A stretch of 64,000 nt of DNA from an uncultured Akkermansia sp. (GTDB lineage: Bacteria; Verrucomicrobiota; Verrucomicrobiia; Verrucomicrobiales; Akkermansiaceae): contig CANQBZ010000005.1 in assembly GCA_947589295.1 (NCBI GenBank), forward strand, positions 1,061 to 65,060, read 5' to 3'. The notes under the pieces were generated by a model. It was not told where the DNA came from. It saw only the letters and a list, made by a program, of their open reading frames with translations, and did no database searches. The position numbers and the translations under genes were made by a program. This document shows, piece after piece, positions 1 through 64,000 of the stretch. Numbering within the stretch: position 1 is the first letter of the stretch; every line of letters starts with the position of its first letter.

Positions 1-632
1 CTTCCCCCTACATGCTGCACTGCACCGGTGGGTATATGCTCCACCATCGGTGTGTAATAATCGGCATTCACTTTCAGACTGTGACCATCAATGCTGCCCT
101 TACCGGCGAGATTCCAGTACACGTGGTTGGTAAGATTGAGCAGCGTATCTTCTGTGCTAAAGGCAAACAGAGTGAGCGTCAGCTTTGTACCCGACAAACT
201 GTAACATGCTCGCACCGAAACCCTACCAGGGTAACCTTCGTCCCCCTCAGGGGATACCATGGAAAGCATCGCCACCTCATTGCTCTGTTCATCGAGTTTC
301 CAATAGCGATTGGAGAATCCGACCGCGCCTCCGTGCAGATGATTCTTGCCGTCATTGGAAACAAGCTTAAAGCCTCTCCCCTTCATGCGGAACTTTGCCC
401 CGGCAATGCGGTTCGCAACGCGCCCACAAATTGCCCCACAGTAATCTGTGTCTGCCAACACCGCTGCGGGGCTCTTCGGTCCGCATACCACATCCTTGCC
501 GCCCAGACAAAAGGAAAGAAGCCGCGCTCCGTAGTTGCAAACGACAACGCGCGCCTTTTTGTTGCACAAGACGAAAGTGCGCACGCGCCCTTTGCCCAGA
601 TTTCCCCCGGACGCCTTTTTTTTGCCGTCCAT
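1..632 (-). CDS. galM: aldose 1-epimerase (galactose mutarotase), N-terminal ~210 codons; the 3' end lies beyond the left edge
   Basis: Absent from the ORF track because it is open at the window edge. Hand translation of the minus strand from ATG 632-630 gives MDGKKKASGGNLGKGRVRTFVLCNKKARVVVCNYGARLLSFCLGGKDVVCG...GRVANRIAGAKF...NHLHGGAVGFSNRYW...SPEGDEGYPGRV...LLNLTNHVYWNL, with no stop down to base 1. These are typical mutarotase motifs. The listed + ORF 12..848 is its antisense shadow. Confidence 0.8.
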   Translation of the reverse strand, partial: MDGKKKASGGNLGKGRVRTFVLCNKKARVVVCNYGARLLSFCLGGKDVVCGPKSPAAVLADTDYCGAICGRVANRIAGAKFRMKGRGFKLVSNDGKNHLHGGAVGFSNRYWKLDEQSNEVAMLSMVSPEGDEGYPGRVSVRACYSLSGTKLTLTLFAFSTEDTLLNLTNHVYWNLAGKGSIDGHSLKVNADYYTPMVEHIPTGAVQHVGG

Positions 633-677
633 AGTGCAATGATGCTGTACCCAGCTGTGCGGTTAGAACGGGTATTA

Positions 678-1160
678 TCAGAAACCATCGGGCAAGAACT
701 TGCTGCCGCTCCCGCCGTATTGCAGATTGCCGTGTGTGCCCACAGGAATGGCGCCAATCTGCGAATAGATGGGCTGTATCACGCGGTACTGCTGTTTATC
801 GCCATCTGCTTTTACCACGAGTTCCTGTCCCTGAGTCTTGCCGGCTGAAGCCCCTACGCCGCGCCCGGCAAGTGCTCCAACCACACCAAAGCCCACGGCA
901 GAAACAATTTGTCCTTTGCCGCTACCCAGCAGGGAACCCGCACCCGCGCCCAGAGCCGTCCCCAACCCCATGCCAAGATTTTTATCCGAGGCACTGGCAC
1001 TCACCTGCACCGTTCTTGCAGATACCACCGTGCCTGGTATCACCTGTGCCACTGTTCCCAGTGAATCTGCCGACGTCGCGTTGAGAGACGCCACGTCCGA
1101 ACACGAATATAGCCCAAATAGGCCAGCAGTCAGTAGTGCAATGATGTATGTTTTCTTCAT
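678..1160 (-). CDS. glycine-zipper lipoprotein (SlyB / 17-kDa-antigen-like)
   Basis: An internal ATG at 1160 gives MKKTYIIALLTAGLFGLYSC, a lipoprotein signal with a lipobox Cys. A Gly/Ala zipper follows: GMGLGTALGAGAGSLLGSGKG...GFGVVGALAGRGVGASAG. Confidence 0.65.
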   Translation of the reverse strand: MKKTYIIALLTAGLFGLYSCSDVASLNATSADSLGTVAQVIPGTVVSARTVQVSASASDKNLGMGLGTALGAGAGSLLGSGKGQIVSAVGFGVVGALAGRGVGASAGKTQGQELVVKADGDKQQYRVIQPIYSQIGAIPVGTHGNLQYGGSGSKFLPDGF

Positions 1161-1309
1161 ATCGATGTGTGCTTTCAACCATCGGTCCCTGCGAGGCGGG
1201 TAAGGCATCTCACCCCGTGCGCCCCACTCTGCCGAAGCTACCCTGAAGTTATCATGGAATTTTGCGCTTGCCAAGCAAAAAAAAAATTGCTAAATTACAT
1301 CGCGTTCTT

Positions 1310-2074
1310 ATGAAAGCGTTATCACTTATTCTTGCAGTGTCGGCTATCCCCGCTTTTTCTGCTCTTGCAGCCGATGACGCCGGGGTAATGGAGTCCTATT
1401 TTCCTACGGTAGATGGCACTTTGCGAACCGGGGCACAAGTCCGCGCTGTCCCGGATGCGGAAAGCCTTAAAGAACCCATCCGCAAGGTGAACGAGCGCAT
1501 CGGGCAAATTCCTCAGGAAGACAAAACGGCCTTTATAAACGATTTCAACGCGATGCAGCGTCCAGCGTATAGTGCTGCTATATGGCCGGATCGCAAAGAC
1601 TATGATGAGTTTGTAGCGGCTTGGGAAAAAACTCAGGTAGTGCCTGTCACGCAGGTGGCTATGGGACTGCAGAAAACTGATGATGGCACATGGCGAGTAC
1701 TCTCTGTCACGGTCGATGCACAAACAAAACGTCAAATCCCGCTCACTGTGAGCGCTCTCCGCTATGATGCTGCCAAAAATGAATGGATTTCCAACGATGG
1801 CCGTCTTACCCCAAAAGATTTCTCTGTGCCTGAAACCAGCATCTTTGGCGCCCAAACTGGAACAGAATGGACGCTCAAAAAGGAGTCCTCACTTAGCACG
1901 CTTATGACCTCTCTGCGCATTTCACGCACAACAGACGGCAAGTTTGTGTACCTCAACTACATTTTTGATGAGCGCTCCACAGTGACGGGTAACTCCATTG
2001 CCCATGGCGACTACCTTCTGCGTTTCCCAGTGCCCACTCCGGGGGCGGATGTAGGCAAGCCTGGCCAGCGTTGA
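1310..2074 (+). CDS. secreted hypothetical protein
   Basis: ATG at 1310 gives the signal peptide MKALSLILAVSAIPAFSALA-ADD. It is a long clean ORF with no domain I recognise. The track's start at 1262 is a TTG. Confidence 0.55.
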   Translation: MKALSLILAVSAIPAFSALAADDAGVMESYFPTVDGTLRTGAQVRAVPDAESLKEPIRKVNERIGQIPQEDKTAFINDFNAMQRPAYSAAIWPDRKDYDEFVAAWEKTQVVPVTQVAMGLQKTDDGTWRVLSVTVDAQTKRQIPLTVSALRYDAAKNEWISNDGRLTPKDFSVPETSIFGAQTGTEWTLKKESSLSTLMTSLRISRTTDGKFVYLNYIFDERSTVTGNSIAHGDYLLRFPVPTPGADVGKPGQR

Positions 2075-2180
2075 AGTTTCATAATGTGAGGCGGACCGTT
2101 GCGAATAGGAAGCAACGCCGCTGTGCATGGTAGGCTTCCGTTCTTTTCCCCCTTCCACCCTGCTATCTGGACATCTTGGC

Positions 2181-2744
2181 ATGAAAATTATAGCTGGTAT
2201 GGCGGGGGGCTTGCCTTTGGTGGTCCCTAAGGGCGGGGTGCGTCCCACGCAGGAGCGCGTACGTGAGGCGCTTTTCAATATACTGACTCCTATACTGCCC
2301 GGGGCGCGGGTACTTGACTTGTTCTGTGGCACCGGGTCGGTTGGGCTTGAGGCGCTGAGTCGTGGGGCTGCCTACGCCTGTATGGTTGATGCTTCGGCCG
2401 CGGTTTGCCGGGTGGCACGGCAGAATATAGAGCGCTCTGGACTTGAACGTGCTGTAGTGGTACAGTCAGACTCTCTGGTATTCATTCGCCGAGCATGCGA
2501 GCGATTCCATCTCATTTTTGCTGATCCGCCGTACTGCAAATCCATCGGAGACAGAGATATGATTGCTGAGCTGCTTACTGGGCGCACGGCAGAGCTCTTG
2601 CTTGCAGGAGGTTACTTGATTGCCGAGGCACAAGTTGGCTATGGCGTGGGCGACCGACTCACCCGCAATTTCCCTGGTTGGCGTATTGCTGATGAGCGCA
2701 CTTATGGTAAAAATACTCTCCTTTTCTACCAAACCACAGCATGA
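2181..2744 (+). CDS. rsmD: 16S rRNA (guanine966-N2)-methyltransferase
   Basis: MKIIAG...RPTQERVREALFNIL...VLDLFCGTGSVGLEALSRGA...IFADPPY. The SAM-binding and DPPY motifs are typical of RsmD. Confidence 0.85.
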   Translation: MKIIAGMAGGLPLVVPKGGVRPTQERVREALFNILTPILPGARVLDLFCGTGSVGLEALSRGAAYACMVDASAAVCRVARQNIERSGLERAVVVQSDSLVFIRRACERFHLIFADPPYCKSIGDRDMIAELLTGRTAELLLAGGYLIAEAQVGYGVGDRLTRNFPGWRIADERTYGKNTLLFYQTTA

Positions 2745-4075
2745 TACGCTTCCTGATCTTCGCTCTCTACAATGTCGTCTATCCAGTTTTTCTGCTGATT
2801 TCTCTGCCGGGATTTTGTATCAAAATGCGGCGGCGAGGCGGGGCGTGGGGCGATGTATGGGAGCGCTTGGGTTTCTTCTCTCTCCCTGCACAGCACGAAC
2901 CAAAACGTGTCGTTTATGTACATGCTGTAAGTGTGGGAGAGGTCTTTATAGCGCTCAAGTGGATTCGAAATTGGCGTGCGAGGCACTCCACCTCTACTAT
3001 TCTGCTCGCCACTTCCACTGCCACGGGCCTTCAAGTAGCTCGTGCTGCGGGAGTGCCAAACACTCGCGTGATCTATGCTCCTGTGGATTTGGGATGGGTG
3101 GTGAGCAAGGTGCTGCGCCGTTTCACACCGCAAATTATGGTGCTCATTGAGGCTGAGCTCTGGCCAAATCATGCCCGACTTTGCCGTAAAATGAATATTC
3201 CTTTAGTGATGCTCAATGCGCGCCTCTCCCCACGCAGCGAGCGACGCTACGCTGCCATGCGCCCCATCACTCGTCTCCTTTTTTCCTACCTTTCTGCTCT
3301 TGCCGCTCAAAATCAAAATGATGCAGACCGCTTCATCGGAATTGGTGTGAATCATTCCATCATTTCAGTGACCGGCAGCATTAAGTTCGATGTGCTCAGT
3401 GCAACGCCCTCAACAACGCGCCCCGATTTTGCTGATATTCTGCAACATCTTTCGAACGGCAAGCCTGTTGTGCTGGCATGTTCCACTCACGCTGGCGAAG
3501 AGCTGCTTATCGCAAATGCTGCGCGGGCAATCGGAGCTTTCCCTCTTATTGTTCCACGCCACATGGAACGCCGCGCAGAGATCGTGAACGCTCTGACAGC
3601 GGCTGGTTTCACGCCAATACTGCGTAGTGAAGATTCTCCCTTGCCTACCGTGCCACCTAAGGATGTATGCTATATTGCAGATACTACGGGCGAGCTACGC
3701 GATTGGACTGCCTTGGCAGACATTGCAGTCATCGGTAAGAGTTTCCTAGCAGATGGCGGACAGAACCCAGTGGAAGCTATTGCAGCTCACGTGCCTGTTG
3801 TGGTGGGACCGCACATGAGCAACTTTGCCGATCTCATCAACTTACTGCTCAGCAAGGGCGCCATTCTAACTTGCCCGGCTCAGGGTATCGCCACCACTCT
3901 GAAACGCATCTTGGATGACCCACCAGCCGCCGCTCACCGCGCAGAATTAGCGTATGAAGCTTTGCAGATGCACTCCGGAGCCACAGCTCGCAGCTCGCAG
4001 CTTGTGGAGTCTCTCATACAGCCAGCATCTGTCACCCCTGCAAAAAAAAATACCGGCACCAACTTGAGGCGATGA
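2741..4075 (+). CDS. waaA: 3-deoxy-D-manno-octulosonic acid (Kdo) transferase
   Basis: N-terminal membrane anchor, then VYVHAVSVGEV...ATSTATG...EAELWPN...LMLNARLS, typical of WaaA/KdtA. Its ATG overlaps the rsmD stop (ATGA at 2741-2744). Confidence 0.85.
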   Translation: MIRFLIFALYNVVYPVFLLISLPGFCIKMRRRGGAWGDVWERLGFFSLPAQHEPKRVVYVHAVSVGEVFIALKWIRNWRARHSTSTILLATSTATGLQVARAAGVPNTRVIYAPVDLGWVVSKVLRRFTPQIMVLIEAELWPNHARLCRKMNIPLVMLNARLSPRSERRYAAMRPITRLLFSYLSALAAQNQNDADRFIGIGVNHSIISVTGSIKFDVLSATPSTTRPDFADILQHLSNGKPVVLACSTHAGEELLIANAARAIGAFPLIVPRHMERRAEIVNALTAAGFTPILRSEDSPLPTVPPKDVCYIADTTGELRDWTALADIAVIGKSFLADGGQNPVEAIAAHVPVVVGPHMSNFADLINLLLSKGAILTCPAQGIATTLKRILDDPPAAAHRAELAYEALQMHSGATARSSQLVESLIQPASVTPAKKNTGTNLRR

Positions 4076-4120
4076 ACCGTTCCGTAGAACCTGACAGGTA
4101 TCACTGCTTCATTTACAAAC

Positions 4121-4160
4121 GGAAACGCAGAAAGGGCGTGCCCTGCTGCCAAGGCACGCC
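4121..4160 (-). terminator. intrinsic terminator downstream of rplY
   Basis: An 8-bp GC stem (4135-4142 pairs with 4153-4160). On the minus strand it is followed by TTTCTGCGTTTCC. Confidence 0.4.
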
Positions 4161-4186
4161 TCATCAAATCGGTTCTTTGCCAACTC

Positions 4187-4741
4187 TTATGGTTTGACCA
4201 CCGACACCAGCACCACCGTACCGTTGAACGGCGTAGTTACCTTCTCTGGCAATGTCAACTGAGCCACTCGAAGAGACTCATTCAGTTTGATAGCGCTAAT
4301 ATCTGCAACGATTTCACTCGGAATATCTTTCACTGCGCTGCGAACCGGCAGGTCGTGCACCAGCTGCTGTACCTGCCCACCCATTGACACACCAACAGGT
4401 GTGCCCTTCAAATGCACCGGCACCTCGGTAAGAACCATTGTCTCCGGCGTCACTGCATGAAAATCCACGTGCATTGTACTATCCGTCAGATGATTATGCT
4501 GCACATTCTTGATAAGCGTAAGCAGTTCCCTTTTTCCCATCTGCAGAGTCACCAGCACGCTATCTGTCTCATCGTCACCCAGTACTGCACGAATATCTGC
4601 TGCCTTCATCTGCACATTGATGCTCTCACCCAACGCCTCCCCATACACCACTCCAGGCACCCAGCCTTGGGCACGCAGGGCATTGAGTTTGCCACTCCCC
4701 ACGACAAGTCGTTCTTCTACTGTGAGTTTCTTCGTTTTCAT
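4187..4741 (-). CDS. rplY: 50S ribosomal protein L25 / general stress protein Ctc
   Basis: From ATG 4741: MKTKKLTVEERLVVGSGKLNALRAQGWVPGVVYG...MHVDFH.... This is the long Ctc form of L25. Confidence 0.85.
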   Translation of the reverse strand: MKTKKLTVEERLVVGSGKLNALRAQGWVPGVVYGEALGESINVQMKAADIRAVLGDDETDSVLVTLQMGKRELLTLIKNVQHNHLTDSTMHVDFHAVTPETMVLTEVPVHLKGTPVGVSMGGQVQQLVHDLPVRSAVKDIPSEIVADISAIKLNESLRVAQLTLPEKVTTPFNGTVVLVSVVKP

Positions 4742-5328
4742 TTTCTTTTCATTAAACTTTGTTTGTTGAACAGTTCGCCGACGTCGGTGCGTTTGCGTCA
4801 CCCGCCGAAAGTACTTACCCTAGCTGTAATGCAAGAGCGGGCGCACACGATGCCACGCATGCCTTAATTTGTCAAGCACAATTTAGTGAGTCATTCAATT
4901 TTTTGCTTTACCTGTATGGTCTCAAGGATAAAGTCATCGAAGGATCGATAAAAACGGGGAATGGAGATTTCTTGAAAGCTTGATGACTCAAAAATGAAGG
5001 AACAATACCGAACACATACCACTCAAAATGAGTAGGCAAACAAGAATTGAGTTCCTTTTGTATAGAAAACAATAAGTGTCTCGTTTTCTCTTCGATACCG
5101 AGATGCCCCCCCTTTCACACCCTCATTTACCAAAACCTTCTACCATATCTGAAAAGAGACGAGTAAGGTCACGAGGAAAGGAGAAAGGCGAGTTCTACTT
5201 TGGTATTTTGTGATAAAAACTTGTACGAAATAAAAATGAAGCAGATAGCCATGAAGAGAGGTTAGGAGGCGTGAAAACGCGCAAAATAGGCACAGGTCCG
5301 GTATTTCCTCCGAAGGAGGAAAGAGAAA

Positions 5329-8300
5329 TTACTCGCGGATGACGACTTCCGTTCCGATGGGGACAATGGAGAAGAGAGTTTGACAAGCATCGCGCTGCAT
5401 GCGGATGCAGCCATGAGAGGCCGGAGTACGCAAAACACTGCCGACGTGGAGGCCAACGCCATCATTCGTGAGGCGCATAAAGAATGGCATGGAAGCGTGG
5501 TAAAGATTGGAGCGGTGGTAGCGATCCTTTTGGCTGATACGGAAGAATCCGATTGGGGTAGCGTGTCTGGAGCCTCTGCCCGTGCAAACGGGGAAATCCA
5601 TGGCGGGACGGTCGCCCACGATAAAAAGTCCTCGCTGGGAGGAGAGACTGATTACAACGAGGAATTTGCCAGAGGACTGCAAAGCATCCGGATCGCGCCA
5701 CGTGTCGTAGGTACGGGAGTAGTCACTGCGGTTACGGAAGGATTGGTAATCTTTTGAGAATTGGACTTTTGGCAAGACGGAAGCAATGATGTGGTTGAAC
5801 TTGGAGGTACTGTATTCGGTAAGGAGTTTGGCGGAGGCATCGCGGTGGAACTCGTGGGCGAGAGAGAGTGGAGTTTTTCTGTCACGGCTCCAGATGTCGG
5901 TTCTACCGCCGGCATCAAGGAGGAGAGAGAGGAGTTCCGGGTTATCGCAAGAGGTCATCAGATGCATGATAGCGGAGTAGCCACGGCGATCTTGCGCGTT
6001 GACATCAGCGCCATCAGCAAGGAGCTTTTGAATGGTGGGAATATGAGGTCTACTGTCCATGGCCAAGAGCATGAGCGCAGTACGGCCTTGAGCATCACGG
6101 GCATGTGGATCGAGCATGATGTCGGTAATATGCCGCTGTGAAAAGAGTTCAATGAAGAGGTGGCGCTCATCCGAACGTTCCTGGGCAACTCTCAGGGCGC
6201 TGACGCCTTGGTGATTTAGCAAGGTTGTATCAGCCCCGGCATCCAATAGAGCAGCCGCGGCAGATACGTCAGGGGGATTATCCACAGCAGCATGAGCCAT
6301 GAGTGGAGTGTTGCCGAAGTTGTCCACGGCATTGACATCCGCTCCGGCTTGCACAAGAAGTTCCACCGTGCGGGCAGAGGTGGTGATGTGCAAAGGAGAT
6401 AAGCCAGAAGGATCAGCTGCACGCACCTCAGCGCCGGCTCGTATCAAGGCTTCTACGCGCTCAGGGGAGTTCGCAGCGAGGTGGAGAGGGGAAAGGCCAC
6501 AGGCATCCGGAGCATTCAGTCTGGCACCAGCTTGGGCAAGGAGACGGATGGAATCGGGGGCAGTGGCAAGGTGAAGAGGCGTCCTGCCGAGGGCGTCTTT
6601 GGCGTTCACATCAGCTCCGACTTGGATAAGAGCTGCCACGTGATTCGGAGAATTGACGAGGCGATGAAGCAGTGTTTGCCCAGCGGCGTCCTTGGCATTG
6701 ACGTCAGCTCCCGCTCGAATCAGCAGTTGCAGTGTGTTGATATTGGTCGTCAGCTCCATCGGACAGCGTCCCTGAGCGTCGGCGGCGTTGACATCCGCTC
6801 CTGCATGAATAAGGGTCGATACACAGGCAGGGTTCCCTAAAGCTCGGTGGAGTGGCATAAGACCGGCATGATCCGTAGCGGATAGTCTAGCCCCGGCATG
6901 GACGAGCATCAACGCAGATTCCGGGTTGGATACGATGTGCAGTGGCGTGGTTCCATCGCCGTCAGCGACATTCACATCAGCTCCTGCTTGGATGAGCGCC
7001 TTCACACGTGCCGGAGAATTGACAGCGGAATGCAGAGGAGTTCTGCCGCCACTGAGCCTGACATTCACTCCGGCTAATCCTCCGAAAAAGCGCACCAAAG
7101 CGATATAGATGTCCGGAGGGATATCTGCATGAATGGAGTCAATAGCCGATGGACTGGAGATCGCACCGTGAGTCGCCCAAAATTGACAGAGGGATGCCAG
7201 ACCTTTTCCCTCGCACGGGTGGGACACCAAGTACGGAATAATGGGGCAGGATACATCCGCTGCACGCACATTGGCGCCCGCAATGAGCAACGCCCGCGCA
7301 ATATCAACCGACGGAGCGAGATGCAGAGCAGTAGTGCAGCCAGGAAGAAGTTTTGCATTGACATCTGCACCAGCCGCTAGAAGAACACGTACGAGGGTTT
7401 CATCTCTCGTGACTGCCAAGGCGAGAGGTGTACGGTTTCCTCTTTGCTCGTCTCTCCCATTGGGAGACGCGCCAAGCTGCAGAAGCTGGCATATGATGCG
7501 CGTCATGTGCGGCACGGTAAAAGCCGGTGAGGATTCCGGCAAGAGGGCAATAGCATCATTTGGAACTTTCCCGCCAGAAGCTTGCGCAAGCGCACGCAGG
7601 ATGCGCAGGTCGTATTCTTCAGCAGATTCTCCGGATCGATGTGATGGGTGATTTGAAGCGAGAAATTGAGAGAGGAAAAGCCGCCAAGTGTATTCATCCG
7701 GAATCCACCCACACTCGTGCAAGTTCTCAATTAGCGTTGGAATGTCCTCTGCAAGGCCAAGCGGTTGATTGGTACCACAAAACAGTTCTGCAAGTAACAT
7801 CGCTTCCGAGCGCACATCATTGAGCGACTGTACAGGAACAGGTGTATTCTCCTGTAGAGGCAGATGCAGGGCAAGTGCAAGCTGTCGGACTTCTTCAGGA
7901 GTCTCTTTGTTGATAATCACGCAAGGTTCGTCGACCTCATGCGCCAAAACCGAAACACGAACCCTCAAAGCCAGCTGCTCCATGCTCGTGCAACGCGTCC
8001 CAACGGTCACTCTGCCATTATCCGATTCACCTGCCATGCGCAGCAAAGCACGAACACGTGCGTCAGTCGTATAATCTGCGGCTGTTTTATCTTTATTACT
8101 TTTGATGTCTGTTTTTGCTCCTTTGGCCACAAGCCAGCATACAGCGGGAAAGTGGTTAATGGCCGCGGCATACATGAGCGCTGTTTGCCCGAGAACATTG
8201 GTTGCATTCACATCCCTCCCGGCCTCTATTTCTTGCATTTTATTGGCAAGCCTTTTTCGCAATCGCTGCGCGCGCGCACCCTCCACATGCAGGGTTTGAA

Positions 8301-8451
8301 CAAGCCCTGCAACTTCATCCGACAAAGAAGAAGGGGATGGCTTTTCTGCAAGACTCTGCGATGCCCCAAGTGTCATGCAAATTCCCATCATCAGTGCCTC
8401 ACAGAACCTCCTGCCTGCGCAGACGCGTCCACCTTGTGTCTCCTCCTGCAT
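5329..8451 (-). CDS. secreted ankyrin-repeat protein with a C-terminal L,D-transpeptidase (YkuD) catalytic domain
   Basis: N-terminal signal-like MMGICMTLGASQSLAE. At least 12 ANK units follow (GRTPLH..A.....V..LI.AGADVNA.D repeated). The C-terminus is FFRISQKDRYHRS...VGLHVGSVLRTPASHGCIRM, which carries the His...SHGC(I)R(M) YkuD signature. Confidence 0.85.
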   Translation of the reverse strand: MQEETQGGRVCAGRRFCEALMMGICMTLGASQSLAEKPSPSSLSDEVAGLVQTLHVEGARAQRLRKRLANKMQEIEAGRDVNATNVLGQTALMYAAAINHFPAVCWLVAKGAKTDIKSNKDKTAADYTTDARVRALLRMAGESDNGRVTVGTRCTSMEQLALRVRVSVLAHEVDEPCVIINKETPEEVRQLALALHLPLQENTPVPVQSLNDVRSEAMLLAELFCGTNQPLGLAEDIPTLIENLHECGWIPDEYTWRLFLSQFLASNHPSHRSGESAEEYDLRILRALAQASGGKVPNDAIALLPESSPAFTVPHMTRIICQLLQLGASPNGRDEQRGNRTPLALAVTRDETLVRVLLAAGADVNAKLLPGCTTALHLAPSVDIARALLIAGANVRAADVSCPIIPYLVSHPCEGKGLASLCQFWATHGAISSPSAIDSIHADIPPDIYIALVRFFGGLAGVNVRLSGGRTPLHSAVNSPARVKALIQAGADVNVADGDGTTPLHIVSNPESALMLVHAGARLSATDHAGLMPLHRALGNPACVSTLIHAGADVNAADAQGRCPMELTTNINTLQLLIRAGADVNAKDAAGQTLLHRLVNSPNHVAALIQVGADVNAKDALGRTPLHLATAPDSIRLLAQAGARLNAPDACGLSPLHLAANSPERVEALIRAGAEVRAADPSGLSPLHITTSARTVELLVQAGADVNAVDNFGNTPLMAHAAVDNPPDVSAAAALLDAGADTTLLNHQGVSALRVAQERSDERHLFIELFSQRHITDIMLDPHARDAQGRTALMLLAMDSRPHIPTIQKLLADGADVNAQDRRGYSAIMHLMTSCDNPELLSLLLDAGGRTDIWSRDRKTPLSLAHEFHRDASAKLLTEYSTSKFNHIIASVLPKVQFSKDYQSFRNRSDYSRTYDTWRDPDALQSSGKFLVVISLSSQRGLFIVGDRPAMDFPVCTGRGSRHATPIGFFRISQKDRYHRSNLYHASMPFFMRLTNDGVGLHVGSVLRTPASHGCIRMQRDACQTLFSIVPIGTEVVIRE

Positions 8452-8651
8452 CCTAGCGTGGTTTCATTTATGCCTCACTAAACTAACAACTTTGCCACTC
8501 TTTTGCAAGCTTTCAATATCATATAATCTAACTTTTTTGCTTTATTGTCCTGCCTCACAATAGTCAAGACATTGAGTGAACACGAAAGAAACGCTGATAA
8601 CTTAATTTTTTGCCTAGCAAGAACATGGAAGTTGGACTTGCTTTTTAGTAA

Positions 8652-9515
<864 letters not shown>

Positions 9516-9527
9516 TACCAAATACGC

Positions 9528-11588
9528 TCAACGCTCTGCCGTTTCATTGGGGAAGAAAGTCTCTATCCCATGCCCTCGGGCACGTGGAAAGAGGATGATG
9601 CGCTTCATACCAATGGAACGCAGCAGTTGCGGGTCAACGATGGGTTCATGCAAATTATACCCAAGGATGAGTACGTCTGCACGGCGGAAACCTGACGGCA
9701 GCGTCTCAAAAGTCGAGAGTGCAGCATTACCAATGAAAAGGAAACGACGAGTATCTTGTCGTTGCCAATAAATAATGGGAGTTGCGTTGGCAGAGTATGA
9801 TACTGGCAGACCATGTGGCGGCGCGAAGATCGTGAAGGTCCCGGCGGCAGAAGTAAAGCACTGCGGAGCCGCCCCAGGAGGAGCGGAAAAATAGCTTAAC
9901 TTCGGCCATGCATGAGAGTAGATACTTGCTGTGGCAGCATCCCTCGGCTCCGGACAAAGAACGGGGGAAAATCCGGCATGAAAGAGAGCAGGCTGCACCA
10001 CATAACGCGCGGCACGCTCACCACGCACATCCCCCACCAGAATGCCCGGATTGCCCAAGACACACGCACTCTTGCCATAGTTGAGAGGCACTACCATCCA
10101 CTCTTCTGCCGCCGCCGGCGGCACAGAGGGAAGATAAGCTCCTGGGATCGAAGCAAACAGGCTCACCAACGATACGAGCCACCCTGCACTGCAAAGTGCT
10201 CCTGTCTGCACTAATCCACCTATAAGCGGCACGCCACCCACCACCAAAACTAGCAGCCCCATAAACATAGCTACTGGCAGTAGCGGTGCAATGAGGATAT
10301 TGATAACATAGCTCGCCGTATTTACCACATGGAAGTGCAGAACGGAAAGAGGCAGAGATACCAACCACGCGGACATCGACACCATGACCGTCCCACGAGC
10401 GAAAATATCTGCACTTACCACCCAACGCTCCCAACGCGTGTGAATACGCACTGGTATGTACGAGTCCGGCCCGAACCACGGCAGGTTCGACATAGCATAA
10501 CGCACACCCAAACAAATGGCTCCATATACCATAAAAGACAGGCGAAAACCCGGTTGATAAAACTGCCACGGCTGAAACATGAGCACGAGTAATGCCGCAT
10601 AACACCACGCATTCAAAAAACTGATGCGTCGGCGCAGCATAAGTGCTCCCAACACCATAGACAGCATAATGTACGCCCGCAATGCCGGAACAGCCATGCC
10701 TGTTGCAAACACGTACAGTCCCACCCCAAAAAGCAGCACCCAACGCCCCCAATCAGGCCGTAAGTGGCATAACCGCAACAGCACCCATAATATGCTCGCC
10801 ACAATACCCACATGTAAACCGCTCACCGCAAAGGCATGCAAACACCCTCCACGACGAAAAATATCAATGGTATCATCATCTGCTCGCCCTTTTTCTCCCA
10901 GCACGAGAGCACAGAGAACTTGGCGGCGAACATCTTTTTCAGTGCCGGATGGCATCAGACGATTTACCAGAACCATACGCACGCGCTCCGCTGCGCGCAG
11001 AAGTGTTGCATATCCAAAGTCACCGTTCGAACACTCCATTCTCAAACAGTTCAAGCGCGCAACAATACCCATCCCTCGCATCCACTCTTCCTGCGAGAAC
11101 ATACCCGGCACAAGCGGCTGCTCCGGTGGCTTAAGCTCGCCCACCACGCTCAAGCTCTCCCCCAGCTGCGCAGAGATATCCCCGTACACGACTACACGCA
11201 CACCGAGCACACCTGACTCTACAATGCAACCGTGATTGAGTGTACGAATCACCGTGCCTTGCACCTGTACAATGCGCGGCGGCGGTTGATCTGTGAGCTT
11301 CAACTGATCCATCTCTCTCTGCCGCAATGCCGCGCAAAGCGCTACAACCATCCCACAAAAAAAGGCGCACAACGTCACCCGATATGCACCTAGCACACAC
11401 CCAATAACCAACGCCACACCTGCCACAGACCACCCCACCCCACCACTGCAAATCACCCCACATACTACCATAAGAGGGAGCAACAACGGTGCGCGATTCA
11501 CCATCCCACGACAAGCATGAAACAGGGCACCTAACCTACATTGGCATTCATTTGGGTGCATTGCGCTCGTGATCGGCATAATTCTCAA
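9528..11588 (-). CDS. comEC: ComEC/Rec2-family DNA internalisation channel protein
   Basis: Polytopic membrane protein with the ComEC core HAFAVSGLHVGIV. The C-terminal region sits where the metallo-beta-lactamase HxHxDH motif is expected but reads ADVLILGYNLHEPI, so that domain looks degenerate. Confidence 0.75.
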   Translation of the reverse strand: MRIMPITSAMHPNECQCRLGALFHACRGMVNRAPLLLPLMVVCGVICSGGVGWSVAGVALVIGCVLGAYRVTLCAFFCGMVVALCAALRQREMDQLKLTDQPPPRIVQVQGTVIRTLNHGCIVESGVLGVRVVVYGDISAQLGESLSVVGELKPPEQPLVPGMFSQEEWMRGMGIVARLNCLRMECSNGDFGYATLLRAAERVRMVLVNRLMPSGTEKDVRRQVLCALVLGEKGRADDDTIDIFRRGGCLHAFAVSGLHVGIVASILWVLLRLCHLRPDWGRWVLLFGVGLYVFATGMAVPALRAYIMLSMVLGALMLRRRISFLNAWCYAALLVLMFQPWQFYQPGFRLSFMVYGAICLGVRYAMSNLPWFGPDSYIPVRIHTRWERWVVSADIFARGTVMVSMSAWLVSLPLSVLHFHVVNTASYVINILIAPLLPVAMFMGLLVLVVGGVPLIGGLVQTGALCSAGWLVSLVSLFASIPGAYLPSVPPAAAEEWMVVPLNYGKSACVLGNPGILVGDVRGERAARYVVQPALFHAGFSPVLCPEPRDAATASIYSHAWPKLSYFSAPPGAAPQCFTSAAGTFTIFAPPHGLPVSYSANATPIIYWQRQDTRRFLFIGNAALSTFETLPSGFRRADVLILGYNLHEPIVDPQLLRSIGMKRIILFPRARGHGIETFFPNETAER

Positions 11589-11899
11589 GAGCGCTGCCGG
11601 GCAGACCGCAGCGAATGGAGACGCATAAGCATTTTGGGGTGCAGTTTACAGCGAATCCACTCGTAGGCGAGCGGGAGTTGCCCCTCGCGATAGGCGCGAC
11701 CTATGCTGGCTTCCACCTCGGTAGCATTGCCAACGAGACGTAAAAAGTCATTGGAAGTAAGTTGCACAAAAGCCTCCCCATCGATATGCCCATGGCACTC
11801 CAAAAGTAAAAGCTCACGCACGTAAAGAGCCAACACCGCGTCCCCAATCCACGCCTCCGCTCGCACAGATGGATCCTGCTCCGGACGATGCGTGCTCAT
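11585..11899 (-). CDS. small RNase III-domain protein (catalytic domain only, no dsRBD)
   Basis: 104 aa. AEAWIGDAVLALYVRELL resembles the RNase III signature (E.LE.LGDAVL), and TEVEASIGRAY resembles the second conserved block. Its stop overlaps the comEC start. Confidence 0.5.
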   Translation of the reverse strand: MSTHRPEQDPSVRAEAWIGDAVLALYVRELLLLECHGHIDGEAFVQLTSNDFLRLVGNATEVEASIGRAYREGQLPLAYEWIRCKLHPKMLMRLHSLRSARQRS

Positions 11900-11923
11900 A
11901 AAACCGTGACGGGAAAACAGGGG

Positions 11924-12505
11924 TTAATTGCGAGAGCGCGGCTCACGCTCTGCAGCTGTTTTACCACCGGGAACAGTGACGAATGGCGCACCGGAAGTGG
12001 GAGCCTTCTCCGTGAAAGCAATACCGGGAGTTTCTGTAGGAACACCAGCCACGGGGAAGTCCTTGCGCAGCGGATGGTAAGGGTAATCATCCCACATCAT
12101 AATGCGACGCAGATCCGGGTGTCCGTCAAAATGGATGCCCATCAGGTCGTACTGCTCGCGTTCCAGCCAGTTGGCCGAGCGCCACACGCCAACCAACGAA
12201 GGCACAGAGGCATCCTTCTCCTCCAGCAAAGTGCGTACCAATAAATTTGCCCCTGTTTCAGCTTGGGTAATGGTGTAATTCACCTCATAACGCGGTTCTT
12301 TCCCTAAATGATCCACCGCCGATACGCACAAGAGCATATCGAACCCACAAGCCTCCTTCGCGTAGCGCATGATTGGCACTAACTGCTCGCGCGGCACGGT
12401 GAGTGTGGTATCGCCTCGAAACTCATGTAGCGCAACCTGCGAGAAACGGGCATGTATTCTATCACAGGCCTCTTGGGCAGCGGCAGTATGATTTTTGTTC
12501 GTCAT
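11924..12505 (-). CDS. nuoC: NADH-quinone oxidoreductase subunit C
   Basis: EPRYEVNYTI...ANWLEREQYDLMGIHFDGHPDLRRIMMWDDYPYHPLRKDFP, a typical NuoC. ATG 12505 was chosen because it lies 25 nt after the nuoB stop. Confidence 0.85.
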   Translation of the reverse strand: MTNKNHTAAAQEACDRIHARFSQVALHEFRGDTTLTVPREQLVPIMRYAKEACGFDMLLCVSAVDHLGKEPRYEVNYTITQAETGANLLVRTLLEEKDASVPSLVGVWRSANWLEREQYDLMGIHFDGHPDLRRIMMWDDYPYHPLRKDFPVAGVPTETPGIAFTEKAPTSGAPFVTVPGGKTAAEREPRSRN

Positions 12506-12530
12506 GGTAGAAACAGGAGAGATCGTTCTT

Positions 12531-13115
12531 TTAGTCGGTGATAACCTCTGCACGGATGCTGTCCGCACGCTGCGCCTTGCGCAAATCATGGGTCTTGAAA
12601 AATCCCTTCAGCGGGTGATCTGTCTTCATAATCTTATCCTGCAGGGTGATGAGCCCTTGCAGCAGGGCCTCCGGACGAGGCGGACAACCGGAGATATACA
12701 CATCCACCGGCACAATTTTATCCACCCCTTGCAGAACCGAGTAAGAGCGGAACATGCCGCCGGAACATGCGCACGCCCCGCAAGCAATGCACCATTTCGG
12801 CTCCGGCATCTGGTCCCAGATGCGCCGAACAAGACCAGCCATTTTATAAGTGATGGTTCCACAGATAAACATGAAGTCTGCCTGACGCGGGGCGTACCGG
12901 TTGACTTCCGACCCGAAACGTGAAATATCGTAGCGCGAGCATGACGCCGCCATATATTCAATCGCGCAGCAAGACGTCCCCATCGGCATAGGCCACAAAG
13001 AGTATTTATGCATCCAGTTGATTGCGGCCTCCAACGTTGTGTACACAAAACCGCCATCCGCATCTGGATCGCACATGTAATTCTGCTCTGTCTGCTCTTG
13101 AGTGTCCGTAGCCAT
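12531..13115 (-). CDS. nuoB: NADH-quinone oxidoreductase subunit B
   Basis: CCAIEYMA...RQADFMFICGTIT...WCIACGACACSGG...DVYISGCPPRPEAL, the N2 cluster ligands. ATG 13115 (MATDTQ...) is preferred over 13205. The first 30 codons of the longer ORF are a repeated palindromic element that also occurs in non-coding DNA at 15591. Confidence 0.85.
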   Translation of the reverse strand: MATDTQEQTEQNYMCDPDADGGFVYTTLEAAINWMHKYSLWPMPMGTSCCAIEYMAASCSRYDISRFGSEVNRYAPRQADFMFICGTITYKMAGLVRRIWDQMPEPKWCIACGACACSGGMFRSYSVLQGVDKIVPVDVYISGCPPRPEALLQGLITLQDKIMKTDHPLKGFFKTHDLRKAQRADSIRAEVITD

Positions 13116-13170
13116 CACGCGAACAAGGGTACTCCACGTCAGAGGAAATGTCAAGCAGATGCGCACGCGC

Positions 13171-13215
13171 ATCAGGGCAAACGCATTAGGAAATGCGTTT
13201 GCCATTTTACGACGG
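13171..13215. repeat. copy A of a ~45-nt repeated element containing the palindrome GCAAACGCATT-AGGA-AATGCGTTTGC
   Basis: Palindrome at 13177-13202. It aligns to 15591-15635 at roughly 80% identity. Weaker similarity continues to ~13275 after a ~22-nt insertion. Confidence 0.7.
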
Positions 13216-13429
13216 TTGAGCTTGGCGGCGCCTACGTACGATGCACGATTGCAAGGCTTACGCGCGTTGCGCGGGAAAGCTTCTGGAGTGACGCCATGCC
13301 GGGTTCACCGTCTTGCTCAATCACCAATGGTTGGCCGTCTTGTGGCTTACTTCTTTCCATCCATAGGAAACGCAGGGGAAATGGGTTGAATGAGCCCGGA
13401 GAAAATTTTATTGGGACACGTATGGCTCA

Positions 13430-15472
13430 TTACCGTATTTCCGCGATGATGTGCTCTGCCACATGCTGAGCCCCATCCGAAGATAGATGGTTGGTATCAT
13501 GATAGAAAAGTTTATCGCGATACATTCCCCGAAAAGCACCATCTTGCTCCAAGTACGGGTGGATGGGTATGATGCGTGCACCGCTCGCAGCGGATACCCG
13601 GGCCAACATTTCAAACACTGGTTTCTCTGCAGCCAAGAATTCAGACATGGTGATGGCGTCGCCGATGTCCGATAGATCCAGCCCCAGCATGATACGCCGT
13701 CTGACTTCGGTTCCAGGGGATATTTTTAGCCGAGGCGTTGGGGCAATGATTAGCACCTCTTTCCCCATGTCGCGAATGCGTCGACATGTACCGATGAGCC
13801 CCTTTTCGAGCAATTGCGTATTATGGCGTGGGTCGTTACTTTCAGCTTCGCCCTCGCGATAAAGATACTGATTCGTGTTGGGTGTACTTAAACGAGTATC
13901 CCAGCGGCACATGATCACGACTTTCTTGATACTTGGGGCATGCCGTAGCCACTCCAACACTTCTTTCACATCACTGCGGAAACCATTGGCAATTTTAATC
14001 CCATCAAGTGGGCAAACCTTTAGTCGCAGAGCCACAGCCTCTGCCCGATGCGTCTTGCAAACACGGCTTAGTCCTGTTCTGAAGCACTCCGCATATGAAT
14101 CACCCATCAGGAAAAAGGAGGGAGCAGCTTCGCCTCGCCCGAGAGTTTCTATGGCATCATGGTGAAGTTTACCAACGTTATCAGTCACAGTAAGCTGATG
14201 CAATCCATATCTCCCGTCTTGCCAGGATGGAAGATCTTTTCTAGTTTCAAGGGATGCATACTTGTTGGCATTCGCATGCAGTACGTGAACGAGACCATTC
14301 GTCTTAAAAAGTACAGCCCCGATGCCCGCCACCAAAACGCACATACAGAGCAGACCCGTGAAGGCCTTGCCTGCTGTGATGCTTCTGTTGCGTCGTATTG
14401 GCATCTCGATATATCTCCATGATAAATAAGCTATGGTGAACGAAGCCGCAGCAGCGAATAAGATGTGCCATGAGCTTAGCTCGCGCCCAAAATAATACCG
14501 CATGTAAACGATAATAGGCCAATGCCAAAGATAAAGGGAATAGGATATTCGTCCAATGCCCACTATGACATTTGATGAGAGGACTCCGGATATGAGCCCG
14601 ATCCCACCGCCGTAAATCATGAGTCCGGCTCCCACAACCGCCCCCAGAGCGCCATATCCGGGGAAATGCGCATTCGTACCCCCTGCGTAAACACAGGATG
14701 CCAAAATGCAAATTAGGCCAAAGAACGCTCCCCATGGAGCCAGACTGCGCAAAATCTTGTTTTTGGATTGCGAAATAGTCGGGATACCGGCTATCACAAC
14801 TCCCGCCAAAAGTTCCCAAGCACGAGATTCCAAGTAATAAAATGCCTTGAGTTGCAAGCGTGCGCTATTGGAAGCAAGGAGTCTCTCAGAGTCCACAAAC
14901 GATAAAATCAGTAACAAGCTCAAAACTACCATTTGTGCGCGCGTGCTCCTGCGGCTCACGCCCAAAACCAGGAACATGATCAGGGGGATGATGATGTAAA
15001 ACTGCTCCTCAACGCTCAGCGACCACAGATTCATGAGTGGGTGAGAATCAGCATCCCCAGCAAAATAGTCGCCGAGGAATTTATAGCAGAAGAAATTGGC
15101 GCAGAAATAAGCGCTGCGAAGCGTAGCGTTGCCGAGTGAGCTGAGCGGCTCGTAGTGATAAAGGAAGAGCCCCACCACAAGCGTAGCTAGGATGACCGCA
15201 AAATACGCAGGCATAATACGCTTGATACGCCGCGTATAAAAGTCAACAAAAGAGAAACTTCCCTCTCTCAGCTCCCTGAGAATTCCTCCGCCTATCAAGT
15301 ATCCAGAGATGACGAAAAAGACATCTACCCCTATAAACCCGCCCGGACATAACCCGCTCTGCAAGTGGTACAGCAAAACCGCCAAAACAGAGATTGCCCG
15401 AATCCCGTCTATGTGCGGGAAATACTTTCCACGTATTACCTGTTGTTCGTAACTACCTACTTCTCCTCGCAA
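13430..15472 (-). CDS. OatA/OafA-type O-acyltransferase (acyltransferase_3 membrane domain plus C-terminal SGNH domain)
   Basis: N-terminus HIDGIRAISVLAVLLYHL with about 10 TM segments. C-terminal SGNH motifs are FFLMGDSYAE and YHDTNHLS. The only in-frame start near the N-terminus is TTG at 15472. Confidence 0.85.
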   Translation of the reverse strand: MRGEVGSYEQQVIRGKYFPHIDGIRAISVLAVLLYHLQSGLCPGGFIGVDVFFVISGYLIGGGILRELREGSFSFVDFYTRRIKRIMPAYFAVILATLVVGLFLYHYEPLSSLGNATLRSAYFCANFFCYKFLGDYFAGDADSHPLMNLWSLSVEEQFYIIIPLIMFLVLGVSRRSTRAQMVVLSLLLILSFVDSERLLASNSARLQLKAFYYLESRAWELLAGVVIAGIPTISQSKNKILRSLAPWGAFFGLICILASCVYAGGTNAHFPGYGALGAVVGAGLMIYGGGIGLISGVLSSNVIVGIGRISYSLYLWHWPIIVYMRYYFGRELSSWHILFAAAASFTIAYLSWRYIEMPIRRNRSITAGKAFTGLLCMCVLVAGIGAVLFKTNGLVHVLHANANKYASLETRKDLPSWQDGRYGLHQLTVTDNVGKLHHDAIETLGRGEAAPSFFLMGDSYAECFRTGLSRVCKTHRAEAVALRLKVCPLDGIKIANGFRSDVKEVLEWLRHAPSIKKVVIMCRWDTRLSTPNTNQYLYREGEAESNDPRHNTQLLEKGLIGTCRRIRDMGKEVLIIAPTPRLKISPGTEVRRRIMLGLDLSDIGDAITMSEFLAAEKPVFEMLARVSAASGARIIPIHPYLEQDGAFRGMYRDKLFYHDTNHLSSDGAQHVAEHIIAEIR

Positions 15473-15488
15473 CGCAACATCGTCGCTA

Positions 15489-15497
15489 CCCCCCCCC
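15489..15497. repeat. homopolymer C9 (G9 on the coding strand), 17-25 nt upstream of the acyltransferase start
   Basis: Read directly: ...gctaCCCCCCCCCtcactatat.... Confidence 0.9.
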
Positions 15498-15590
15498 TCA
15501 CTATATGTTGACTATAAATATGTTGCATATCTATATCTTGTGACGCACCCCCATTATACCAGCTATCGGCCCAATTTCAAGGGCAAAATA

Positions 15591-15635
15591 CCCAGAGCAA
15601 CCGCATTAGAAAATGCGGTTGCCAATTTACGATGG
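15591..15635. repeat. copy B of the repeated element, palindrome GCAACCGCATT-AGAA-AATGCGGTTGC
   Basis: Palindrome at 15597-15622. Relative to copy A the arms differ at one position in each arm, and the two changes are complementary (A->C with T->G), so the palindrome is preserved. Confidence 0.7.
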
Positions 15636-15842
15636 ACGATGTGCGATTCATTAAGAATGTGCGTGTTGCGCATATTATTGAATTATTAGTGTTTCCCTGA
15701 GTCTTTGGAACCATCATCATGATGGTCGCCGATTGTCACAACTTCTGATACGTATAAACGGCGATATCAGCCAACAAGAGTATTTTCTCTATTGATTACC
15801 TTCTCTCAAGTGCATTTGCCCTGGTACGCGCATCTCCACATA

Positions 15843-16967
15843 CTAGTACACATCTTTTTGGTAGCGTTTCTGCGTCTTGAGAGCAGCTAAATACGCAACA
15901 GCGGCTTCCGGACTGCGTCCGCCTTCGCGGGCGATAATCGTAAGCAGCGTTTGCTCCACATCCTTAGCCATGCGGTTGGCATCGCCGCACATGTATACGG
16001 CTGCTCCCTTTTCCAGCCATTGCCATATCTCAGCGCCAACCGCATCCATGAGGTGCTGCACGTAAATCTTGTGATCCTGGTCGCGACTCCACGCCACACT
16101 CATCTTCAGAGCTCCACTCCCCACAAGCGGCGCCAGCTCGTCCTCATAACAAGCATCAGTAGCCTTGTACGGGTTGCCGAAGAAGAGCCACATGGGGCCG
16201 GTGGCACGATCAATGATGCGCTGCTGCCAGAAAGCGCGGAAGGGCGCAATGCCAGTGCCGGGACCCACCATGATGATGGGCGTTGCGCCATCCTCCGGCA
16301 AACGGAAATTCTTATTGCTGTGCACAAAGACGCGCACCTTGTCGCCGGGTTTGACGCGATCTGCCAAGAAAGTGGAACACACGCCGTTGCGGGCGCGGTC
16401 ATGCGATTTGTAGCGCACAGCCCCCACGCACAGACTCACCTGCCCGGGCACCTGCGCCGGGCTGCTGGCGATGGAGTATAGCCGCGCCGTGAGCTTGGGC
16501 AGCACGGCTACGAGCTCCGCTCCGTTGGTGAAACGAGGCTTCATCTCCTCATCCTGCGCCAGATCCAGCAAATCGCGTCCCCACACAAAGTCCTTCAGCT
16601 GCTCCTTGTCAGCGAGGATAGTCTCCAACTTCGCACTTCTGGCAGAAGCATTCCACTTGGCAAGCGTGCTCTTCTTGAGACCCGTAATATCGTACGTGGC
16701 AATGAGCGCCTCACGCAGCGTCATCTGCTCACCCGCTGCATCCACGACTTCTGAGGCATCCAAGCCCAACGCCGCTATCAACGCATCCACCAACGCCGGA
16801 TCGTTGTTCGGCAGCACCCCCAACGCATCACCCGTCACATAAGCCAACCCCGAATCTCCCAGCGAAATATCCACATTGATCGTTTCTTTCGCACTGCCCG
16901 GTTTCGTGATGTGGCGCACGTCCATAATTTCTGCCGGGTACGGATTTTTGATGCTGTAAGGTTCCAT
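15843..16967 (-). CDS. CysJ-like FAD/NAD(P)H-binding reductase (no flavodoxin/FMN domain)
   Basis: VRHITKPGSAKETINVDISLGDSGLAYVTGDALGV...RLYSIASS...MVGPGTGIAPFRAF...KIYVQH...YQKDVY. This is collinear with the C-terminal half of sulfite reductase flavoprotein and the diflavin reductases. Confidence 0.8.
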   Translation of the reverse strand: MEPYSIKNPYPAEIMDVRHITKPGSAKETINVDISLGDSGLAYVTGDALGVLPNNDPALVDALIAALGLDASEVVDAAGEQMTLREALIATYDITGLKKSTLAKWNASARSAKLETILADKEQLKDFVWGRDLLDLAQDEEMKPRFTNGAELVAVLPKLTARLYSIASSPAQVPGQVSLCVGAVRYKSHDRARNGVCSTFLADRVKPGDKVRVFVHSNKNFRLPEDGATPIIMVGPGTGIAPFRAFWQQRIIDRATGPMWLFFGNPYKATDACYEDELAPLVGSGALKMSVAWSRDQDHKIYVQHLMDAVGAEIWQWLEKGAAVYMCGDANRMAKDVEQTLLTIIAREGGRSPEAAVAYLAALKTQKRYQKDVY

Positions 16968-17191
16968 AGTCGCGTTGGGTTTGTCCGCACGTTACTCTAC
17001 CCGATAGACCATATTTTGTCAAGGAGTGCGAACTCCCGTTTTTAAGGCACCCATCTCAAAAATGAACGCATTTTATCGAATTTATGTTGATGTAATAACT
17101 ATTCAGTGATATTATAATAGCTGCTTAAGCTCACTAATGCGATCATTTTCGCTATTAAGCTTGACAAATCAACAATCAAACTAAATAAATC

Positions 17192-17407
17192 ATGAAAACA
17201 TTAGCACTCATCGCAACAGCTCTGTTCGCCATCACCGCATATGACGCAGCTGCAGCATATGCTGACACCTCGAGCGCCTGCGCCATCGAGAACCAAGTGA
17301 TATGTGGACAGGCCAATAAACCCCTCGAACGTTGCCCATATTGCCATGGCACAGGCTCTTTTGGTACACAACGCTGCATCCCCTGCAAAGGGCGTGGTTT
17401 CCGTTAA
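17192..17407 (+). CDS. small secreted protein with two DnaJ-type CxxCxGxG zinc-finger knuckles
   Basis: 71 aa. Signal peptide MKTLALIATALFAITAYDAAAAYA, then CPYCHGTG and CIPCKGRG. An AT-rich region with TTGACA at 17161-17166 lies upstream, and a strong hairpin terminator at 17435-17466 lies downstream. Confidence 0.55.
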   Translation: MKTLALIATALFAITAYDAAAAYADTSSACAIENQVICGQANKPLERCPYCHGTGSFGTQRCIPCKGRGFR

Positions 17408-17434
17408 TGAAGCACCAGTCAACCTGAGATACGC

Positions 17435-17466
17435 AAACGGGCGACCCATGAAAGGTCGCCCGTTTT
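17435..17466. terminator. bidirectional intrinsic terminator between the small zinc-finger gene and the M42 peptidase gene
   Basis: 12-bp stem AAACGGGCGACC / GGTCGCCCGTTT (17435-17446 pairs with 17454-17465), loop CATGAAA. A T run follows on the + strand and an A run precedes it. Confidence 0.7.
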
Positions 17467-17485
17467 CTTGGGGGAGGATTGCGCA

Positions 17486-18577
17486 TCATTTGGCGCGCTT
17501 GGGGGCAAGTTTACGGGTTTTCTGCTGCCAGGTCCAATCCCATCGCGTGAGTGAGGTGAGACATGCGGCGAGCAAATCCACACAAGCCTGCAAATCGATT
17601 TTGTGCGCCATCTCGATGCTCTGGTGTACATTGCGCACAGGGATGGAAATTGCTCCGGTAATTGAACCGCCACCGGTAAACTTCTGCAACGCACCGGCAT
17701 CTGTGCCACCCGCCGCGAGCAGTTCGAGCTGGCAGGGAATTTTCTTCTCCTTGCAAAGCGCCTCCATGTACTGCACCATGCGCGCATCGGTAATGAGCGT
17801 GCCGTCGTACACCTTCACGCCAGCACCTTTGCCCAGCACCGTACACTTGTCGTGCGGCGAAGAACCCGGCGTATCGTACGCAATGGTAGTATCGAGCGCA
17901 AAAGCAAAGTCGGGCTGCAATTTGAGCGTTGCGGCCTGCGCACCGCGCAGCCCCACTTCCTCCTGTACGGTGAAGACAGCGTAGGTGTCATAATCGGGTT
18001 TCACGCGGCTCTTTTTAATGGCACGCACAGCTTCGATAAGCATGTAGCAGCCGCCGCGATTGTCAATGCTCTTCACATTCACGCAATCTCCCATTTCCAT
18101 GAAGTCGCTGATGCGCGTGATCGCGTCACCAACAGAAACGAGCTTCTCGACCTGTTCTTTCGGAAGACCGATATCGACCACGTAGTCCGTGATGGCGGGC
18201 ATCTTGCCGCGCTCATCCGGGGTCATCACATGAATTGGCTTCACCCCCATGCAACCGGGCAAATCCTTGCGTCCATGAACCATCACACGCTGCGCGGTGA
18301 GTGTTTTCGGATCAAATCCGCCGAGAGGAAGAATGCGGATGAAACCTTGCTCATCGATGTGGCGCACGATGAAACCAATCTCATCCATGTGTGCGGCGCA
18401 TACCACTTTTTTTGAAGAAGATTTACCGCGGATCAGACACGTGATGTTGCCGATGTTGTCCACTTCAATTTCATCCGATAGCGGGTGCATCTCACGCACG
18501 ATCAGATTGCGAATCTCATTCTCGAAACCCGGGGCGCCGGAAGCCTCGCACAGCTGCTTGAAAAGTGTCGTATTCAT
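17486..18577 (-). CDS. M42-family aminopeptidase (FrvX / glutamyl aminopeptidase-like)
   Basis: MNTTLFKQLCEASGAPGFENEIRNLI...VVCAAHMDEIGFIVRHIDEQGFIRILPLGG...FTVQEEVGLRGA. Confidence 0.85.
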   Translation of the reverse strand: MNTTLFKQLCEASGAPGFENEIRNLIVREMHPLSDEIEVDNIGNITCLIRGKSSSKKVVCAAHMDEIGFIVRHIDEQGFIRILPLGGFDPKTLTAQRVMVHGRKDLPGCMGVKPIHVMTPDERGKMPAITDYVVDIGLPKEQVEKLVSVGDAITRISDFMEMGDCVNVKSIDNRGGCYMLIEAVRAIKKSRVKPDYDTYAVFTVQEEVGLRGAQAATLKLQPDFAFALDTTIAYDTPGSSPHDKCTVLGKGAGVKVYDGTLITDARMVQYMEALCKEKKIPCQLELLAAGGTDAGALQKFTGGGSITGAISIPVRNVHQSIEMAHKIDLQACVDLLAACLTSLTRWDWTWQQKTRKLAPKRAK

Positions 18578-18707
18578 CAGCAGTGAGCATACGCTTGATT
18601 ACTGAAAGCGTCAAGGCGAATACTGCCGAAAAACGTTGCACAAAGAGACCGATGAGGACAGGTCTGAACACTGGATGAAAAAAATCACGCAAAAGTTAAT
18701 TTTCTTC

Positions 18708-18785
18708 TTGAATAATTATTCCCTTTGTGGTACTAGCAAGAAAACCGAACCGCAATTTCGGTTTTTTGCATTGCGCGCAATGCAA
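18708..18785 (+). promoter_or_regulatory. structured upstream region of the H1-like gene: possible promoter, AT-rich palindrome, terminator-like hairpin, 20-bp perfect palindrome
   Basis: TTGAAT (18708-13), a 17-nt spacer, then TACTAG (18731-36). GAATAATTATTC is a perfect palindrome at 18710-18721. The hairpin AAAACCGAA/TTCGGTTTT (18741-18765) is followed by Ts. TTGCATTGCGCGCAATGCAA is a perfect palindrome at 18766-18785, 22 nt before the ATG. Confidence 0.35.
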
Positions 18786-18806
18786 CACGAAAAAAACAAC
18801 ACGACC

Positions 18807-19211
18807 ATGGCGACAAAAAAAACAACAAAACCGACTGCAAAGTCGGCTCCCGCTAAGAAGACCGCAGCACCAAAAAAGGCTGCCCCTAAAAAGGTAGCGT
18901 CCAAGAAGCCTGCTGCTCCTAAGAAGGCCGCCCCAAAGAAGACCGCAGCTCCCAAGAAGCCTGCTGCTCCTAAGAAGGCCGCCCCAAAGAAGACTGCAGC
19001 TCCCAAGAAGCCTGCTGCTCCTAAGAAGGCCGCCCCAAAGAAGACCGCAGCTCCCAAGAAGCCTGCTGCTCCCAAGAAGGCCGCCCCAAAGAAGACCGCA
19101 GCTCCCAAGAAAGCTGCCCCCAAAAAGGTGGTGCCCAAGAAGCCTGTAAAGAAGGCCGCTGCTTCCAAGAAGGTTGCCTCCAAGAAAGCAGCCCCGGTAA
19201 AAAAAAAGTAA
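18807..19211 (+). CDS. histone H1-like Lys/Ala/Pro-rich DNA-binding protein
   Basis: From ATG 18807: MATKKTTKPTAKSAPAKKTAAPKKAAPKK..., with four 17-aa KKPAAPKKAAPKKTAAP repeats. It ends AAPVKKK* inside an A9 run. The track start at 18636 is far upstream and crosses the regulatory hairpins. Confidence 0.75.
   Translation: MATKKTTKPTAKSAPAKKTAAPKKAAPKKVASKKPAAPKKAAPKKTAAPKKPAAPKKAAPKKTAAPKKPAAPKKAAPKKTAAPKKPAAPKKAAPKKTAAPKKAAPKKVVPKKPVKKAAASKKVASKKAAPVKKK
18903..19106 (+). repeat. 4 x 51-nt near-perfect tandem repeat (coding, KKPAAPKKAAPKKTAAP)
   Basis: Units at 18903-18953, 18954-19004, 19005-19055 and 19056-19106. They differ only at synonymous third positions (acc/act, cct/ccc). Confidence 0.9.
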
Positions 19212-19510
19212 ATCATAAGATTGTTCCCCTGAGAGGAGCTGACCAGGTCTCTGGGGCCAAGTCCGCTCCTCTCAAGGGGAGCAAAAAGGGTGGGGTTGCG
19301 CCTGCCAAAAGAATTGCTCTGAAGGCAAAATCAGCCTCCTCTCTCAAAAAAACGCCAGCCAAAGTTGCATCGGGCAGGCGCGTTCCAGAAAAAAACAAGG
19401 CCTTAGTAGCCGTCAAGACATCTGCGAAGGGAGGAACGACTACGTCTGTAAAGACATCTGAAAAGGAAGCTCCTGCGTGGAAAACACAGGTAAAAAACGC
19501 CTCGAGGTCA
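19199..19510 (+). other. 104-codon coding-like tract with no stop and no start codon, in frame with the downstream DksA-like ORF and reachable from the H1-like ORF by a 1-nt shift in the A9 run
   Basis: Hand translation gives KKKVNHKIVPLRGADQVSGAKSAPLKGSKKGGVAPAKRIALKAKSASSLKKTPAKVASGRRVPEKNKALVAVKTSAKGGTTTSVKTSEKEAPAWKTQVKNASRS, then M at 19511. There is no ATG/GTG/TTG in this frame, and the other two + frames contain stops. Confidence 0.55.
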
Positions 19511-20182
19511 ATGACCCACGCACAGAATATCCAGGAGAAAAAGCCTTCGACGCCAATTATCCCAGCAAAATCGCCGATTCAACAGTCAGCGCCTGAGGGG
19601 GAGGTGCCGACAACGCCTGCCGAGCATGCCGGGAATATCGCTATTAACTTGTCAAAGGAAAGTGAACGTCGTAAAAAGGTGAAGGCTACCATCGCTAAGC
19701 TGCGCTCAGAGCCAGATTGGAAGCAGTTTTTAGCGGGGCAAAAAGAATTGCTCATACAAATGCGCGATAATCTGCTGCCGAACATGCAGAATGTAACGCG
19801 GGACCACTTGCGCAGCGGCGAATCCAACGTCTCCTCCTCGTCTGGACAGCATATAGGGGATGCGGGAAGCGAAGCCGAACAGCGTGATATCACAATTTTG
19901 CGTCTCGATAAAGACCGCGAGCAGCTTTTTGAAATTGAGGCTGCATTAGACCGCATTGCCAAGGGGACGTACGGTGTATGCGAACTCTCTCTAGAGCCCA
20001 TCCCACGTAAGCGCCTCCAAGCACGCCCCTTCTGTCGTTTCACAGTGCAATGCCAAGAAGAATATGAAAAACGATACGGCACCTATTCTGCCTTACGCTC
20101 TAAAAATTCGGGAGATGTGGGTTTCTCAGGTCTTCAAAAAGTCATCGAGTCAACAATTTTACTTGACGAAGACGAGGAATAG
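19511..20182 (+). CDS. DksA/TraR-family protein with a degenerate C4 zinc finger (minimum extent; the true N-terminus is probably upstream)
   Basis: GDAGSEAEQRDITILRLDKDREQLFEIEAALDRIAKGTYGVCELSLEPIPRKRLQARPFCRFTVQCQ. This has the coiled-coil plus C-terminal finger layout of DksA, but the finger reads CxxS...(T)xxC. Confidence 0.7.
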   Translation: MTHAQNIQEKKPSTPIIPAKSPIQQSAPEGEVPTTPAEHAGNIAINLSKESERRKKVKATIAKLRSEPDWKQFLAGQKELLIQMRDNLLPNMQNVTRDHLRSGESNVSSSSGQHIGDAGSEAEQRDITILRLDKDREQLFEIEAALDRIAKGTYGVCELSLEPIPRKRLQARPFCRFTVQCQEEYEKRYGTYSALRSKNSGDVGFSGLQKVIESTILLDEDEE

Positions 20183-20217
20183 TGTAGAATGTTGCTCCGA
20201 CTCAACAACCCGAAATC

Positions 20218-20391
20218 ATGCCAAGAGACATCATCATCCTCGAATGTACCGAAGCGAAGGCGGAGGGGAAACCCGCCTCGCGCTACGTCACTACACGCAA
20301 CAAAAAGAGTCCTCGTACCCCGGGGCGTCTGGAGAAAGTAAAGTACAACCCTTTTCTGAAGCGCCGCACGCTGCACCGCGAGATGCGTTGA
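20218..20391 (+). CDS. rpmG: 50S ribosomal protein L33
   Basis: A 57-aa ORF, below the track cutoff, translated by hand: [57 protein letters not shown]. It has a single Cys, so no CxxC pairs. Confidence 0.85.
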
Positions 20392-20434
20392 ATAGCCCGG
20401 TATTCCCCTCCCCTAACGAACAATTTTTGATACC

Positions 20435-20680
20435 ATGATGTCAGAATTCAAGAGTGTTGAAAGGCGCATACGTTTTCGCACCTGCAACAAGTCAATGCCT
20501 CACCGCCGTATTGATATCCCTGCTGGCGCCGTAGATATGTGCAACCCCGAGTTCCTTTCCAAGTTTACCTCTGAGACTGGAAAGATTCTTCCCCGTCGAG
20601 TGACGGGGGTTTCCGCTAAGATCCACCGCAAAATCACGCGCGAAATCAAGCGAGCCCGCGCGGTGAACTTGCTGCCCTGA
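20435..20680 (+). CDS. rpsR: 30S ribosomal protein S18
   Basis: ...[42 protein letters not shown], the conserved S18 core. Confidence 0.85.
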
Positions 20681-20724
20681 GCTTAGACGTTGCAGTCGGC
20701 ATTTTCGATTTGTTGTTTTCCTGG

Positions 20725-20765
20725 GGAGCTTGCAGACACCCGTACCTGCAAGCTCCTTTCGTTTT
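20725..20765 (+). terminator. intrinsic terminator-like hairpin between rpsR and folE2
   Basis: 11-bp stem GGAGCTTGCAG / CTGCAAGCTCC (20725-20735 pairs with 20746-20756), 10-nt loop, then TTTCGTTTT. It ends only 16 nt before the folE2 ATG. Confidence 0.6.
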
Positions 20766-20781
20766 CATCCAACGACCTCCA

Positions 20782-21570
20782 ATGAAGGAACTCCGCGATA
20801 CTCAAAACGAATGCGACACACGCCATATCTCCATTGATCGTGTAGGAGTGCGCGGTATTCGTTTCCCCATAGTAGTATCAGATAAAGAAAAACGCACACA
20901 ATCCACCGTGGCCAGCATCGCTCTTATGGTGGATTTGCCCCAACAGTATAAGGGTACCCACATGAGCCGATTTATAGAGGCGTTGCACGAGCAGCGGCAT
21001 TTTCTGGATGTACACACAGCAGTGCATCTGCCAGATCGCCTGCTCAAAAAACTTGCCGCACAGCGAGCGCATGTGGAAATTGATTTTCCGTTTTTCCGGG
21101 TTAAGAAAGCACCTATATCTCACCTGCCCGGTATGATGAATTACGATGTACGCTTCGAGATAGATGCTGAGCGCCGTACCTCAGGGCAATTTACACTCAC
21201 AATCCGTGTACCTCTCACTACGCTCTGCCCCTGCTCTAAAGCAATGAGCGAACACGGCGCACATAACCAACGTAGTATCGTCACTTACTCCGTGCGCTTT
21301 GCCGGTGCGCCCGTGTGGATAGAGGACCTGATTGATATGATTGAAGAGTGCGGAAGCAGCCCTGTGTACAGCCTTCTCAAAAGACCAGATGAAAAGTTTG
21401 TGACAGATCGCGCCTATGAGCACCCCGTATTTGTCGAAGACTTGGTGCGCAATGTAGCTGTAGCAACTGAGAAACACAGTGCTTTCAGCTGGTACCGTGT
21501 GGAAGCAGAAAACTTCGAATCCATCCATAACCACAACGCCTACGCTATGGTGGAGCGTCAGCTCTGCTGA
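20782..21570 (+). CDS. folE2: GTP cyclohydrolase I type 2 (FolE2 / GCYH-IB)
   Basis: MKELRDTQNECDTRHISIDRVGVRGIRFPI...KGTHMSRF...LCPCSKAMSEHGAHNQRS, a typical FolE2. The track's TTG at 20710 would run through the terminator hairpin. Confidence 0.85.
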   Translation: MKELRDTQNECDTRHISIDRVGVRGIRFPIVVSDKEKRTQSTVASIALMVDLPQQYKGTHMSRFIEALHEQRHFLDVHTAVHLPDRLLKKLAAQRAHVEIDFPFFRVKKAPISHLPGMMNYDVRFEIDAERRTSGQFTLTIRVPLTTLCPCSKAMSEHGAHNQRSIVTYSVRFAGAPVWIEDLIDMIEECGSSPVYSLLKRPDEKFVTDRAYEHPVFVEDLVRNVAVATEKHSAFSWYRVEAENFESIHNHNAYAMVERQLC

Positions 21571-21571
21571 T

Positions 21572-24160
21572 ATGCTGAGGGCTTTTCCTCGCCCTCCCCA
21601 CTCTCCCCGCACATTCATGAATACGCCGTTTCCAATTCACGAGCTGGCCACACTCACAAATGATCAACTGCGATGCTCTCTAAATAACGGACAGCTGTGT
21701 CATTCCTACAGTCGAGCTATGCAGCATTGTTTTCAGTCTGCTGGATTGTCAAACTTGCATGCCTACTCCTCTACTACCATTGCAGATCAACACATAAGTC
21801 TATTTACGGCACGCAGTACTGAGTTGTCGGCAGCAATTTGCCTGCCATCCGCCGCAAATACTCCCATGGAACTGCTTGCGCTAAGTACAGAAGAATGCGA
21901 TGTCTGTGATGAACTTCTTCCGGGACACGATATTTACTACGCTTCCTTTCTTGTTGATCCCGCGCAGAAAAAATTATTATTGGTAGGCCCAGTACTTGTT
22001 CGCCGAGCAAACGAATGGCTTGGACATAGTGAGGAAAGTGCGCAATTTTTACCACCGCGTCGGCGCGAAAAGAACACGCAACTTTCACCGCTACTCAATG
22101 GGGCTGCTCTGTTCAAGATGCAGAATCTCCTGATTCCACATACCCTGACGCAGGGCACCCTGCCTCGCTTCAGTGTTCAAGGGCTTTTTGAGGATCGAGC
22201 ACAAGGCAACTCATGCTTTTACGCCCTGCTCAGCTCCACTCCGCCCACACACATGATGATTGTGCGGCGTGATGATCATTCTCAGCATTTGGAGTTTATC
22301 CGACCTTTCTTTTTCTACGCAGACGCGCCGGACAGCGAACTTGTGCTCGTGCAGGAGACTCTGTTGGGTGATGCACCGGAATCCGGTCTTATACAGTTGA
22401 TCTCAGCCGCAGGCACAAGTCTGTGCGCAGAGTGTGTGGAAAGCATCCTCTTTCCCAAGGCGTTGCCGACTGACAACTGCTACCGCTGGACCTTGAGTAT
22501 GGTCGCGGAAAGTTGCTGTCTGCTCCCGCGACATGACCCTCATCCAACTCAGCCTTTGCTGCAGCAGGCACGCAGAGATTTCCATCGCGAACACGGCTGT
22601 GAGCCACCTAACGACTTCTTGCTTGCTCTGCCGCAAAGCTCTAAATCACCCACCATCGCACAAGAAACACTTACCGCACGCACCACGCTCACTGCGCGAG
22701 TGTTGAGTTGTTCACCCACATGCGTGGATAGCGTGCCTGCGCAGCATTGGCGCGTGCAGCTACTGCCAGAGTCAGAAGAGATCATATTGAATGTATTTGT
22801 GGGCAAAGAATTCGAATGTTCCCCATCAGCTGGGGATGTTGTCTGCCTGTGCGGCCACCTGCATGCCTCACCGGACGCTCTGGTAACGGACAACTTCAAC
22901 CCAAAAACTACCCTCCAACCCCAGTTTCAACCCGCCAAGACGCCGCTAACTGAAAAGGAAGCCTGCCGCATCCTCTGCAATGCAGTATGCTCTCACGAAT
23001 GGGATGTCTTTATTGCCAGCTCCCGCGAGAATCTCTCGTACATCAGCCACATGAATGGCACACGCCTGAGTACCCGCCACGAGTTCATTCGCTATATGAG
23101 CGAGCGCCGCCAAATATGGCGTAGCCAGCATAGTTTTCAAGGCATGTGCTGGGATACCGGCAGCATCATCTACCGGGGAGAAGAAAAGCCTTGCTACATG
23201 CTCAGTTGCTTTGGGCACATGGTGGGAGCATCCATCCTCACTTTGCAGGAGGGCCGTATCGCGACCATTGAAACGTTGCCTCAGGAAGCCAACAGCTCAT
23301 TCACGCCAGATGCAGAATGCTGCAGTGTACCGCGTATTTTCCATCCCTTCCGCGGACACCTCACTCCACATCCCGCCGAACAAACACTACTCCAACTATT
23401 CACTGCTAGCTACTTGCGCGAATGCATGGTGCAGAAAACCGGATATTGTCCTCCCAATACTCAAGATAGCGCCGACAAAGACAACTGTGCACGCTGGATA
23501 AAAATCACTCGCGATGAACCATCGTGCTGCGATATGGCTTTCACGTATCGTGGATGCGTGTATGCTGTGTGCGCTGTAGAGGTGAAAAACCATCCAGCAC
23601 ATGGAGGCAGTATTGAGGAGGCAATAGCAACCATGCCAGACCGTGTGCGCCTTATGGCGCTTTCCGAGCAGCACAGACTTATCCCCTGCATTTTCCCAGT
23701 TGAACGACAATTCTCCCCGGATCCAGCTCAATCATGGAATTTGTGGGATGTGCGCACGATGAAACCGTTGCAGCCGGAGACAGAGTCGGCAACCGATGCC
23801 ACTCCACCACCCTCTGTGTGGGAGATTTTAGTGGGAGCACTCGCAGAGCTTCAAACGCGTATACTCCGCGATGGCGGCTCGGTCATCGCTTACCACGATA
23901 TGCCACAACTCCTCCCTCACTTTTGGTTTCGCGATGCTCAAGGAACGCTCAGCTGGGTTATCCTGCGCTGCACCGCAAACCCTGCTCAACAAGATAGATC
24001 ACTCAGCGAGAATGAATTGCTACCCCAACAACTCGCACCAGGCACGAATGGTTATCTAGCAACGGCAACGGCTTACGGAAATGCAGAATGTAGCAAACCT
24101 GCCCGGCGGGGGAAACCGATTTATCTAAGGCTCAGCGAACTCATGCCACTGAGTTGCTAA
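21572..24160 (+). CDS. large Cys-rich hypothetical protein (~860 aa, no domain recognised)
   Basis: ATG 21572 lies 1 nt after the folE2 stop (alternative ATG at 21617). It is an uninterrupted 2.6-kb ORF with no signal peptide or TM segment. It has about 38 Cys by hand count, in clusters such as CDVCDE, CAEC, CLCGHLH, CRILCNAVCSHE and CYMLSCFGH. Confidence 0.7.
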   Translation: MLRAFPRPPHSPRTFMNTPFPIHELATLTNDQLRCSLNNGQLCHSYSRAMQHCFQSAGLSNLHAYSSTTIADQHISLFTARSTELSAAICLPSAANTPMELLALSTEECDVCDELLPGHDIYYASFLVDPAQKKLLLVGPVLVRRANEWLGHSEESAQFLPPRRREKNTQLSPLLNGAALFKMQNLLIPHTLTQGTLPRFSVQGLFEDRAQGNSCFYALLSSTPPTHMMIVRRDDHSQHLEFIRPFFFYADAPDSELVLVQETLLGDAPESGLIQLISAAGTSLCAECVESILFPKALPTDNCYRWTLSMVAESCCLLPRHDPHPTQPLLQQARRDFHREHGCEPPNDFLLALPQSSKSPTIAQETLTARTTLTARVLSCSPTCVDSVPAQHWRVQLLPESEEIILNVFVGKEFECSPSAGDVVCLCGHLHASPDALVTDNFNPKTTLQPQFQPAKTPLTEKEACRILCNAVCSHEWDVFIASSRENLSYISHMNGTRLSTRHEFIRYMSERRQIWRSQHSFQGMCWDTGSIIYRGEEKPCYMLSCFGHMVGASILTLQEGRIATIETLPQEANSSFTPDAECCSVPRIFHPFRGHLTPHPAEQTLLQLFTASYLRECMVQKTGYCPPNTQDSADKDNCARWIKITRDEPSCCDMAFTYRGCVYAVCAVEVKNHPAHGGSIEEAIATMPDRVRLMALSEQHRLIPCIFPVERQFSPDPAQSWNLWDVRTMKPLQPETESATDATPPPSVWEILVGALAELQTRILRDGGSVIAYHDMPQLLPHFWFRDAQGTLSWVILRCTANPAQQDRSLSENELLPQQLAPGTNGYLATATAYGNAECSKPARRGKPIYLRLSELMPLSC

Positions 24161-24174
24161 CACGGCGTATGTAA

Positions 24175-25095
24175 CTACCCTGCAATCTTCCCACGGTGCA
24201 GCAAATCTGCGCGCAGTGCATCCAAAACTCCTTGCTCGGGGCGAAAATTTGCATCGTGGTGCGAAGAACGAATAAGCGGGCCACTCGCTACATGCTTAAA
24301 CCCGCGCTCCAACGCTATTGCTCGCAGCTCGGCAAATTCATCAGGCCGCACGTACCGAATTACAGGCAGGTGCTGTGCACTGGGACGCAAGTATTGCCCC
24401 ATGGTGAGTACGCGCACGCCATGCTCCAACAAATCATCCATCGTACGCACAACCTCATCCCTGCTTTCACCTAAGCCGAGCATCATGCCACTCTTGGTCA
24501 CTACCATGCCAGGCGCCATCTGTCCAGCGCGCTCCAACATGTGCAGAGAACGCCTGTATTGCGCGCGAAATCTCACAAGTGGGGTAAGCCTCTCTACAGT
24601 CTCTACATTGTGATTGAAGATGTGCGGCCGCGCATCCATTACCTGCTCCAGAGCACTTTCATCCCCGTTAAAATCTGATACCAACACCTCAATAATCGTC
24701 GTTGGACTTAACGCGCGGATAGCCGCTATCGTCTCCGCTATGTGTCCAGCCGCGCCATCCTTCAAATCATCGCGTGTCACCATGGTCACCACAGCATGAC
24801 CCAGTTTCATACTCGCCACCGCCTTTGCCACCTTGAGGGGTTCATCAGCATCCAGCGGTTCAGGTTTCGCTGTGCGTGTAGCGCAAAATCCGCATGCGCG
24901 CGTACACACATTGCCGCACACCATGAAGGTGGCTGTGCCATGGCTCCAACACTCCCCACGGTTTGGACACAAAGCCTGCTCACACACTGTCACTAAGCCC
25001 TGCCCCTTGACAAGCTCTTGCACACGATTGAAAACTCTCCCCTTTGGCAAACGTACCTTAAGCCATTCTGGTTTATGCTCGGCCTGTTCTTTCAT
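24175..25095 (-). CDS. lipA: lipoyl synthase
   Basis: CPNRGECW...ATFMVCGNVCTRACGFCA, which carries both LipA Cys clusters. ATG 25095 (MKEQAEHKPEWLKV) is preferred; 25134 is possible. Confidence 0.9.
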   Translation of the reverse strand: MKEQAEHKPEWLKVRLPKGRVFNRVQELVKGQGLVTVCEQALCPNRGECWSHGTATFMVCGNVCTRACGFCATRTAKPEPLDADEPLKVAKAVASMKLGHAVVTMVTRDDLKDGAAGHIAETIAAIRALSPTTIIEVLVSDFNGDESALEQVMDARPHIFNHNVETVERLTPLVRFRAQYRRSLHMLERAGQMAPGMVVTKSGMMLGLGESRDEVVRTMDDLLEHGVRVLTMGQYLRPSAQHLPVIRYVRPDEFAELRAIALERGFKHVASGPLIRSSHHDANFRPEQGVLDALRADLLHRGKIAG

Positions 25096-25318
25096 GTCTC
25101 CGAAAGTTATGCACCATATCATCCGATCTTTCAAGTGTAAATCTATATTTCTTTGTCTGCTGACGGAGAATCATAAGCTAATCCAACAGACAGAAAAAAG
25201 TCGCTTACATACAAACATTTAGCGAGTTAGATTGCCGGAAAACAAGCCCTGTGCGAAATTATACCCGGCAGGAGTCTACCATGCTCCAGCCGTCATCAAA
25301 AAACAAAAAAAACAGGAT

Positions 25319-25591
25319 ATGACCCAGAGAAACATCACACGCTATACGTACGAGACTACCTCCTTTCAAGGCTGGAGACTCAGTATTTGCCGCAAGTGGA
25401 ATCAGTTCACCAAGTACTTCTCTGACCGCCAATATGGCAGCGAAGAAGCCGCTTTCCAAGCCGCTATCGAAATGCGCGACCGCATTTTTGATGCGCTTAA
25501 AAAAACCCCGGATGACCCACGAGCTGTTTTCGAGCAATTCAAAAATGGCGCGGTGGAAAATATAGCTCCGAACAAAGTAGGTGGTCATTGA
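25319..25591 (+). CDS. small AP2-like DNA-binding domain protein
   Basis: From ATG 25319: MTQRNITRYTYETTSFQGWRLSICRKWNQFTKYFSDRQYGSEEAAFQAAIEMRDRIF. It resembles the bacterial AP2/integrase-type DNA-binding domain (GW+.....+.F.K.F....YGS.EEA...A...R). A terminator follows. Confidence 0.45.
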   Translation: MTQRNITRYTYETTSFQGWRLSICRKWNQFTKYFSDRQYGSEEAAFQAAIEMRDRIFDALKKTPDDPRAVFEQFKNGAVENIAPNKVGGH

Positions 25592-25626
25592 AAGTTCTTT
25601 CATACTTTTTCTTCGACATACTCCCG

Positions 25627-25657
25627 AAAAACCGCGTGCTTGCACGCGGTTTTTTTT
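25627..25657 (+). terminator. intrinsic terminator after the AP2-like gene
   Basis: AAAAACCGCGTG-CTTG-CACGCGGTTTTTTTT, a classic stem, tetraloop and T8 run. Confidence 0.8.
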
Positions 25658-25702
25658 ATAAATAGTTGGACGGAAAATGCGACATATTGTACAATACGGA
25701 CT

Positions 25703-26419
25703 GTGAAGTGGGAGACCCAACAGCTTGACGTGTGCGAATCCACCTTTGATATAGCTCGCAGCCTGCCTGCTTGGTGTGTGGTATCCGCCCGCAGACAAAC
25801 TAAGGGACGCGGCCGCTTCAATCGCAGTTGGTATGCAAATGAAGGAGGATTGTGGGCAACCTACAACCTACCACTTGATGAGACATGCAAACAGCCCTGG
25901 GAACTGACGCCTCTCGTGGCCGGTGCTGCGCTTATGAAAATGTTAGAACGTTTCCATATTCCTGGGCTTCGGCTGCGTTGGCCGAATGACCTACTTGTTG
26001 GGAAAGCTAAACTGGCAGGTATCTTAGTGGAACGCCCCAAACCTTGCAAAGTCGGCATCGGAGTAGGTATCAATGTATGCAATTCCATAACCATGCTAAC
26101 TCAGTTGCAGGATCCGCCCACGCGCCTAGCAGATATACTCACTCCCTGTCCTACGGTACCCCAGCTACGTGATATGCTGGGCAATGCACTGGCAGAGACT
26201 TTCTTCCTTTATATGCAAGAAGGGCCTGAGGGGCTCGTACGCATGCTGGCTTCGGCTTGGGGGCCGTCATTGCCCGTGGTCGCAGTCACCGATACCGAAC
26301 GCCACTGCGGCTTCTTCTCGGGCGTGGACACAAATGGCTCTCCGACCCTGCGCAGGGCAGATGGTGTCCTCTATACCGTGCCCGGTACATCTATCTTGCG
26401 CCTCAAGGAACTTATCTGA
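25703..26419 (+). CDS. birA: biotin--[acetyl-CoA-carboxylase] ligase (class I, no HTH)
   Basis: RRQTKGRGRFNRSW...GLWATY...KLAGILVE. GTG 25703 was chosen because the track's TTG at 25640 lies inside the upstream terminator. Confidence 0.75.
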   Translation: MKWETQQLDVCESTFDIARSLPAWCVVSARRQTKGRGRFNRSWYANEGGLWATYNLPLDETCKQPWELTPLVAGAALMKMLERFHIPGLRLRWPNDLLVGKAKLAGILVERPKPCKVGIGVGINVCNSITMLTQLQDPPTRLADILTPCPTVPQLRDMLGNALAETFFLYMQEGPEGLVRMLASAWGPSLPVVAVTDTERHCGFFSGVDTNGSPTLRRADGVLYTVPGTSILRLKELI

Positions 26420-28476
26420 TGAACAAGGAGTACTACGCACCAGCCACGACACTCACACCGATGTCTAGGATGACAAACCTCGTGTGTTTCTTTTTCTCGC
26501 TCATGTTAATCCCGTCATGTCGCGATCAATCGACACTCTGTGAAGGCACCCCGCATACTGGCTCGGCAGATACCCCGCAGCAGTGCGCCGAATGCCACCC
26601 CCGAGAATACGCAGATTGGGTCGATAGCGATCACGCTTGGGCTGCCCGACCTCCATCGTCCCTGCTGGATGCGCCAGCATTCTGCGCGCAAGAATTTCAC
26701 TCGCATGGAGACCAGCTTACCTTCCGCAGTGATCCATCCGGACGTTTTGTGGTACAAACATCATGGCATGACACACCCCTGCCAGTGGTGGCTGCCGTGG
26801 GACGCCAGCCGCTTGTACAATACATCGTGCCAGGCGAACGCGGTGCACAGCAAGTGCTCAGTAGTGCATGGGATCCGCAACTCAAAAATTGGTTTGATGT
26901 GTTTGCAGATGATGAGCGCCTGAAAGCCGAGGGGACAGCCCTGCGTCATCTCGGCGATTGGGGGCATACTACTGGCCGAGGTATGACATGGAACTCCCAA
27001 TGTGCCGCTTGTCATATGACCGGCTACCACAAGGGATACAACCGTTTTACCGACACCTACAACTCCACATACGAACAGATGGGAGTCACCTGCATTGCCT
27101 GCCACCCCGCTGCCGCACCTGACCCCATTGATGCGTGTACAGCCGGACGGTATACCCGCGTTCTTTCTCCGCAGCTAGCTTCTGCCGTATGCGCCTCCTG
27201 CCACGCCCGAGCCGAAGTCTTTGATGATCATTTCCGACCTGGAAACTGTTTTGAGGACCACTACCGACTTGAGCTCCCCGTAGCACCGGGAGTCTTCTAC
27301 GCAAACGGCATGCAGCGTGATGAAGTATTTTGTGAAACAGGTTTCCGGCTCAGCCGTATGGGTGCTGCCGGCGTTACCTGCATGGATTGCCATGACCCGC
27401 ACACTGGCAAAACAATTCTGCCATGGGAGGACAATTCTCTGTGCCTGCGCTGCCACGCCATCCAAAAAGAGGTGAATGGGAAAAAGGCTCCTTTCTCAGC
27501 TGGTGCCCCGGAGGGTACCTGTGATCGAACATCCATCGGAGGACGCTGCGTGGAATGCCACATGCCAGAATCTACTTACATGGCACGCGATCCACGCCGC
27601 GACCACTCGCTAAATATACCCGATCCCCAGTTAAGTCGAGAAATCGATGTTCCAAATGCCTGCACTATGTGCCATCGAAACCGGAGTAATGAGTGGGCAG
27701 CTCAGGTACTTGCTCAGGCTATCCCCCATCAAATTGTGGAACAGCGTCGCCCACGCATCCGCGCAGTGCACGCCGCCATGCAGGGACATGCCGACCCGTC
27801 AGATCTGCTGAATGCTCTCCGAAACGAGGATGTACCAGCTTGGCGTGCCACTCTGCTGGAGCACCTGTCGCGTTGCCCTCTCACACCCTCTATCCAACAA
27901 GCTGCGCAAGATGCTGCTGTTGACGCCGATGCTCTGGTGCGCGCTGCAGCAGCCAGCATACCAGGCCCACATGTTGCTGATTTGCTACACGACCCCGTGC
28001 GTTCGGTACGTCACGCTGCGGCTTGGTGCATGTTGCAAAATACACCCCAGCTTCTTCCCGGCTCTGCTGCCATGAGCGAACTGCAAAATGCTGCCGAATT
28101 TCGCGCCGACCAACCTGGCGGCACCATGATGCTGGCTACTCTCGCCCAGGCTGCGGGGAATACCCATGAAGCCGAGCTTCAATACCGCCGTGCTATTGAT
28201 CAAGACCCAGCCTCCCCTGTACCCTACATGGATTACGCGCTGTTGCTAGCTCGTCAAAATCGCTTGACTGACGCTCTGCAGCAATTGCTCACGTGCACCA
28301 AAGTGGTACCGCAAAATGCCGAAGCGCAGTATCGCCTTGCCCTTGTTCTTTCTGAACTACGCCTATACCACGCAGCTCTCACTGCGCTCAACCGCGCACT
28401 GCAAGCAGACCCACATCACGAACATGCCCAAGCTGCAAAGTCATCACTTCTCCAATTCATTAAAAACTCCCACTAG
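26419..28476 (+). CDS. octaheme c-type cytochrome fused to C-terminal HEAT/TPR-like repeats
   Basis: Eight CxxCH motifs: CAECH, CAACH, CIACH, CASCH, CMDCH, CLRCH, CVECH, CTMCH. The N-terminus is MSRMTNLVCFFFSLMLIPSC (a possible lipoprotein signal if translation starts at 26461). The C-terminal helical repeats include a TPR-like AEAQYRLALVL. ATG 26419 overlaps the birA stop. Confidence 0.8.
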   Translation: MNKEYYAPATTLTPMSRMTNLVCFFFSLMLIPSCRDQSTLCEGTPHTGSADTPQQCAECHPREYADWVDSDHAWAARPPSSLLDAPAFCAQEFHSHGDQLTFRSDPSGRFVVQTSWHDTPLPVVAAVGRQPLVQYIVPGERGAQQVLSSAWDPQLKNWFDVFADDERLKAEGTALRHLGDWGHTTGRGMTWNSQCAACHMTGYHKGYNRFTDTYNSTYEQMGVTCIACHPAAAPDPIDACTAGRYTRVLSPQLASAVCASCHARAEVFDDHFRPGNCFEDHYRLELPVAPGVFYANGMQRDEVFCETGFRLSRMGAAGVTCMDCHDPHTGKTILPWEDNSLCLRCHAIQKEVNGKKAPFSAGAPEGTCDRTSIGGRCVECHMPESTYMARDPRRDHSLNIPDPQLSREIDVPNACTMCHRNRSNEWAAQVLAQAIPHQIVEQRRPRIRAVHAAMQGHADPSDLLNALRNEDVPAWRATLLEHLSRCPLTPSIQQAAQDAAVDADALVRAAAASIPGPHVADLLHDPVRSVRHAAAWCMLQNTPQLLPGSAAMSELQNAAEFRADQPGGTMMLATLAQAAGNTHEAELQYRRAIDQDPASPVPYMDYALLLARQNRLTDALQQLLTCTKVVPQNAEAQYRLALVLSELRLYHAALTALNRALQADPHHEHAQAAKSSLLQFIKNSH

Positions 28477-28479
28477 CCC

Positions 28480-29274
28480 ATGCCTCTGATATCACTCTCC
28501 AACTTTAACGTACTCGTTGTTGTGGTTGGCATCTTGGCGGCCATTCTTGTCTTTTCGATGCTCAAGGGCGTCATTAAGATGCTCTTGCTTGCCATTGCCG
28601 CAATCTCCGCCATTGCTACGTGGATTTTTATCCAAAAAAACGGGTTTACTCTTATCTCACTCTGCATCAATTCTCCGCAACCGTGGATGGTACAAACTCT
28701 CGCCTGGTTGGCGACTGTTTTCGTCTTCTCAGTTTTTTTTCACGGCATGAATTGGTTCTCTCAGCTTTTTTCATGGCATCGCGGGGGCGCCTCTGCGGGT
28801 GGCATTCTCACTACTACACTCATGTGCGTGCTCATGATCTGGCTCGCAACAATCGGCGTCTCATACTACGGAGATGTGTCACTCATCAACTTTTACCACA
28901 GCCGTGCCTCCGCCACTTCCCCCCTTTCCCTCCCATGGTCCTCCCGCTTGCGCAATGCTCTATCATCTTCCCCCGCGACATCATGGATTCTACGCTTTAA
29001 TCCCATGGATGACCCTGCGCAAACCAAACTTGCCTGCTTGGTAGCTTACGGTTGCTCGCTTTCAGAAGCACAGATGGAGCAGTTTTACCATACTTGTCTG
29101 GAGCACTCCGGTATCCCGCATCCCTCTCGCTTTTTAGACCTTTTCCGGGACCAAGGGCTGCGCACTCTTGTCCGCGAAAAACGCTTTGTGAACCTTCTAG
29201 AAAACTCGCACCTCAAAACCTTCCTCCAATTTCAGAATACACAGCACTTTCTTGAAAAATTGCAGCTTAATTGA
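28480..29274 (+). CDS. integral membrane hypothetical protein
   Basis: Four or five hydrophobic segments in the first 130 aa. It starts 3 nt after the cytochrome stop. Confidence 0.6.
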   Translation: MPLISLSNFNVLVVVVGILAAILVFSMLKGVIKMLLLAIAAISAIATWIFIQKNGFTLISLCINSPQPWMVQTLAWLATVFVFSVFFHGMNWFSQLFSWHRGGASAGGILTTTLMCVLMIWLATIGVSYYGDVSLINFYHSRASATSPLSLPWSSRLRNALSSSPATSWILRFNPMDDPAQTKLACLVAYGCSLSEAQMEQFYHTCLEHSGIPHPSRFLDLFRDQGLRTLVREKRFVNLLENSHLKTFLQFQNTQHFLEKLQLN

Positions 29275-29391
29275 TAAAATTCTTATTGCAAAAATTCTCC
29301 AATAACAACCGCTTTTGCCTTGTGGTGCGATGGGCCGCCGTGATAGAATACGGGCAGCTTACTCGTTCGCAAGCGGTATGTATTTGCCCCG

Positions 29392-30462
29392 ATGAAGGTA
29401 TCAACACTGCGAGCTCTTTTTTTGTTACTGGTGCTTTCTATGGTGCCGGTGGGAGAACTTCGCGCAGCACCTAGCAAATGGGACGTTTTTTCGGTGCGAG
29501 GGGTAGATTATGTGCGACTAAATGATGTATGGAACTTCTACGGCTTCACCAAACGAGTTGGCCGCTCCGGCTTTATCTCATACGGAGCAGGAGATCGTAC
29601 TGTTTCCTTGCGCCCTTCTAGGCAAGACTTCTATGTCAACAACTACCGTTACATCCTCTCCTACCCCGTGATCCTGGAGGATGGCTCGCTTCTCATCTCT
29701 ACTATTGACATGAACAAACTGGTGGACCCGGTGCTTCGTCCCCGTCTCGCGGGCTCCGGAAAGATCACCACAGTCGTGCTTGATCCCGGACATGGCGGAC
29801 ACGATGCTGGCGCAGTGAGTCCGTTTGCACGTGAAAAAGATTGCAACTTGGCACTTGGACTGAAGGTGAGGCGCAGACTGGAGTCTGCTGGATTCAAGGT
29901 GGTGATGACACGCGATAAGGATTTTTTTCTGACCCTTGGAGAGCGTGTAGCAATTGCCAATCGCACGCCAAATTGTATTTTTGTGAGTCTGCACCACAAC
30001 TCTGGTAGCAGGGCTGCCTCCGGAATCGAAACCTTCACTCTGGCGCCACATGGCACCACTTCTCCCTTTGCCCGCACCCGTCGCACTGAAGATTTGGCTG
30101 GTAATAACCAAGATAGCGAGAACATTGCCCTGGCTACTGCTGTGCACAGCCACTCTATAAAAAAAACTGGCGCTGTAGATCGTGGAATTCAGCGCGCACG
30201 TTTCTCTGTGCTCTGTACAATTAAGCGCCCCGCCATCCTTTTTGAAGGCGGTTTTGTGACTAACCCTCAAGAAGGCGCCAAGATCAGCTCCGATCGCTAT
30301 CAGGACATGCTCGCCCAATGTATCTGCGAGGGCATCATGCGCTACACGTATAACACATGTAACCGCCCGATCACGCAGAGACGCAGCGGCAGTGGCTCAG
30401 TTCGCGTTGGCTCTCTGCACTCCGGCTCTATTCCAGGCATGCGTGCTACCTCACCTCGCTAA
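29392..30462 (+). CDS. N-acetylmuramoyl-L-alanine amidase (Amidase_3)
   Basis: Signal peptide, then VVLDPGHGGHDAGAV...REKD...FVSLHHNS...ILFEGGFVTNPQE. All Zn-ligand and catalytic positions are present. Confidence 0.85.
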   Translation: MKVSTLRALFLLLVLSMVPVGELRAAPSKWDVFSVRGVDYVRLNDVWNFYGFTKRVGRSGFISYGAGDRTVSLRPSRQDFYVNNYRYILSYPVILEDGSLLISTIDMNKLVDPVLRPRLAGSGKITTVVLDPGHGGHDAGAVSPFAREKDCNLALGLKVRRRLESAGFKVVMTRDKDFFLTLGERVAIANRTPNCIFVSLHHNSGSRAASGIETFTLAPHGTTSPFARTRRTEDLAGNNQDSENIALATAVHSHSIKKTGAVDRGIQRARFSVLCTIKRPAILFEGGFVTNPQEGAKISSDRYQDMLAQCICEGIMRYTYNTCNRPITQRRSGSGSVRVGSLHSGSIPGMRATSPR

Positions 30463-30476
30463 TCTTTTCGTGTTCC

Positions 30477-31595
30477 ATGTTTCTTCCCGGCCGTCATTAT
30501 ACCTGTCGTGTGTACTGCCTATTAACCTTTCTTGCATGGAGTACGTGCTGCCTTGCCGCACCAGCTCAACCCTCCGCGTGGATTCCTGCAGAAAGTCCAC
30601 TGAATATCGCCTACCAAACCATTGATGAATTGCGCAGCTTTTATAAGCTGTCGGATTCCCCACGGTCTTCCCGCCAAGGGGTCTACACCATGCTCAATGA
30701 TACCACCACTGTAGAGCTTGGTCCCGGCCCGCGCACGCTGCGCATCAATGGCGTGGATATCGCACTTGGTCGACCTCTCATGCGCAATGGTGTTGGCAAG
30801 CTACTTATATCGCGTGACGATTGGGTATACTGGGTTGATCCCATCTTACGGCCAACCTATATCGCTGACCGTATCAGACTAGGAACCGTCATCATTGATG
30901 CAGCCCATGGAGGATACGACACTGGAGCTCCCTGTGGTACAAGTCGAGAATCACAAGTCGTTCTTCATGTAGCGCTTGCCCTGCAGAAAAAGCTGGAAGA
31001 TGCAGGCATACACTGCGTTCTTACCCGAAGTGGGGATTATTTTCTCTCTGATCGCCAGAGGGTAGATCAATCAAATGCTATGCATGGGGCAATTTTTGTG
31101 AACTTGCACCTCAATAAATCCCATTCGGAAGCTGCTGGCCCTGCAGTTCACGTTCCAGCTCCTATAAGTGATACTGGTGTTCCCCGACCGGTTGAAGCTT
31201 TTTCATGCAAAAGTGCTGCATTGGCCTATGCACTTCAATATATGTTGAGTGCAGAATTGCATTTGCCCGGCGCGGGCTGCCGCCATGTTCATTATAGCAT
31301 ACTCAACTCGCTTAGCATGCCCGCGGTTTCCGTATCCCTAGGGTACGCCAGTAATCCCCGAGAGGCTGCAGCCCTTACCGACGCGGCATATCAAGCTCGG
31401 CTCGCCAATGCGCTAGCTCGCGGTGTACTGAACTATGCACGCGCTACTGACCCCCAAGCCACTATCCCGGTCGCGGCGGCTTTCTCACCCCATGCAAAAG
31501 CCCCCTCACGCAAGGAATTTTCAAAATCACCCCCTGATAAGCCAAAAACGCGCGGCAAACCCCGCAATGGCCGACAAAATCGGGCACGAAGATGA
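30477..31595 (+). CDS. Amidase_3 paralogue, probably catalytically impaired
   Basis: Same architecture as the upstream gene (VIIDAAHGGYDTGA...RESQ...FVNLHLNK). Where the first copy has ILFEGGF, this copy reads VSVSLGY, with Ser at 31335-31337 in place of the catalytic Glu. Confidence 0.7.
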   Translation: MFLPGRHYTCRVYCLLTFLAWSTCCLAAPAQPSAWIPAESPLNIAYQTIDELRSFYKLSDSPRSSRQGVYTMLNDTTTVELGPGPRTLRINGVDIALGRPLMRNGVGKLLISRDDWVYWVDPILRPTYIADRIRLGTVIIDAAHGGYDTGAPCGTSRESQVVLHVALALQKKLEDAGIHCVLTRSGDYFLSDRQRVDQSNAMHGAIFVNLHLNKSHSEAAGPAVHVPAPISDTGVPRPVEAFSCKSAALAYALQYMLSAELHLPGAGCRHVHYSILNSLSMPAVSVSLGYASNPREAAALTDAAYQARLANALARGVLNYARATDPQATIPVAAAFSPHAKAPSRKEFSKSPPDKPKTRGKPRNGRQNRARR

Positions 31596-31611
31596 AACTC
31601 TAATCCCCCGT

Positions 31612-32790
31612 TTAAGCATGACGCAAGATATCAAGCTTCGCGGGATCGAGCTGTTCCCACGGGAGTTCAGCCTTTGTAAAGTGCCCATAATTCGTGGATA
31701 ACCTGAAAATAGGCCGACGCAACCCAAGTACTGCCTCCATATCTGCCGGTTTAAATGAAAAGGCAGAACACACACGTCGGATGATCTCCGACTCTTCTAC
31801 CGTAGAGGTGCCAAAGGTATCTACATCAATCATGATGGATACGGGATCGGCCTTACCAATAGCGTACGCCACTTGCAACTCACAGCGCCGCGCCAATCCA
31901 GCTGCTACCACGTGTTTAGCAACCCAACGGCACATGTAGGCTCCGGAGCGGTCAACCTTACTGCAATCCTTCCCTGAGAAAGCACCGCCACCATGGCGTC
32001 CCATTCCCCCATATGTGTCCACAATAATTTTGCGCCCAGTAAGCCCGGAGTCACCATGCGGACCACCGACAACAAAGCGTCCCGTGGGATTGATGAAATA
32101 CTGCGTGTCCACACGCAGCAGTTCTGCAGGTAAAACACGCTTCACGAGCGCAGTGCAGTAGTCGCGAATTTCCGACAAACTCGCTTGCTCAGCATGCTGG
32201 GTACTCATCACTACATTCATGATGCGTTCCGGTTGCCCGTTCTTCCCGTATACCACGGCCACCTGGCTCTTGCTGTCCGGACGCAGCCAGCTAACCTCGC
32301 CAGCGTGGCGCGAGCGCGCGAGTTCGCGCATAATGCGGTGGGCATACATCACAGGGGCAGGCATCATCTCCGGCGTTTCATCCGTAGCATAACCAAACAT
32401 GATGCCTTGGTCGCCCGCTCCCTGTTCGCTGCCTTCCTTGCCCTCGGCAGCTCGGGCATCCACACCTTGCGCAATATCTGGACTCTGCTCAGAAAGGAAG
32501 TTTAGCACCCGCACCCCATCTGCATAAAATACATCATCATCTGCCGCAGTGCGGTATCCTATCCCGCGTATGGTGTTGCGTACAATTTCCTCATAATTGA
32601 GTTTTGCTCGGGTAGTTATCTCACCGGCAAGAACCACATGATTGTCCTTCACGAGGGTTTCACACGCCACACGGCTGTACGGATCCTGCTCTAAACATGC
32701 ATCAAGTATCGAGTCGGAAATCAAATCTGCCACCTTGTCGGGATGACCTTCGCCCACCGATTCTGATGTGAATAAATGCGGTACTTTCAT
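31612..32790 (-). CDS. metK: S-adenosylmethionine synthase
   Basis: [20 protein letters not shown]...[12 protein letters not shown]...GGGAFSGKD. Confidence 0.95.
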
Positions 32791-32933
32791 GTCCTCTACT
32801 GTCTGTAATCCACCTAACCATCCATGGATTGAGCTTCTTTCCGCACTTCTCCTCTACTCGGTTTTGTCAAGACCCTCTGCTACTGCGCGCTCTCGTGCTC
32901 ATGGATAGCAACTGTTCAAAGCTCTCCATAACC

Positions 32934-33539
32934 TCACTTCTCCGGCCAGCCCACGGTCTGGTGCGCTATGACGCGTTCTCCACCGGTCAGGCCTAATTTA
33001 ACCGTCAACGCATCAGCATCTATCAATCCCCGAATGACAGTTGCTAATCCCTTGGAAGCAGCATACAAGTACACATTCTGATAAGCTGATCCCACATGGC
33101 AACGTCCCCATTTATCATCTTTGGCAACGTAGAGCAAATGCACCGGGGCATCATTAACAAACTCTTGTGTCGCGGTGAGCGCAATCAGATTTTCCCCATT
33201 CACTCTATCTAGGCAGTTTTTGGGGCCATTGTAGAGCCAAGTGCCAGTCGGGGTCAGCAGGTATAGTTTCATATTCTGCTGGTTCCTAGCCGTGGGAATG
33301 GTGCGCTTACCCTGCGTGTTCACCCCCCACGCCACCCATAGAAGCTCACTCAATGTCTGATCGTCCACCGGCCTTTTAACGTCGTATAGCCGCCCGGATG
33401 CACGTGTGTTGATGGCCTGCATGACAGGCATCCCACCTGTCATTACTGGTTTGGGTAACTGCTTCTGCTCTGCGCCCCATGCTTGACTGTTGATCAGTGC
33501 CGCACAGGCAATCAAAGCAACTTTCTGAATCGTATTCAT
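32934..33539 (-). CDS. secreted nitroreductase-family protein
   Basis: Signal peptide MNTIQKVALIACAALINSQAWG, then LSELLWVAWGVN...RTIPTARNQQNMKLYLL...EFVNDAPVHLLYV, typical of the nitroreductase/SagB-like fold. Confidence 0.6.
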   Translation of the reverse strand: MNTIQKVALIACAALINSQAWGAEQKQLPKPVMTGGMPVMQAINTRASGRLYDVKRPVDDQTLSELLWVAWGVNTQGKRTIPTARNQQNMKLYLLTPTGTWLYNGPKNCLDRVNGENLIALTATQEFVNDAPVHLLYVAKDDKWGRCHVGSAYQNVYLYAASKGLATVIRGLIDADALTVKLGLTGGERVIAHQTVGWPEK

Positions 33540-33617
33540 GCCACTCAGTGTATCACACCACGCATCGTTGTGTCAAGCGAGCTTGACAAAAGAGGTGTCA
33601 TTGCGTAGGATGGGCGT

Positions 33618-34088
33618 ATGCAACTCAATCAAGCTGTACTCGACAAAAAGGGTTTGCAAATTCCGCAGGCTCCAGCACCGGTGGGCTCATACGTACAGTG
33701 TGTGCGCACTGGCAATTTGCTGCATCTTTCCGGCGGCATCTCAGTGAGCGACAATTCCTCTTTCTACGGCAAACTCGGCCGCGATCTCTCCGTGGAGCAA
33801 GGTCAACAAGCCGCCGTTATCTCAATTCTGAATCGACTTGGTGTCATCAAAGCCGAACTTGGCAGCTTTGCCCCTCTGCGCCGCATCGTCGCAATAAATG
33901 GTTTCGTAAACTGCACCCCTGACTTCACCGATCAGGCAAAAGTACTCAACGGTGCCTCAGACCTTCTCGTGGAACTTTTTGGACCAGAGGCGGCCCACTC
34001 ACGCTCAGCCGTGGGTGTAGTGAGTCTCCCGCTCGGCGTAGCTGTTGAAATCAACATGATTGTCGAGTTTGATCCAATGCAACTCTGA
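33618..34088 (+). CDS. RidA/YjgF-family protein
   Basis: PAPVGSYVQCVRTGNLLHLSGG...RSAVGVVSLPLGVAVEI. Confidence 0.75.
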   Translation: MQLNQAVLDKKGLQIPQAPAPVGSYVQCVRTGNLLHLSGGISVSDNSSFYGKLGRDLSVEQGQQAAVISILNRLGVIKAELGSFAPLRRIVAINGFVNCTPDFTDQAKVLNGASDLLVELFGPEAAHSRSAVGVVSLPLGVAVEINMIVEFDPMQL

Positions 34089-34099
34089 ATTCCCATCTC

Positions 34100-34648
34100 A
34101 TGGCAACGGTCGTTCTTGGCGTCTGCGGCTCAATCGCTGCTTACAAGGCAGCTGATGTGGCTTCGAAACTCACGAGAGCCGGGCACGAAGTGCACTGCGT
34201 GTGCACACCCACGGCTTTGCATTTCGTCGCTCCACTCACGCTCATGACTCTTTCTCGACACCCTGTGATTTCGTCTTTTGAAGAAGAAACGGACAACTGG
34301 GTCCCTGCCCATATTGCACTGGCGCAAAAGGCAAATGTATTTGCTGTGGTGCCGGCTAGCGCACATTCGATCGCCTGCTTTGCGCAAGGATTTGCGCCGA
34401 ACGTACTCACGTCACTCTATTTGGCCAACCGCGCTCCGGTACTCATCTTTCCCGCTATGAATACACAGATGTGGGAGCATCCCGCAACGCAGCGCAATGT
34501 ACAGATGCTGCTCAAGAGGGGAGATCGTGTAATTGGCCCGGCAGAAAATGGCGAGCTTGCATGTGGCACCTGCGGGAAAGGAAGACTTGTGGATGTGGAC
34601 TCTATTGTGTCTCACATCCAGCAAGCTCTCCCAGCAACATTACTCTAG
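34100..34648 (+). CDS. coaC: phosphopantothenoylcysteine decarboxylase (stand-alone flavoprotein domain)
   Basis: VVLGVCGSIAAYKAADVASKL...VVPASAHSIA...FPAMNTQMW. Confidence 0.8.
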   Translation: MATVVLGVCGSIAAYKAADVASKLTRAGHEVHCVCTPTALHFVAPLTLMTLSRHPVISSFEEETDNWVPAHIALAQKANVFAVVPASAHSIACFAQGFAPNVLTSLYLANRAPVLIFPAMNTQMWEHPATQRNVQMLLKRGDRVIGPAENGELACGTCGKGRLVDVDSIVSHIQQALPATLL

Positions 34649-34919
34649 ATACCTCTCGTCGGCACACTGCTTGTACCCTGCGCCAGAAGCCATACTTTCT
34701 CCGCTCTGCACGCAAGTGCACCCCATTGACTTTTTGTTTTGTAGCTCCGGATGCGTAGAAATCGGGAAAAGTTTTTCACATCGCCCACCTGCCGCAGATT
34801 CTATACAAGCTGCGGATGTGCAGCTATATACAAAATCACAGTTGACTTCGTAACTCCCTTTCCATCGCAACTTTACGAATGCAACGGATGGAAAACGACG
34901 CGTGATGGCTTTTCTTCGC

Positions 34920-35756
34920 TTACCAGCCGAGTTTCGCACGCAGACGTGCAGCATAGTCACTGCCCGGAAGAAAAAGTAGGCGCAGGCTCACTGGTGCTTT
35001 GCGAATGGTAAGCGCCGCATTCAACGGGATGGAATGCGTGGCCTGCCCATCTGTAGAATAGATGAGCGATTCTCCGGCACGGCCACGCCTCTCGCGTGGG
35101 TGCAGGGTAATTTCCACATCCTGTGGCAACACCACAGAGCGGTTGGTGAGGCTGTGCGGGCAGATGGGCGTGAGGCACATCACCTCCGCCGTGGGCCATA
35201 GCAATGGCCCACCTGCCGATAGCGAGTACGCGGTGGATCCGGTGGGTGTAGCCACCAGCACACCGTCAGCATGGTATCGGTTGAGCAGAGTACCATCCAG
35301 TTCCACATCCACATCAATCATTTTGCCGGTTTGCGCGCGCATGAGCGCCACTTCATTGAGTGCAAGGTGTGACTCTCCTTCCCCGTCCGCTCCCAAACCA
35401 CTCGGAGTAACTTGCAGCATAGAACGGTTCTCTACACGGTAAGCAGCCGTGGCGAACGACTCTGCCAATTCTCCTACCTGTTCGCACCCGCAAGCGCTTA
35501 AAAACCCCAAATGCCCCATATTTACTCCAGCAATGATGCTCCCTCGCCGAGCCGCCTGCTCAACGGCAGAGAGAATAGTGCCATCACCGCCTAGGCACAC
35601 GACAATGTCTGGCCATTCATTGCTGGAGGTGTTCTTGCCCAAGTCATATGCGCGAATGCTACGCTGTTCGCAGCATCGTAGCAACTGCTGCAATGTGCGC
35701 TGGAACACACTGCCGCGATGCGGCGCAAGAATGCCAATAGTGGGAACACCTGCCAT
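34920..35756 (-). CDS. nadK: NAD kinase
   Basis: DIVVCLGGDGTILSA...NMGHLGFL...ADGVLVATPTGSTAYSLSAGGP. Confidence 0.85.
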   Translation of the reverse strand: MAGVPTIGILAPHRGSVFQRTLQQLLRCCEQRSIRAYDLGKNTSSNEWPDIVVCLGGDGTILSAVEQAARRGSIIAGVNMGHLGFLSACGCEQVGELAESFATAAYRVENRSMLQVTPSGLGADGEGESHLALNEVALMRAQTGKMIDVDVELDGTLLNRYHADGVLVATPTGSTAYSLSAGGPLLWPTAEVMCLTPICPHSLTNRSVVLPQDVEITLHPRERRGRAGESLIYSTDGQATHSIPLNAALTIRKAPVSLRLLFLPGSDYAARLRAKLGW

Positions 35757-35768
35757 AGTCGAATATCC

Positions 35769-36677
35769 TCAACGCTGCTCGCGTACAATCTCGGTTCCCA
35801 CACCTTCGGGTGTAAAAATTTCCAGCAACATGGTGTGAGGCAAACGACCATCAATAAAGTGTACCTTCCGCACGCCTGCATTAAGTGCCTCTACAGCACT
35901 CTTGACTTTAGGTATCATGCCACCTGTAATGACGCCTTCTTCAATGAGTCGGAACGCTTCGCGTCGGTCAATGCTCTTGATGATACTGGTCTTATCCTGC
36001 TGGTCAGGCAGGATGCCAGGCACATCTGAGATATACACGAGCTTCACCGGCTTGAGTTCCTTAGCCAGAGCCGCAGCTGCCAAATCAGCATTCACGTTGA
36101 GCGACTGGTGCGTACCCAGCTCTCGAGCCAACGGCGATATCACAGGAATGAGCTGCAGAGAGAGCGCCTCCTCCACCCGCGAAAGCTGGCAACCTATCAC
36201 TCTCCCCACCATCCCCAAATCTACCGGTTTTCCCTGCTCATCTTTTTCGCGCAGTTTTTCACCCACAAAGACGCTGCTGCCCGGTATACCCACAGCCGAG
36301 CCGCCGTGCTCGCGTATCATTTCCACCAGTCCGGGGTTGATGCTACCCGTCAGGGTCTCTTCCACGATGCGAATGGCATTTTCCCCAGTAACGCGCAGCC
36401 CATTGATGAATTGAGCCTCCAGCCCTGCTTCGTTCATGGCCTTCGAGATGGCTTTACCTCCGCCATGAACCACCACCGGATTCATCCCCATGGATTCCAA
36501 TACCACAATATCACGCATTAACGACTTCACCAACTCTGGATCATCCATCGCCGACCCACCGAACTTGATGAGTATCGTTTTATCCCGATATGCCTGCATG
36601 TACGGCAAAGCTTCGATGAGAATATTTGCCTTGTGGATTTCCTGCTGTGGTTGCTCGACTTTGCGTATGGCAATCAT
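35769..36677 (-). CDS. argB: acetylglutamate kinase
   Basis: TILIKFGGSAMDD...NPVVVHGGG...INADLAAAALA. Confidence 0.9.
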   Translation of the reverse strand: MIAIRKVEQPQQEIHKANILIEALPYMQAYRDKTILIKFGGSAMDDPELVKSLMRDIVVLESMGMNPVVVHGGGKAISKAMNEAGLEAQFINGLRVTGENAIRIVEETLTGSINPGLVEMIREHGGSAVGIPGSSVFVGEKLREKDEQGKPVDLGMVGRVIGCQLSRVEEALSLQLIPVISPLARELGTHQSLNVNADLAAAALAKELKPVKLVYISDVPGILPDQQDKTSIIKSIDRREAFRLIEEGVITGGMIPKVKSAVEALNAGVRKVHFIDGRLPHTMLLEIFTPEGVGTEIVREQR

Positions 36678-36683
36678 AGTGAT

Positions 36684-37682
36684 TCAAATATAACGTTTGA
36701 TTCGAAAAATGACGAGCGGCAAAACTGCTGAAATGACCATCAGAATCAATGAAAGCCAGAAGCCCCACGGAGTCTCTAAAAACGGAATGTAGCGATAGTT
36801 CATCCCGAATATGCTTGCCACCAACGTAGGCGGCAAAAATACGATGGACGTGATGGTAAAGACCTTGACAATGTCATTCTGCTCAATATTGATGAGACCC
36901 AGAACCGCATCCAACATAAAGTTGATCTTGTTGGAGAGGAAAGAAGCATATTCCGCCAGCGAGTTCACATCGCGAGAGACAGGCCTCAGCGGCACGTATA
37001 AATTCTCATGCGCGCTCAGGCAAGAATCTTCATTGCCGGCAAAGGTGATCATACGCAGCAGGTTCACAAGCGCATCCCGCTGGCGAGTAATGAGGTCACC
37101 CACGCGTCCAAGCTCTTCCAGTGCATCGCGCAAATCCTCCGTATCAGGATCTTCCTGTTTCTCGCCTTTCCGCGTAGCGTGGTGAGTCCCAAACACTTTT
37201 TTGGAGAGTGCATCCAACACCGTACCAAAGCGTTCCAGCACATCTGCCTGACGATCCACAAGAGTCTCTAACAGGCCAATGAACACAAGGTCTCGGTTGG
37301 TGCTTTGTGCCCGAAGAAGAGTGTGGGAAAAAACGCGAAAGGAATATGAATCCGTATGGCGTATGGTGATAAGCACATTCTTCTTCAGAATGAAAGTAAT
37401 TTCGGCAATGATCGGATCATCCGTTTCTACCCGCGAAAGCAGGGTCGTGGTCATAAATCTCGCCCCGTCCTCACAGTATAAGCGCGACGTCGCCTCAATC
37501 TCACGCATCTCGTCCTTTGTGGGCATCTCCAAACCGCACAACTCCTCGACAAAGGAGAGTTCCTGCGCATCCGGAGTAAGCAAATCGACCCAAAAGATGT
37601 GATCCTCGTGGCTGCTCACCGGCTCATCCAGTCCGACCGTGCGGGAAATACCGTTGTTCGACTGTTTGTATACGCGTATCAT
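36684..37682 (-). CDS. corA: CorA-family magnesium/cobalt transporter
   Basis: The C-terminus has two TM helices and the GMN motif (IFGMNYRYIPF). Confidence 0.85.
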   Translation of the reverse strand: MIRVYKQSNNGISRTVGLDEPVSSHEDHIFWVDLLTPDAQELSFVEELCGLEMPTKDEMREIEATSRLYCEDGARFMTTTLLSRVETDDPIIAEITFILKKNVLITIRHTDSYSFRVFSHTLLRAQSTNRDLVFIGLLETLVDRQADVLERFGTVLDALSKKVFGTHHATRKGEKQEDPDTEDLRDALEELGRVGDLITRQRDALVNLLRMITFAGNEDSCLSAHENLYVPLRPVSRDVNSLAEYASFLSNKINFMLDAVLGLINIEQNDIVKVFTITSIVFLPPTLVASIFGMNYRYIPFLETPWGFWLSLILMVISAVLPLVIFRIKRYI

Positions 37683-37824
37683 GGTCCCGGTGTGCTTGTG
37701 GTTTGTCCGCTCCAGCCGCCTACACCACCCCCCCTGAGTTTAGCGCACTCATCTCCGAATTGCAAGCACAATCGCTCGCCATATTCTACTTGATTCTTTT
37801 GCCGCTTTCGTGTACCCTAGCGGC

Positions 37825-38664
37825 ATGAGTACCTATCTTTCACCTGCGAAGGTGAACCTCTCTCTGCGCATCAGAGGGAAAAGAGCGGATGGTTATCACG
37901 AGGTGGACATGCTGATGGCCAAACTTGACTTGGCTGACGAACTACACTTCCACAACTCGCGCACCACTACCCTGCTTTGCGATGATGATCATGTTCCCAC
38001 TGATGAAAGCAACCTAGTAATTCGTGCTATTTTGGAGTTCGAAAAGCACTACGGTCGTAAAGCCAAACAGCGTATTACGCTCACCAAGCGCATCCCTTGG
38101 GCGGCAGGTCTGGGTGGAGGTTCGTCCAACGCAGCGACAACTTTGCTGGCGGCCAATGAAATTCTGGGTACCCAATACACGCCCGATGAACTGGCGGAAA
38201 TGGCCGCTGCCATCGGCAGCGATATCCCTTTCTTCCTAAATCCCGTGCTTAGTCGCTGCCAGGGACGAGGCGAACGAGTTCGCCCCCTTGAGGCTTATGC
38301 CGAGTGGACTAGCCCTATTCTGCTGCTCAAGCCACAATTTGGCGTAAGCACACCTTGGGCATACGGGGCGTACGAAGTTGCCCGGCGCCTGCGGGGCGTG
38401 ATGTATGACGTGCAGACAGTGAATGGATTGCGGCTCAGCAACGATTTGGAACAACCAGTGTTTGCCAAGTTCCCTGTGCTCGCTTTGCTTAAGATGTGGC
38501 TTTTGGAGCAAGCAGGGGTGCAAGCCGCGCTTATGAGCGGCAGCGGATCCTGCATGTTTGCACTCACTGAGTCGGCTGAACATGCTCAACGCATTGCTGA
38601 TGATGCCAAGCAGCAATTTGATCCCACCCTTTTCGCCTATTGCGGCACTGTGAACCCGCAATGA
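37825..38664 (+). CDS. ispE: 4-diphosphocytidyl-2-C-methyl-D-erythritol kinase
   Basis: MSTYLSPAKVNLSLRI..GKRADGYHEV...IPWAAGLGGGSSNAA. Confidence 0.85.
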   Translation: MSTYLSPAKVNLSLRIRGKRADGYHEVDMLMAKLDLADELHFHNSRTTTLLCDDDHVPTDESNLVIRAILEFEKHYGRKAKQRITLTKRIPWAAGLGGGSSNAATTLLAANEILGTQYTPDELAEMAAAIGSDIPFFLNPVLSRCQGRGERVRPLEAYAEWTSPILLLKPQFGVSTPWAYGAYEVARRLRGVMYDVQTVNGLRLSNDLEQPVFAKFPVLALLKMWLLEQAGVQAALMSGSGSCMFALTESAEHAQRIADDAKQQFDPTLFAYCGTVNPQ

Positions 38665-39782
38665 ACAGTTCCCTCATGGATGACGCCGCCAATCGACACC
38701 TACTCGCTGTAGCAGAGGATCGGCTCAACGGCTTCCATGAGCAACCTTTCGCCGAGTTGGCCATTCGCTGTGGCATGCCTGAGCGGGAGGTACTGCACCG
38801 CCTGCACGATATGCTGCAGGGGGGACTTATCCGCAGTATCCGCCAAACCCTGCCCGGCAACGCCCTCACCCCCAGTTGTCTAGTAGCTTGGCAATTCCCA
38901 AATGCTTCCTCCCTTTTCGCCGCGTATGATTGGCTCATTGCTCACGACCCCTTCTCCGGACATGTCGTTATCCGCGAACCCGATGACTCGACGGCTCCTG
39001 GTGCCAATTTCCGACTCTGGACGACCTTGCGTCTCCCGGAACAGACCGATAGCCCCGCCACCCATTGCCGCATCCTCGCGCATCGTACCGGCGCGCTGCA
39101 TTACGTACTCATGCCCGTGGTGGGCATGTTTCGCCTCAGCGTGGGGCATATGCGCCGCGCAGGTCTACCTCCCGGCACGCTAGACGACACCGCGCCTCCC
39201 ATGCAGAGGCCTGCCAGCCCGGCGATCAACGAGCAACAGCAGCGCGTACTGAACAGCCTTCGTCCACCCCTGCAACTCTCCGAGCTTTTACCCGGCTGCG
39301 CTGTCTGGCAGGGGCGTGCGGACGCCATCGGCATGTCCTTGCAAACTTATCTGAACTGCGCGCACCACCTCGCCCAACTCGGAGTAATCGGTCGCTTTGC
39401 CGTCATTCTTAATCACACTCACCCTACTGCCCAAAGCGTCGCTGGCATTACTGAGGCGGCTTTGCTCATGTGGTCGGTGCCTCACGGAATGGAAGAAGAA
39501 GCCGGCAGCCTGTGCGCACGTCATGTCTGCATGACCCATTGCTACTACCGCAGTGGTGCAGTTCCATTCGGCAACCCCCAAATCATGGGAATGGTACACG
39601 GCAACTCACGTCGCACTGTTCGTTCCCACAAGCAAGCCATTGATTCCGCCCTCACTGCTGCGGGCATTTCCCCCATTGCTTCGCAGATACACTGGACGCA
39701 GCGCGCTACAATTCGCCCCTCGCTGCAAGACGTGGAAGCTTACCGGCGCTGGCTCTCGATTTATGCGCCTCCCATTGATTGA
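38661..39782 (+). CDS. fused AsnC-like NirD/NirL/AhbA-AhbB-type protein (siroheme decarboxylase-like)
   Basis: Two tandem halves. The second has LMWSVP...VCMTHCYYR...IMGMVHG, matching the (V/M)W.VP...V(S/T)HCY.R...M.H pattern of NirD/AhbAB as I recall it. The first half is more degenerate. Its ATG overlaps the ispE stop (ATGA). Confidence 0.5.
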   Translation: MNSSLMDDAANRHLLAVAEDRLNGFHEQPFAELAIRCGMPEREVLHRLHDMLQGGLIRSIRQTLPGNALTPSCLVAWQFPNASSLFAAYDWLIAHDPFSGHVVIREPDDSTAPGANFRLWTTLRLPEQTDSPATHCRILAHRTGALHYVLMPVVGMFRLSVGHMRRAGLPPGTLDDTAPPMQRPASPAINEQQQRVLNSLRPPLQLSELLPGCAVWQGRADAIGMSLQTYLNCAHHLAQLGVIGRFAVILNHTHPTAQSVAGITEAALLMWSVPHGMEEEAGSLCARHVCMTHCYYRSGAVPFGNPQIMGMVHGNSRRTVRSHKQAIDSALTAAGISPIASQIHWTQRATIRPSLQDVEAYRRWLSIYAPPID

Positions 39783-39932
39783 TGTGTCGCTGTGCAACTG
39801 TGCTGTAAACTCGTCCTCGGAAGCTATTTCACCCCCGAAACACAGGCGACCATGCATCTTCTTCTTCCTTTTATTCGTGCGGTATTTGAACGAAGCGCAT
39901 GCACGAAATCGCATCGCTTCCAAAAATTTTAC

Positions 39933-39960
39933 TTGCCAAATGCGCCGGGGAGCATATAAT
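39933..39960 (+). promoter_or_regulatory. sigma70-like promoter for rpmI-rplT
   Basis: TTGCCA (39933-38), 16-nt spacer, TATAAT (39955-60). The ATG is only 10 nt downstream, so the mRNA would be nearly leaderless. Confidence 0.35.
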
Positions 39961-39969
39961 TCTCCCGCC

Positions 39970-40179
39970 ATGACCCGCAAAGGTGGTATCAATAAGACAC
40001 GTAAGGCTGTTGCCAAGCGTTTCAAGGTAACCGGCACGGGCAAGGTTCTGCGCCGCAAGCAGGGCAAACGTCATATCTTGCAGAAGAAATCCAGCAAGAG
40101 AAAACGTGCGCTCGGCAAGCCCGCCTTGGTGGACGACACTCAGGTGTGGGCCATCAAGCAGAACATGCCTTTCGCCTGA
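39970..40179 (+). CDS. rpmI: 50S ribosomal protein L35
   Basis: MTRKGGINKTRKAVAKRFKVTGTGKVLRRKQGKRHILQKKSSKRKR.... These are the last 69 codons of track ORF 39553..40179. Confidence 0.85.
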   Translation: MTRKGGINKTRKAVAKRFKVTGTGKVLRRKQGKRHILQKKSSKRKRALGKPALVDDTQVWAIKQNMPFA

Positions 40180-40329
40180 AGCCGAAGAAACTTCGCGCTA
40201 CAGTCGGAGCTTCCATCCGCTGATCGGGTGGCCTTCGTGCAGCCTTCCTTCCCTTGTGAAGGAGCAACGAGCGAGACTGCAAGGAGGTGAGGAAGAACAG
40301 CTCGTTCCATCATATAGAAACGACAATCT

Positions 40330-40707
40330 ATGGCACGTGCTACAAATGGGCCGGCTTCTCGCGCCCGCCGCAAGCGCATCCTGCAACGCGCCAAGGGTTT
40401 CCGCGGCTTCCGCAGCAAACTCTTCCGCTACGCCAAGGATGCTGTGTACAAAGCATGGCAGTACGAGTACCGCGATCGCAAGAGACGTAAAGGGCAATTT
40501 CGCCGTCTCTGGACAGCTCGCATCTCCGCAGCCGTGCGCCCGCTAGGCCTGACTTATTCCCGCTTCATGGAGGGACTCAAGCAGGCTGGTGTGGAGCTGG
40601 ATCGCAAGTCTCTTTCCGAGCTGGCCATTGCCAACCCGGAAGCTTTCAAGGCAGTTTTTGAACTCGCCAAGAAAGCGCTGGACGACAAAGCTTCCGCCAA
40701 CGCGTAA
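40330..40707 (+). CDS. rplT: 50S ribosomal protein L20
   Basis: MARATNGPASRARRKRILQRAKGFRG.RSKLFR.AKDAVYKAWQYEYRDRKRRK..FRRLW.ARI. Confidence 0.9.
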   Translation: MARATNGPASRARRKRILQRAKGFRGFRSKLFRYAKDAVYKAWQYEYRDRKRRKGQFRRLWTARISAAVRPLGLTYSRFMEGLKQAGVELDRKSLSELAIANPEAFKAVFELAKKALDDKASANA

Positions 40708-40723
40708 AATATAACTTCAAAAG

Positions 40724-40760
40724 AAGGCTCCTTCCTGTCATGTGCGGGAAGGAGCCTTTT
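40724..40760. terminator. bidirectional intrinsic terminator after rplT
   Basis: 12-bp stem AAGGCTCCTTCC / GGAAGGAGCCTT (40724-40735 pairs with 40747-40758), then TTTT. Confidence 0.7.
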
Positions 40761-40778
40761 GCATACTTTGGCGCAAAA

Positions 40779-41624
40779 TTACTTCAATTTGTTGTATTCC
40801 GCATCGGTGACGGGTTCAAGCCACTCATTGGAGGTGTCCTCACCATCAATTTCCACGGCAATGTGAGAGAACCATGAATCGGGCGCGGCGCCATGCCAGT
40901 GCTTCACATTGGCAGGAATGTGAATAACCGTGCCTTCACGAATTTCCACAGGTTCCTTGCCCCACTCCTGGTAATATCCTCGCCCGCCAATGCCGATGAG
41001 CATCTGCCCACCGCCCTTCTTAGCGTGGTGTATGTGCCAATTGTTGCGGCAGCGTGGCTCAAAAGTCACATTAAACATCTTGACCTGCTCGCCGGAAATA
41101 GGAGCCAGGTAACTCCGCCCGATGAAGTATTGAGCAAAGGCGCTATTGGGCTCACCAATGGGGAAAAGAAGCCGTGCGGCATGCTGCGCCTTAGCGTCTG
41201 CAGCGGGGTCTGCTGTCTCGCTCCACACCTCTTTAGCCAAACGGAAGACAGCCCACGCCTTGGGCCACCCGGCATAAAACGCCACGTGAGTGATGACGGC
41301 GGCTATTTCTGCTTTCGTGACGCCATGCCTCTTCGCATTCTGCAGATGATGCACCAACGAGCTGTCCGTGATTCCCTGACTCATGAGCGCCACTACAGTG
41401 ATGATAGAGCGCGTCTTCACATCAATGTCCTCATTATTCCAATTTTCACCGAAGAGCACATCATCGTTGAAATGGGCAAACTGCGGAGCAAAACCGCCGA
41501 GCTGCTCGCGTCCGGCGGTCTGGGTAATTTTTTCTTTCATGTTTTTTTCCTGAGTGTAGGCTACGCATGGCAACATGGCAATTGCCGCTGCCAGGATGAC
41601 TGTTTGCTTGCTGATCATATTCAT
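40779..41624 (-). CDS. secreted carboxymuconolactone decarboxylase (AhpD-like) domain fused to a cupin domain
   Basis: Signal peptide. CMD block is KTRSIITVVALMSQG...GVTKAEIAAVITHVAFYAGWPKAW. Cupin block is NNWHIHHAKKGGGQMLIGIGGRGYYQEWG...IPANVKHWHGA. Confidence 0.7.
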   Translation of the reverse strand: MNMISKQTVILAAAIAMLPCVAYTQEKNMKEKITQTAGREQLGGFAPQFAHFNDDVLFGENWNNEDIDVKTRSIITVVALMSQGITDSSLVHHLQNAKRHGVTKAEIAAVITHVAFYAGWPKAWAVFRLAKEVWSETADPAADAKAQHAARLLFPIGEPNSAFAQYFIGRSYLAPISGEQVKMFNVTFEPRCRNNWHIHHAKKGGGQMLIGIGGRGYYQEWGKEPVEIREGTVIHIPANVKHWHGAAPDSWFSHIAVEIDGEDTSNEWLEPVTDAEYNKLK

Positions 41625-41626
41625 CT

Positions 41627-42808
41627 TTAACGGTACGATGCCTGATAAATGGCCACGCAGTCTTCAATACTGAGCGGCAGCGGGTCATGTTCAAAAAGCC
41701 AACCCATGGCGCTCTTTGCATTGTGCGCCATCGTTTCAAACTCATCCGGACTGATGCCGTAGTCGCTCATCTTCAGGTCTGCCACTCCGCATGCCTCCTG
41801 CAGAGCTTTCAAAGCCGTCAAAAAGTCCTCCGGCTTCTCGGCCGTCTGCATTCCCAGCGCCTGCGCCATGCGAACAAAACGCTCTGCCTGCGCACCGCGA
41901 TCAATGAAATGCTTATAATAGGCGAGTGAAATCATGATGAGGCCTGCGCCATGAGGCAACTCTTGGTGGTAAGCGGACAACGCATGCTCCAGCGAGTGCT
42001 CGCTCGTGCAGGTGCCTACCACCATCTGCACCCCGGATAGCCAGTTGCCGAAAGCCACACGTTCGCGATCCGGCAGTGATTGGCCATCTCGCACCGTGGC
42101 GGCCAGGTGCTTGCCCACATTCTCAATGGCAGTAATCGCCACCATGTCGCTGATAAGGTTGGCGGTGGAGGCAATGTAGCCTTCTGTACTGTGAAAGAGA
42201 GCGTCAAAGCCCTGGTAGGCGGTAAACTTCGATGGCACAGACAACATGAGTTCCGGATCCACAATGGCTAGCTTCGGGAAAAGATCATGGCCAAAGATGG
42301 CTGTTTTTTCATGTGTTTCGGGGTTGGTAATCACTCCGCCGGAATCCGTCTCCGACCCCGTGCCGGCCGTCGTTGTGACAGCAATGATAGGCAATGGCGT
42401 ATTGACAATGGGTTTACCCTTGCCCGTGCCCGGCACAATGTAGTCCCACAAGTCCCCACCATTCGTGGCCATCACCGCCATGCCTTTGGCCGCATCCATG
42501 CAGCTCCCGCCACCAAGGGCTACAATAAAATCACATCCATTGTCCCGCGCAAAGCGCCCTCCTTCCTCCACCGTGGCTTTCAGTGGGTTGGCCTGTACTT
42601 TGTCAAAGACCACACTTTCTACCCCTGCAAGCTTGAGCTGCTCCACCGTGCGATCCAAGTAACCATTTGTTCGAGTAGACTTGCCATTGGATATCACCAC
42701 CATGGCTTTTTTGCCCGGCATCGGCTGCTCATGCAATTCATTCAACACCCCCGCGCCAAACATCGTGCGTGTGGGGACATCAAAGCTGTATCGTGTCTTC
42801 GTTTTCAT
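41627..42808 (-). CDS. iron-containing alcohol dehydrogenase
   Basis: From ATG 42808: FDVPTRTMFGAGVLNEL...ALGGGSCMDAAKG...EHSLEHALSAYH. Confidence 0.85.
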   Translation of the reverse strand: MKTKTRYSFDVPTRTMFGAGVLNELHEQPMPGKKAMVVISNGKSTRTNGYLDRTVEQLKLAGVESVVFDKVQANPLKATVEEGGRFARDNGCDFIVALGGGSCMDAAKGMAVMATNGGDLWDYIVPGTGKGKPIVNTPLPIIAVTTTAGTGSETDSGGVITNPETHEKTAIFGHDLFPKLAIVDPELMLSVPSKFTAYQGFDALFHSTEGYIASTANLISDMVAITAIENVGKHLAATVRDGQSLPDRERVAFGNWLSGVQMVVGTCTSEHSLEHALSAYHQELPHGAGLIMISLAYYKHFIDRGAQAERFVRMAQALGMQTAEKPEDFLTALKALQEACGVADLKMSDYGISPDEFETMAHNAKSAMGWLFEHDPLPLSIEDCVAIYQASYR

Positions 42809-42948
42809 ACGCTTCGCATTATACAGCTTCATGCAGCTCGAAGTCAAGACTTGCCGCGCCTCACTAACTGGTCATGCCATCCTTGTATCGCATCTCTTTT
42901 GTTTTCTTTTGACTTGAATTGCGGGCAAGCGCAGGGTAGAATCCCAAC

Positions 42949-43731
42949 ATGTCACAGATACATCCGACAGCGATTGTCGATCCAACGGCAGAAATAGGAG
43001 AAGACGTGATCATTGGCCCGTATTGCGTGGTGGGCGAACATGTCAAGTTGGGGAAAGGCTGTGTACTGCACAGCCACGTGGTGCTGGGCGGGCCATCCAC
43101 TTTTGGGGAACGTAATGAGTTTTTCCCATTTGCGGTCATCGGTCTGAAATCTCAGGACCTCAAGTACAAAGGTGAGCCCACTTACTTGGAAGTAGGCAAT
43201 GACAATGTCTTCCGCGAGAACAGCAACATTAATCGCTCTACATCCCCGGAAACTAAAACCATTATTGGCAATAATAACCATTTCCTCATTAACAGCCACT
43301 GCGGACACGAGTGTGTGGTGGGTAATCACTGCATCTTCTCCGGTTACGCTGGAGTCGCCGGACACTGCCACATCAATGATTGGGCTATCATTGGCGGGTT
43401 TGCCGCACTCCACCAGTTCGTGCGCGTGGGAGAGCACGCCATGGTAGGAGGCTGCGCGCGCGTTTCACAAGACGTGCCGCCCTACATGATTGCGGAAGGG
43501 TTTCCTGCAGCTGTGCGCGCGGTGAACAGCATCGGCCTGCAACGTCGCGGGGTATCGGAGGACGATGTGCGCGCCATCAAGTTCGCCTACAAAAAACTCT
43601 TCCTGCACAAGGGAGATAACATTGAAGAAGGCATCGCCACGATCACGGCTGACGAGACGTACGGCAGCAACCCGTATGTGACCAATCTGCTGCGCTTCCT
43701 CAAGGAAACTGAACGCGGCTTTATCCACTGA
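42949..43731 (+). CDS. lpxA: acyl-ACP--UDP-N-acetylglucosamine O-acyltransferase
   Basis: MSQIHPTAIVDPTAEIGEDVIIGPYCVVGEHVKLG... hexapeptide repeats, and a C-terminal helical domain with GLQRRG. Confidence 0.9.
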   Translation: MSQIHPTAIVDPTAEIGEDVIIGPYCVVGEHVKLGKGCVLHSHVVLGGPSTFGERNEFFPFAVIGLKSQDLKYKGEPTYLEVGNDNVFRENSNINRSTSPETKTIIGNNNHFLINSHCGHECVVGNHCIFSGYAGVAGHCHINDWAIIGGFAALHQFVRVGEHAMVGGCARVSQDVPPYMIAEGFPAAVRAVNSIGLQRRGVSEDDVRAIKFAYKKLFLHKGDNIEEGIATITADETYGSNPYVTNLLRFLKETERGFIH

Positions 43732-44402
43732 TGAAGGCGGCAATCGTATTTGACCTAGACGGCACTCTGGTGCATTCCATGCCCGGCATTGCGGTAGGAC
43801 TGAATCGCGCGCTTGACTGCATGGGACGCCGCGCCCTCACACAGGAACGAGTAGCCAACATTATCGGCTGCGGCGTGAGAAATCTCTGCTCTCACGCACT
43901 GGGGTACGATGATGAAGCGACCGCCCCCACTGAGCTGGTGGATGAGCTGATTGCGCATTTTCGACGCGAGTACTCAGTCTGCTGGCGACAACAAGCCCCG
44001 CAACCCTATCCCGGCATCGCTGAACTCATCGCCGAACTTTCCGGCACCGGGGCGCATCTGGCTGTCCTCTCCAACAAGCAACATGAAATTACTCACGACA
44101 TGGTGCGTGATATCTTTGGGGACCACGTTTTTGCTCCTATTATCGGGCACACTGGAGAATTTCCCCGCAAGCCTGCGCCAGACGCCCTGCTGCACATCGC
44201 CAAGCTTTGGGGCATTCCCCAGCAGCAGCTCACCATGGTAGGCGATTCCCTCACCGATGCTGCTACAGCTCGTGCCGCTAACGCGCGACTCATTCTCGTA
44301 GATTGGGGTTACTCGCAGGGGAAGGACCTTTCGACAGTCGGCTGCCCCCTTGTCCACACAGCTGCCGAACTACGTTTTTTGCTGACTCGGCAAGCATCGT
44401 AA
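43731..44402 (+). CDS. HAD-family phosphatase (phosphoglycolate phosphatase-like)
   Basis: AIVFDLDGTLVHS...VLSNK...MVGDSLTDAATA. The start overlaps the lpxA stop by 1 nt. Confidence 0.75.
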   Translation: MKAAIVFDLDGTLVHSMPGIAVGLNRALDCMGRRALTQERVANIIGCGVRNLCSHALGYDDEATAPTELVDELIAHFRREYSVCWRQQAPQPYPGIAELIAELSGTGAHLAVLSNKQHEITHDMVRDIFGDHVFAPIIGHTGEFPRKPAPDALLHIAKLWGIPQQQLTMVGDSLTDAATARAANARLILVDWGYSQGKDLSTVGCPLVHTAAELRFLLTRQAS

Positions 44403-44690
44403 ACGCCATTTTCGGATTGTTGCAGCGGCCATGCGGGAGAGTTTCCCGATCGTCTATTGATACCGCAAACGTGGGGAAGAGGAGGACAAACGGAGAGCGT
44501 CCAGGCCGCGGAAAAAACGCTACGAGAACTGGCCGAACAGGCCGATCGTTTGACGAAAGACGTTCAATACACGCAGCAACCGGAAAAAGTGATGCTAGTA
44601 ACGCAGCGCGTTCTGCAAGGATTCAAAAAACAAAAGAGGCCAACAAAAAGCCCCGTGACAAATGAGGCCTCAGGCATCCCTTGCATGAAC

Positions 44691-45176
44691 TCATCGCAGA
44701 CTTTTATCGAAGAGAAGTATGGCAGAGGTGTCATGCCCACAGCGCAATAAGTCGCGTAAAAAATCTGCAAGTCTCGCTTCCATCAGAAGTTGTGAGCGCA
44801 CAGAGGGCATGAGCAGCTGCTCGGTTGAGAAATCGGCTTCTCTCCGACAAAGAGAGATGAGACGGTGAATGGCATCGGTGATTCTCCCGGCATGCTCACG
44901 CGCCACGCGGAAGAGATCAGGCGGGGAATCCCAGGCGTAATCGACAGGAGCGATGGTAGGCATGACGACCGGGACGCGCTGCAGCTCCAAGTAATCCAAA
45001 ATGCGCAGAGTGTGCTCACACATGTCGTGGTAGCGCGAGCGCATCCAGCGGCCGGCGCCGCGCATGCCGTATTCTTTGAGCTGAACGGAGAGTGAGAGGA
45101 AGAGGAAAGCGGTGTTGAATTCGAGGTCAATTTGCGCGTTAAGGTTTTCTGCGATTTCAGGGTTCATGCGGCTCAT
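44691..45176 (-). CDS. ferritin-like protein
   Basis: MNPEIAENLNAQIDLEFNTAFLFLSLS...CEHTLRILDYL, the ferritin four-helix pattern. Confidence 0.65.
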   Translation of the reverse strand: MSRMNPEIAENLNAQIDLEFNTAFLFLSLSVQLKEYGMRGAGRWMRSRYHDMCEHTLRILDYLELQRVPVVMPTIAPVDYAWDSPPDLFRVAREHAGRITDAIHRLISLCRREADFSTEQLLMPSVRSQLLMEARLADFLRDLLRCGHDTSAILLFDKSLR

Positions 45177-45244
45177 TATGACCTAACTTGAGCGGGGAAT
45201 CTATCACCGTTAGGAAGCGAAAAAACAAAGCGCGCGCAACCAAG

Positions 45245-46216
45245 TCAAATTGGACCCAGGTGGGCGATCAATGCGTCCGGCGTGTAACGCTGGTCAATGG
45301 GCAAGGGCAACAGAGCGCGCGACAAGCGATTGGCGGGGCTTTCCGCCTGCGTATCGCGAATCACCTCCGGCCACAGGAAAGGAAGCGCTATGCGAGCATC
45401 CACCAACTCATCGCGCAACCCCGGGATGCCAGACAAAAAGGGGTAACAGAACGGAGCAGACGGCGGGACGGACGGCAGGGTCAGTCGATTGATGCTCGCG
45501 AGGCGTACATGCAGAGCAGCGTAATTTTCGCAACGGCGACGCGCAATGTACTCCCAATCGATGCTGTCGAGCAAGGCGCGCGTGAGAGGGCTCATGCAGC
45601 GAGGCTCGCCCTGCAGCCGCTCTTCCAACGCTTCGAAATCGGGTAAGGAAGCCTCCGCGCCCAACTCCACGCGTTGCCACAGAGCAACGGCCGCCCGCGC
45701 GGAGCGGTCTTCCCGCTCTGGCAACAGCAGGGGAAACGGCGCCACGGCCACCCCACCATCCGGCACCCCGGCAAACTTGCGCAGGCTGTAAAAACATGCC
45801 ACGCCGTCTACTGGCGGGGCGTAGAGAGCCGTGGCAGCATCCACCACGCAGGGGCCGGGATGAGCCTCCGCCAGCTCGCTCAAGCAGTCGGGATCGCTCA
45901 TGCCAAAATAGTTGGTAAGCAGCAGTAGGTCTTCATTCCCGGGCAGCTCCGGCAGCTGCGGCTCCGCATCCGAAAACAACTCACCGCGCATCTCGTAGCG
46001 CAACACGGGAATGCCGAGGTGCGCAAAGGGCTGCAGCACGGTATCGCAGGTGAAACGCGGCACAAAGGCGCGTGCCGGACGCCGGGGCATACTGCGCAAG
46101 ATGCACTCCAACGCGGCACGTCCGCTGTTAACGTACGCACAGCACTGCCCCTCTGCGTACGGAAAGTTGCCCACGTGCGGCAGCTCGGCGCCAAAGGCTC
46201 CACCCAGCATATCCAT
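45245..46216 (-). CDS. DegT/DnrJ/EryC1-like PLP-fold protein
   Basis: NSGRAALECIL...FVPRFTCDTVLQPFAHLGIPV...VVDAATAL...FYSLRKFAGVPDGG resembles the sugar-aminotransferase core, including the S..K lysine. It is shorter than typical members. Confidence 0.45.
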   Translation of the reverse strand: MDMLGGAFGAELPHVGNFPYAEGQCCAYVNSGRAALECILRSMPRRPARAFVPRFTCDTVLQPFAHLGIPVLRYEMRGELFSDAEPQLPELPGNEDLLLLTNYFGMSDPDCLSELAEAHPGPCVVDAATALYAPPVDGVACFYSLRKFAGVPDGGVAVAPFPLLLPEREDRSARAAVALWQRVELGAEASLPDFEALEERLQGEPRCMSPLTRALLDSIDWEYIARRRCENYAALHVRLASINRLTLPSVPPSAPFCYPFLSGIPGLRDELVDARIALPFLWPEVIRDTQAESPANRLSRALLPLPIDQRYTPDALIAHLGPI

Positions 46217-46264
46217 GGGAGCAGAATAGCATCGTCCCTCGTCACGTGCAAGTGCAGAGTACGT

Positions 46265-47482
46265 CTATTGTCTGGTCGCCCGAAAATCAGAGCTATGCTG
46301 CAGCAGCGCCAAGCACTCCCCAAGCAGGAAGAAGGAGCCACAGATCAGCAGCGGACGCCGGGGCGTCCTCAGAGCCTCCTCCAGAGTGGCAGCAACTCTT
46401 ACGGGAGTTTCCGATACGCGCTGCACCAGCGTCGCTAGTTCCGCCGGAGGCTTGATGCGCGGAGATTGGACGGGCGGCAGCACCCATTGATCAACGATCG
46501 GAGATAAAATCTTGAGGACCTCCATCAAATCCTTGTCCGCCGCCCCGGCAAAGATGCAACAGGCACGAGCCTCACCGTGCGTTGCTCGCCACGTGTCCAC
46601 CAGAGTGCGCATGGCCAGAGGGTTGTGCGCGCCATCAAGGATAACCCCGGGCAGCGCTTCCTCAAATCGCCCCGGCCAACGCGTGCTCGCCAGCCCCTCC
46701 GCTAACTGAGCCTCCGAGCAGAGAAAATGCGGTACCGCCGCGCGCAAGGCTGCCAGAGCCAAAGCTGCATTGAGCTTCTGGTGGGCGCCGGTGAGCCCGA
46801 GCGGCAGCTCGCAAGGCTCAGCGATAATACGGTATTCGGTATGGCAGGCAGCCGCAGCCTCGTGAATAGCGCGCAAGGCATCCGGCTGCTGCGGGGCAGT
46901 GAGAGCCGGACGGTGCCACGCGAGAATGGCAGCCTTCTCACGGGCGATATCGTAGAGGGTGGAACCAAGGTATTGCATGTGATCCATGCCGATGGGGGTA
47001 ATGACCGCAACATCCTTCGGCAGGGCATTTGTGGCATCCAGTCTGCCGCCCATACCCGTTTCCAAGATGATGAGGTCGGGCCTTTGCTCGGCAAAGTAGA
47101 GCATGGCCACAGCCAGCGTCAGCTCAAAAAATGTGGGCGGCGTTTCCCAGCCCGCCACCTGGCGCCGCACACGGGCTATCAGCCTTGCAACATCGGCATC
47201 CGGGATGCTGGCGCCATTCACGCGGATGCGCTCGTTGAACCGCACGAGGTGGGGCGAGGTAAAGAGCCCCGTGCTGTACCCCGCAGCACGCGCCACCGAC
47301 TCGGCAAAGGCGCACACCGACCCCTTGCCGTTGGTGCCGGCCACGTGCATCACCCTGGCCTGCGGCCGCTCCACACCCAGTTCAGTGAGCAATCGGGAGA
47401 TGCCAGCCAGGCCCAACTTCATGCCGAACACCTGCGAGGCGTACAACCAATCCAACGCGTCTTTGTAACTCAGCGGATCCAT
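46265..47482 (-). CDS. folC: folylpolyglutamate synthase / dihydrofolate synthase
   Basis: VMHVAGTNGKGSVCAF...LFTSPHLVRFNERI...ILETGMGGRLDATN. Confidence 0.85.
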   Translation of the reverse strand: MDPLSYKDALDWLYASQVFGMKLGLAGISRLLTELGVERPQARVMHVAGTNGKGSVCAFAESVARAAGYSTGLFTSPHLVRFNERIRVNGASIPDADVARLIARVRRQVAGWETPPTFFELTLAVAMLYFAEQRPDLIILETGMGGRLDATNALPKDVAVITPIGMDHMQYLGSTLYDIAREKAAILAWHRPALTAPQQPDALRAIHEAAAACHTEYRIIAEPCELPLGLTGAHQKLNAALALAALRAAVPHFLCSEAQLAEGLASTRWPGRFEEALPGVILDGAHNPLAMRTLVDTWRATHGEARACCIFAGAADKDLMEVLKILSPIVDQWVLPPVQSPRIKPPAELATLVQRVSETPVRVAATLEEALRTPRRPLLICGSFFLLGECLALLQHSSDFRATRQ

Positions 47483-47492
47483 GGCGCCTGAA

Positions 47493-48908
47493 TCAGTACC
47501 TGTAGGCCTCGCTCTTGAAAGGCCCCTGCACCGGCACGCCCAAGTAATTCGCCTGCTTTTCGGTCAGGATGGTGAGATGCACACCGAGTTTGCCGAGGTG
47601 CAGCCGGGCCACTTCCTCATCCAACTCCTTGGGCAGCACCTGCACTCTCGGCTCGGTCTGATCTGCACGCCGTTCCCAGAGAGCTATCTGTGCAAGCACC
47701 TGGTTGGTAAAGCTGTTGCTCATCACAAAGGAGGCGTGTCCCGTGGCGCAACCCAGGTTCACCAGACGCCCCTCGGCCAGCAGGTAGATTTCATGCCCAT
47801 CCGAGAAGGCGTACTTATCCACCTGCGGCTTGATATTGGTGCGCACAACCCCCGGCGCCGAATTGAGTCGGGCCACTTGTATCTCATCATCAAAGTGCCC
47901 GATATTGCACACGATAGCCTGGTTTTTCATCTTCTGCATGTGCTCCAGGGTGATGATGTCGCAGTTGCCCGTGGTCGTCACATAAATATCGCCCACACCC
48001 AAGGTATCCTCCACCGTGAGCACGCGATAGCCCTCCATGGCGGCCTGCAGCGCGCAGATGGGGTCAATTTCGGTAACGATAACCTGCGCCCCCAGTCCAC
48101 GCAAAGCCTGCGCGCAGCCCTTGCCTACATCACCGTAACCGCAGATGACCGCCACCTTGCCCGCCACCATGACGTCCGTAGCTCGTTTGATGCCGTCCGT
48201 CAAGCTTTCCCGGCAACCGTACAAATTGTCAAACTTGCTCTTGGTCACCGAGTCGTTCACATTGATGGCGGGGAAGAGCAAACGTCCCTCTTTCTCCATG
48301 CGGTAAAGGCGGTGCACACCGGTGGTCGTTTCCTCCGACACGCCGACGACCTCCGGCAGCCAGCGTTGAAAAATACCGGGAGTCTCCTTGCCGATGCGGC
48401 GCAGCAGGTCCTTGAGCGCCTGCTCATCCTCACTTCCTCCAGGCGTGTTCACCCAGTCGTCGCCCCGCTCCATCTCGTAGCCGCGGTGCAGCAGCAGCGT
48501 TGCATCGCCCCCATCGTCCACCAGAAGCTGGGGACCCTTCCCATCCCGATGGCAAAGCGCACTCCACGTGCACTCCCAATACTCCCGGGCAGTTTCACCT
48601 TTCCATGCGAAAACCGGCACCCCGGCCGCTGCAACAGCCGCCGCCGCATGGTCCTGAGTGGAGAAGATATTGCAACTCGCCCAACGAACCTCGGCCCCCA
48701 GCGCTGTGAGCGTCTCGATCAGCACGGCGGTCTGGATCGTCATGTGCAGGGAACCGGTGATGCGCACCCCCTTGAGCGGTTGTGCCGCGGCATGCTTCTC
48801 CCGGCACGCCATGAGTCCGGGCATCTCGTGCTCTGAGATCGCAATTTCCTTGCGTCCCCAATCCTTCAAGGCCATGTCCGCCACGCGGTACTGTTCGCTC
48901 GTGTTCAT
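47493..48908 (-). CDS. ahcY: adenosylhomocysteinase
   Basis: [28 protein letters not shown]...[10 protein letters not shown]...[10 protein letters not shown]. Confidence 0.95.
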
Positions 48909-48989
48909 ACGCTGCGCAGTTTACCCCGCCCCCGGGGAAATGTCAAACCCTACACGCAGGCAACCCGAACTTCTCCCACACCGCCGGAC

Positions 48990-50579
48990 TTAATGGATGC
49001 GGCGCAAGAGATAGTGAAGCAGATCGGGGATGGCGATCCTCTCCTGCTGCATGCTGTCGCGGTGGCGTACGGTCACCGTGCCTTTCAGAGCCGAGTCTCC
49101 ATTTTCGCCTTCGCCCAAGGTGTCAAAATCCACGGTGATGCAATAGGGCGTGCCGATCTCGTCTTGGCGACGGTAGCGACGTCCCACCGCTCCGGCCTCA
49201 TCATAAAACACGTTCATGTACGGGCGCAGCATGGCCTCGATCTCGTGCGCGATGCGCACCTGCTCTTCATTTTTCTTGAGAAGGGGGAAAATGGCAGCCT
49301 TTACAGGCGCTACACGCGGGTGGAAGTGCATCACGATACGCACGTCGCTCTTGCCCTCAGTACCCAGCTCCTCCTCATCATACGCCTCGCAAATGAGCGC
49401 AAGCACTGTGCGGTCACACCCCGCGGAGGGCTCCACAACGTGCGGGATAAAGCGTTCGCGCGTGGCCTCATCAAAGTATTCCATCGGTTTGCCCGACCCC
49501 TCCTGATGGCGCGTCAGGTCGTAATCCGTGCGGTAGGCAATGCCCTGCAATTCCTGCACTCCAAAGGGGAATGCGTACTCCAAATCATAGGTCTTCTTGG
49601 AGTAGAAAGCCCGCTCGCCGTCCGGTACATCCAACACATGGATCTTTTCACGCGGTATACCAATGCTCTCGTAAAAACACAGACAGCGCTCCAACCATTC
49701 ATCCGTGAGGCGTATCCCATCCTCAGCCCGGCAAAAGTATTCGACCTCCATCTGTTCAAACTCACGAGAACGGAACGTGAAGTTGCGTGGGTTGATCTCG
49801 TTGCGGAAGGATTTGCCAATCTGCGCGATGCCGAAAGGCAACTTCATGCGCGAGCTGTCCAGAATGTTCTTGTACTGGCAGAAAATGCTCTGTGCCGTTT
49901 CCGGACGCAGCCATCCCGTGCTCGCGGGATCATTCTCATCCGAAGCCGCCCCTATCGTGGTGCGAAACATCAGGTTAAAAGAACGCGCTTCGGTCACCAG
50001 CGACCCGTTGGCAGGGTTGTAGCGCACGCTGTCCTGCACCTGCTGCGTACTCTCCCCGGTCAGTTCAATATCCGTCGGCTGAGTCTTACCGCCGGCAATC
50101 TGAGCGTAGTACTGCAAAGCCCCTTTGCGCGCCATTTTGGCGTCCCTTTCTTCTGCCGTGGGCGCCAGCATGGAAAACCCCTTGGTCGTGCTCCAACTGC
50201 CGTCCTTCTTCGCCGCCCCTTTCCACCAGTAGGCCACACCGCTCTGAGCGGGTATCTGATCGGCGCGCAAGCGCTCCTTGCTCAGCAGGCAATCACAGAG
50301 GGGATCGGTGAAACCGCCCACATGCCCACTAGCCACCAGCACGGAGTTATGCGTGAGTATCGCCCCATCCATCCCCACAATGTCCGGCCGTTCCTGCACA
50401 TTCACCCGCCACCAATACTCCTTGAGGTTGCGCTTCAGCTCCGCACCTAGCGGGCCGTAGTCCCAGCATCCATTCAACCCGCCGTATATCTCGGCAGCTT
50501 GGTAGATAAACCCCCTGCGCTTGCAGAGGCTCACTATCTTTTCCATCCGGGCGGGGTCAGTATCTTTACGGTCAGCCAT
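48990..50579 (-). CDS. glyQS: glycine--tRNA ligase (single-chain class II type)
   Basis: From ATG 50579: MEKIVSLCKRRGFIYQAAEIYGGLNGCWDYGPLGAELKRNLKEYWW...FRNEINPRNFTFRSREFEQMEVEYF. Confidence 0.9.
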   Translation of the reverse strand: MADRKDTDPARMEKIVSLCKRRGFIYQAAEIYGGLNGCWDYGPLGAELKRNLKEYWWRVNVQERPDIVGMDGAILTHNSVLVASGHVGGFTDPLCDCLLSKERLRADQIPAQSGVAYWWKGAAKKDGSWSTTKGFSMLAPTAEERDAKMARKGALQYYAQIAGGKTQPTDIELTGESTQQVQDSVRYNPANGSLVTEARSFNLMFRTTIGAASDENDPASTGWLRPETAQSIFCQYKNILDSSRMKLPFGIAQIGKSFRNEINPRNFTFRSREFEQMEVEYFCRAEDGIRLTDEWLERCLCFYESIGIPREKIHVLDVPDGERAFYSKKTYDLEYAFPFGVQELQGIAYRTDYDLTRHQEGSGKPMEYFDEATRERFIPHVVEPSAGCDRTVLALICEAYDEEELGTEGKSDVRIVMHFHPRVAPVKAAIFPLLKKNEEQVRIAHEIEAMLRPYMNVFYDEAGAVGRRYRRQDEIGTPYCITVDFDTLGEGENGDSALKGTVTVRHRDSMQQERIAIPDLLHYLLRRIH

Positions 50580-50689
50580 ATCGGCTCCATTGTACTGCTT
50601 TTGCTTCCCTTTGCAAGCAGAAACGCACTTTAACCCTCTCTGATTGTTATTTAACGGTTGCAAACGGATGTGTTTCTCACCGTGCATCT

Positions 50690-52186
50690 ATGAAAACACG
50701 GCATCTTTTCCTCATGGTGACGGCTCTCAGTCTGGGAACAAGTCCGGCTCGGGCTCAGTTTCCATGGCAGTACATTGAGACCATGTTTGGTTGCAATCCG
50801 TTTAGCATGGACCCGACAGAGGCCAGCGGCAGCTTGCGCCGCGGCATGCCCAACCCGCGCGAACAGCAGAGCACTCGCTACCCGGGCGTACCCACCCACC
50901 AGAGTGTGCTGGAGCAGATTGAACGTTATCTGGATGGCTCTGGCAAGGAAAACACCTGCCGCGGCTGGCGATTTTTTCCGTCCACGCCCCAGTGCTTTAT
51001 GCCGTATCTGGACAGTATTTTCGTGCCTGGCAACACATGCATTGAACCCTGTGGCGTGATTGAACAGGATGCCCTCTCCACCGCTGCTCAACAGCTCAAA
51101 ACCCGTCTCGCGCGCATCGGCCTGCAATACACCGCTACGCTGAGCATGAACTACACCGGTCTGCCTCAGAGCATGGCGAACAATCGTCGCGATTTTTTAG
51201 CAACTAACAACGTTCTCAATGTCATGTGGTACTTGGCCAAGGATTGTGACAACAGTCAGGGATTCTTTCTCTCGGTAGAGGCTGATTGGGGACAGGGCAT
51301 TCGGTACAGCGAACGCAACCGAAGCGCACAAAAAAGTGTGGGGACGTTGAGCAATCCTCAAGGCAGCACACGAGGGGGGCACGGCGTGTTCATTCCGAAC
51401 TTTGCACTGGGATACAGTTGTTTTAACGGCAAGTGGGTGGGCATGATCGGCACCGTTGATACCACCGATTTTTTAGACCAAAATGCCTATTCAGCCAACT
51501 GGGCAGGCAACCTCACCAACGCAGCATTTAACTTCAATCCGACACTGCCGCTGGAGTGGTCTAACTGGGGTTATTTAACGGCCTGGCAACCTACCAAAAA
51601 CTTTTACACGATGTATGCCACGACGGGCTGCAATGGTCGTATCAACCATAATCCCTTCCCCTACATCAGCGGCAATGCTTGGGTACACATCGGCGAAATT
51701 GGCCTCATCACTGAAAATTTCCTTGGTCTCGGCCCCGGCATCTACCGCTTCCAATACACTACTACCCGCTACCAGGGTGAAAATGGTTCCGGCGCCGCTT
51801 TCAACTTCCAACAGCAGCTCGGGAGAAACTCCCACCTCGGTGCTTTTACCCGCTGCGGCCTCATGGATGAAGATGCCGCCACCGTCAGTACTGTGCGTGC
51901 AGCTGCCACTGTCGGGCTTGTTCTTCAAGCCCCTTTTCGCTCTGCAGGTTGGGGGAGCAAGGCCAATAACGACCAGGTGGCCCTTGGCTTTTTCTGGGAA
52001 CGTGCCGCACGTTCTGCCAAACCCTACCATCACAAGGACGAGTACGGTCTTGAATTGTCGGCCGTGGTACAGCTCACCCCTACGTTTTATCTTCAGCCGG
52101 ATGCTCAATACATCTTTGACCCCGTGTATGAGACTGCTCGAAGAGGCGCTGTGGTGCTTCAACTGCAAGGAGTCTTTAAGTTCTGA
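50690..52186 (+). CDS. outer-membrane beta-barrel porin (OprB-like?)
   Basis: Signal peptide MKTRHLFLMVTALSLGTSPARA. It has alternating beta-strand-like segments rich in aromatic and Gly residues and a C-terminal ...LQLQGVFKF with a terminal Phe. Confidence 0.6.
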   Translation: MKTRHLFLMVTALSLGTSPARAQFPWQYIETMFGCNPFSMDPTEASGSLRRGMPNPREQQSTRYPGVPTHQSVLEQIERYLDGSGKENTCRGWRFFPSTPQCFMPYLDSIFVPGNTCIEPCGVIEQDALSTAAQQLKTRLARIGLQYTATLSMNYTGLPQSMANNRRDFLATNNVLNVMWYLAKDCDNSQGFFLSVEADWGQGIRYSERNRSAQKSVGTLSNPQGSTRGGHGVFIPNFALGYSCFNGKWVGMIGTVDTTDFLDQNAYSANWAGNLTNAAFNFNPTLPLEWSNWGYLTAWQPTKNFYTMYATTGCNGRINHNPFPYISGNAWVHIGEIGLITENFLGLGPGIYRFQYTTTRYQGENGSGAAFNFQQQLGRNSHLGAFTRCGLMDEDAATVSTVRAAATVGLVLQAPFRSAGWGSKANNDQVALGFFWERAARSAKPYHHKDEYGLELSAVVQLTPTFYLQPDAQYIFDPVYETARRGAVVLQLQGVFKF

Positions 52187-52213
52187 GCGCTCCTCCCTAT
52201 TTGCACCGCTTTA

Positions 52214-52492
52214 TCAGCGCGGCCGTCGGCTTGGTCCATCTTCATCGCGTATCACTCGCTTGAGCGCACGCTGAAAATCATCTTCTTGGTGGTCTCGCCG
52301 GTCGTGGCGACCATCTCGGCGGTATGTATCACGGTACCGCTCGTGGGTTCGCTCTTCGTGTCGGCGCTCTTCTCGTCGCTCTGCCTGACGATCATGCTCA
52401 TTGCCTATGTGTACGGTAAGAGCCTCTACGCTACCCCACGGCAGCTGTCCAGCCACCAAAAACGCTGCTATCAATGTACCTTTGTTCATCAT
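52214..52492 (-). CDS. small secreted, highly charged His/Arg/Glu/Asp-rich protein
   Basis: ATG 52492 is preceded by GGAGGA. MMNKGTLIAAFLVAGQLPWGSVEA is followed by NEHDRQAERREERRHEERTHERYRDTYRRDGRHDRRDHQEDD. Confidence 0.5.
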   Translation of the reverse strand: MMNKGTLIAAFLVAGQLPWGSVEALTVHIGNEHDRQAERREERRHEERTHERYRDTYRRDGRHDRRDHQEDDFQRALKRVIRDEDGPSRRPR

Positions 52493-52652
52493 ATTTCCTC
52501 CTTTTTGGTTTAGAATACTTCCCCGATCGTCTTCTTCAATAACTGCCACTTTTTGCCTTCATGTAACACAGATGTTACATTCATACGCGCTTTTACTCTG
52601 GCAATTCTCTTGGCGCGCTGGTACACTGGGGTCGTAACCTGATTCAGATACA

Positions 52653-54035
52653 ATGGCCCTACATATTCAAATGAGCGATGAGGCATTGCGTGCGCTCAAG
52701 CGGAATGCTCTCATGAGCAATCTCGTTTCTTTCGGTGTTTGCGCGGGTTTGCTCCTGTTGTTTGGCAGTATCCTTTACTTCACGGTGATGATCATCCAAG
52801 GCGAAATTCCCGCAGAGTTCATCTCCTATGTCCCGCCGACTGAAGATGGACCTCCCACCAATGCTCCAGTAAGCAAGGAACTAACCTCCAAATCTGTATC
52901 CACCAGCACCGATATTGCCCCAAGTGTCATTGTTGCTCAGAATGCCGTGGGCGCCGTGGCAGCTCCGGTCAGTATTGACACAACAGGCGATATCAGCTTC
53001 GACCAAATCGACATCTCCATGGATATGGACTTGGGCGAGGGACTGGGCGAAGCCGGTGCAGGGCTCGGTTCAAGCACGGCTGGCGGCTCTGCTCTGGAGG
53101 GTACTTTCTACGACCTGAAAATGACGCGCAATGGGGCGCCTTCCAAAATCCCGACTGTCACCACCAAAGATAAAGATGGCAAACCCCTAGTAGATGCCAA
53201 TGGCAAGCCTTTCAAACGTCTACAGGTCAAAGACCAACATGCCTTTGCCAGAGAAGCGAAGAAATTCTTTCGCTCATGGAGTCCCAGCGCTTTATCATCC
53301 TACTACCAGTCACCTCAGAAGCTGTACGCTTCAAGCTTCTACGTTCCGATGTCACGGGATGCATACGGACCGATCTCTTTCCAATGTGATGACGTGTGCC
53401 AGCCTGGCGGCTGGATTGTGGTTTACCGCGGGCGCGTGCGCGCCCCAAAAACGGGCAAGTTTCGCTTTGTAGGCACGGGTGACGACTATTTAGGGGTTCG
53501 CTTCAACAATAAAGTAGTGCTAGAGGCAGGCTACCGTATTCCCTCCCTCTACGACGAGAAAAACCAGAGAGCATGGTGGGTTTCCGGTATGGGGGACCGC
53601 GATAGACACTGGGCCGCCATCAAGGCGGGCAAACTGAAGGATTTTGAAGGCTACGAGCTCATCCCCTTCATCAAAGAGCTCAAGGAGTGGAACAGCGACC
53701 TTGGTGGCCTGACGGCCGGGAAAGTCTTCGAAGTTAAAGAGGGCGAAGTTTATCCAATCCAGATTGCCGTGAGCGAAATCCCAGGTGGTGGATTTGGATT
53801 CATGCTCTTTATTGAAGATCTGACTGATGGTAAAAAGGTCAAACCAGGGCAGAAGTTTGATCTTTTCCGCACGAACTTCTCGTCACCGGATCGCAAGGAA
53901 CTTTTTGATCTCATCAGCAAGGCTAAAAACAAGAAAGGACAAACGGTGAACTGCCTTTTCAGAATCTCCAAACCAGAACAGCTCAATGCTCCTCCTTTCA
54001 ACGAGGATTCGCCTATCTGGACGGCCGTGCCGTAA
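52653..54035 (+). CDS. membrane-anchored protein with a C-terminal PA14-like beta-sandwich domain
   Basis: One TM segment (LVSFGVCAGLLLLFGSILYFTVMII) and a Ser/Thr/Gly-rich linker. KTGKFRFVGTGDDYLGVRFNNKVVLEAGY resembles the PA14/GLEYA core. Confidence 0.5.
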   Translation: MALHIQMSDEALRALKRNALMSNLVSFGVCAGLLLLFGSILYFTVMIIQGEIPAEFISYVPPTEDGPPTNAPVSKELTSKSVSTSTDIAPSVIVAQNAVGAVAAPVSIDTTGDISFDQIDISMDMDLGEGLGEAGAGLGSSTAGGSALEGTFYDLKMTRNGAPSKIPTVTTKDKDGKPLVDANGKPFKRLQVKDQHAFAREAKKFFRSWSPSALSSYYQSPQKLYASSFYVPMSRDAYGPISFQCDDVCQPGGWIVVYRGRVRAPKTGKFRFVGTGDDYLGVRFNNKVVLEAGYRIPSLYDEKNQRAWWVSGMGDRDRHWAAIKAGKLKDFEGYELIPFIKELKEWNSDLGGLTAGKVFEVKEGEVYPIQIAVSEIPGGGFGFMLFIEDLTDGKKVKPGQKFDLFRTNFSSPDRKELFDLISKAKNKKGQTVNCLFRISKPEQLNAPPFNEDSPIWTAVP

Positions 54036-54095
54036 AGTGGGACTCCCCCTCATTCATGCGGCGTGGGGCATCATTCTCCTGCCCTGCGCCGTTTT

Positions 54096-54908
54096 CTATG
54101 TCCGGTTAAGTGCAGCACGGAGCGCGCCCACTTCATGCACGCGGTGCACCTGAGCCCCATGCTCAGCCGCACGCAGGCTCATTTTGACCGTAGCTTGCTC
54201 GTCCCCGGGCATCACCTCTTTCAGGAAACGCTTGCGTGACAGACCAATCAGTATGGGCAAATTGCGGTAACGCAGACTTTCCAACTCATCGATCAGCTGC
54301 AAATTGTGCTGCGTAGTTTTGCCAAAACCAATACCAGGGTCCAGGCAGATGCAGCGTGGATCTATTCCGGCGTCGCTGGACAACTCTACCCTCTGGCGTA
54401 AAAAGTCACGAACCTCAGCTACAACGTCTACATAAGTTGGCTTGATCTGCATCGTTGTCGGCGTCCCCTGCATATGCATGAGCACGACCCCACAGCCGGC
54501 GCTCGCGCACAGTTCGCACATAAGCGGGTCACCTAATCCGCAAATATCATTCACGATATCTGCCCCGGCATCCAACGCAGCCTGTGCGACCTCCGCATGA
54601 CGTGTATCAATGGAAATGATGGAGCTAGGCAGCTGCTCACGCAGCAAGCGCACCACAGGCTGAGTGCGCCGTAGCTCTTCAGCCACGCTCACCTCCTCTG
54701 CTCCGGGGCGAGTAGACTCCCCACCCACATCCAGAATTGTCGCGCCTTGGGCGAGCATTTGCCTTGCTCGTTCCAGCGCTGCCCGAGGTTCGATGTACTG
54801 TCCGCCATCCGAAAAAGAGTCCGGAGTGACATTTAGTATGCCCATAATGATGCCACGGGACGGAAGTTTCAACTCACCGCGGCGCATTTTCCATATTCTT
54901 GTCTCCAT
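54096..54908 (-). CDS. folP: dihydropteroate synthase
   Basis: IMGILNVTPDSFSDGG...ILDVGGESTRPGA...DPGIGFGKT. Confidence 0.9.
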   Translation of the reverse strand: METRIWKMRRGELKLPSRGIIMGILNVTPDSFSDGGQYIEPRAALERARQMLAQGATILDVGGESTRPGAEEVSVAEELRRTQPVVRLLREQLPSSIISIDTRHAEVAQAALDAGADIVNDICGLGDPLMCELCASAGCGVVLMHMQGTPTTMQIKPTYVDVVAEVRDFLRQRVELSSDAGIDPRCICLDPGIGFGKTTQHNLQLIDELESLRYRNLPILIGLSRKRFLKEVMPGDEQATVKMSLRAAEHGAQVHRVHEVGALRAALNRT

Positions 54909-54926
54909 AGTACACGTCCCATCAAG

Positions 54927-55598
54927 TTACACACCTAGCACAGTGCGTGAGTCAATTTCCCGCTGCCCACAGATTAATTCGGCGCGCACCGGCAAACCTG
55001 TATATTGCTCAATGAGTCGACGGTTGCTCACGCAGGCCGCACTCCACTGCTCGCTCTGCTGGTTGAGGACAATAGCACGGCATTCCAACCCACGCGCAAG
55101 GATCGCCCGAGCCGTGAGAATCGCATGATTCACCGCCCCCAACTTGTTGCCCACCACCAGTATCACCGGTAGCCCAAACGCTACTGCCAAATCCGCCATT
55201 GTGAGTTGGGGCGCCGCCAAGGGAGCCTCCCAGCCCCCGGCTCCTTCCACCAAAATGGGATCATACCCGACAGACGCCAGCGCGTGCAGCCCCTCTACCA
55301 TGTTTCCTATACTCAGGTTGCGTTGTTCCAGCTCACCAGCCATGCGCGGAGCCGTTGCAGCGCGGAGGTAGATTGGATTGATGAGCTCCAAACTCAGGGC
55401 AGTTTCCCCGGAAGCCTCACGCATGGCTCGCGCATCGGATCTGTCTCCACAAGCTACCGGCTTGTAACCAACCGCACGCAGACCTCGCCCACGCATGTCG
55501 CGCAGCAGGGCGCACGTCACGTAGGTCTTGCCTATTTCAGTGTCGGTGCCGGTAATGAAAAAACCTGTCATTAACTCGCTGCGTTGGGTCCTACTCAC
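54927..55598 (-). CDS. bioD: dethiobiotin synthase
   Basis: GFFITGTDTEIGKTYVTCALL...VEGAGGW. ATG 55571 is an alternative start. Confidence 0.85.
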   Translation of the reverse strand: MSRTQRSELMTGFFITGTDTEIGKTYVTCALLRDMRGRGLRAVGYKPVACGDRSDARAMREASGETALSLELINPIYLRAATAPRMAGELEQRNLSIGNMVEGLHALASVGYDPILVEGAGGWEAPLAAPQLTMADLAVAFGLPVILVVGNKLGAVNHAILTARAILARGLECRAIVLNQQSEQWSAACVSNRRLIEQYTGLPVRAELICGQREIDSRTVLGV

Positions 55599-55855
55599 GG
55601 CCGAGTTGTTTCATCGCCTGCTGTGTTCACCTCTGGCGACTGGTAACTGCGCACCTGCGTATCCTCTGGTGCTGCCTCGCGCGCGTCACTCTCCCATCCT
55701 GCCTCACGTGATGTGGTGGACACATACACGACTCCCCACACCGTGACTGCCAGCAGCAAACACAGATACTTGGGCACCCAATTATTCGTCAGCATTTCCC
55801 TCAGCTTCGTGGTCCACACTGTCGGCTGGGCCGTTTGTCGTTTCTTGTTGCTCAT
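55595..55855 (-). CDS. small single-pass membrane protein
   Basis: Contains the TM segment KYLCLLLAVTVWGVVYV. It overlaps the cdaA 3' end by 74 nt, or 14 nt from the internal ATG at 55795, and overlaps the bioD start by 4 nt. Confidence 0.35.
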   Translation of the reverse strand: MSNKKRQTAQPTVWTTKLREMLTNNWVPKYLCLLLAVTVWGVVYVSTTSREAGWESDAREAAPEDTQVRSYQSPEVNTAGDETTRP

Positions 55856-56639
55856 GGTAGTTGAGTAATTCTTCTAAGCGTTTTTGAAGCAAATCGATGC
55901 TCAAATCGCGCTGCAGTTCCGGCCCGGCATTGCTGCCCTGGGAACCACCAACTGCCAGCGAAATTCCGCCAGTTTCTTCCGACACAATAATAACCACCGC
56001 ATCCGACTCCTCCGCAATGCCAATTCCCGCCTTGTGACGCAGCCCAAGCGACCTGTCCTTCAACTCTCGCACGGACACAGGCAGAATCACTCCGGCTGCA
56101 AGTACCCTCTCATTGTCGATAATCACTGCACCGTCATGGAGTGGATTGCCCTGTCCCTGCTTGTTTACATAAAAAATACTTTCCACAAGTTCAGCGCTGA
56201 AAGATGCATCCAACGCCACACCGTTTGCCACTTGAGCAGAGAGCTTATCTTCGCGGCAAATGACAATGAGCGCCCCGAAGCGCCGATTTGTCAGGTAACT
56301 CACCGAATCGCACAGCTTTTCAATGAAATCGCTCTTTTTGGTGTTGTGGTGCAGCAGTCTGCTCAAACTTCCGCGTCCTATGCGCGCCAAGGCCGTTCGT
56401 ATCTCATTCTGGAACAGGATGGCCAATATGGTCCCGATGGGTACCAACGCACCGCCTATGACCTCCAGCTCGGTAGCATCTATGATCTTAATGAAAGCAA
56501 AGGCCAATAAACTCAAAATCACCAATCCGCCCAGTATCATAGCCGCCCTCTCTCGGTGAAACAGACGGTAAAGCTGGTAAAATATCACCCACATCACGGT
56601 GATCTCAAACACATACTTCACGATCTGTCCCACTTCCAT
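55782..56639 (-). CDS. cdaA: diadenylate cyclase (c-di-AMP synthase, CdaA type)
   Basis: Three N-terminal TM helices, then a DAC domain: RFGALIVICRED...PLHDGAVII...GLRHKAGIGIAEESDAVVIIVSEETGGISLA. Confidence 0.85.
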   Translation of the reverse strand: MEVGQIVKYVFEITVMWVIFYQLYRLFHRERAAMILGGLVILSLLAFAFIKIIDATELEVIGGALVPIGTILAILFQNEIRTALARIGRGSLSRLLHHNTKKSDFIEKLCDSVSYLTNRRFGALIVICREDKLSAQVANGVALDASFSAELVESIFYVNKQGQGNPLHDGAVIIDNERVLAAGVILPVSVRELKDRSLGLRHKAGIGIAEESDAVVIIVSEETGGISLAVGGSQGSNAGPELQRDLSIDLLQKRLEELLNYHEQQETTNGPADSVDHEAEGNADE

Positions 56640-56678
56640 ACTCGCCTCATCTTACCATGCTTTACCCCCATGGCAAGC

Positions 56679-57257
56679 CTATTTTTGCGGCCCGCCACAT
56701 ATCCTACGCGCCATCTTTTCTACAGCAGACGGCAGCCACCCGGCAGGCACAAGCAAATGCCGCTTCAAACGATCTCTCAGCTCCGTAGCCGACACCCCAT
56801 ACATAGGTCCATTCAAAAAAACAGCGTTCACACCGGGACGTTGCTGAAGCTCTTCTCCTCGGTGGTACACTATAAAGCGGAGGTGATCAATCAAGTAGTC
56901 CAGTCTTGCCCATCGATGTAGCTGCTCCCATTCATCTGAGCCAAGCAGCCAATACAGCTCATCGTCGGGATGCTGCGCCAGCCAAGCTTCCACAACACGC
57001 CAACTCCAGCTCGGCGGCGCCATGTGCAGATCCAGCTCAGACACCTCCGCCTGCGGCCAATCGGACAATGCCACGCGCAGCATATCCACACGCTGCTGCG
57101 GCGTGAAAAGCGTCTGCACCCCCGTCTTGAAGGGCGATTGAGCTGCTGGGAGAAAGATGACGCGCCCCAGCGCCAACTGCTCCACCGCCGCGTGCGCAAT
57201 GGCCAAATGCCCGGTATGAACCGGGTCAAATGTCCCACCAAACAGGCACGTCCTCAT
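56679..57257 (-). CDS. nadD: nicotinate-nucleotide adenylyltransferase
   Basis: From ATG 57257: MRTCLFGGTFDPVHTGHLAIA. The start overlaps the stop of the M23 gene. Confidence 0.85.
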   Translation of the reverse strand: MRTCLFGGTFDPVHTGHLAIAHAAVEQLALGRVIFLPAAQSPFKTGVQTLFTPQQRVDMLRVALSDWPQAEVSELDLHMAPPSWSWRVVEAWLAQHPDDELYWLLGSDEWEQLHRWARLDYLIDHLRFIVYHRGEELQQRPGVNAVFLNGPMYGVSATELRDRLKRHLLVPAGWLPSAVEKMARRICGGPQK

Positions 57258-57937
57258 CACAACCCCTCCGTATCCTTGTACGGGAGAAAACAACCTATGG
57301 GCAAGCGGACTTCCTTCCCCTCCGGCCTCAGGTGCCGATAATGCTCAATAAAGCGAGTCAGGTGCCCATAGTTGCGCGATGTTTTAGGTATGCCCTGCTG
57401 CCCGCAGTTCACCAGCACATTGAAGTGCAATTCTGTGTGCAAATGCGCCGGATACATCCCTCGATTCGTTCCGATCGTACCTATCTGATCCCCGCGTCGC
57501 ACAATCTGTCCCAGCTTGACATCAATGCGGTCCAAGTGCCCGTACAGCGTCTGGCAGCACAGCACCTTGCCCGTATGAGGCTCACGAAATGCGTGGCGCA
57601 CGATCACCACCTTCCCCCAGCGCCCGCGCGCATCGGCAGCATAGGTCACCAGTCCAGTGCCCACTGTGTAAACCGGATCCCCCTTATCCGAATTTCCTCC
57701 ACCGTTGCCATTCCAATCTTCACCCATGTGGCGAGGGATTTGCAAACGTACCCCACGTGACTTGTAATACCCCTCCCCGTTCGGTTTACCAACCGGGTAA
57801 TCAAAACCATCCGCTAACGGCACCATGGCCCATTTTCCATCCGTGGAAATACGCGCCATTGTCGTCCCCCGAGCAGTCCCGATCACCCCTGACCAGAAGA
57901 CTAGCATGAGCAGCATGATTTGATGGTACTTGCACAT
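57257..57937 (-). CDS. M23-family (LytM-type) peptidoglycan endopeptidase
   Basis: From ATG 57937: signal MCKYHQIMLLMLVFWSGVIGTARG, then YGHLDRIDVKLGQIVRRGDQIGTIG...AHLHTELH. Confidence 0.8.
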   Translation of the reverse strand: MCKYHQIMLLMLVFWSGVIGTARGTTMARISTDGKWAMVPLADGFDYPVGKPNGEGYYKSRGVRLQIPRHMGEDWNGNGGGNSDKGDPVYTVGTGLVTYAADARGRWGKVVIVRHAFREPHTGKVLCCQTLYGHLDRIDVKLGQIVRRGDQIGTIGTNRGMYPAHLHTELHFNVLVNCGQQGIPKTSRNYGHLTRFIEHYRHLRPEGKEVRLPIGCFLPYKDTEGL

Positions 57938-58087
57938 CTCAGGCGCTATTTTACCAAAAATTGCTCCCCCTAGCAAGCACAGAAAGGGTGTACGTCTAAG
58001 CTTCTGGAAGATAAAATGGATTTTGCCATTTCGGAATTGTCCGCAAGGCTTGAAAAACTGGCCAAGGTATGATAAACTACTCGTGCA

Positions 58088-60682
58088 GTGGCGTTGGATG
58101 ATGAATATTTGCACCGCCGCGCTATGGCTGAGGGGCAGCGAGTGAGGACAGGAACGCGGAGAGGAGGCTCGAAACGCCCCGGCGGATGGCGCAGGGCATT
58201 GTGGCGCCTGCTTCTCATGGGGCTGGTGTTGCTGCTGCTTTGCGCCGGTTTAAGTTACGGTGTGTTTGTGATGGTTACGTCCAAATACAGTCGCTGGGCG
58301 GATGAATTCAACCTGGAAGATGTTAACAACTTGGATCATCCGTGCATCATCTACGATTGCAAGGGCCGAGAAATAGGACGTATTTTTGATGAAAATCGCA
58401 GCTATGTACCCATCAAGGACATCTCGCGCAGCATGCTGGACGCCTTAGTGGCACAAGAAGACAAAACCTTCTGGACTCACAAGGGGTATGACCCCATGGG
58501 CATTTTACGTGCACTCAAAGAGGCCGTCTTCTCGCACGGACGCGCTAACCAAGGGGCCTCCACCATCACCCAACAGCTAGCGCGCAATGCCTATGATTTA
58601 GAGCGCCGTACTCTTGTGCGGGGCGGTACTCGCTACGAGCGTAAAGTTGTAGAAATTTTTCTGGCCCAGCGACTGGAGAGGCGCTATGACAAAAAACAGA
58701 TTATCGAATTCTACCTAAACCGCATCTATTTTGGCCGCGGTTACTATGGGATTCGCGCTGCTGCACTTGGCTATTTTGGTAAGGAGCCACGCGACCTCAC
58801 TGTACGCGAGTCTGCCAGCTTGGCAGCCCTCATAAAAAACCCGGAAAACTATAACCCCATCCGCAATCCCGAGCTCAACTTGCGTTGGCGTAATGATGTC
58901 ATTGATCGCATGCAAAGGTCCGGCTATCTGAGCCTCAAAGAGGCTGACCGCGTCAAAAAACAATCTCTCGGCGTGAATCCCAACCCATTACGCCGTCATA
59001 CTTCCTTTCTGCATGCCCTTGTACAACAACAGGCTATTAGTCTCTACGATGACCCGGAAAGAGGAGAAGAAATCGTCAAGAGCGCTGGCATCCGCATCCA
59101 TACTACAATTGATGCCGACCTTCAGCGTGCTGCCGAGCAAGCATTGCAGCGCCAGCTACTCGCTATTGAACAACGCCCCGATTATAATCACATCCGCCAT
59201 ATCGACCAGCGTGACCCACACAACGACCGCCATCGCTATTTGGATGGCGCAGTGTATGCTGTGGATAATAAAACCGGCGCTACCCTCGTCTATGTTGCCG
59301 GCCGCGACTTTGAGCGCGATAACTTCGACATCATTGAGAACGGGAAACGCCCCATGGGTACAGCTTTACTTCCCTTCCTCTATATGTGCGCCTTTGATAA
59401 TGGCTATACTCCTTGCTCGCGGTTGGTGGACGATGCCATGGATAACCGCTTGGCCGGCATCGGCGGGTCAGAGGGTATTTTGGGAGAATGGGGGATGGAG
59501 GTAGCGAAAGGTCGCTACATGGACACAGTGACAGCGCGTCAAGCATTGGAATGGTCTAAAATTGCTGCATCGGCCCGCTTGGGCATGGCGCTGAGTTCAC
59601 GCACCAACAAAGCAGCTCGACCCTTTATTAACACCTTGACCAAGGCTGGTATCACCCCACCCCCACGTAACCCTGACAGCACGGAAGCTCACCCCACCTA
59701 CTACCCACGCGTTTATCTGGGTACAGAGCCGGTTTCGCTCAAAGAAATGGTGCTTGCCTACACGATTTTTCCCAACTGTGGGAAACGCCCCATCACTCCC
59801 TATGTCATCGCCAAAGTAACGGATAGCAAGGGGACGATCCTTTGGGAAAACCCTCTGCATATTTCCGCTCGTATGCATAGCAGCACCTCCCCTTGCACGG
59901 CATTTCGCCTGCACTCCATCATGCAAGCTTCCCTTAAGGAGGGTTCTGCCACACGCATTCTTCCCTACCTGCCTGCCCAATTCAACGGTGCAGTGAAAAG
60001 TGGCACCAACTACGACTTTGCGGATGCCTCCATCTTTGGCTACACATCATCGCTTACCTGTGGTGTGTGGATCGGCTACCTGAATGACCGCCAAGCCATG
60101 TACCAAGAGGCGTTTGCGTCCGATGTGTGCGGTCCAGTGCTTGGCGAGGTGCTACGTGCAGCGGTTGGACAATACGAAGATCGACCTCTTTTCCCTCCCC
60201 CAGATGTAGAAACTGTGGAAATATGCAAACACAGCGGGCAGGTGGCCACCAATTTCTGCTATGAATCAGTGACCGCCAATGGCAAGCCTAGCTACACGCG
60301 TCCTACTTATGTGGAATATTTCCCAAAAGGGGACGTTACACTGAGCTCCTGCAGTGTGCATGGAGATGGCAGCCCTTCCCTGCGTGATTTGCTTGATAAC
60401 CGAGGGCAGAATGTCTTTTCCCGCGTTCTGCCGATCGCTCCTGTGCTTCCGCAGGGACTTGCCCTCATCGGGCAAGACCCCTATGGCTGCTCTCTCGCCC
60501 TCAATCCGAAGTACCGTGGTATGCAGGCAGAGGAAGCCGCTGCCCCTGTGGCGGAAGAGCAGGATGCCTTACCGGCTGATGAAACGTCCGACTCCGCGGA
60601 GCGCACCCAGATCAACACTGACATTGAGTTGCGCATGCCACTACCGCTGCGCTACCTACCTACAATGCCCCTACAACTTTGA
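58088..60682 (+). CDS. class A penicillin-binding protein: intact GT51 glycosyltransferase, transpeptidase domain with a degenerate active site
   Basis: GT51 motifs QEDKTFWTHKGYD, GASTITQQL and RKVVEIFLA are present. In the TP domain, the SxxK position reads TALL (59360-59371), SxN reads SKI (59555-59563) and KTG reads KSG (59996-60004). The start is GTG 58088 or ATG 58124. Confidence 0.85.
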   Translation: MALDDEYLHRRAMAEGQRVRTGTRRGGSKRPGGWRRALWRLLLMGLVLLLLCAGLSYGVFVMVTSKYSRWADEFNLEDVNNLDHPCIIYDCKGREIGRIFDENRSYVPIKDISRSMLDALVAQEDKTFWTHKGYDPMGILRALKEAVFSHGRANQGASTITQQLARNAYDLERRTLVRGGTRYERKVVEIFLAQRLERRYDKKQIIEFYLNRIYFGRGYYGIRAAALGYFGKEPRDLTVRESASLAALIKNPENYNPIRNPELNLRWRNDVIDRMQRSGYLSLKEADRVKKQSLGVNPNPLRRHTSFLHALVQQQAISLYDDPERGEEIVKSAGIRIHTTIDADLQRAAEQALQRQLLAIEQRPDYNHIRHIDQRDPHNDRHRYLDGAVYAVDNKTGATLVYVAGRDFERDNFDIIENGKRPMGTALLPFLYMCAFDNGYTPCSRLVDDAMDNRLAGIGGSEGILGEWGMEVAKGRYMDTVTARQALEWSKIAASARLGMALSSRTNKAARPFINTLTKAGITPPPRNPDSTEAHPTYYPRVYLGTEPVSLKEMVLAYTIFPNCGKRPITPYVIAKVTDSKGTILWENPLHISARMHSSTSPCTAFRLHSIMQASLKEGSATRILPYLPAQFNGAVKSGTNYDFADASIFGYTSSLTCGVWIGYLNDRQAMYQEAFASDVCGPVLGEVLRAAVGQYEDRPLFPPPDVETVEICKHSGQVATNFCYESVTANGKPSYTRPTYVEYFPKGDVTLSSCSVHGDGSPSLRDLLDNRGQNVFSRVLPIAPVLPQGLALIGQDPYGCSLALNPKYRGMQAEEAAAPVAEEQDALPADETSDSAERTQINTDIELRMPLPLRYLPTMPLQL

Positions 60683-60696
60683 ACCGACAACTCACT

Positions 60697-62109
60697 ATGG
60701 CCACCGAATTTCAAACACTAGCCGCCACCCAGGAAAAGGCTTTCTTCATCAATATGGATGATTCCTTCTACGGCACCTTCGCCGAAATAGGAGCTGGTCA
60801 GGAAACTGCCAACTGGTTCTTCCGCTCTTCCGGGGCTGCAGGTACCGTGGCTAAGACAATCTCTGCCTACGATATGACGGTAAGCGACACACTTTACGGA
60901 TCCGTACGCCGCTACGTGTCTGAGGAGCGATTGAAGCAAATGATGGATTACGAATTCGACCAGCTTATTGACCGCTTAGGCGAAAAACGCGGCTCCAGCA
61001 CTTGCTTTTTCTCCTTTTGCAACACAGCCAAATGTAAAGGCTACAAAGACAACGGCCCTTGGGCCGCTTGGATTGGAGTACGTTTTCAGCTCAAGCCCGG
61101 TGCGCCGCCCAGCGACCTTGTCATGCATGTGCGACTCATTGTATCCGACCAAGAGATGCAGAAACGCGTGTTGGGTATCTTGGGCGTGAACCTGCTCTAT
61201 GCTCTGTTTTACAAACGTGACCGCATGGAGGAGTTTGTGCGCTGTGTGGGAGAAAATCTTGACCGTAGCCTCTACGAAGTGGATTTCATGCGTTTTTCCG
61301 GTAACGGATTTAGCATGTTTGATAACCGCATTCTGGCTTTGCAACTCGTGCGTAGCGGACTTTCAGAGGCAACTTTGTTCCGTCCGGAGGATAACTCGGT
61401 GCAGCAACCAAGCGATTTTTTGTATAAACGCCCTATTGTGCTGATGCGCGGCAGCTTCATGCCGCTGTGCAATATCCACCTGGAGATGATGAATAGCGTT
61501 CGTGCCAAGTTTTGTGCCGGGCTCACTCCCGAGCAGCAAGAACGTGAGATCGATATCTGTGAAATCTCCCTCTCTAATCTTCTGCGAGGGGAAGAAGTTG
61601 ATCTTCTAGATTTCCTTGACCGTATTGATGCCCTTGCTGCACTGGGGAAAACTGTGATGGTAACCAACATCACCCATTTTCACCGCATTTCTACCTTGCT
61701 CAATCAGTACACGAAAGAACCCGTTGCCATTGCGCTTTCAATCGGCCTGCTGCACGAGCTTTTCAAGGAAAAATGGGCCGCGGATATGCCAGGCGGTATT
61801 CTTGGCAGCATGGCTCACATCTTTTTAAGCCAAACGAAATGTTACGTGACCCCCTGGATTAACCGCACCAGCGGCGAATTTGTCACCGCCGGCACCTACC
61901 GCCCACCCGAGAAATACCGCTTCCTGTACATGCACCTCATGCAGAATGCCAGCATCGTGGAGGTCCCCTATTTCAACCAAAAATTGCTCACCCGCACCCC
62001 GCGCGACATCGTCCGCATGATTAACGAAGGTGATGAGCAATGGAAGGAATACGTGCCCGAACAGGCCCACCGTATGGCTGAACACCTGAAAGGAGGCCAT
62101 GCCTCATGA
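60697..62109 (+). CDS. conserved-looking hypothetical protein (~470 aa, no domain recognised)
   Basis: Clean ORF with ATG 15 nt after the PBP stop. Its stop overlaps the sufS ATG (ATGA at 62106-62109). Notable segments are FAEIGAGQETANWFF and TCFFSFCNTAKCKGY. Confidence 0.65.
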   Translation: MATEFQTLAATQEKAFFINMDDSFYGTFAEIGAGQETANWFFRSSGAAGTVAKTISAYDMTVSDTLYGSVRRYVSEERLKQMMDYEFDQLIDRLGEKRGSSTCFFSFCNTAKCKGYKDNGPWAAWIGVRFQLKPGAPPSDLVMHVRLIVSDQEMQKRVLGILGVNLLYALFYKRDRMEEFVRCVGENLDRSLYEVDFMRFSGNGFSMFDNRILALQLVRSGLSEATLFRPEDNSVQQPSDFLYKRPIVLMRGSFMPLCNIHLEMMNSVRAKFCAGLTPEQQEREIDICEISLSNLLRGEEVDLLDFLDRIDALAALGKTVMVTNITHFHRISTLLNQYTKEPVAIALSIGLLHELFKEKWAADMPGGILGSMAHIFLSQTKCYVTPWINRTSGEFVTAGTYRPPEKYRFLYMHLMQNASIVEVPYFNQKLLTRTPRDIVRMINEGDEQWKEYVPEQAHRMAEHLKGGHAS

Positions 62110-63305
62110 ATGCGCGAGCTGACTTCCCTTTCTTTGCCGTGACCGATGCTCCGGTGTACCTCGACAACGCCGCTACCACCCAAAAGCCTGCTTGCGTGCT
62201 GGATGCCCTGCACCGCTTCTATACGACCATAAATTCCAATGTACACCGTGGCGCCCACCGCCTGAGCCGAGCCGCTACGGAAGCCCATGAAGCTGCCCGC
62301 GGCGCCGTAGCTGATTTCCTGAACGCCTCCTCGCCACGAGAAGTTCTTTTCACCTCCGGCTGCACGGAGGGTATTAACCTGGTGGCGCAGACACTCGCTC
62401 GCGCCAGACGGGTCCGAGCCGGAGATGAGGTGCTGGTTTCCACTGATGCGCACCATTCCAACATTGTCCCTTGGCAAATGCTCTGCGAGCGCGTGGGAGC
62501 CAAGGTTCTCCCCATTCCGCTCACTCCAGAGCTGCAGTTCGATATGTCTGCCTACCTCAGTATGCTCAGTGAGCGCACGTGTGTTGTGGCTGTACCTGTG
62601 ATATCCAACGCTTTGGGACTTCGCCTGCCTGTGGAAGAAATCACGCGAGCCGCCCATGATGTGGGCGCTCTTGTGCTTATCGATGGGGCTCAGAGTATCG
62701 CACACGAGGCGGTGAATGTCCGGCAACTCGGCTGCGATTTCTTTGCTTTCTCCGGTCACAAAGTATACGCCCCCACCGGCACGGGCGCCCTGTGGGGACG
62801 GGAAGACCTGCTGGAGGCTCTGCCTCCATGGAAAGGCGGTGGTGAAATGATCAGTCAGGTCACCTTTGAACGCACCACCTACAACCACCTCCCCTTCAAG
62901 TACGAAGCTGGTACGCCCAATATCTGCGGCAATATCATGCTGGTGGAGGCGCTCAAGTACGTGCAATGCCTCGGTCTGCCAGCCATTCATGCACACGAGA
63001 CAGCTTTGATGCGCGAGCTCTGCGAGGGTTTGCAGCAGCTCCCCGGGGTACAGTTGCTTGGCGACTCGCCCACGCGAGGTTCGCTCGTCTCCATCCATGT
63101 ACCTGGCGTACATCCGTACGATTTGGGTACCCTTCTGGACCAAATGAATATTGCCGTGCGCACTGGGCACCACTGCTGTCAACCGCTCATGCAGCACCTC
63201 GGCATCACCGGCACCACACGCTTTTCTGTGGCCCTTTACAATCAATCAGACGACATTCAACGTGCACTCACGGCCACCCGGAGAGCTCTTTCCATGCTCC
63301 GTTGA
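62106..63305 (+). CDS. sufS: cysteine desulfurase (SufS/CsdA class)
   Basis: VYLDNAATTQKP...NSNVHRGAHRLS...FSGHKVYAPTGTGAL...RTGHHCCQP. Confidence 0.9.
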   Translation: MNARADFPFFAVTDAPVYLDNAATTQKPACVLDALHRFYTTINSNVHRGAHRLSRAATEAHEAARGAVADFLNASSPREVLFTSGCTEGINLVAQTLARARRVRAGDEVLVSTDAHHSNIVPWQMLCERVGAKVLPIPLTPELQFDMSAYLSMLSERTCVVAVPVISNALGLRLPVEEITRAAHDVGALVLIDGAQSIAHEAVNVRQLGCDFFAFSGHKVYAPTGTGALWGREDLLEALPPWKGGGEMISQVTFERTTYNHLPFKYEAGTPNICGNIMLVEALKYVQCLGLPAIHAHETALMRELCEGLQQLPGVQLLGDSPTRGSLVSIHVPGVHPYDLGTLLDQMNIAVRTGHHCCQPLMQHLGITGTTRFSVALYNQSDDIQRALTATRRALSMLR

Positions 63306-63376
63306 CTAAAATAATACATCGCGCGCGGGATTTCTTCCTTTACAATGGCAGCGTAATTTGCTAGAAATAGCATGTT

Positions 63377-64000
63377 ATGGATTTGGAACAACGCAGCATC
63401 AGTGTCGATTCCCTTTTGCCCCATTACGAACGCTATTTTGGCCATAGGCCCGCCATCATTGCCGCTGCTCCCGGTCGCGTCAATCTCATAGGCGAGCATA
63501 CCGACTACAACAACGGCTTCGTGCTTCCCATGGCTCTGGAAATGATCAATGCTGTCTCTGTGGCTCCTTCTCCTACGGGCAAGCATAGATGGGTAGGCTC
63601 CTTGGGCGATTCCATCATCGAACTCAGCCCCGAAGAAGCCTCACGACCCGGCGACCCATTTTGGAGCAACTACGTGCGCGGGGTCGTTTGCATGCTTGAG
63701 CGACGCGGGGTGAAGGTGCCGCCGGTAGATATGCTGGTAGATTCCAATGTGCCACGTGGCGGCGGACTTTCCTCTTCCGCAGCTTTTGAAGTGTCGGTTT
63801 GCACAGCTCTCGCGGCTCTCTGTGGGGCGGATGTGCCGCCAACGGAGAGTGCGCTCATCGGGCAGCAAACGGAGCATGAATTCGTGCACGTTCCCTGCGG
63901 CATCATGGATCAATTCATCTCGGCCAATGGGAAAAAAGACCATGCTCTCATGCTGGATTGCAAAGACCTAAGCTACCGCTACATCCCCATGACCGACCCC
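63377..64000 (+). CDS. galK: galactokinase, N-terminal ~208 codons; continues past the right edge
   Basis: Absent from the track because it is open at the edge. Hand translation gives MDLEQRS...AAAPGRVNLIGEHTDYNNGFVLPMA...VPRGGGLSSSAAFEV.... Confidence 0.85.
   Translation, partial: MDLEQRSISVDSLLPHYERYFGHRPAIIAAAPGRVNLIGEHTDYNNGFVLPMALEMINAVSVAPSPTGKHRWVGSLGDSIIELSPEEASRPGDPFWSNYVRGVVCMLERRGVKVPPVDMLVDSNVPRGGGLSSSAAFEVSVCTALAALCGADVPPTESALIGQQTEHEFVHVPCGIMDQFISANGKKDHALMLDCKDLSYRYIPMTDP

What the first reader, a model, noticed from the sequence alone, without database searches (positions are those of the whole stretch)
19191..19513. A9 run joins the H1-like ORF to a start-less open frame leading into the DksA-like ORF
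The H1-like ORF ends GCC CCG GTA AAA AAA AAG TAA, so its stop sits directly after nine consecutive A (19199-19207). The frame carrying the DksA-like ORF is open for 104 codons from 19199 up to the annotated ATG at 19511. That frame contains no ATG, GTG or TTG.

The tract translates to a Lys/Ala/Ser/Thr-rich peptide (...VNHKIVPLRGADQVSGAKSAPLKGSKKGGVAPAKRIALKAKSASSLKKTPAKVASGRR...). Its composition matches the upstream protein. The other two + frames contain stops.

One extra A in the run, a -1 ribosomal slip, or transcriptional slippage would give a single ~458-aa protein. It would consist of H1-like KAAP repeats, a basic linker and a DksA/TraR domain, with junction ...AAPVKKKVNHK....

The possible explanations are a homopolymer sequencing error, a genuine phase-variable switch, or programmed recoding. 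A nucleoid-protein-like tail on an RNA-polymerase secondary-channel factor would be an unusual architecture.
Basis: seen in the sequence. Interest (0 to 1): 0.65.

Follow-up and report, generated by a model that had tools for sequence, protein, structure and literature searches.

The report
Conserved poly-A recoding site in Akkermansia DksA

Summary
The K/A/P-repeat ORF (18807-19211) ends GTA AAA AAA AAG TAA. The A9 run lies at 19199-19207. The -1 frame has no stop and no ATG/GTG/TTG from the run up to ATG 19511, and a one-base slip would give a 458-aa fusion.

It is not a sequencing error. A9 is identical in three independent runs and two other assemblies.

It is unlikely to be phase variation. 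About 120 contigs of close relatives carry no in-frame allele.

Most Akkermansia encode the basic tail and DksA as one ORF (58 distinct CDSs, none with an A-run of 9 or more). Two separate clades, about 20 species, instead have an A9 or A10 run, then a 0-frame stop within 0-4 nt, then DksA in the -1 frame.

Four species, the window among them, keep 104-153 start-less, stop-free codons after the run. All indels there are multiples of three, and linker dN/dS is 0.33-0.62. Synonymous sites around the run are conserved although dS is saturated elsewhere.

Best reading: conserved -1 recoding, by RNA-polymerase slippage or ribosomal A_AAA_AAG frameshifting, that makes a free H1-like protein plus an H1-DksA fusion. 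No RNA or protein evidence was obtainable. The fused architecture has a characterised precedent, Streptomyces DdbA.

The parts
18807..19211 (+). 0-frame ORF: a 134-aa Lys/Ala/Pro-rich H1-like protein (MATKKTTKPTAK...APVKKK*). It is homologous to the N-terminal tail of single-ORF Akkermansia DksA proteins.
   Evidence: Relatives' single-ORF proteins begin MATKKTT.../MATPKK.... Matches to HC2 (16.3 bits against a cut-off of 40) and NF038053 (25.2 against 80) are weak and below cut-off.
18901..19111 (+). Tandem array inside the tail: 51-nt (17-aa) unit, 4.1 copies, 98% identical.
   Evidence: Short-read contigs break here. Tail length varies from 117 to 194 aa among split-gene species.
19199..19207 (+). 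A9 run, the slippage site. Its first A is the wobble base of the preceding GTA codon.
   Evidence: All 25 split loci carry A9 or A10. None of 58 single-ORF CDSs has a run of 9 or more.
19202..19208 (+). A_AAA_AAG heptamer in the 0 frame (X_XXY_YYZ), the classical bacterial -1 frameshift motif.
   Evidence: Read from sequence. Other junction variants are A_AAA_AAA and A_AAA_AAC. The motifs are listed as frameshift heptamers in PMC3711429.
19209..19211 (+). 0-frame stop TAA, directly after the slippery site.
   Evidence: The stop begins 0-4 nt after the run in every split species.
19216..19218 (+). TAA in the third frame. It would terminate products of an A8 or A11 transcript after a few codons.
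   Evidence: I read comparable early third-frame stops in the other junction variants from the sequences printed.
19227..19277 (+). Conserved RNA hairpin: core stem 19233-19243 pairs with 19261-19271, and in the window the stem extends to about 19221-19283. The 5' arm contains AGGAG. It is present only in the window's subclade (8 species).
   Evidence: Of 18 pairs, 97% of cells are paired and 5 pairs show compensatory changes. 0/500 shuffles reach the observed covariation score, percentage paired or cells changed on both sides; 6/500 reach the number of pairs changed on both sides. Slid controls pair at 33-56%.
19208..19648 (+). Basic, disordered linker read in the -1 frame (VNHKIVPLRGADQ...NIAIN). 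It has no canonical start before ATG 19511.
   Evidence: dN/dS 0.33-0.62; all indels multiples of 3. The AlphaFold model shows no secondary structure in residues 1-144.
19511..19513 (+). ATG used by gene callers for a 223-aa DksA. It is specific to this species and not conserved (Thr in L008, Ile in L009).
19649..20182 (+). DksA/TraR-type domain (LSKESERRKK...DEDEE*) with its stop. It is 93-99% identical among the eight species of the window's subclade.
   Evidence: PF01258 scores 31.5-32.3 bits against a cut-off of 24.9. PDB 6PTG E=5.6e-13, plus 4IJJ, 2KQ9 and 1TJL. Domain dN is about 0.01-0.05.

Best explanation
The locus is one ancestral gene for a histone-H1-like basic tail fused to a DksA-type RNA-polymerase secondary-channel factor. 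In this lineage the gene carries a fixed, conserved -1 recoding site.

Standard decoding of the DNA-encoded A9 message stops at TAA 19209. That releases a free 134-aa H1-like protein.

A fraction of expression events shifts by one base at the A-run. Two routes are possible: RNA polymerase adds one A (A9 to A10 in the mRNA), or the ribosome slips -1 on A_AAA_AAG next to the stop. Both give the same 458-aa product of tail, linker and DksA.

I favour RNA-polymerase slippage over ribosomal frameshifting by about 55:45, and both may contribute. By analogy with Streptomyces DdbA, the fusion would tether DksA activity to the nucleoid, and the slip rate would set the ratio of free tail to fusion.

**Shown:** the site, its conservation, the coding signature of the start-less linker, and the single-ORF state in relatives.

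**Inferred:** that slippage actually occurs, its efficiency, which machine slips, and the functions of the proteins.
For: 1. **Ancestral single gene.** 58 distinct Akkermansia CDSs encode MAT..K-rich tail plus DksA in one ORF at the same syntenic position, between the M42 peptidase gene and rpmG-rpsR.
2. **Split state in 25 loci.** These represent about 20 species in two separate clades of the DksA tree. Each has A9 or A10, a 0-frame stop 0-4 nt later, and DksA always in the -1 frame. There are five different junction sequences.
3. **Run length is specific to the split state.** Every split locus has at least 9 A's, with the run extending into the wobble base of the preceding codon. No single-ORF CDS exceeds A8. 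The tail otherwise prefers AAG over AAA, 39 to 10.
4. **No conserved start codon.** The codon that gene callers use in some species is TTG, GTG, GCG, CAG or AAG across the subclade. The window's ATG 19511 is not conserved. Four species have 104-153 stop-free, start-free codons after the run, each with P of 0.001-0.0055.
5. **The linker evolves as coding sequence.** dN/dS is 0.33-0.62, and every indel is a multiple of 3: 3, 6, 12, 15, 39 and 63 nt.
6. **Nucleotide-level constraint at the site.** dS is 0.15-0.4 over the first 32 codons after the run, against 1-3 (saturated) in the DksA domain.
7. **DNA length is fixed.** A9 appears in three runs and two assemblies. There is no in-frame allele among 40 cluster members on about 120 contigs, and no junction-spanning protein in 5.8 billion sequences.
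8. **Co-transcription is plausible.** No sigma-70-like promoter or terminator-like site lies between the H1 stop and DksA on the + strand.
9. **Published precedent.** A9 is slippery for bacterial RNA polymerase in vivo (PMC4666387, PMC5009743). Thermus dnaX uses a nine-base homopolymer run for productive slippage, with stops in both other frames. A_AAA_AAG, A_AAA_AAA and A_AAA_AAC are recognised frameshift heptamers (PMC3711429).
Against: There is no direct evidence of slippage.

- Only assembled contigs were available, with no raw reads. The three RNA-type runs found have no contig crossing the A-run.
- No proteomic data could be examined.

The classical stimulators of ribosomal -1 frameshifting are missing or misplaced.

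- The conserved hairpin starts 18-24 nt after the heptamer, where 5-9 nt is usual. It exists only in one subclade.
- I saw no Shine-Dalgarno-like element in the sequence upstream of the run, and no convincing upstream hairpin was found.

Internal initiation remains possible in several species.

- Many split species have a possible start soon after the run. Group 3 has GTG overlapping the TGA stop. Clade II has ATG or GTG 38-53 nt downstream in four of five species. Two independent cistrons cannot be excluded there.
- The window itself has ATG 19511 with a GAGG 3 nt upstream. It could supply a tail-less DksA.
Confidence: 0.7

Rival explanations
1. Completed gene fission. A one-base deletion in an ancestral A-run split the gene into two independent cistrons. 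The H1-like protein and a tail-less DksA (from ATG 19511 here, and from TTG, GTG or ATG elsewhere) are made separately. The A-run is only the KKK C-terminus of the first gene, and the stretch between is a leader.
For: Gene callers annotate it this way. Possible starts exist in many species, including GTG overlapping TGA in L016, L017 and L021, and ATG or GTG 38-53 nt after the run in clade II. The window's ATG 19511 is preceded by GAGG. The conserved DksA domain is intact in the short form.
Against: Start positions are not conserved, and four species have none for 104-153 codons while the frame stays open (P of 0.001-0.0055 each). The linker has dN/dS below 1 and only in-frame indels. The model does not explain why at least 9 A's, including a free wobble base, persist in all of about 20 species while dS is saturated elsewhere. 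It also does not explain why the 0-frame stop always abuts the run.
Confidence: 0.2
2. DNA-level phase variation. Slipped-strand mispairing at the A-run during replication toggles the population between split (A9) and fused (A10) alleles.
For: Homopolymer tracts are the classical substrate for phase variation (PMC3711429). The tract sits exactly at a frame junction.
Against: All five assemblies and three runs of this species show A9. In every one of 25 split loci the tract length is the out-of-frame one. No member of the three protein clusters (40 sequences, about 120 contigs) exceeds 315 aa, and no junction-spanning protein exists in the database. The gene class, a transcription factor, is atypical for phase variation. 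Minority alleles within samples could not be assessed without raw reads.
Confidence: 0.04
3. Recent inactivation. The gene is a decaying pseudogene, and the open downstream frame is a remnant.
For: A frameshift in a homopolymer is a common inactivating lesion.
Against: The split state is shared by about 20 species whose synonymous sites are saturated (dS 1-3). Even so, the DksA domain is 93-99% identical in protein within the window's subclade, with dN of 0.01-0.05. The linker also keeps its frame.
Confidence: 0.03
4. Homopolymer sequencing or assembly error. The true sequence is A10 and a single ORF.
For: Homopolymers are error-prone on some platforms.
Against: Identical A9 appears in contigs of three independent runs from different studies and in two other assemblies. 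The same out-of-frame arrangement occurs in about 20 other species from several projects.
Confidence: 0.01

Closest known systems
Thermus thermophilus dnaX (tau/gamma by transcriptional slippage at a nine-base homopolymer run), Shigella mxiE/spa genes, and poly(A) rescue in Buchnera/Blochmannia
   Same: A fixed homopolymer run of 9-10 A/T lies inside a cellular gene, with stops close by in the alternative frames. One DNA sequence gives two proteins that share an N-terminus. In mxiE and the endosymbiont genes, slippage is needed to make the longer, functional product (PMC5009743, PMC3711429).
   Different: Here the gene is a DksA-type transcription factor with an H1-like tail. Heterogeneous transcripts have not been shown. 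In Thermus dnaX the full-length product is the unslipped one, whereas here it would be the slipped one.
E. coli dnaX and IS3/IS911/IS1 -1 programmed ribosomal frameshifting
   Same: The same heptamers occur in the 0 frame: A_AAA_AAG in the window's clade, and A_AAA_AAC or A_AAA_AAA in others. A 0-frame stop follows the site. For IS elements the product is a frameshift fusion of two ORFs (PMC3711429, PMC5009743).
   Different: There is no properly spaced 3' structure, since the conserved hairpin lies 18-24 nt away and occurs in only one subclade. I saw no upstream Shine-Dalgarno-like stimulator in the sequence. The run is always longer than the heptamer requires.
Streptomyces coelicolor DdbA (SCO2075)
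   Same: [quoted passage not shown]
   Different: DdbA is a plain single ORF with a C4 zinc finger and both tip aspartates. The Akkermansia domain keeps only two of the four canonical Cys and resembles PDB 6PTG and the zinc-independent type 4IJJ. NF033459 scores 57 bits against a cut-off of 105, so this is an analogue and not a demonstrated orthologue. That paper called the tail specific to streptomycetes.
Single-ORF Akkermansia TraR/DksA family regulators (e.g. A. muciniphila, 212 aa)
   Same: They occupy the same locus with the same MAT/MAA..K-rich N-terminus, and the DksA domain is 57-84% identical.
   Different: They have no A-run of 9 or more and no frame break. Tail length ranges from about 30 to over 350 residues.

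Membership tests
Programmed -1 ribosomal frameshift cassette (dnaX/IS3 type) | Slippery heptamer X_XXY_YYZ in the 0 frame | tested here: met
   A_AAA_AAG at 19202-19208. All junction variants fit: A_AAA_AAG, A_AAA_AAA or A_AAA_AAC. An A9 run would satisfy this in any phase, so the test is weak.
Programmed -1 ribosomal frameshift cassette (dnaX/IS3 type) | 3' stimulatory structure about 5-9 nt after the heptamer | tested here: not met
   The conserved hairpin begins 18 nt after the heptamer (core 24 nt; 12 nt for the window-specific extension). It is absent from the other three junction groups.
Programmed -1 ribosomal frameshift cassette (dnaX/IS3 type) | Upstream Shine-Dalgarno-like stimulator about 10-14 nt 5' of the site | tested here: not met
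   The upstream sequence is AAGAAAGCAGCCCCGGT, with no GGAGG-like element. Upstream folds are not different from shuffles in most species.
Programmed -1 ribosomal frameshift cassette (dnaX/IS3 type) | Frameshift product detected | not testable with these tools
   No proteomic or ribosome-profiling data were available.
Productive transcriptional slippage site | Homopolymeric A/T run about as long as the RNA-DNA hybrid (9 or more) | tested here: met
   A9 or A10 in all 25 split loci plus L025 and L088. No single-ORF CDS exceeds A8. The threshold is taken from PMC5009743 and PMC3711429.
Productive transcriptional slippage site | mRNA population heterogeneous in run length while the DNA is uniform | not testable with these tools
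   DNA is uniform at contig level. The RNA runs X19, X21 and X22 are held only as contigs, and none crosses the run.
Productive transcriptional slippage site | Stops in the non-productive frames close to the run | tested here: met
   The 0-frame stop begins 0-4 nt after the run. The third-frame TAA is at 19216-19218. I read similar early stops in the other variants from the sequences.
Phase-variable (slipped-strand mispairing) gene | Tract-length polymorphism between isolates or samples, giving in-frame and out-of-frame alleles | tested here: not met
   Only the out-of-frame length was seen. No fused allele appears in about 120 contigs or in the protein database. Minority variants within samples were not assessable.
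DksA/TraR family | Match to the family model above the curated threshold | tested here: met
   PF01258 scores 31.5-32.3 bits against a cut-off of 24.9. The NCBIfam DksA equivalogs score below their cut-offs, 57.3/105 and 50.1/115.5.
DksA/TraR family | Long coiled coil followed by a globular C-terminal part | tested here: inconclusive
   The AlphaFold model has helices at 145-170, 174-205 and 222-255 with pLDDT of about 65-80, but the mean pLDDT is 55. The sequence aligns over 115 residues to PDB 6PTG.
DksA/TraR family | C4 zinc finger (CxxC...CxxC) | tested here: not met
   In the alignment to E. coli DksA (1TJL), only the first and fourth Cys are kept (C..S ... T..C). The pattern resembles 6PTG and 4IJJ.
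DksA/TraR family | Binding in the RNA-polymerase secondary channel | not testable with these tools
   This needs biochemistry or a co-structure.
DdbA-type H1-like/DksA-like bifunctional protein | Lys/Ala-rich repeat tail N-terminal to a DksA-like domain in one polypeptide | tested here: met
   Met directly in 58 single-ORF relatives. In the window it is met only through the proposed slip.
DdbA-type H1-like/DksA-like bifunctional protein | Orthology to SCO2075 | not tested
   No direct comparison was made. NF033459 scores below its cut-off and the zinc finger differs, so I treat it as an analogue.
Bacterial histone H1-like proteins (Hc2 PF07382; NF038053) | Match above the curated threshold | tested here: not met
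   16.3 bits against 40, and 25.2 against 80. The resemblance is compositional only.

The most novel reading that the evidence does not exclude
The poly-A site may be a regulated switch and not a fixed-ratio device, one that evolved at least twice in Akkermansia. Under this reading the slip frequency responds to growth state, through NTP pools and elongation speed for RNA polymerase, or through Lys-tRNA supply for the ribosome at A_AAA_AAG beside a stop. The cell would then shift between a free H1-like nucleoid protein and nucleoid-tethered DksA, linking recoding directly to the stringent-response machinery. The subclade-specific hairpin, whose 5' arm holds AGGAG and in some species a TTG or GTG, would block internal initiation so that DksA is made only as the fusion.
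Probability: 0.15. Interest if true: 0.8.

Novelty: new member of a known kind. Interest (0 to 1): 0.62.

Why it matters
Conserved recoding sites in bacterial chromosomal genes are few; prfB, dnaX, copA and some secretion and IS genes are the main examples. This would add a global transcription factor to that list.

It occurs in about 20 species of a prominent gut genus, apparently in two separate clades. It also has a natural control: sister species carry the unsplit gene.

It would mean that current annotations of these genomes miss the real product. They show a 'hypothetical' K-rich ORF plus a DksA with an arbitrary start.

It shows that an H1-like tail on DksA, previously described as streptomycete-specific, is the rule in Akkermansia.

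It also offers a clean system for asking how cells set the ratio of a nucleoid protein to a nucleoid-tethered RNA-polymerase factor.

Tried and rejected
1. **Raw-read test of A-run heterogeneity.** All 22 runs found are held only as assembled contigs. DNA contigs confirm A9, but rare variants are invisible. The RNA-type runs X19, X21 and X22 have no contig over the run.
2. **Exact-pattern scan of JGI metagenomes** for the junction with A7-A11 found nothing. A protein-guided scan gave 9 loci, of which one is a further split locus (L088, A9).
3. **Rfam.** There was no match in 18400-20500 even at E of 1 or below.
4. **tRNA-Lys repertoire,** to judge how shifty AAG is. There are no tRNA genes in the window and no tRNA-Lys in any fetched locus.
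5. **Upstream nascent-RNA hairpin or Shine-Dalgarno-like stimulator.** Nothing convincing was found.
6. **The hairpin as a classical frameshift stimulator.** Rejected because of its spacing and because only one subclade has it.
7. **The TTG called by gene finders in L002 and L007 as the real start.** Rejected because the codon is AAG, AAG, CAG and GCG in four other species, lies inside the hairpin stem, and appears derived on the tree.
8. **DksA feedback on A9 slippage.** In E. coli, DksA does not affect A9 slippage (PMC4666387), so I do not propose this.
9. **Structure search.** It was not run, because the model's mean pLDDT of 55 is too low for meaningful matches.
Full report
**1. The observation**

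- An ORF beginning ATG 18807 encodes a 134-aa Lys/Ala/Pro-rich protein and ends GCC CCG GTA AAA AAA AAG TAA.
- The nine A's are at 19199-19207, and the stop is at 19209-19211.
- The DksA-like ORF called from ATG 19511 (223 aa, to 20182) lies in the -1 frame.
- That frame is open through the A-run and has no ATG, GTG or TTG for 104 codons between the run and 19511. The other two frames have 7 and 3 stops over the same stretch.
- A one-base slip yields a 458-aa protein with the junction ...APVKKKVNHK....
- Only 0.45% of shuffles of the 104-codon stretch are stop-free.

**2. The organism and the gene family**

The DksA part matches PF01258 above threshold. Its relatives are Akkermansia proteins, some named 'TraR/DksA family transcriptional regulator [Akkermansia sp.]'.

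The relatives' proteins are 182-549 aa long. Many begin MATKKTTP..AKKPA.., a K/A/P-rich tail directly continuous with the DksA domain. The window's upstream ORF begins MATKKTTKPTAKSAPAKK.

I fetched 80 species-representative Akkermansia loci and classified them.
- 58 distinct CDSs are single ORFs of tail plus DksA, 200-540 aa. They include A. muciniphila.
- 25 loci, about 20 species, are split like the window. L025 and the metagenomic locus L088 are further split loci.

Synteny is the same in both classes: M42 peptidase, this gene, rpmG, rpsR, folE2. The two ORFs of the window are therefore the two halves of what is one gene in most of the genus.

**3. The junction is conserved and is not an error**

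The window's species shows A9 in three independent sequencing runs, whose contigs span 19082-19700 with no differences. Two further assemblies agree.

Across species there are five junction variants.
- GTA/ATA AAA AAA AAG TAA/TAG/TGA (the ATA form in L013)
- GTA AAA AAA AAG AGC/GGC TGA
- GAG AAA AAA AAA AGC TGA
- GCA AAA AAA AAA TAA
- ACA AAA AAA AAC TAA

All five share three properties.
- The run is 9 or 10 A's and begins at the wobble base of the preceding codon.
- The 0-frame stop begins 0-4 nt after the run.
- DksA is in the -1 frame.

No single-ORF CDS has an A-run above 8. The tail otherwise prefers AAG to AAA, 39 to 10.

On a neighbour-joining tree of the DksA domain, the split loci form two separate clades among single-ORF lineages. 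One single-ORF locus (L031) is nested inside the window's clade. The tree has no bootstrap support values. It implies either at least two gains or repeated reversions.

**4. The stretch after the run is translated, and not from its own start**

- The window's ATG 19511 is Thr in L008 and Ile in L009.
- The TTG or GTG that gene callers use 36 nt after the run in L002, L007, L008, L010 and L012 is AAG in L013 and L014, CAG in the window and GCG in L009. On the tree the start codon looks derived.
- Four species have no canonical start for a long stretch after the run: 104 codons (window), 111 (L009), 153 (L013) and 131 (L014). Each stretch is stop-free, with shuffle P of 0.001-0.0055.
- The linkers of these species are only 20-42% identical in protein, so the tests are nearly independent.
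- Linker dN/dS is 0.33-0.62.
- Every pairwise indel is a multiple of three: 3, 6, 12, 15, 39 and 63 nt.
- The DksA domain is under strong constraint (dN 0.01-0.05) while its dS is saturated at 1-3. This is neither recent decay nor a pseudogene.

Translation of a start-less frame that abuts a slippery run is most simply explained by entry from the upstream ORF.

**5. Constraint at the nucleotide level**

Over the first 32 codons after the run, dS is only 0.15-0.4, against 1-3 in the domain. Something other than the protein is conserved there.

Part of it is the run and the following GTAAATCMTAAG. That segment supplies the 0-frame stop and a third-frame TAA at 19216-19218.

Part of it is a hairpin at window 19227-19277, with core 19233-19243 paired to 19261-19271. 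It is present in the eight species of the window's subclade.
- It has 18 pairs, and 97% of cells are paired.
- Five pairs show compensatory changes.
- 0/500 shuffles reach the observed covariation score, percentage paired or cells changed on both sides; 6/500 reach the number of pairs changed on both sides.
- Slid controls pair at 33-56%.

The hairpin starts 18-24 nt after the heptamer, and the other split groups lack it. It is therefore not a classical frameshift stimulator and cannot be required for the recoding in general.

Its 5' arm contains AGGAG and, in some species, the TTG or GTG. My inference, which is untested, is that it may occlude internal initiation.

**6. DNA-level switching**

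If the tract phase-varied, some consensus assemblies should be in frame. None is.
- Every split locus has the out-of-frame length.
- The three protein clusters that cover the window's subclade have 40 members on about 120 contigs, all of 315 aa or fewer.
- A junction-spanning query found no protein covering the junction among 5.8 billion sequences.

Minority alleles within samples could not be examined.

**7. Mechanism**

Both known routes fit the anatomy and give the same protein.

*For ribosomal -1 frameshifting:*
- A_AAA_AAG, A_AAA_AAA and A_AAA_AAC are recognised heptamers (PMC3711429).
- A stop sits directly after the site.

*Against ribosomal -1 frameshifting:*
- There is no correctly spaced 3' structure.
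- No upstream stimulator was found.

*For RNA-polymerase slippage:*
- The run is always at least 9, the length of the RNA-DNA hybrid, and it includes a wobble base that the heptamer does not need.
- Runs of 9 A/T slip efficiently in vivo, and a nine-base run is used productively in Thermus dnaX, where stops lie in both other frames (PMC5009743, PMC4666387). The same arrangement is seen here.

The review also argues that organisms with a dedicated tRNA-Lys for AAG are poor A_AAA_AAG shifters. The heavy AAG usage here suggests such a tRNA, but I could not verify this.

I therefore favour RNA-polymerase slippage by about 55:45. No promoter-like or terminator-like site separates the two ORFs on the + strand, which is consistent with a single transcript.

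**8. Protein function (inferred)**

- The DksA domain aligns best to PDB 6PTG (E=5.6e-13), and also to 4IJJ, 2KQ9 and E. coli DksA 1TJL.
- It keeps only two of the four canonical zinc-finger cysteines.
- An AlphaFold model has a mean pLDDT of 55. It shows no secondary structure across the linker and long helices where the coiled coil is expected.
- The tail matches H1-like families only below threshold.
- The closest characterised architecture is Streptomyces coelicolor DdbA. [quoted passage not shown]

By analogy, the fusion would tether DksA activity to DNA. The split species would additionally release a free H1-like protein.

**9. Novelty**

I found no paper linking Akkermansia or DksA to recoding. 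The GeneTack survey (PMC3711429) and the 2016 recoding review (PMC5009743) do not mention DksA.

The kind of event, poly-A slippage that makes two products, is well known. The gene, the clade and the apparent double origin are new.

**10. Verdict**

- Sequencing error is excluded.
- Phase variation and pseudogenisation are unlikely.
- An independent-cistron arrangement remains possible, at about 0.2. It is more plausible in the clades that have a start codon near the run.

Direct RNA or protein evidence is the missing piece.

Noticed in passing
window 18742-18783: The 5' leader of the H1-like ORF holds two elements. One is a terminator-like hairpin (AAACCGAA...TTTCGGTTT followed by a T-run, 18742-18767). 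The other is a perfect 16-nt palindrome, GCATTGCGCGCAATGC (18768-18783). Both recur with small changes in L002 (AAACCGAATCATTATTTCGGTTT and GCATTGCGCACAATGC). They may form an attenuator or an operator.
   Followed up: partly
window 4042-4050: A second A9 run lies inside a coding region, eight codons before the stop of the 444-aa ORF 2741-4075 (...CCT GCA AAA AAA AAT ACC...). A slip here would change only the last few residues.
   Followed up: partly
window 1277-1286: An A10 run lies in what looks like an intergenic leader, about 25 nt upstream of an ATG at 1311 (MKALSLILAVSAI..., signal-peptide-like).
   Followed up: no
window 18815-18822: An A8 run covers codons 3-6 of the tail ORF (ACA AAA AAA ACA). 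L002 has AAG AAA at the same place, so this run is not conserved.
   Followed up: partly
L007 412-419; L010 1092-1099; L012 2890-2897: These relatives carry an additional A8 run inside the linker (CAG AAA AAA AAC GCG). It is in frame and one base short of the length seen at the junction.
   Followed up: no
protein P0011 (ENA contig of 2,689 nt): One single-ORF relative is 549 aa. Its DksA domain runs on into a C-terminal region with a DUF805 (PF05656) match. This is either a real fusion or a lost stop codon in a short contig.
   Followed up: no
window 19301-19564: A contig from the run labelled 'RNA?' (X19) spans the linker and crosses ATG 19511. A second contig covers 18722-18910. If the run really is RNA, the linker is transcribed.
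   Followed up: partly
window 19970-20060: The 'zinc finger' of this DksA keeps only two of the four canonical cysteines (GVCELS...FCRFTVQC). This resembles PDB 6PTG and the zinc-independent 4IJJ, which suggests a metal-free variant.
   Followed up: partly
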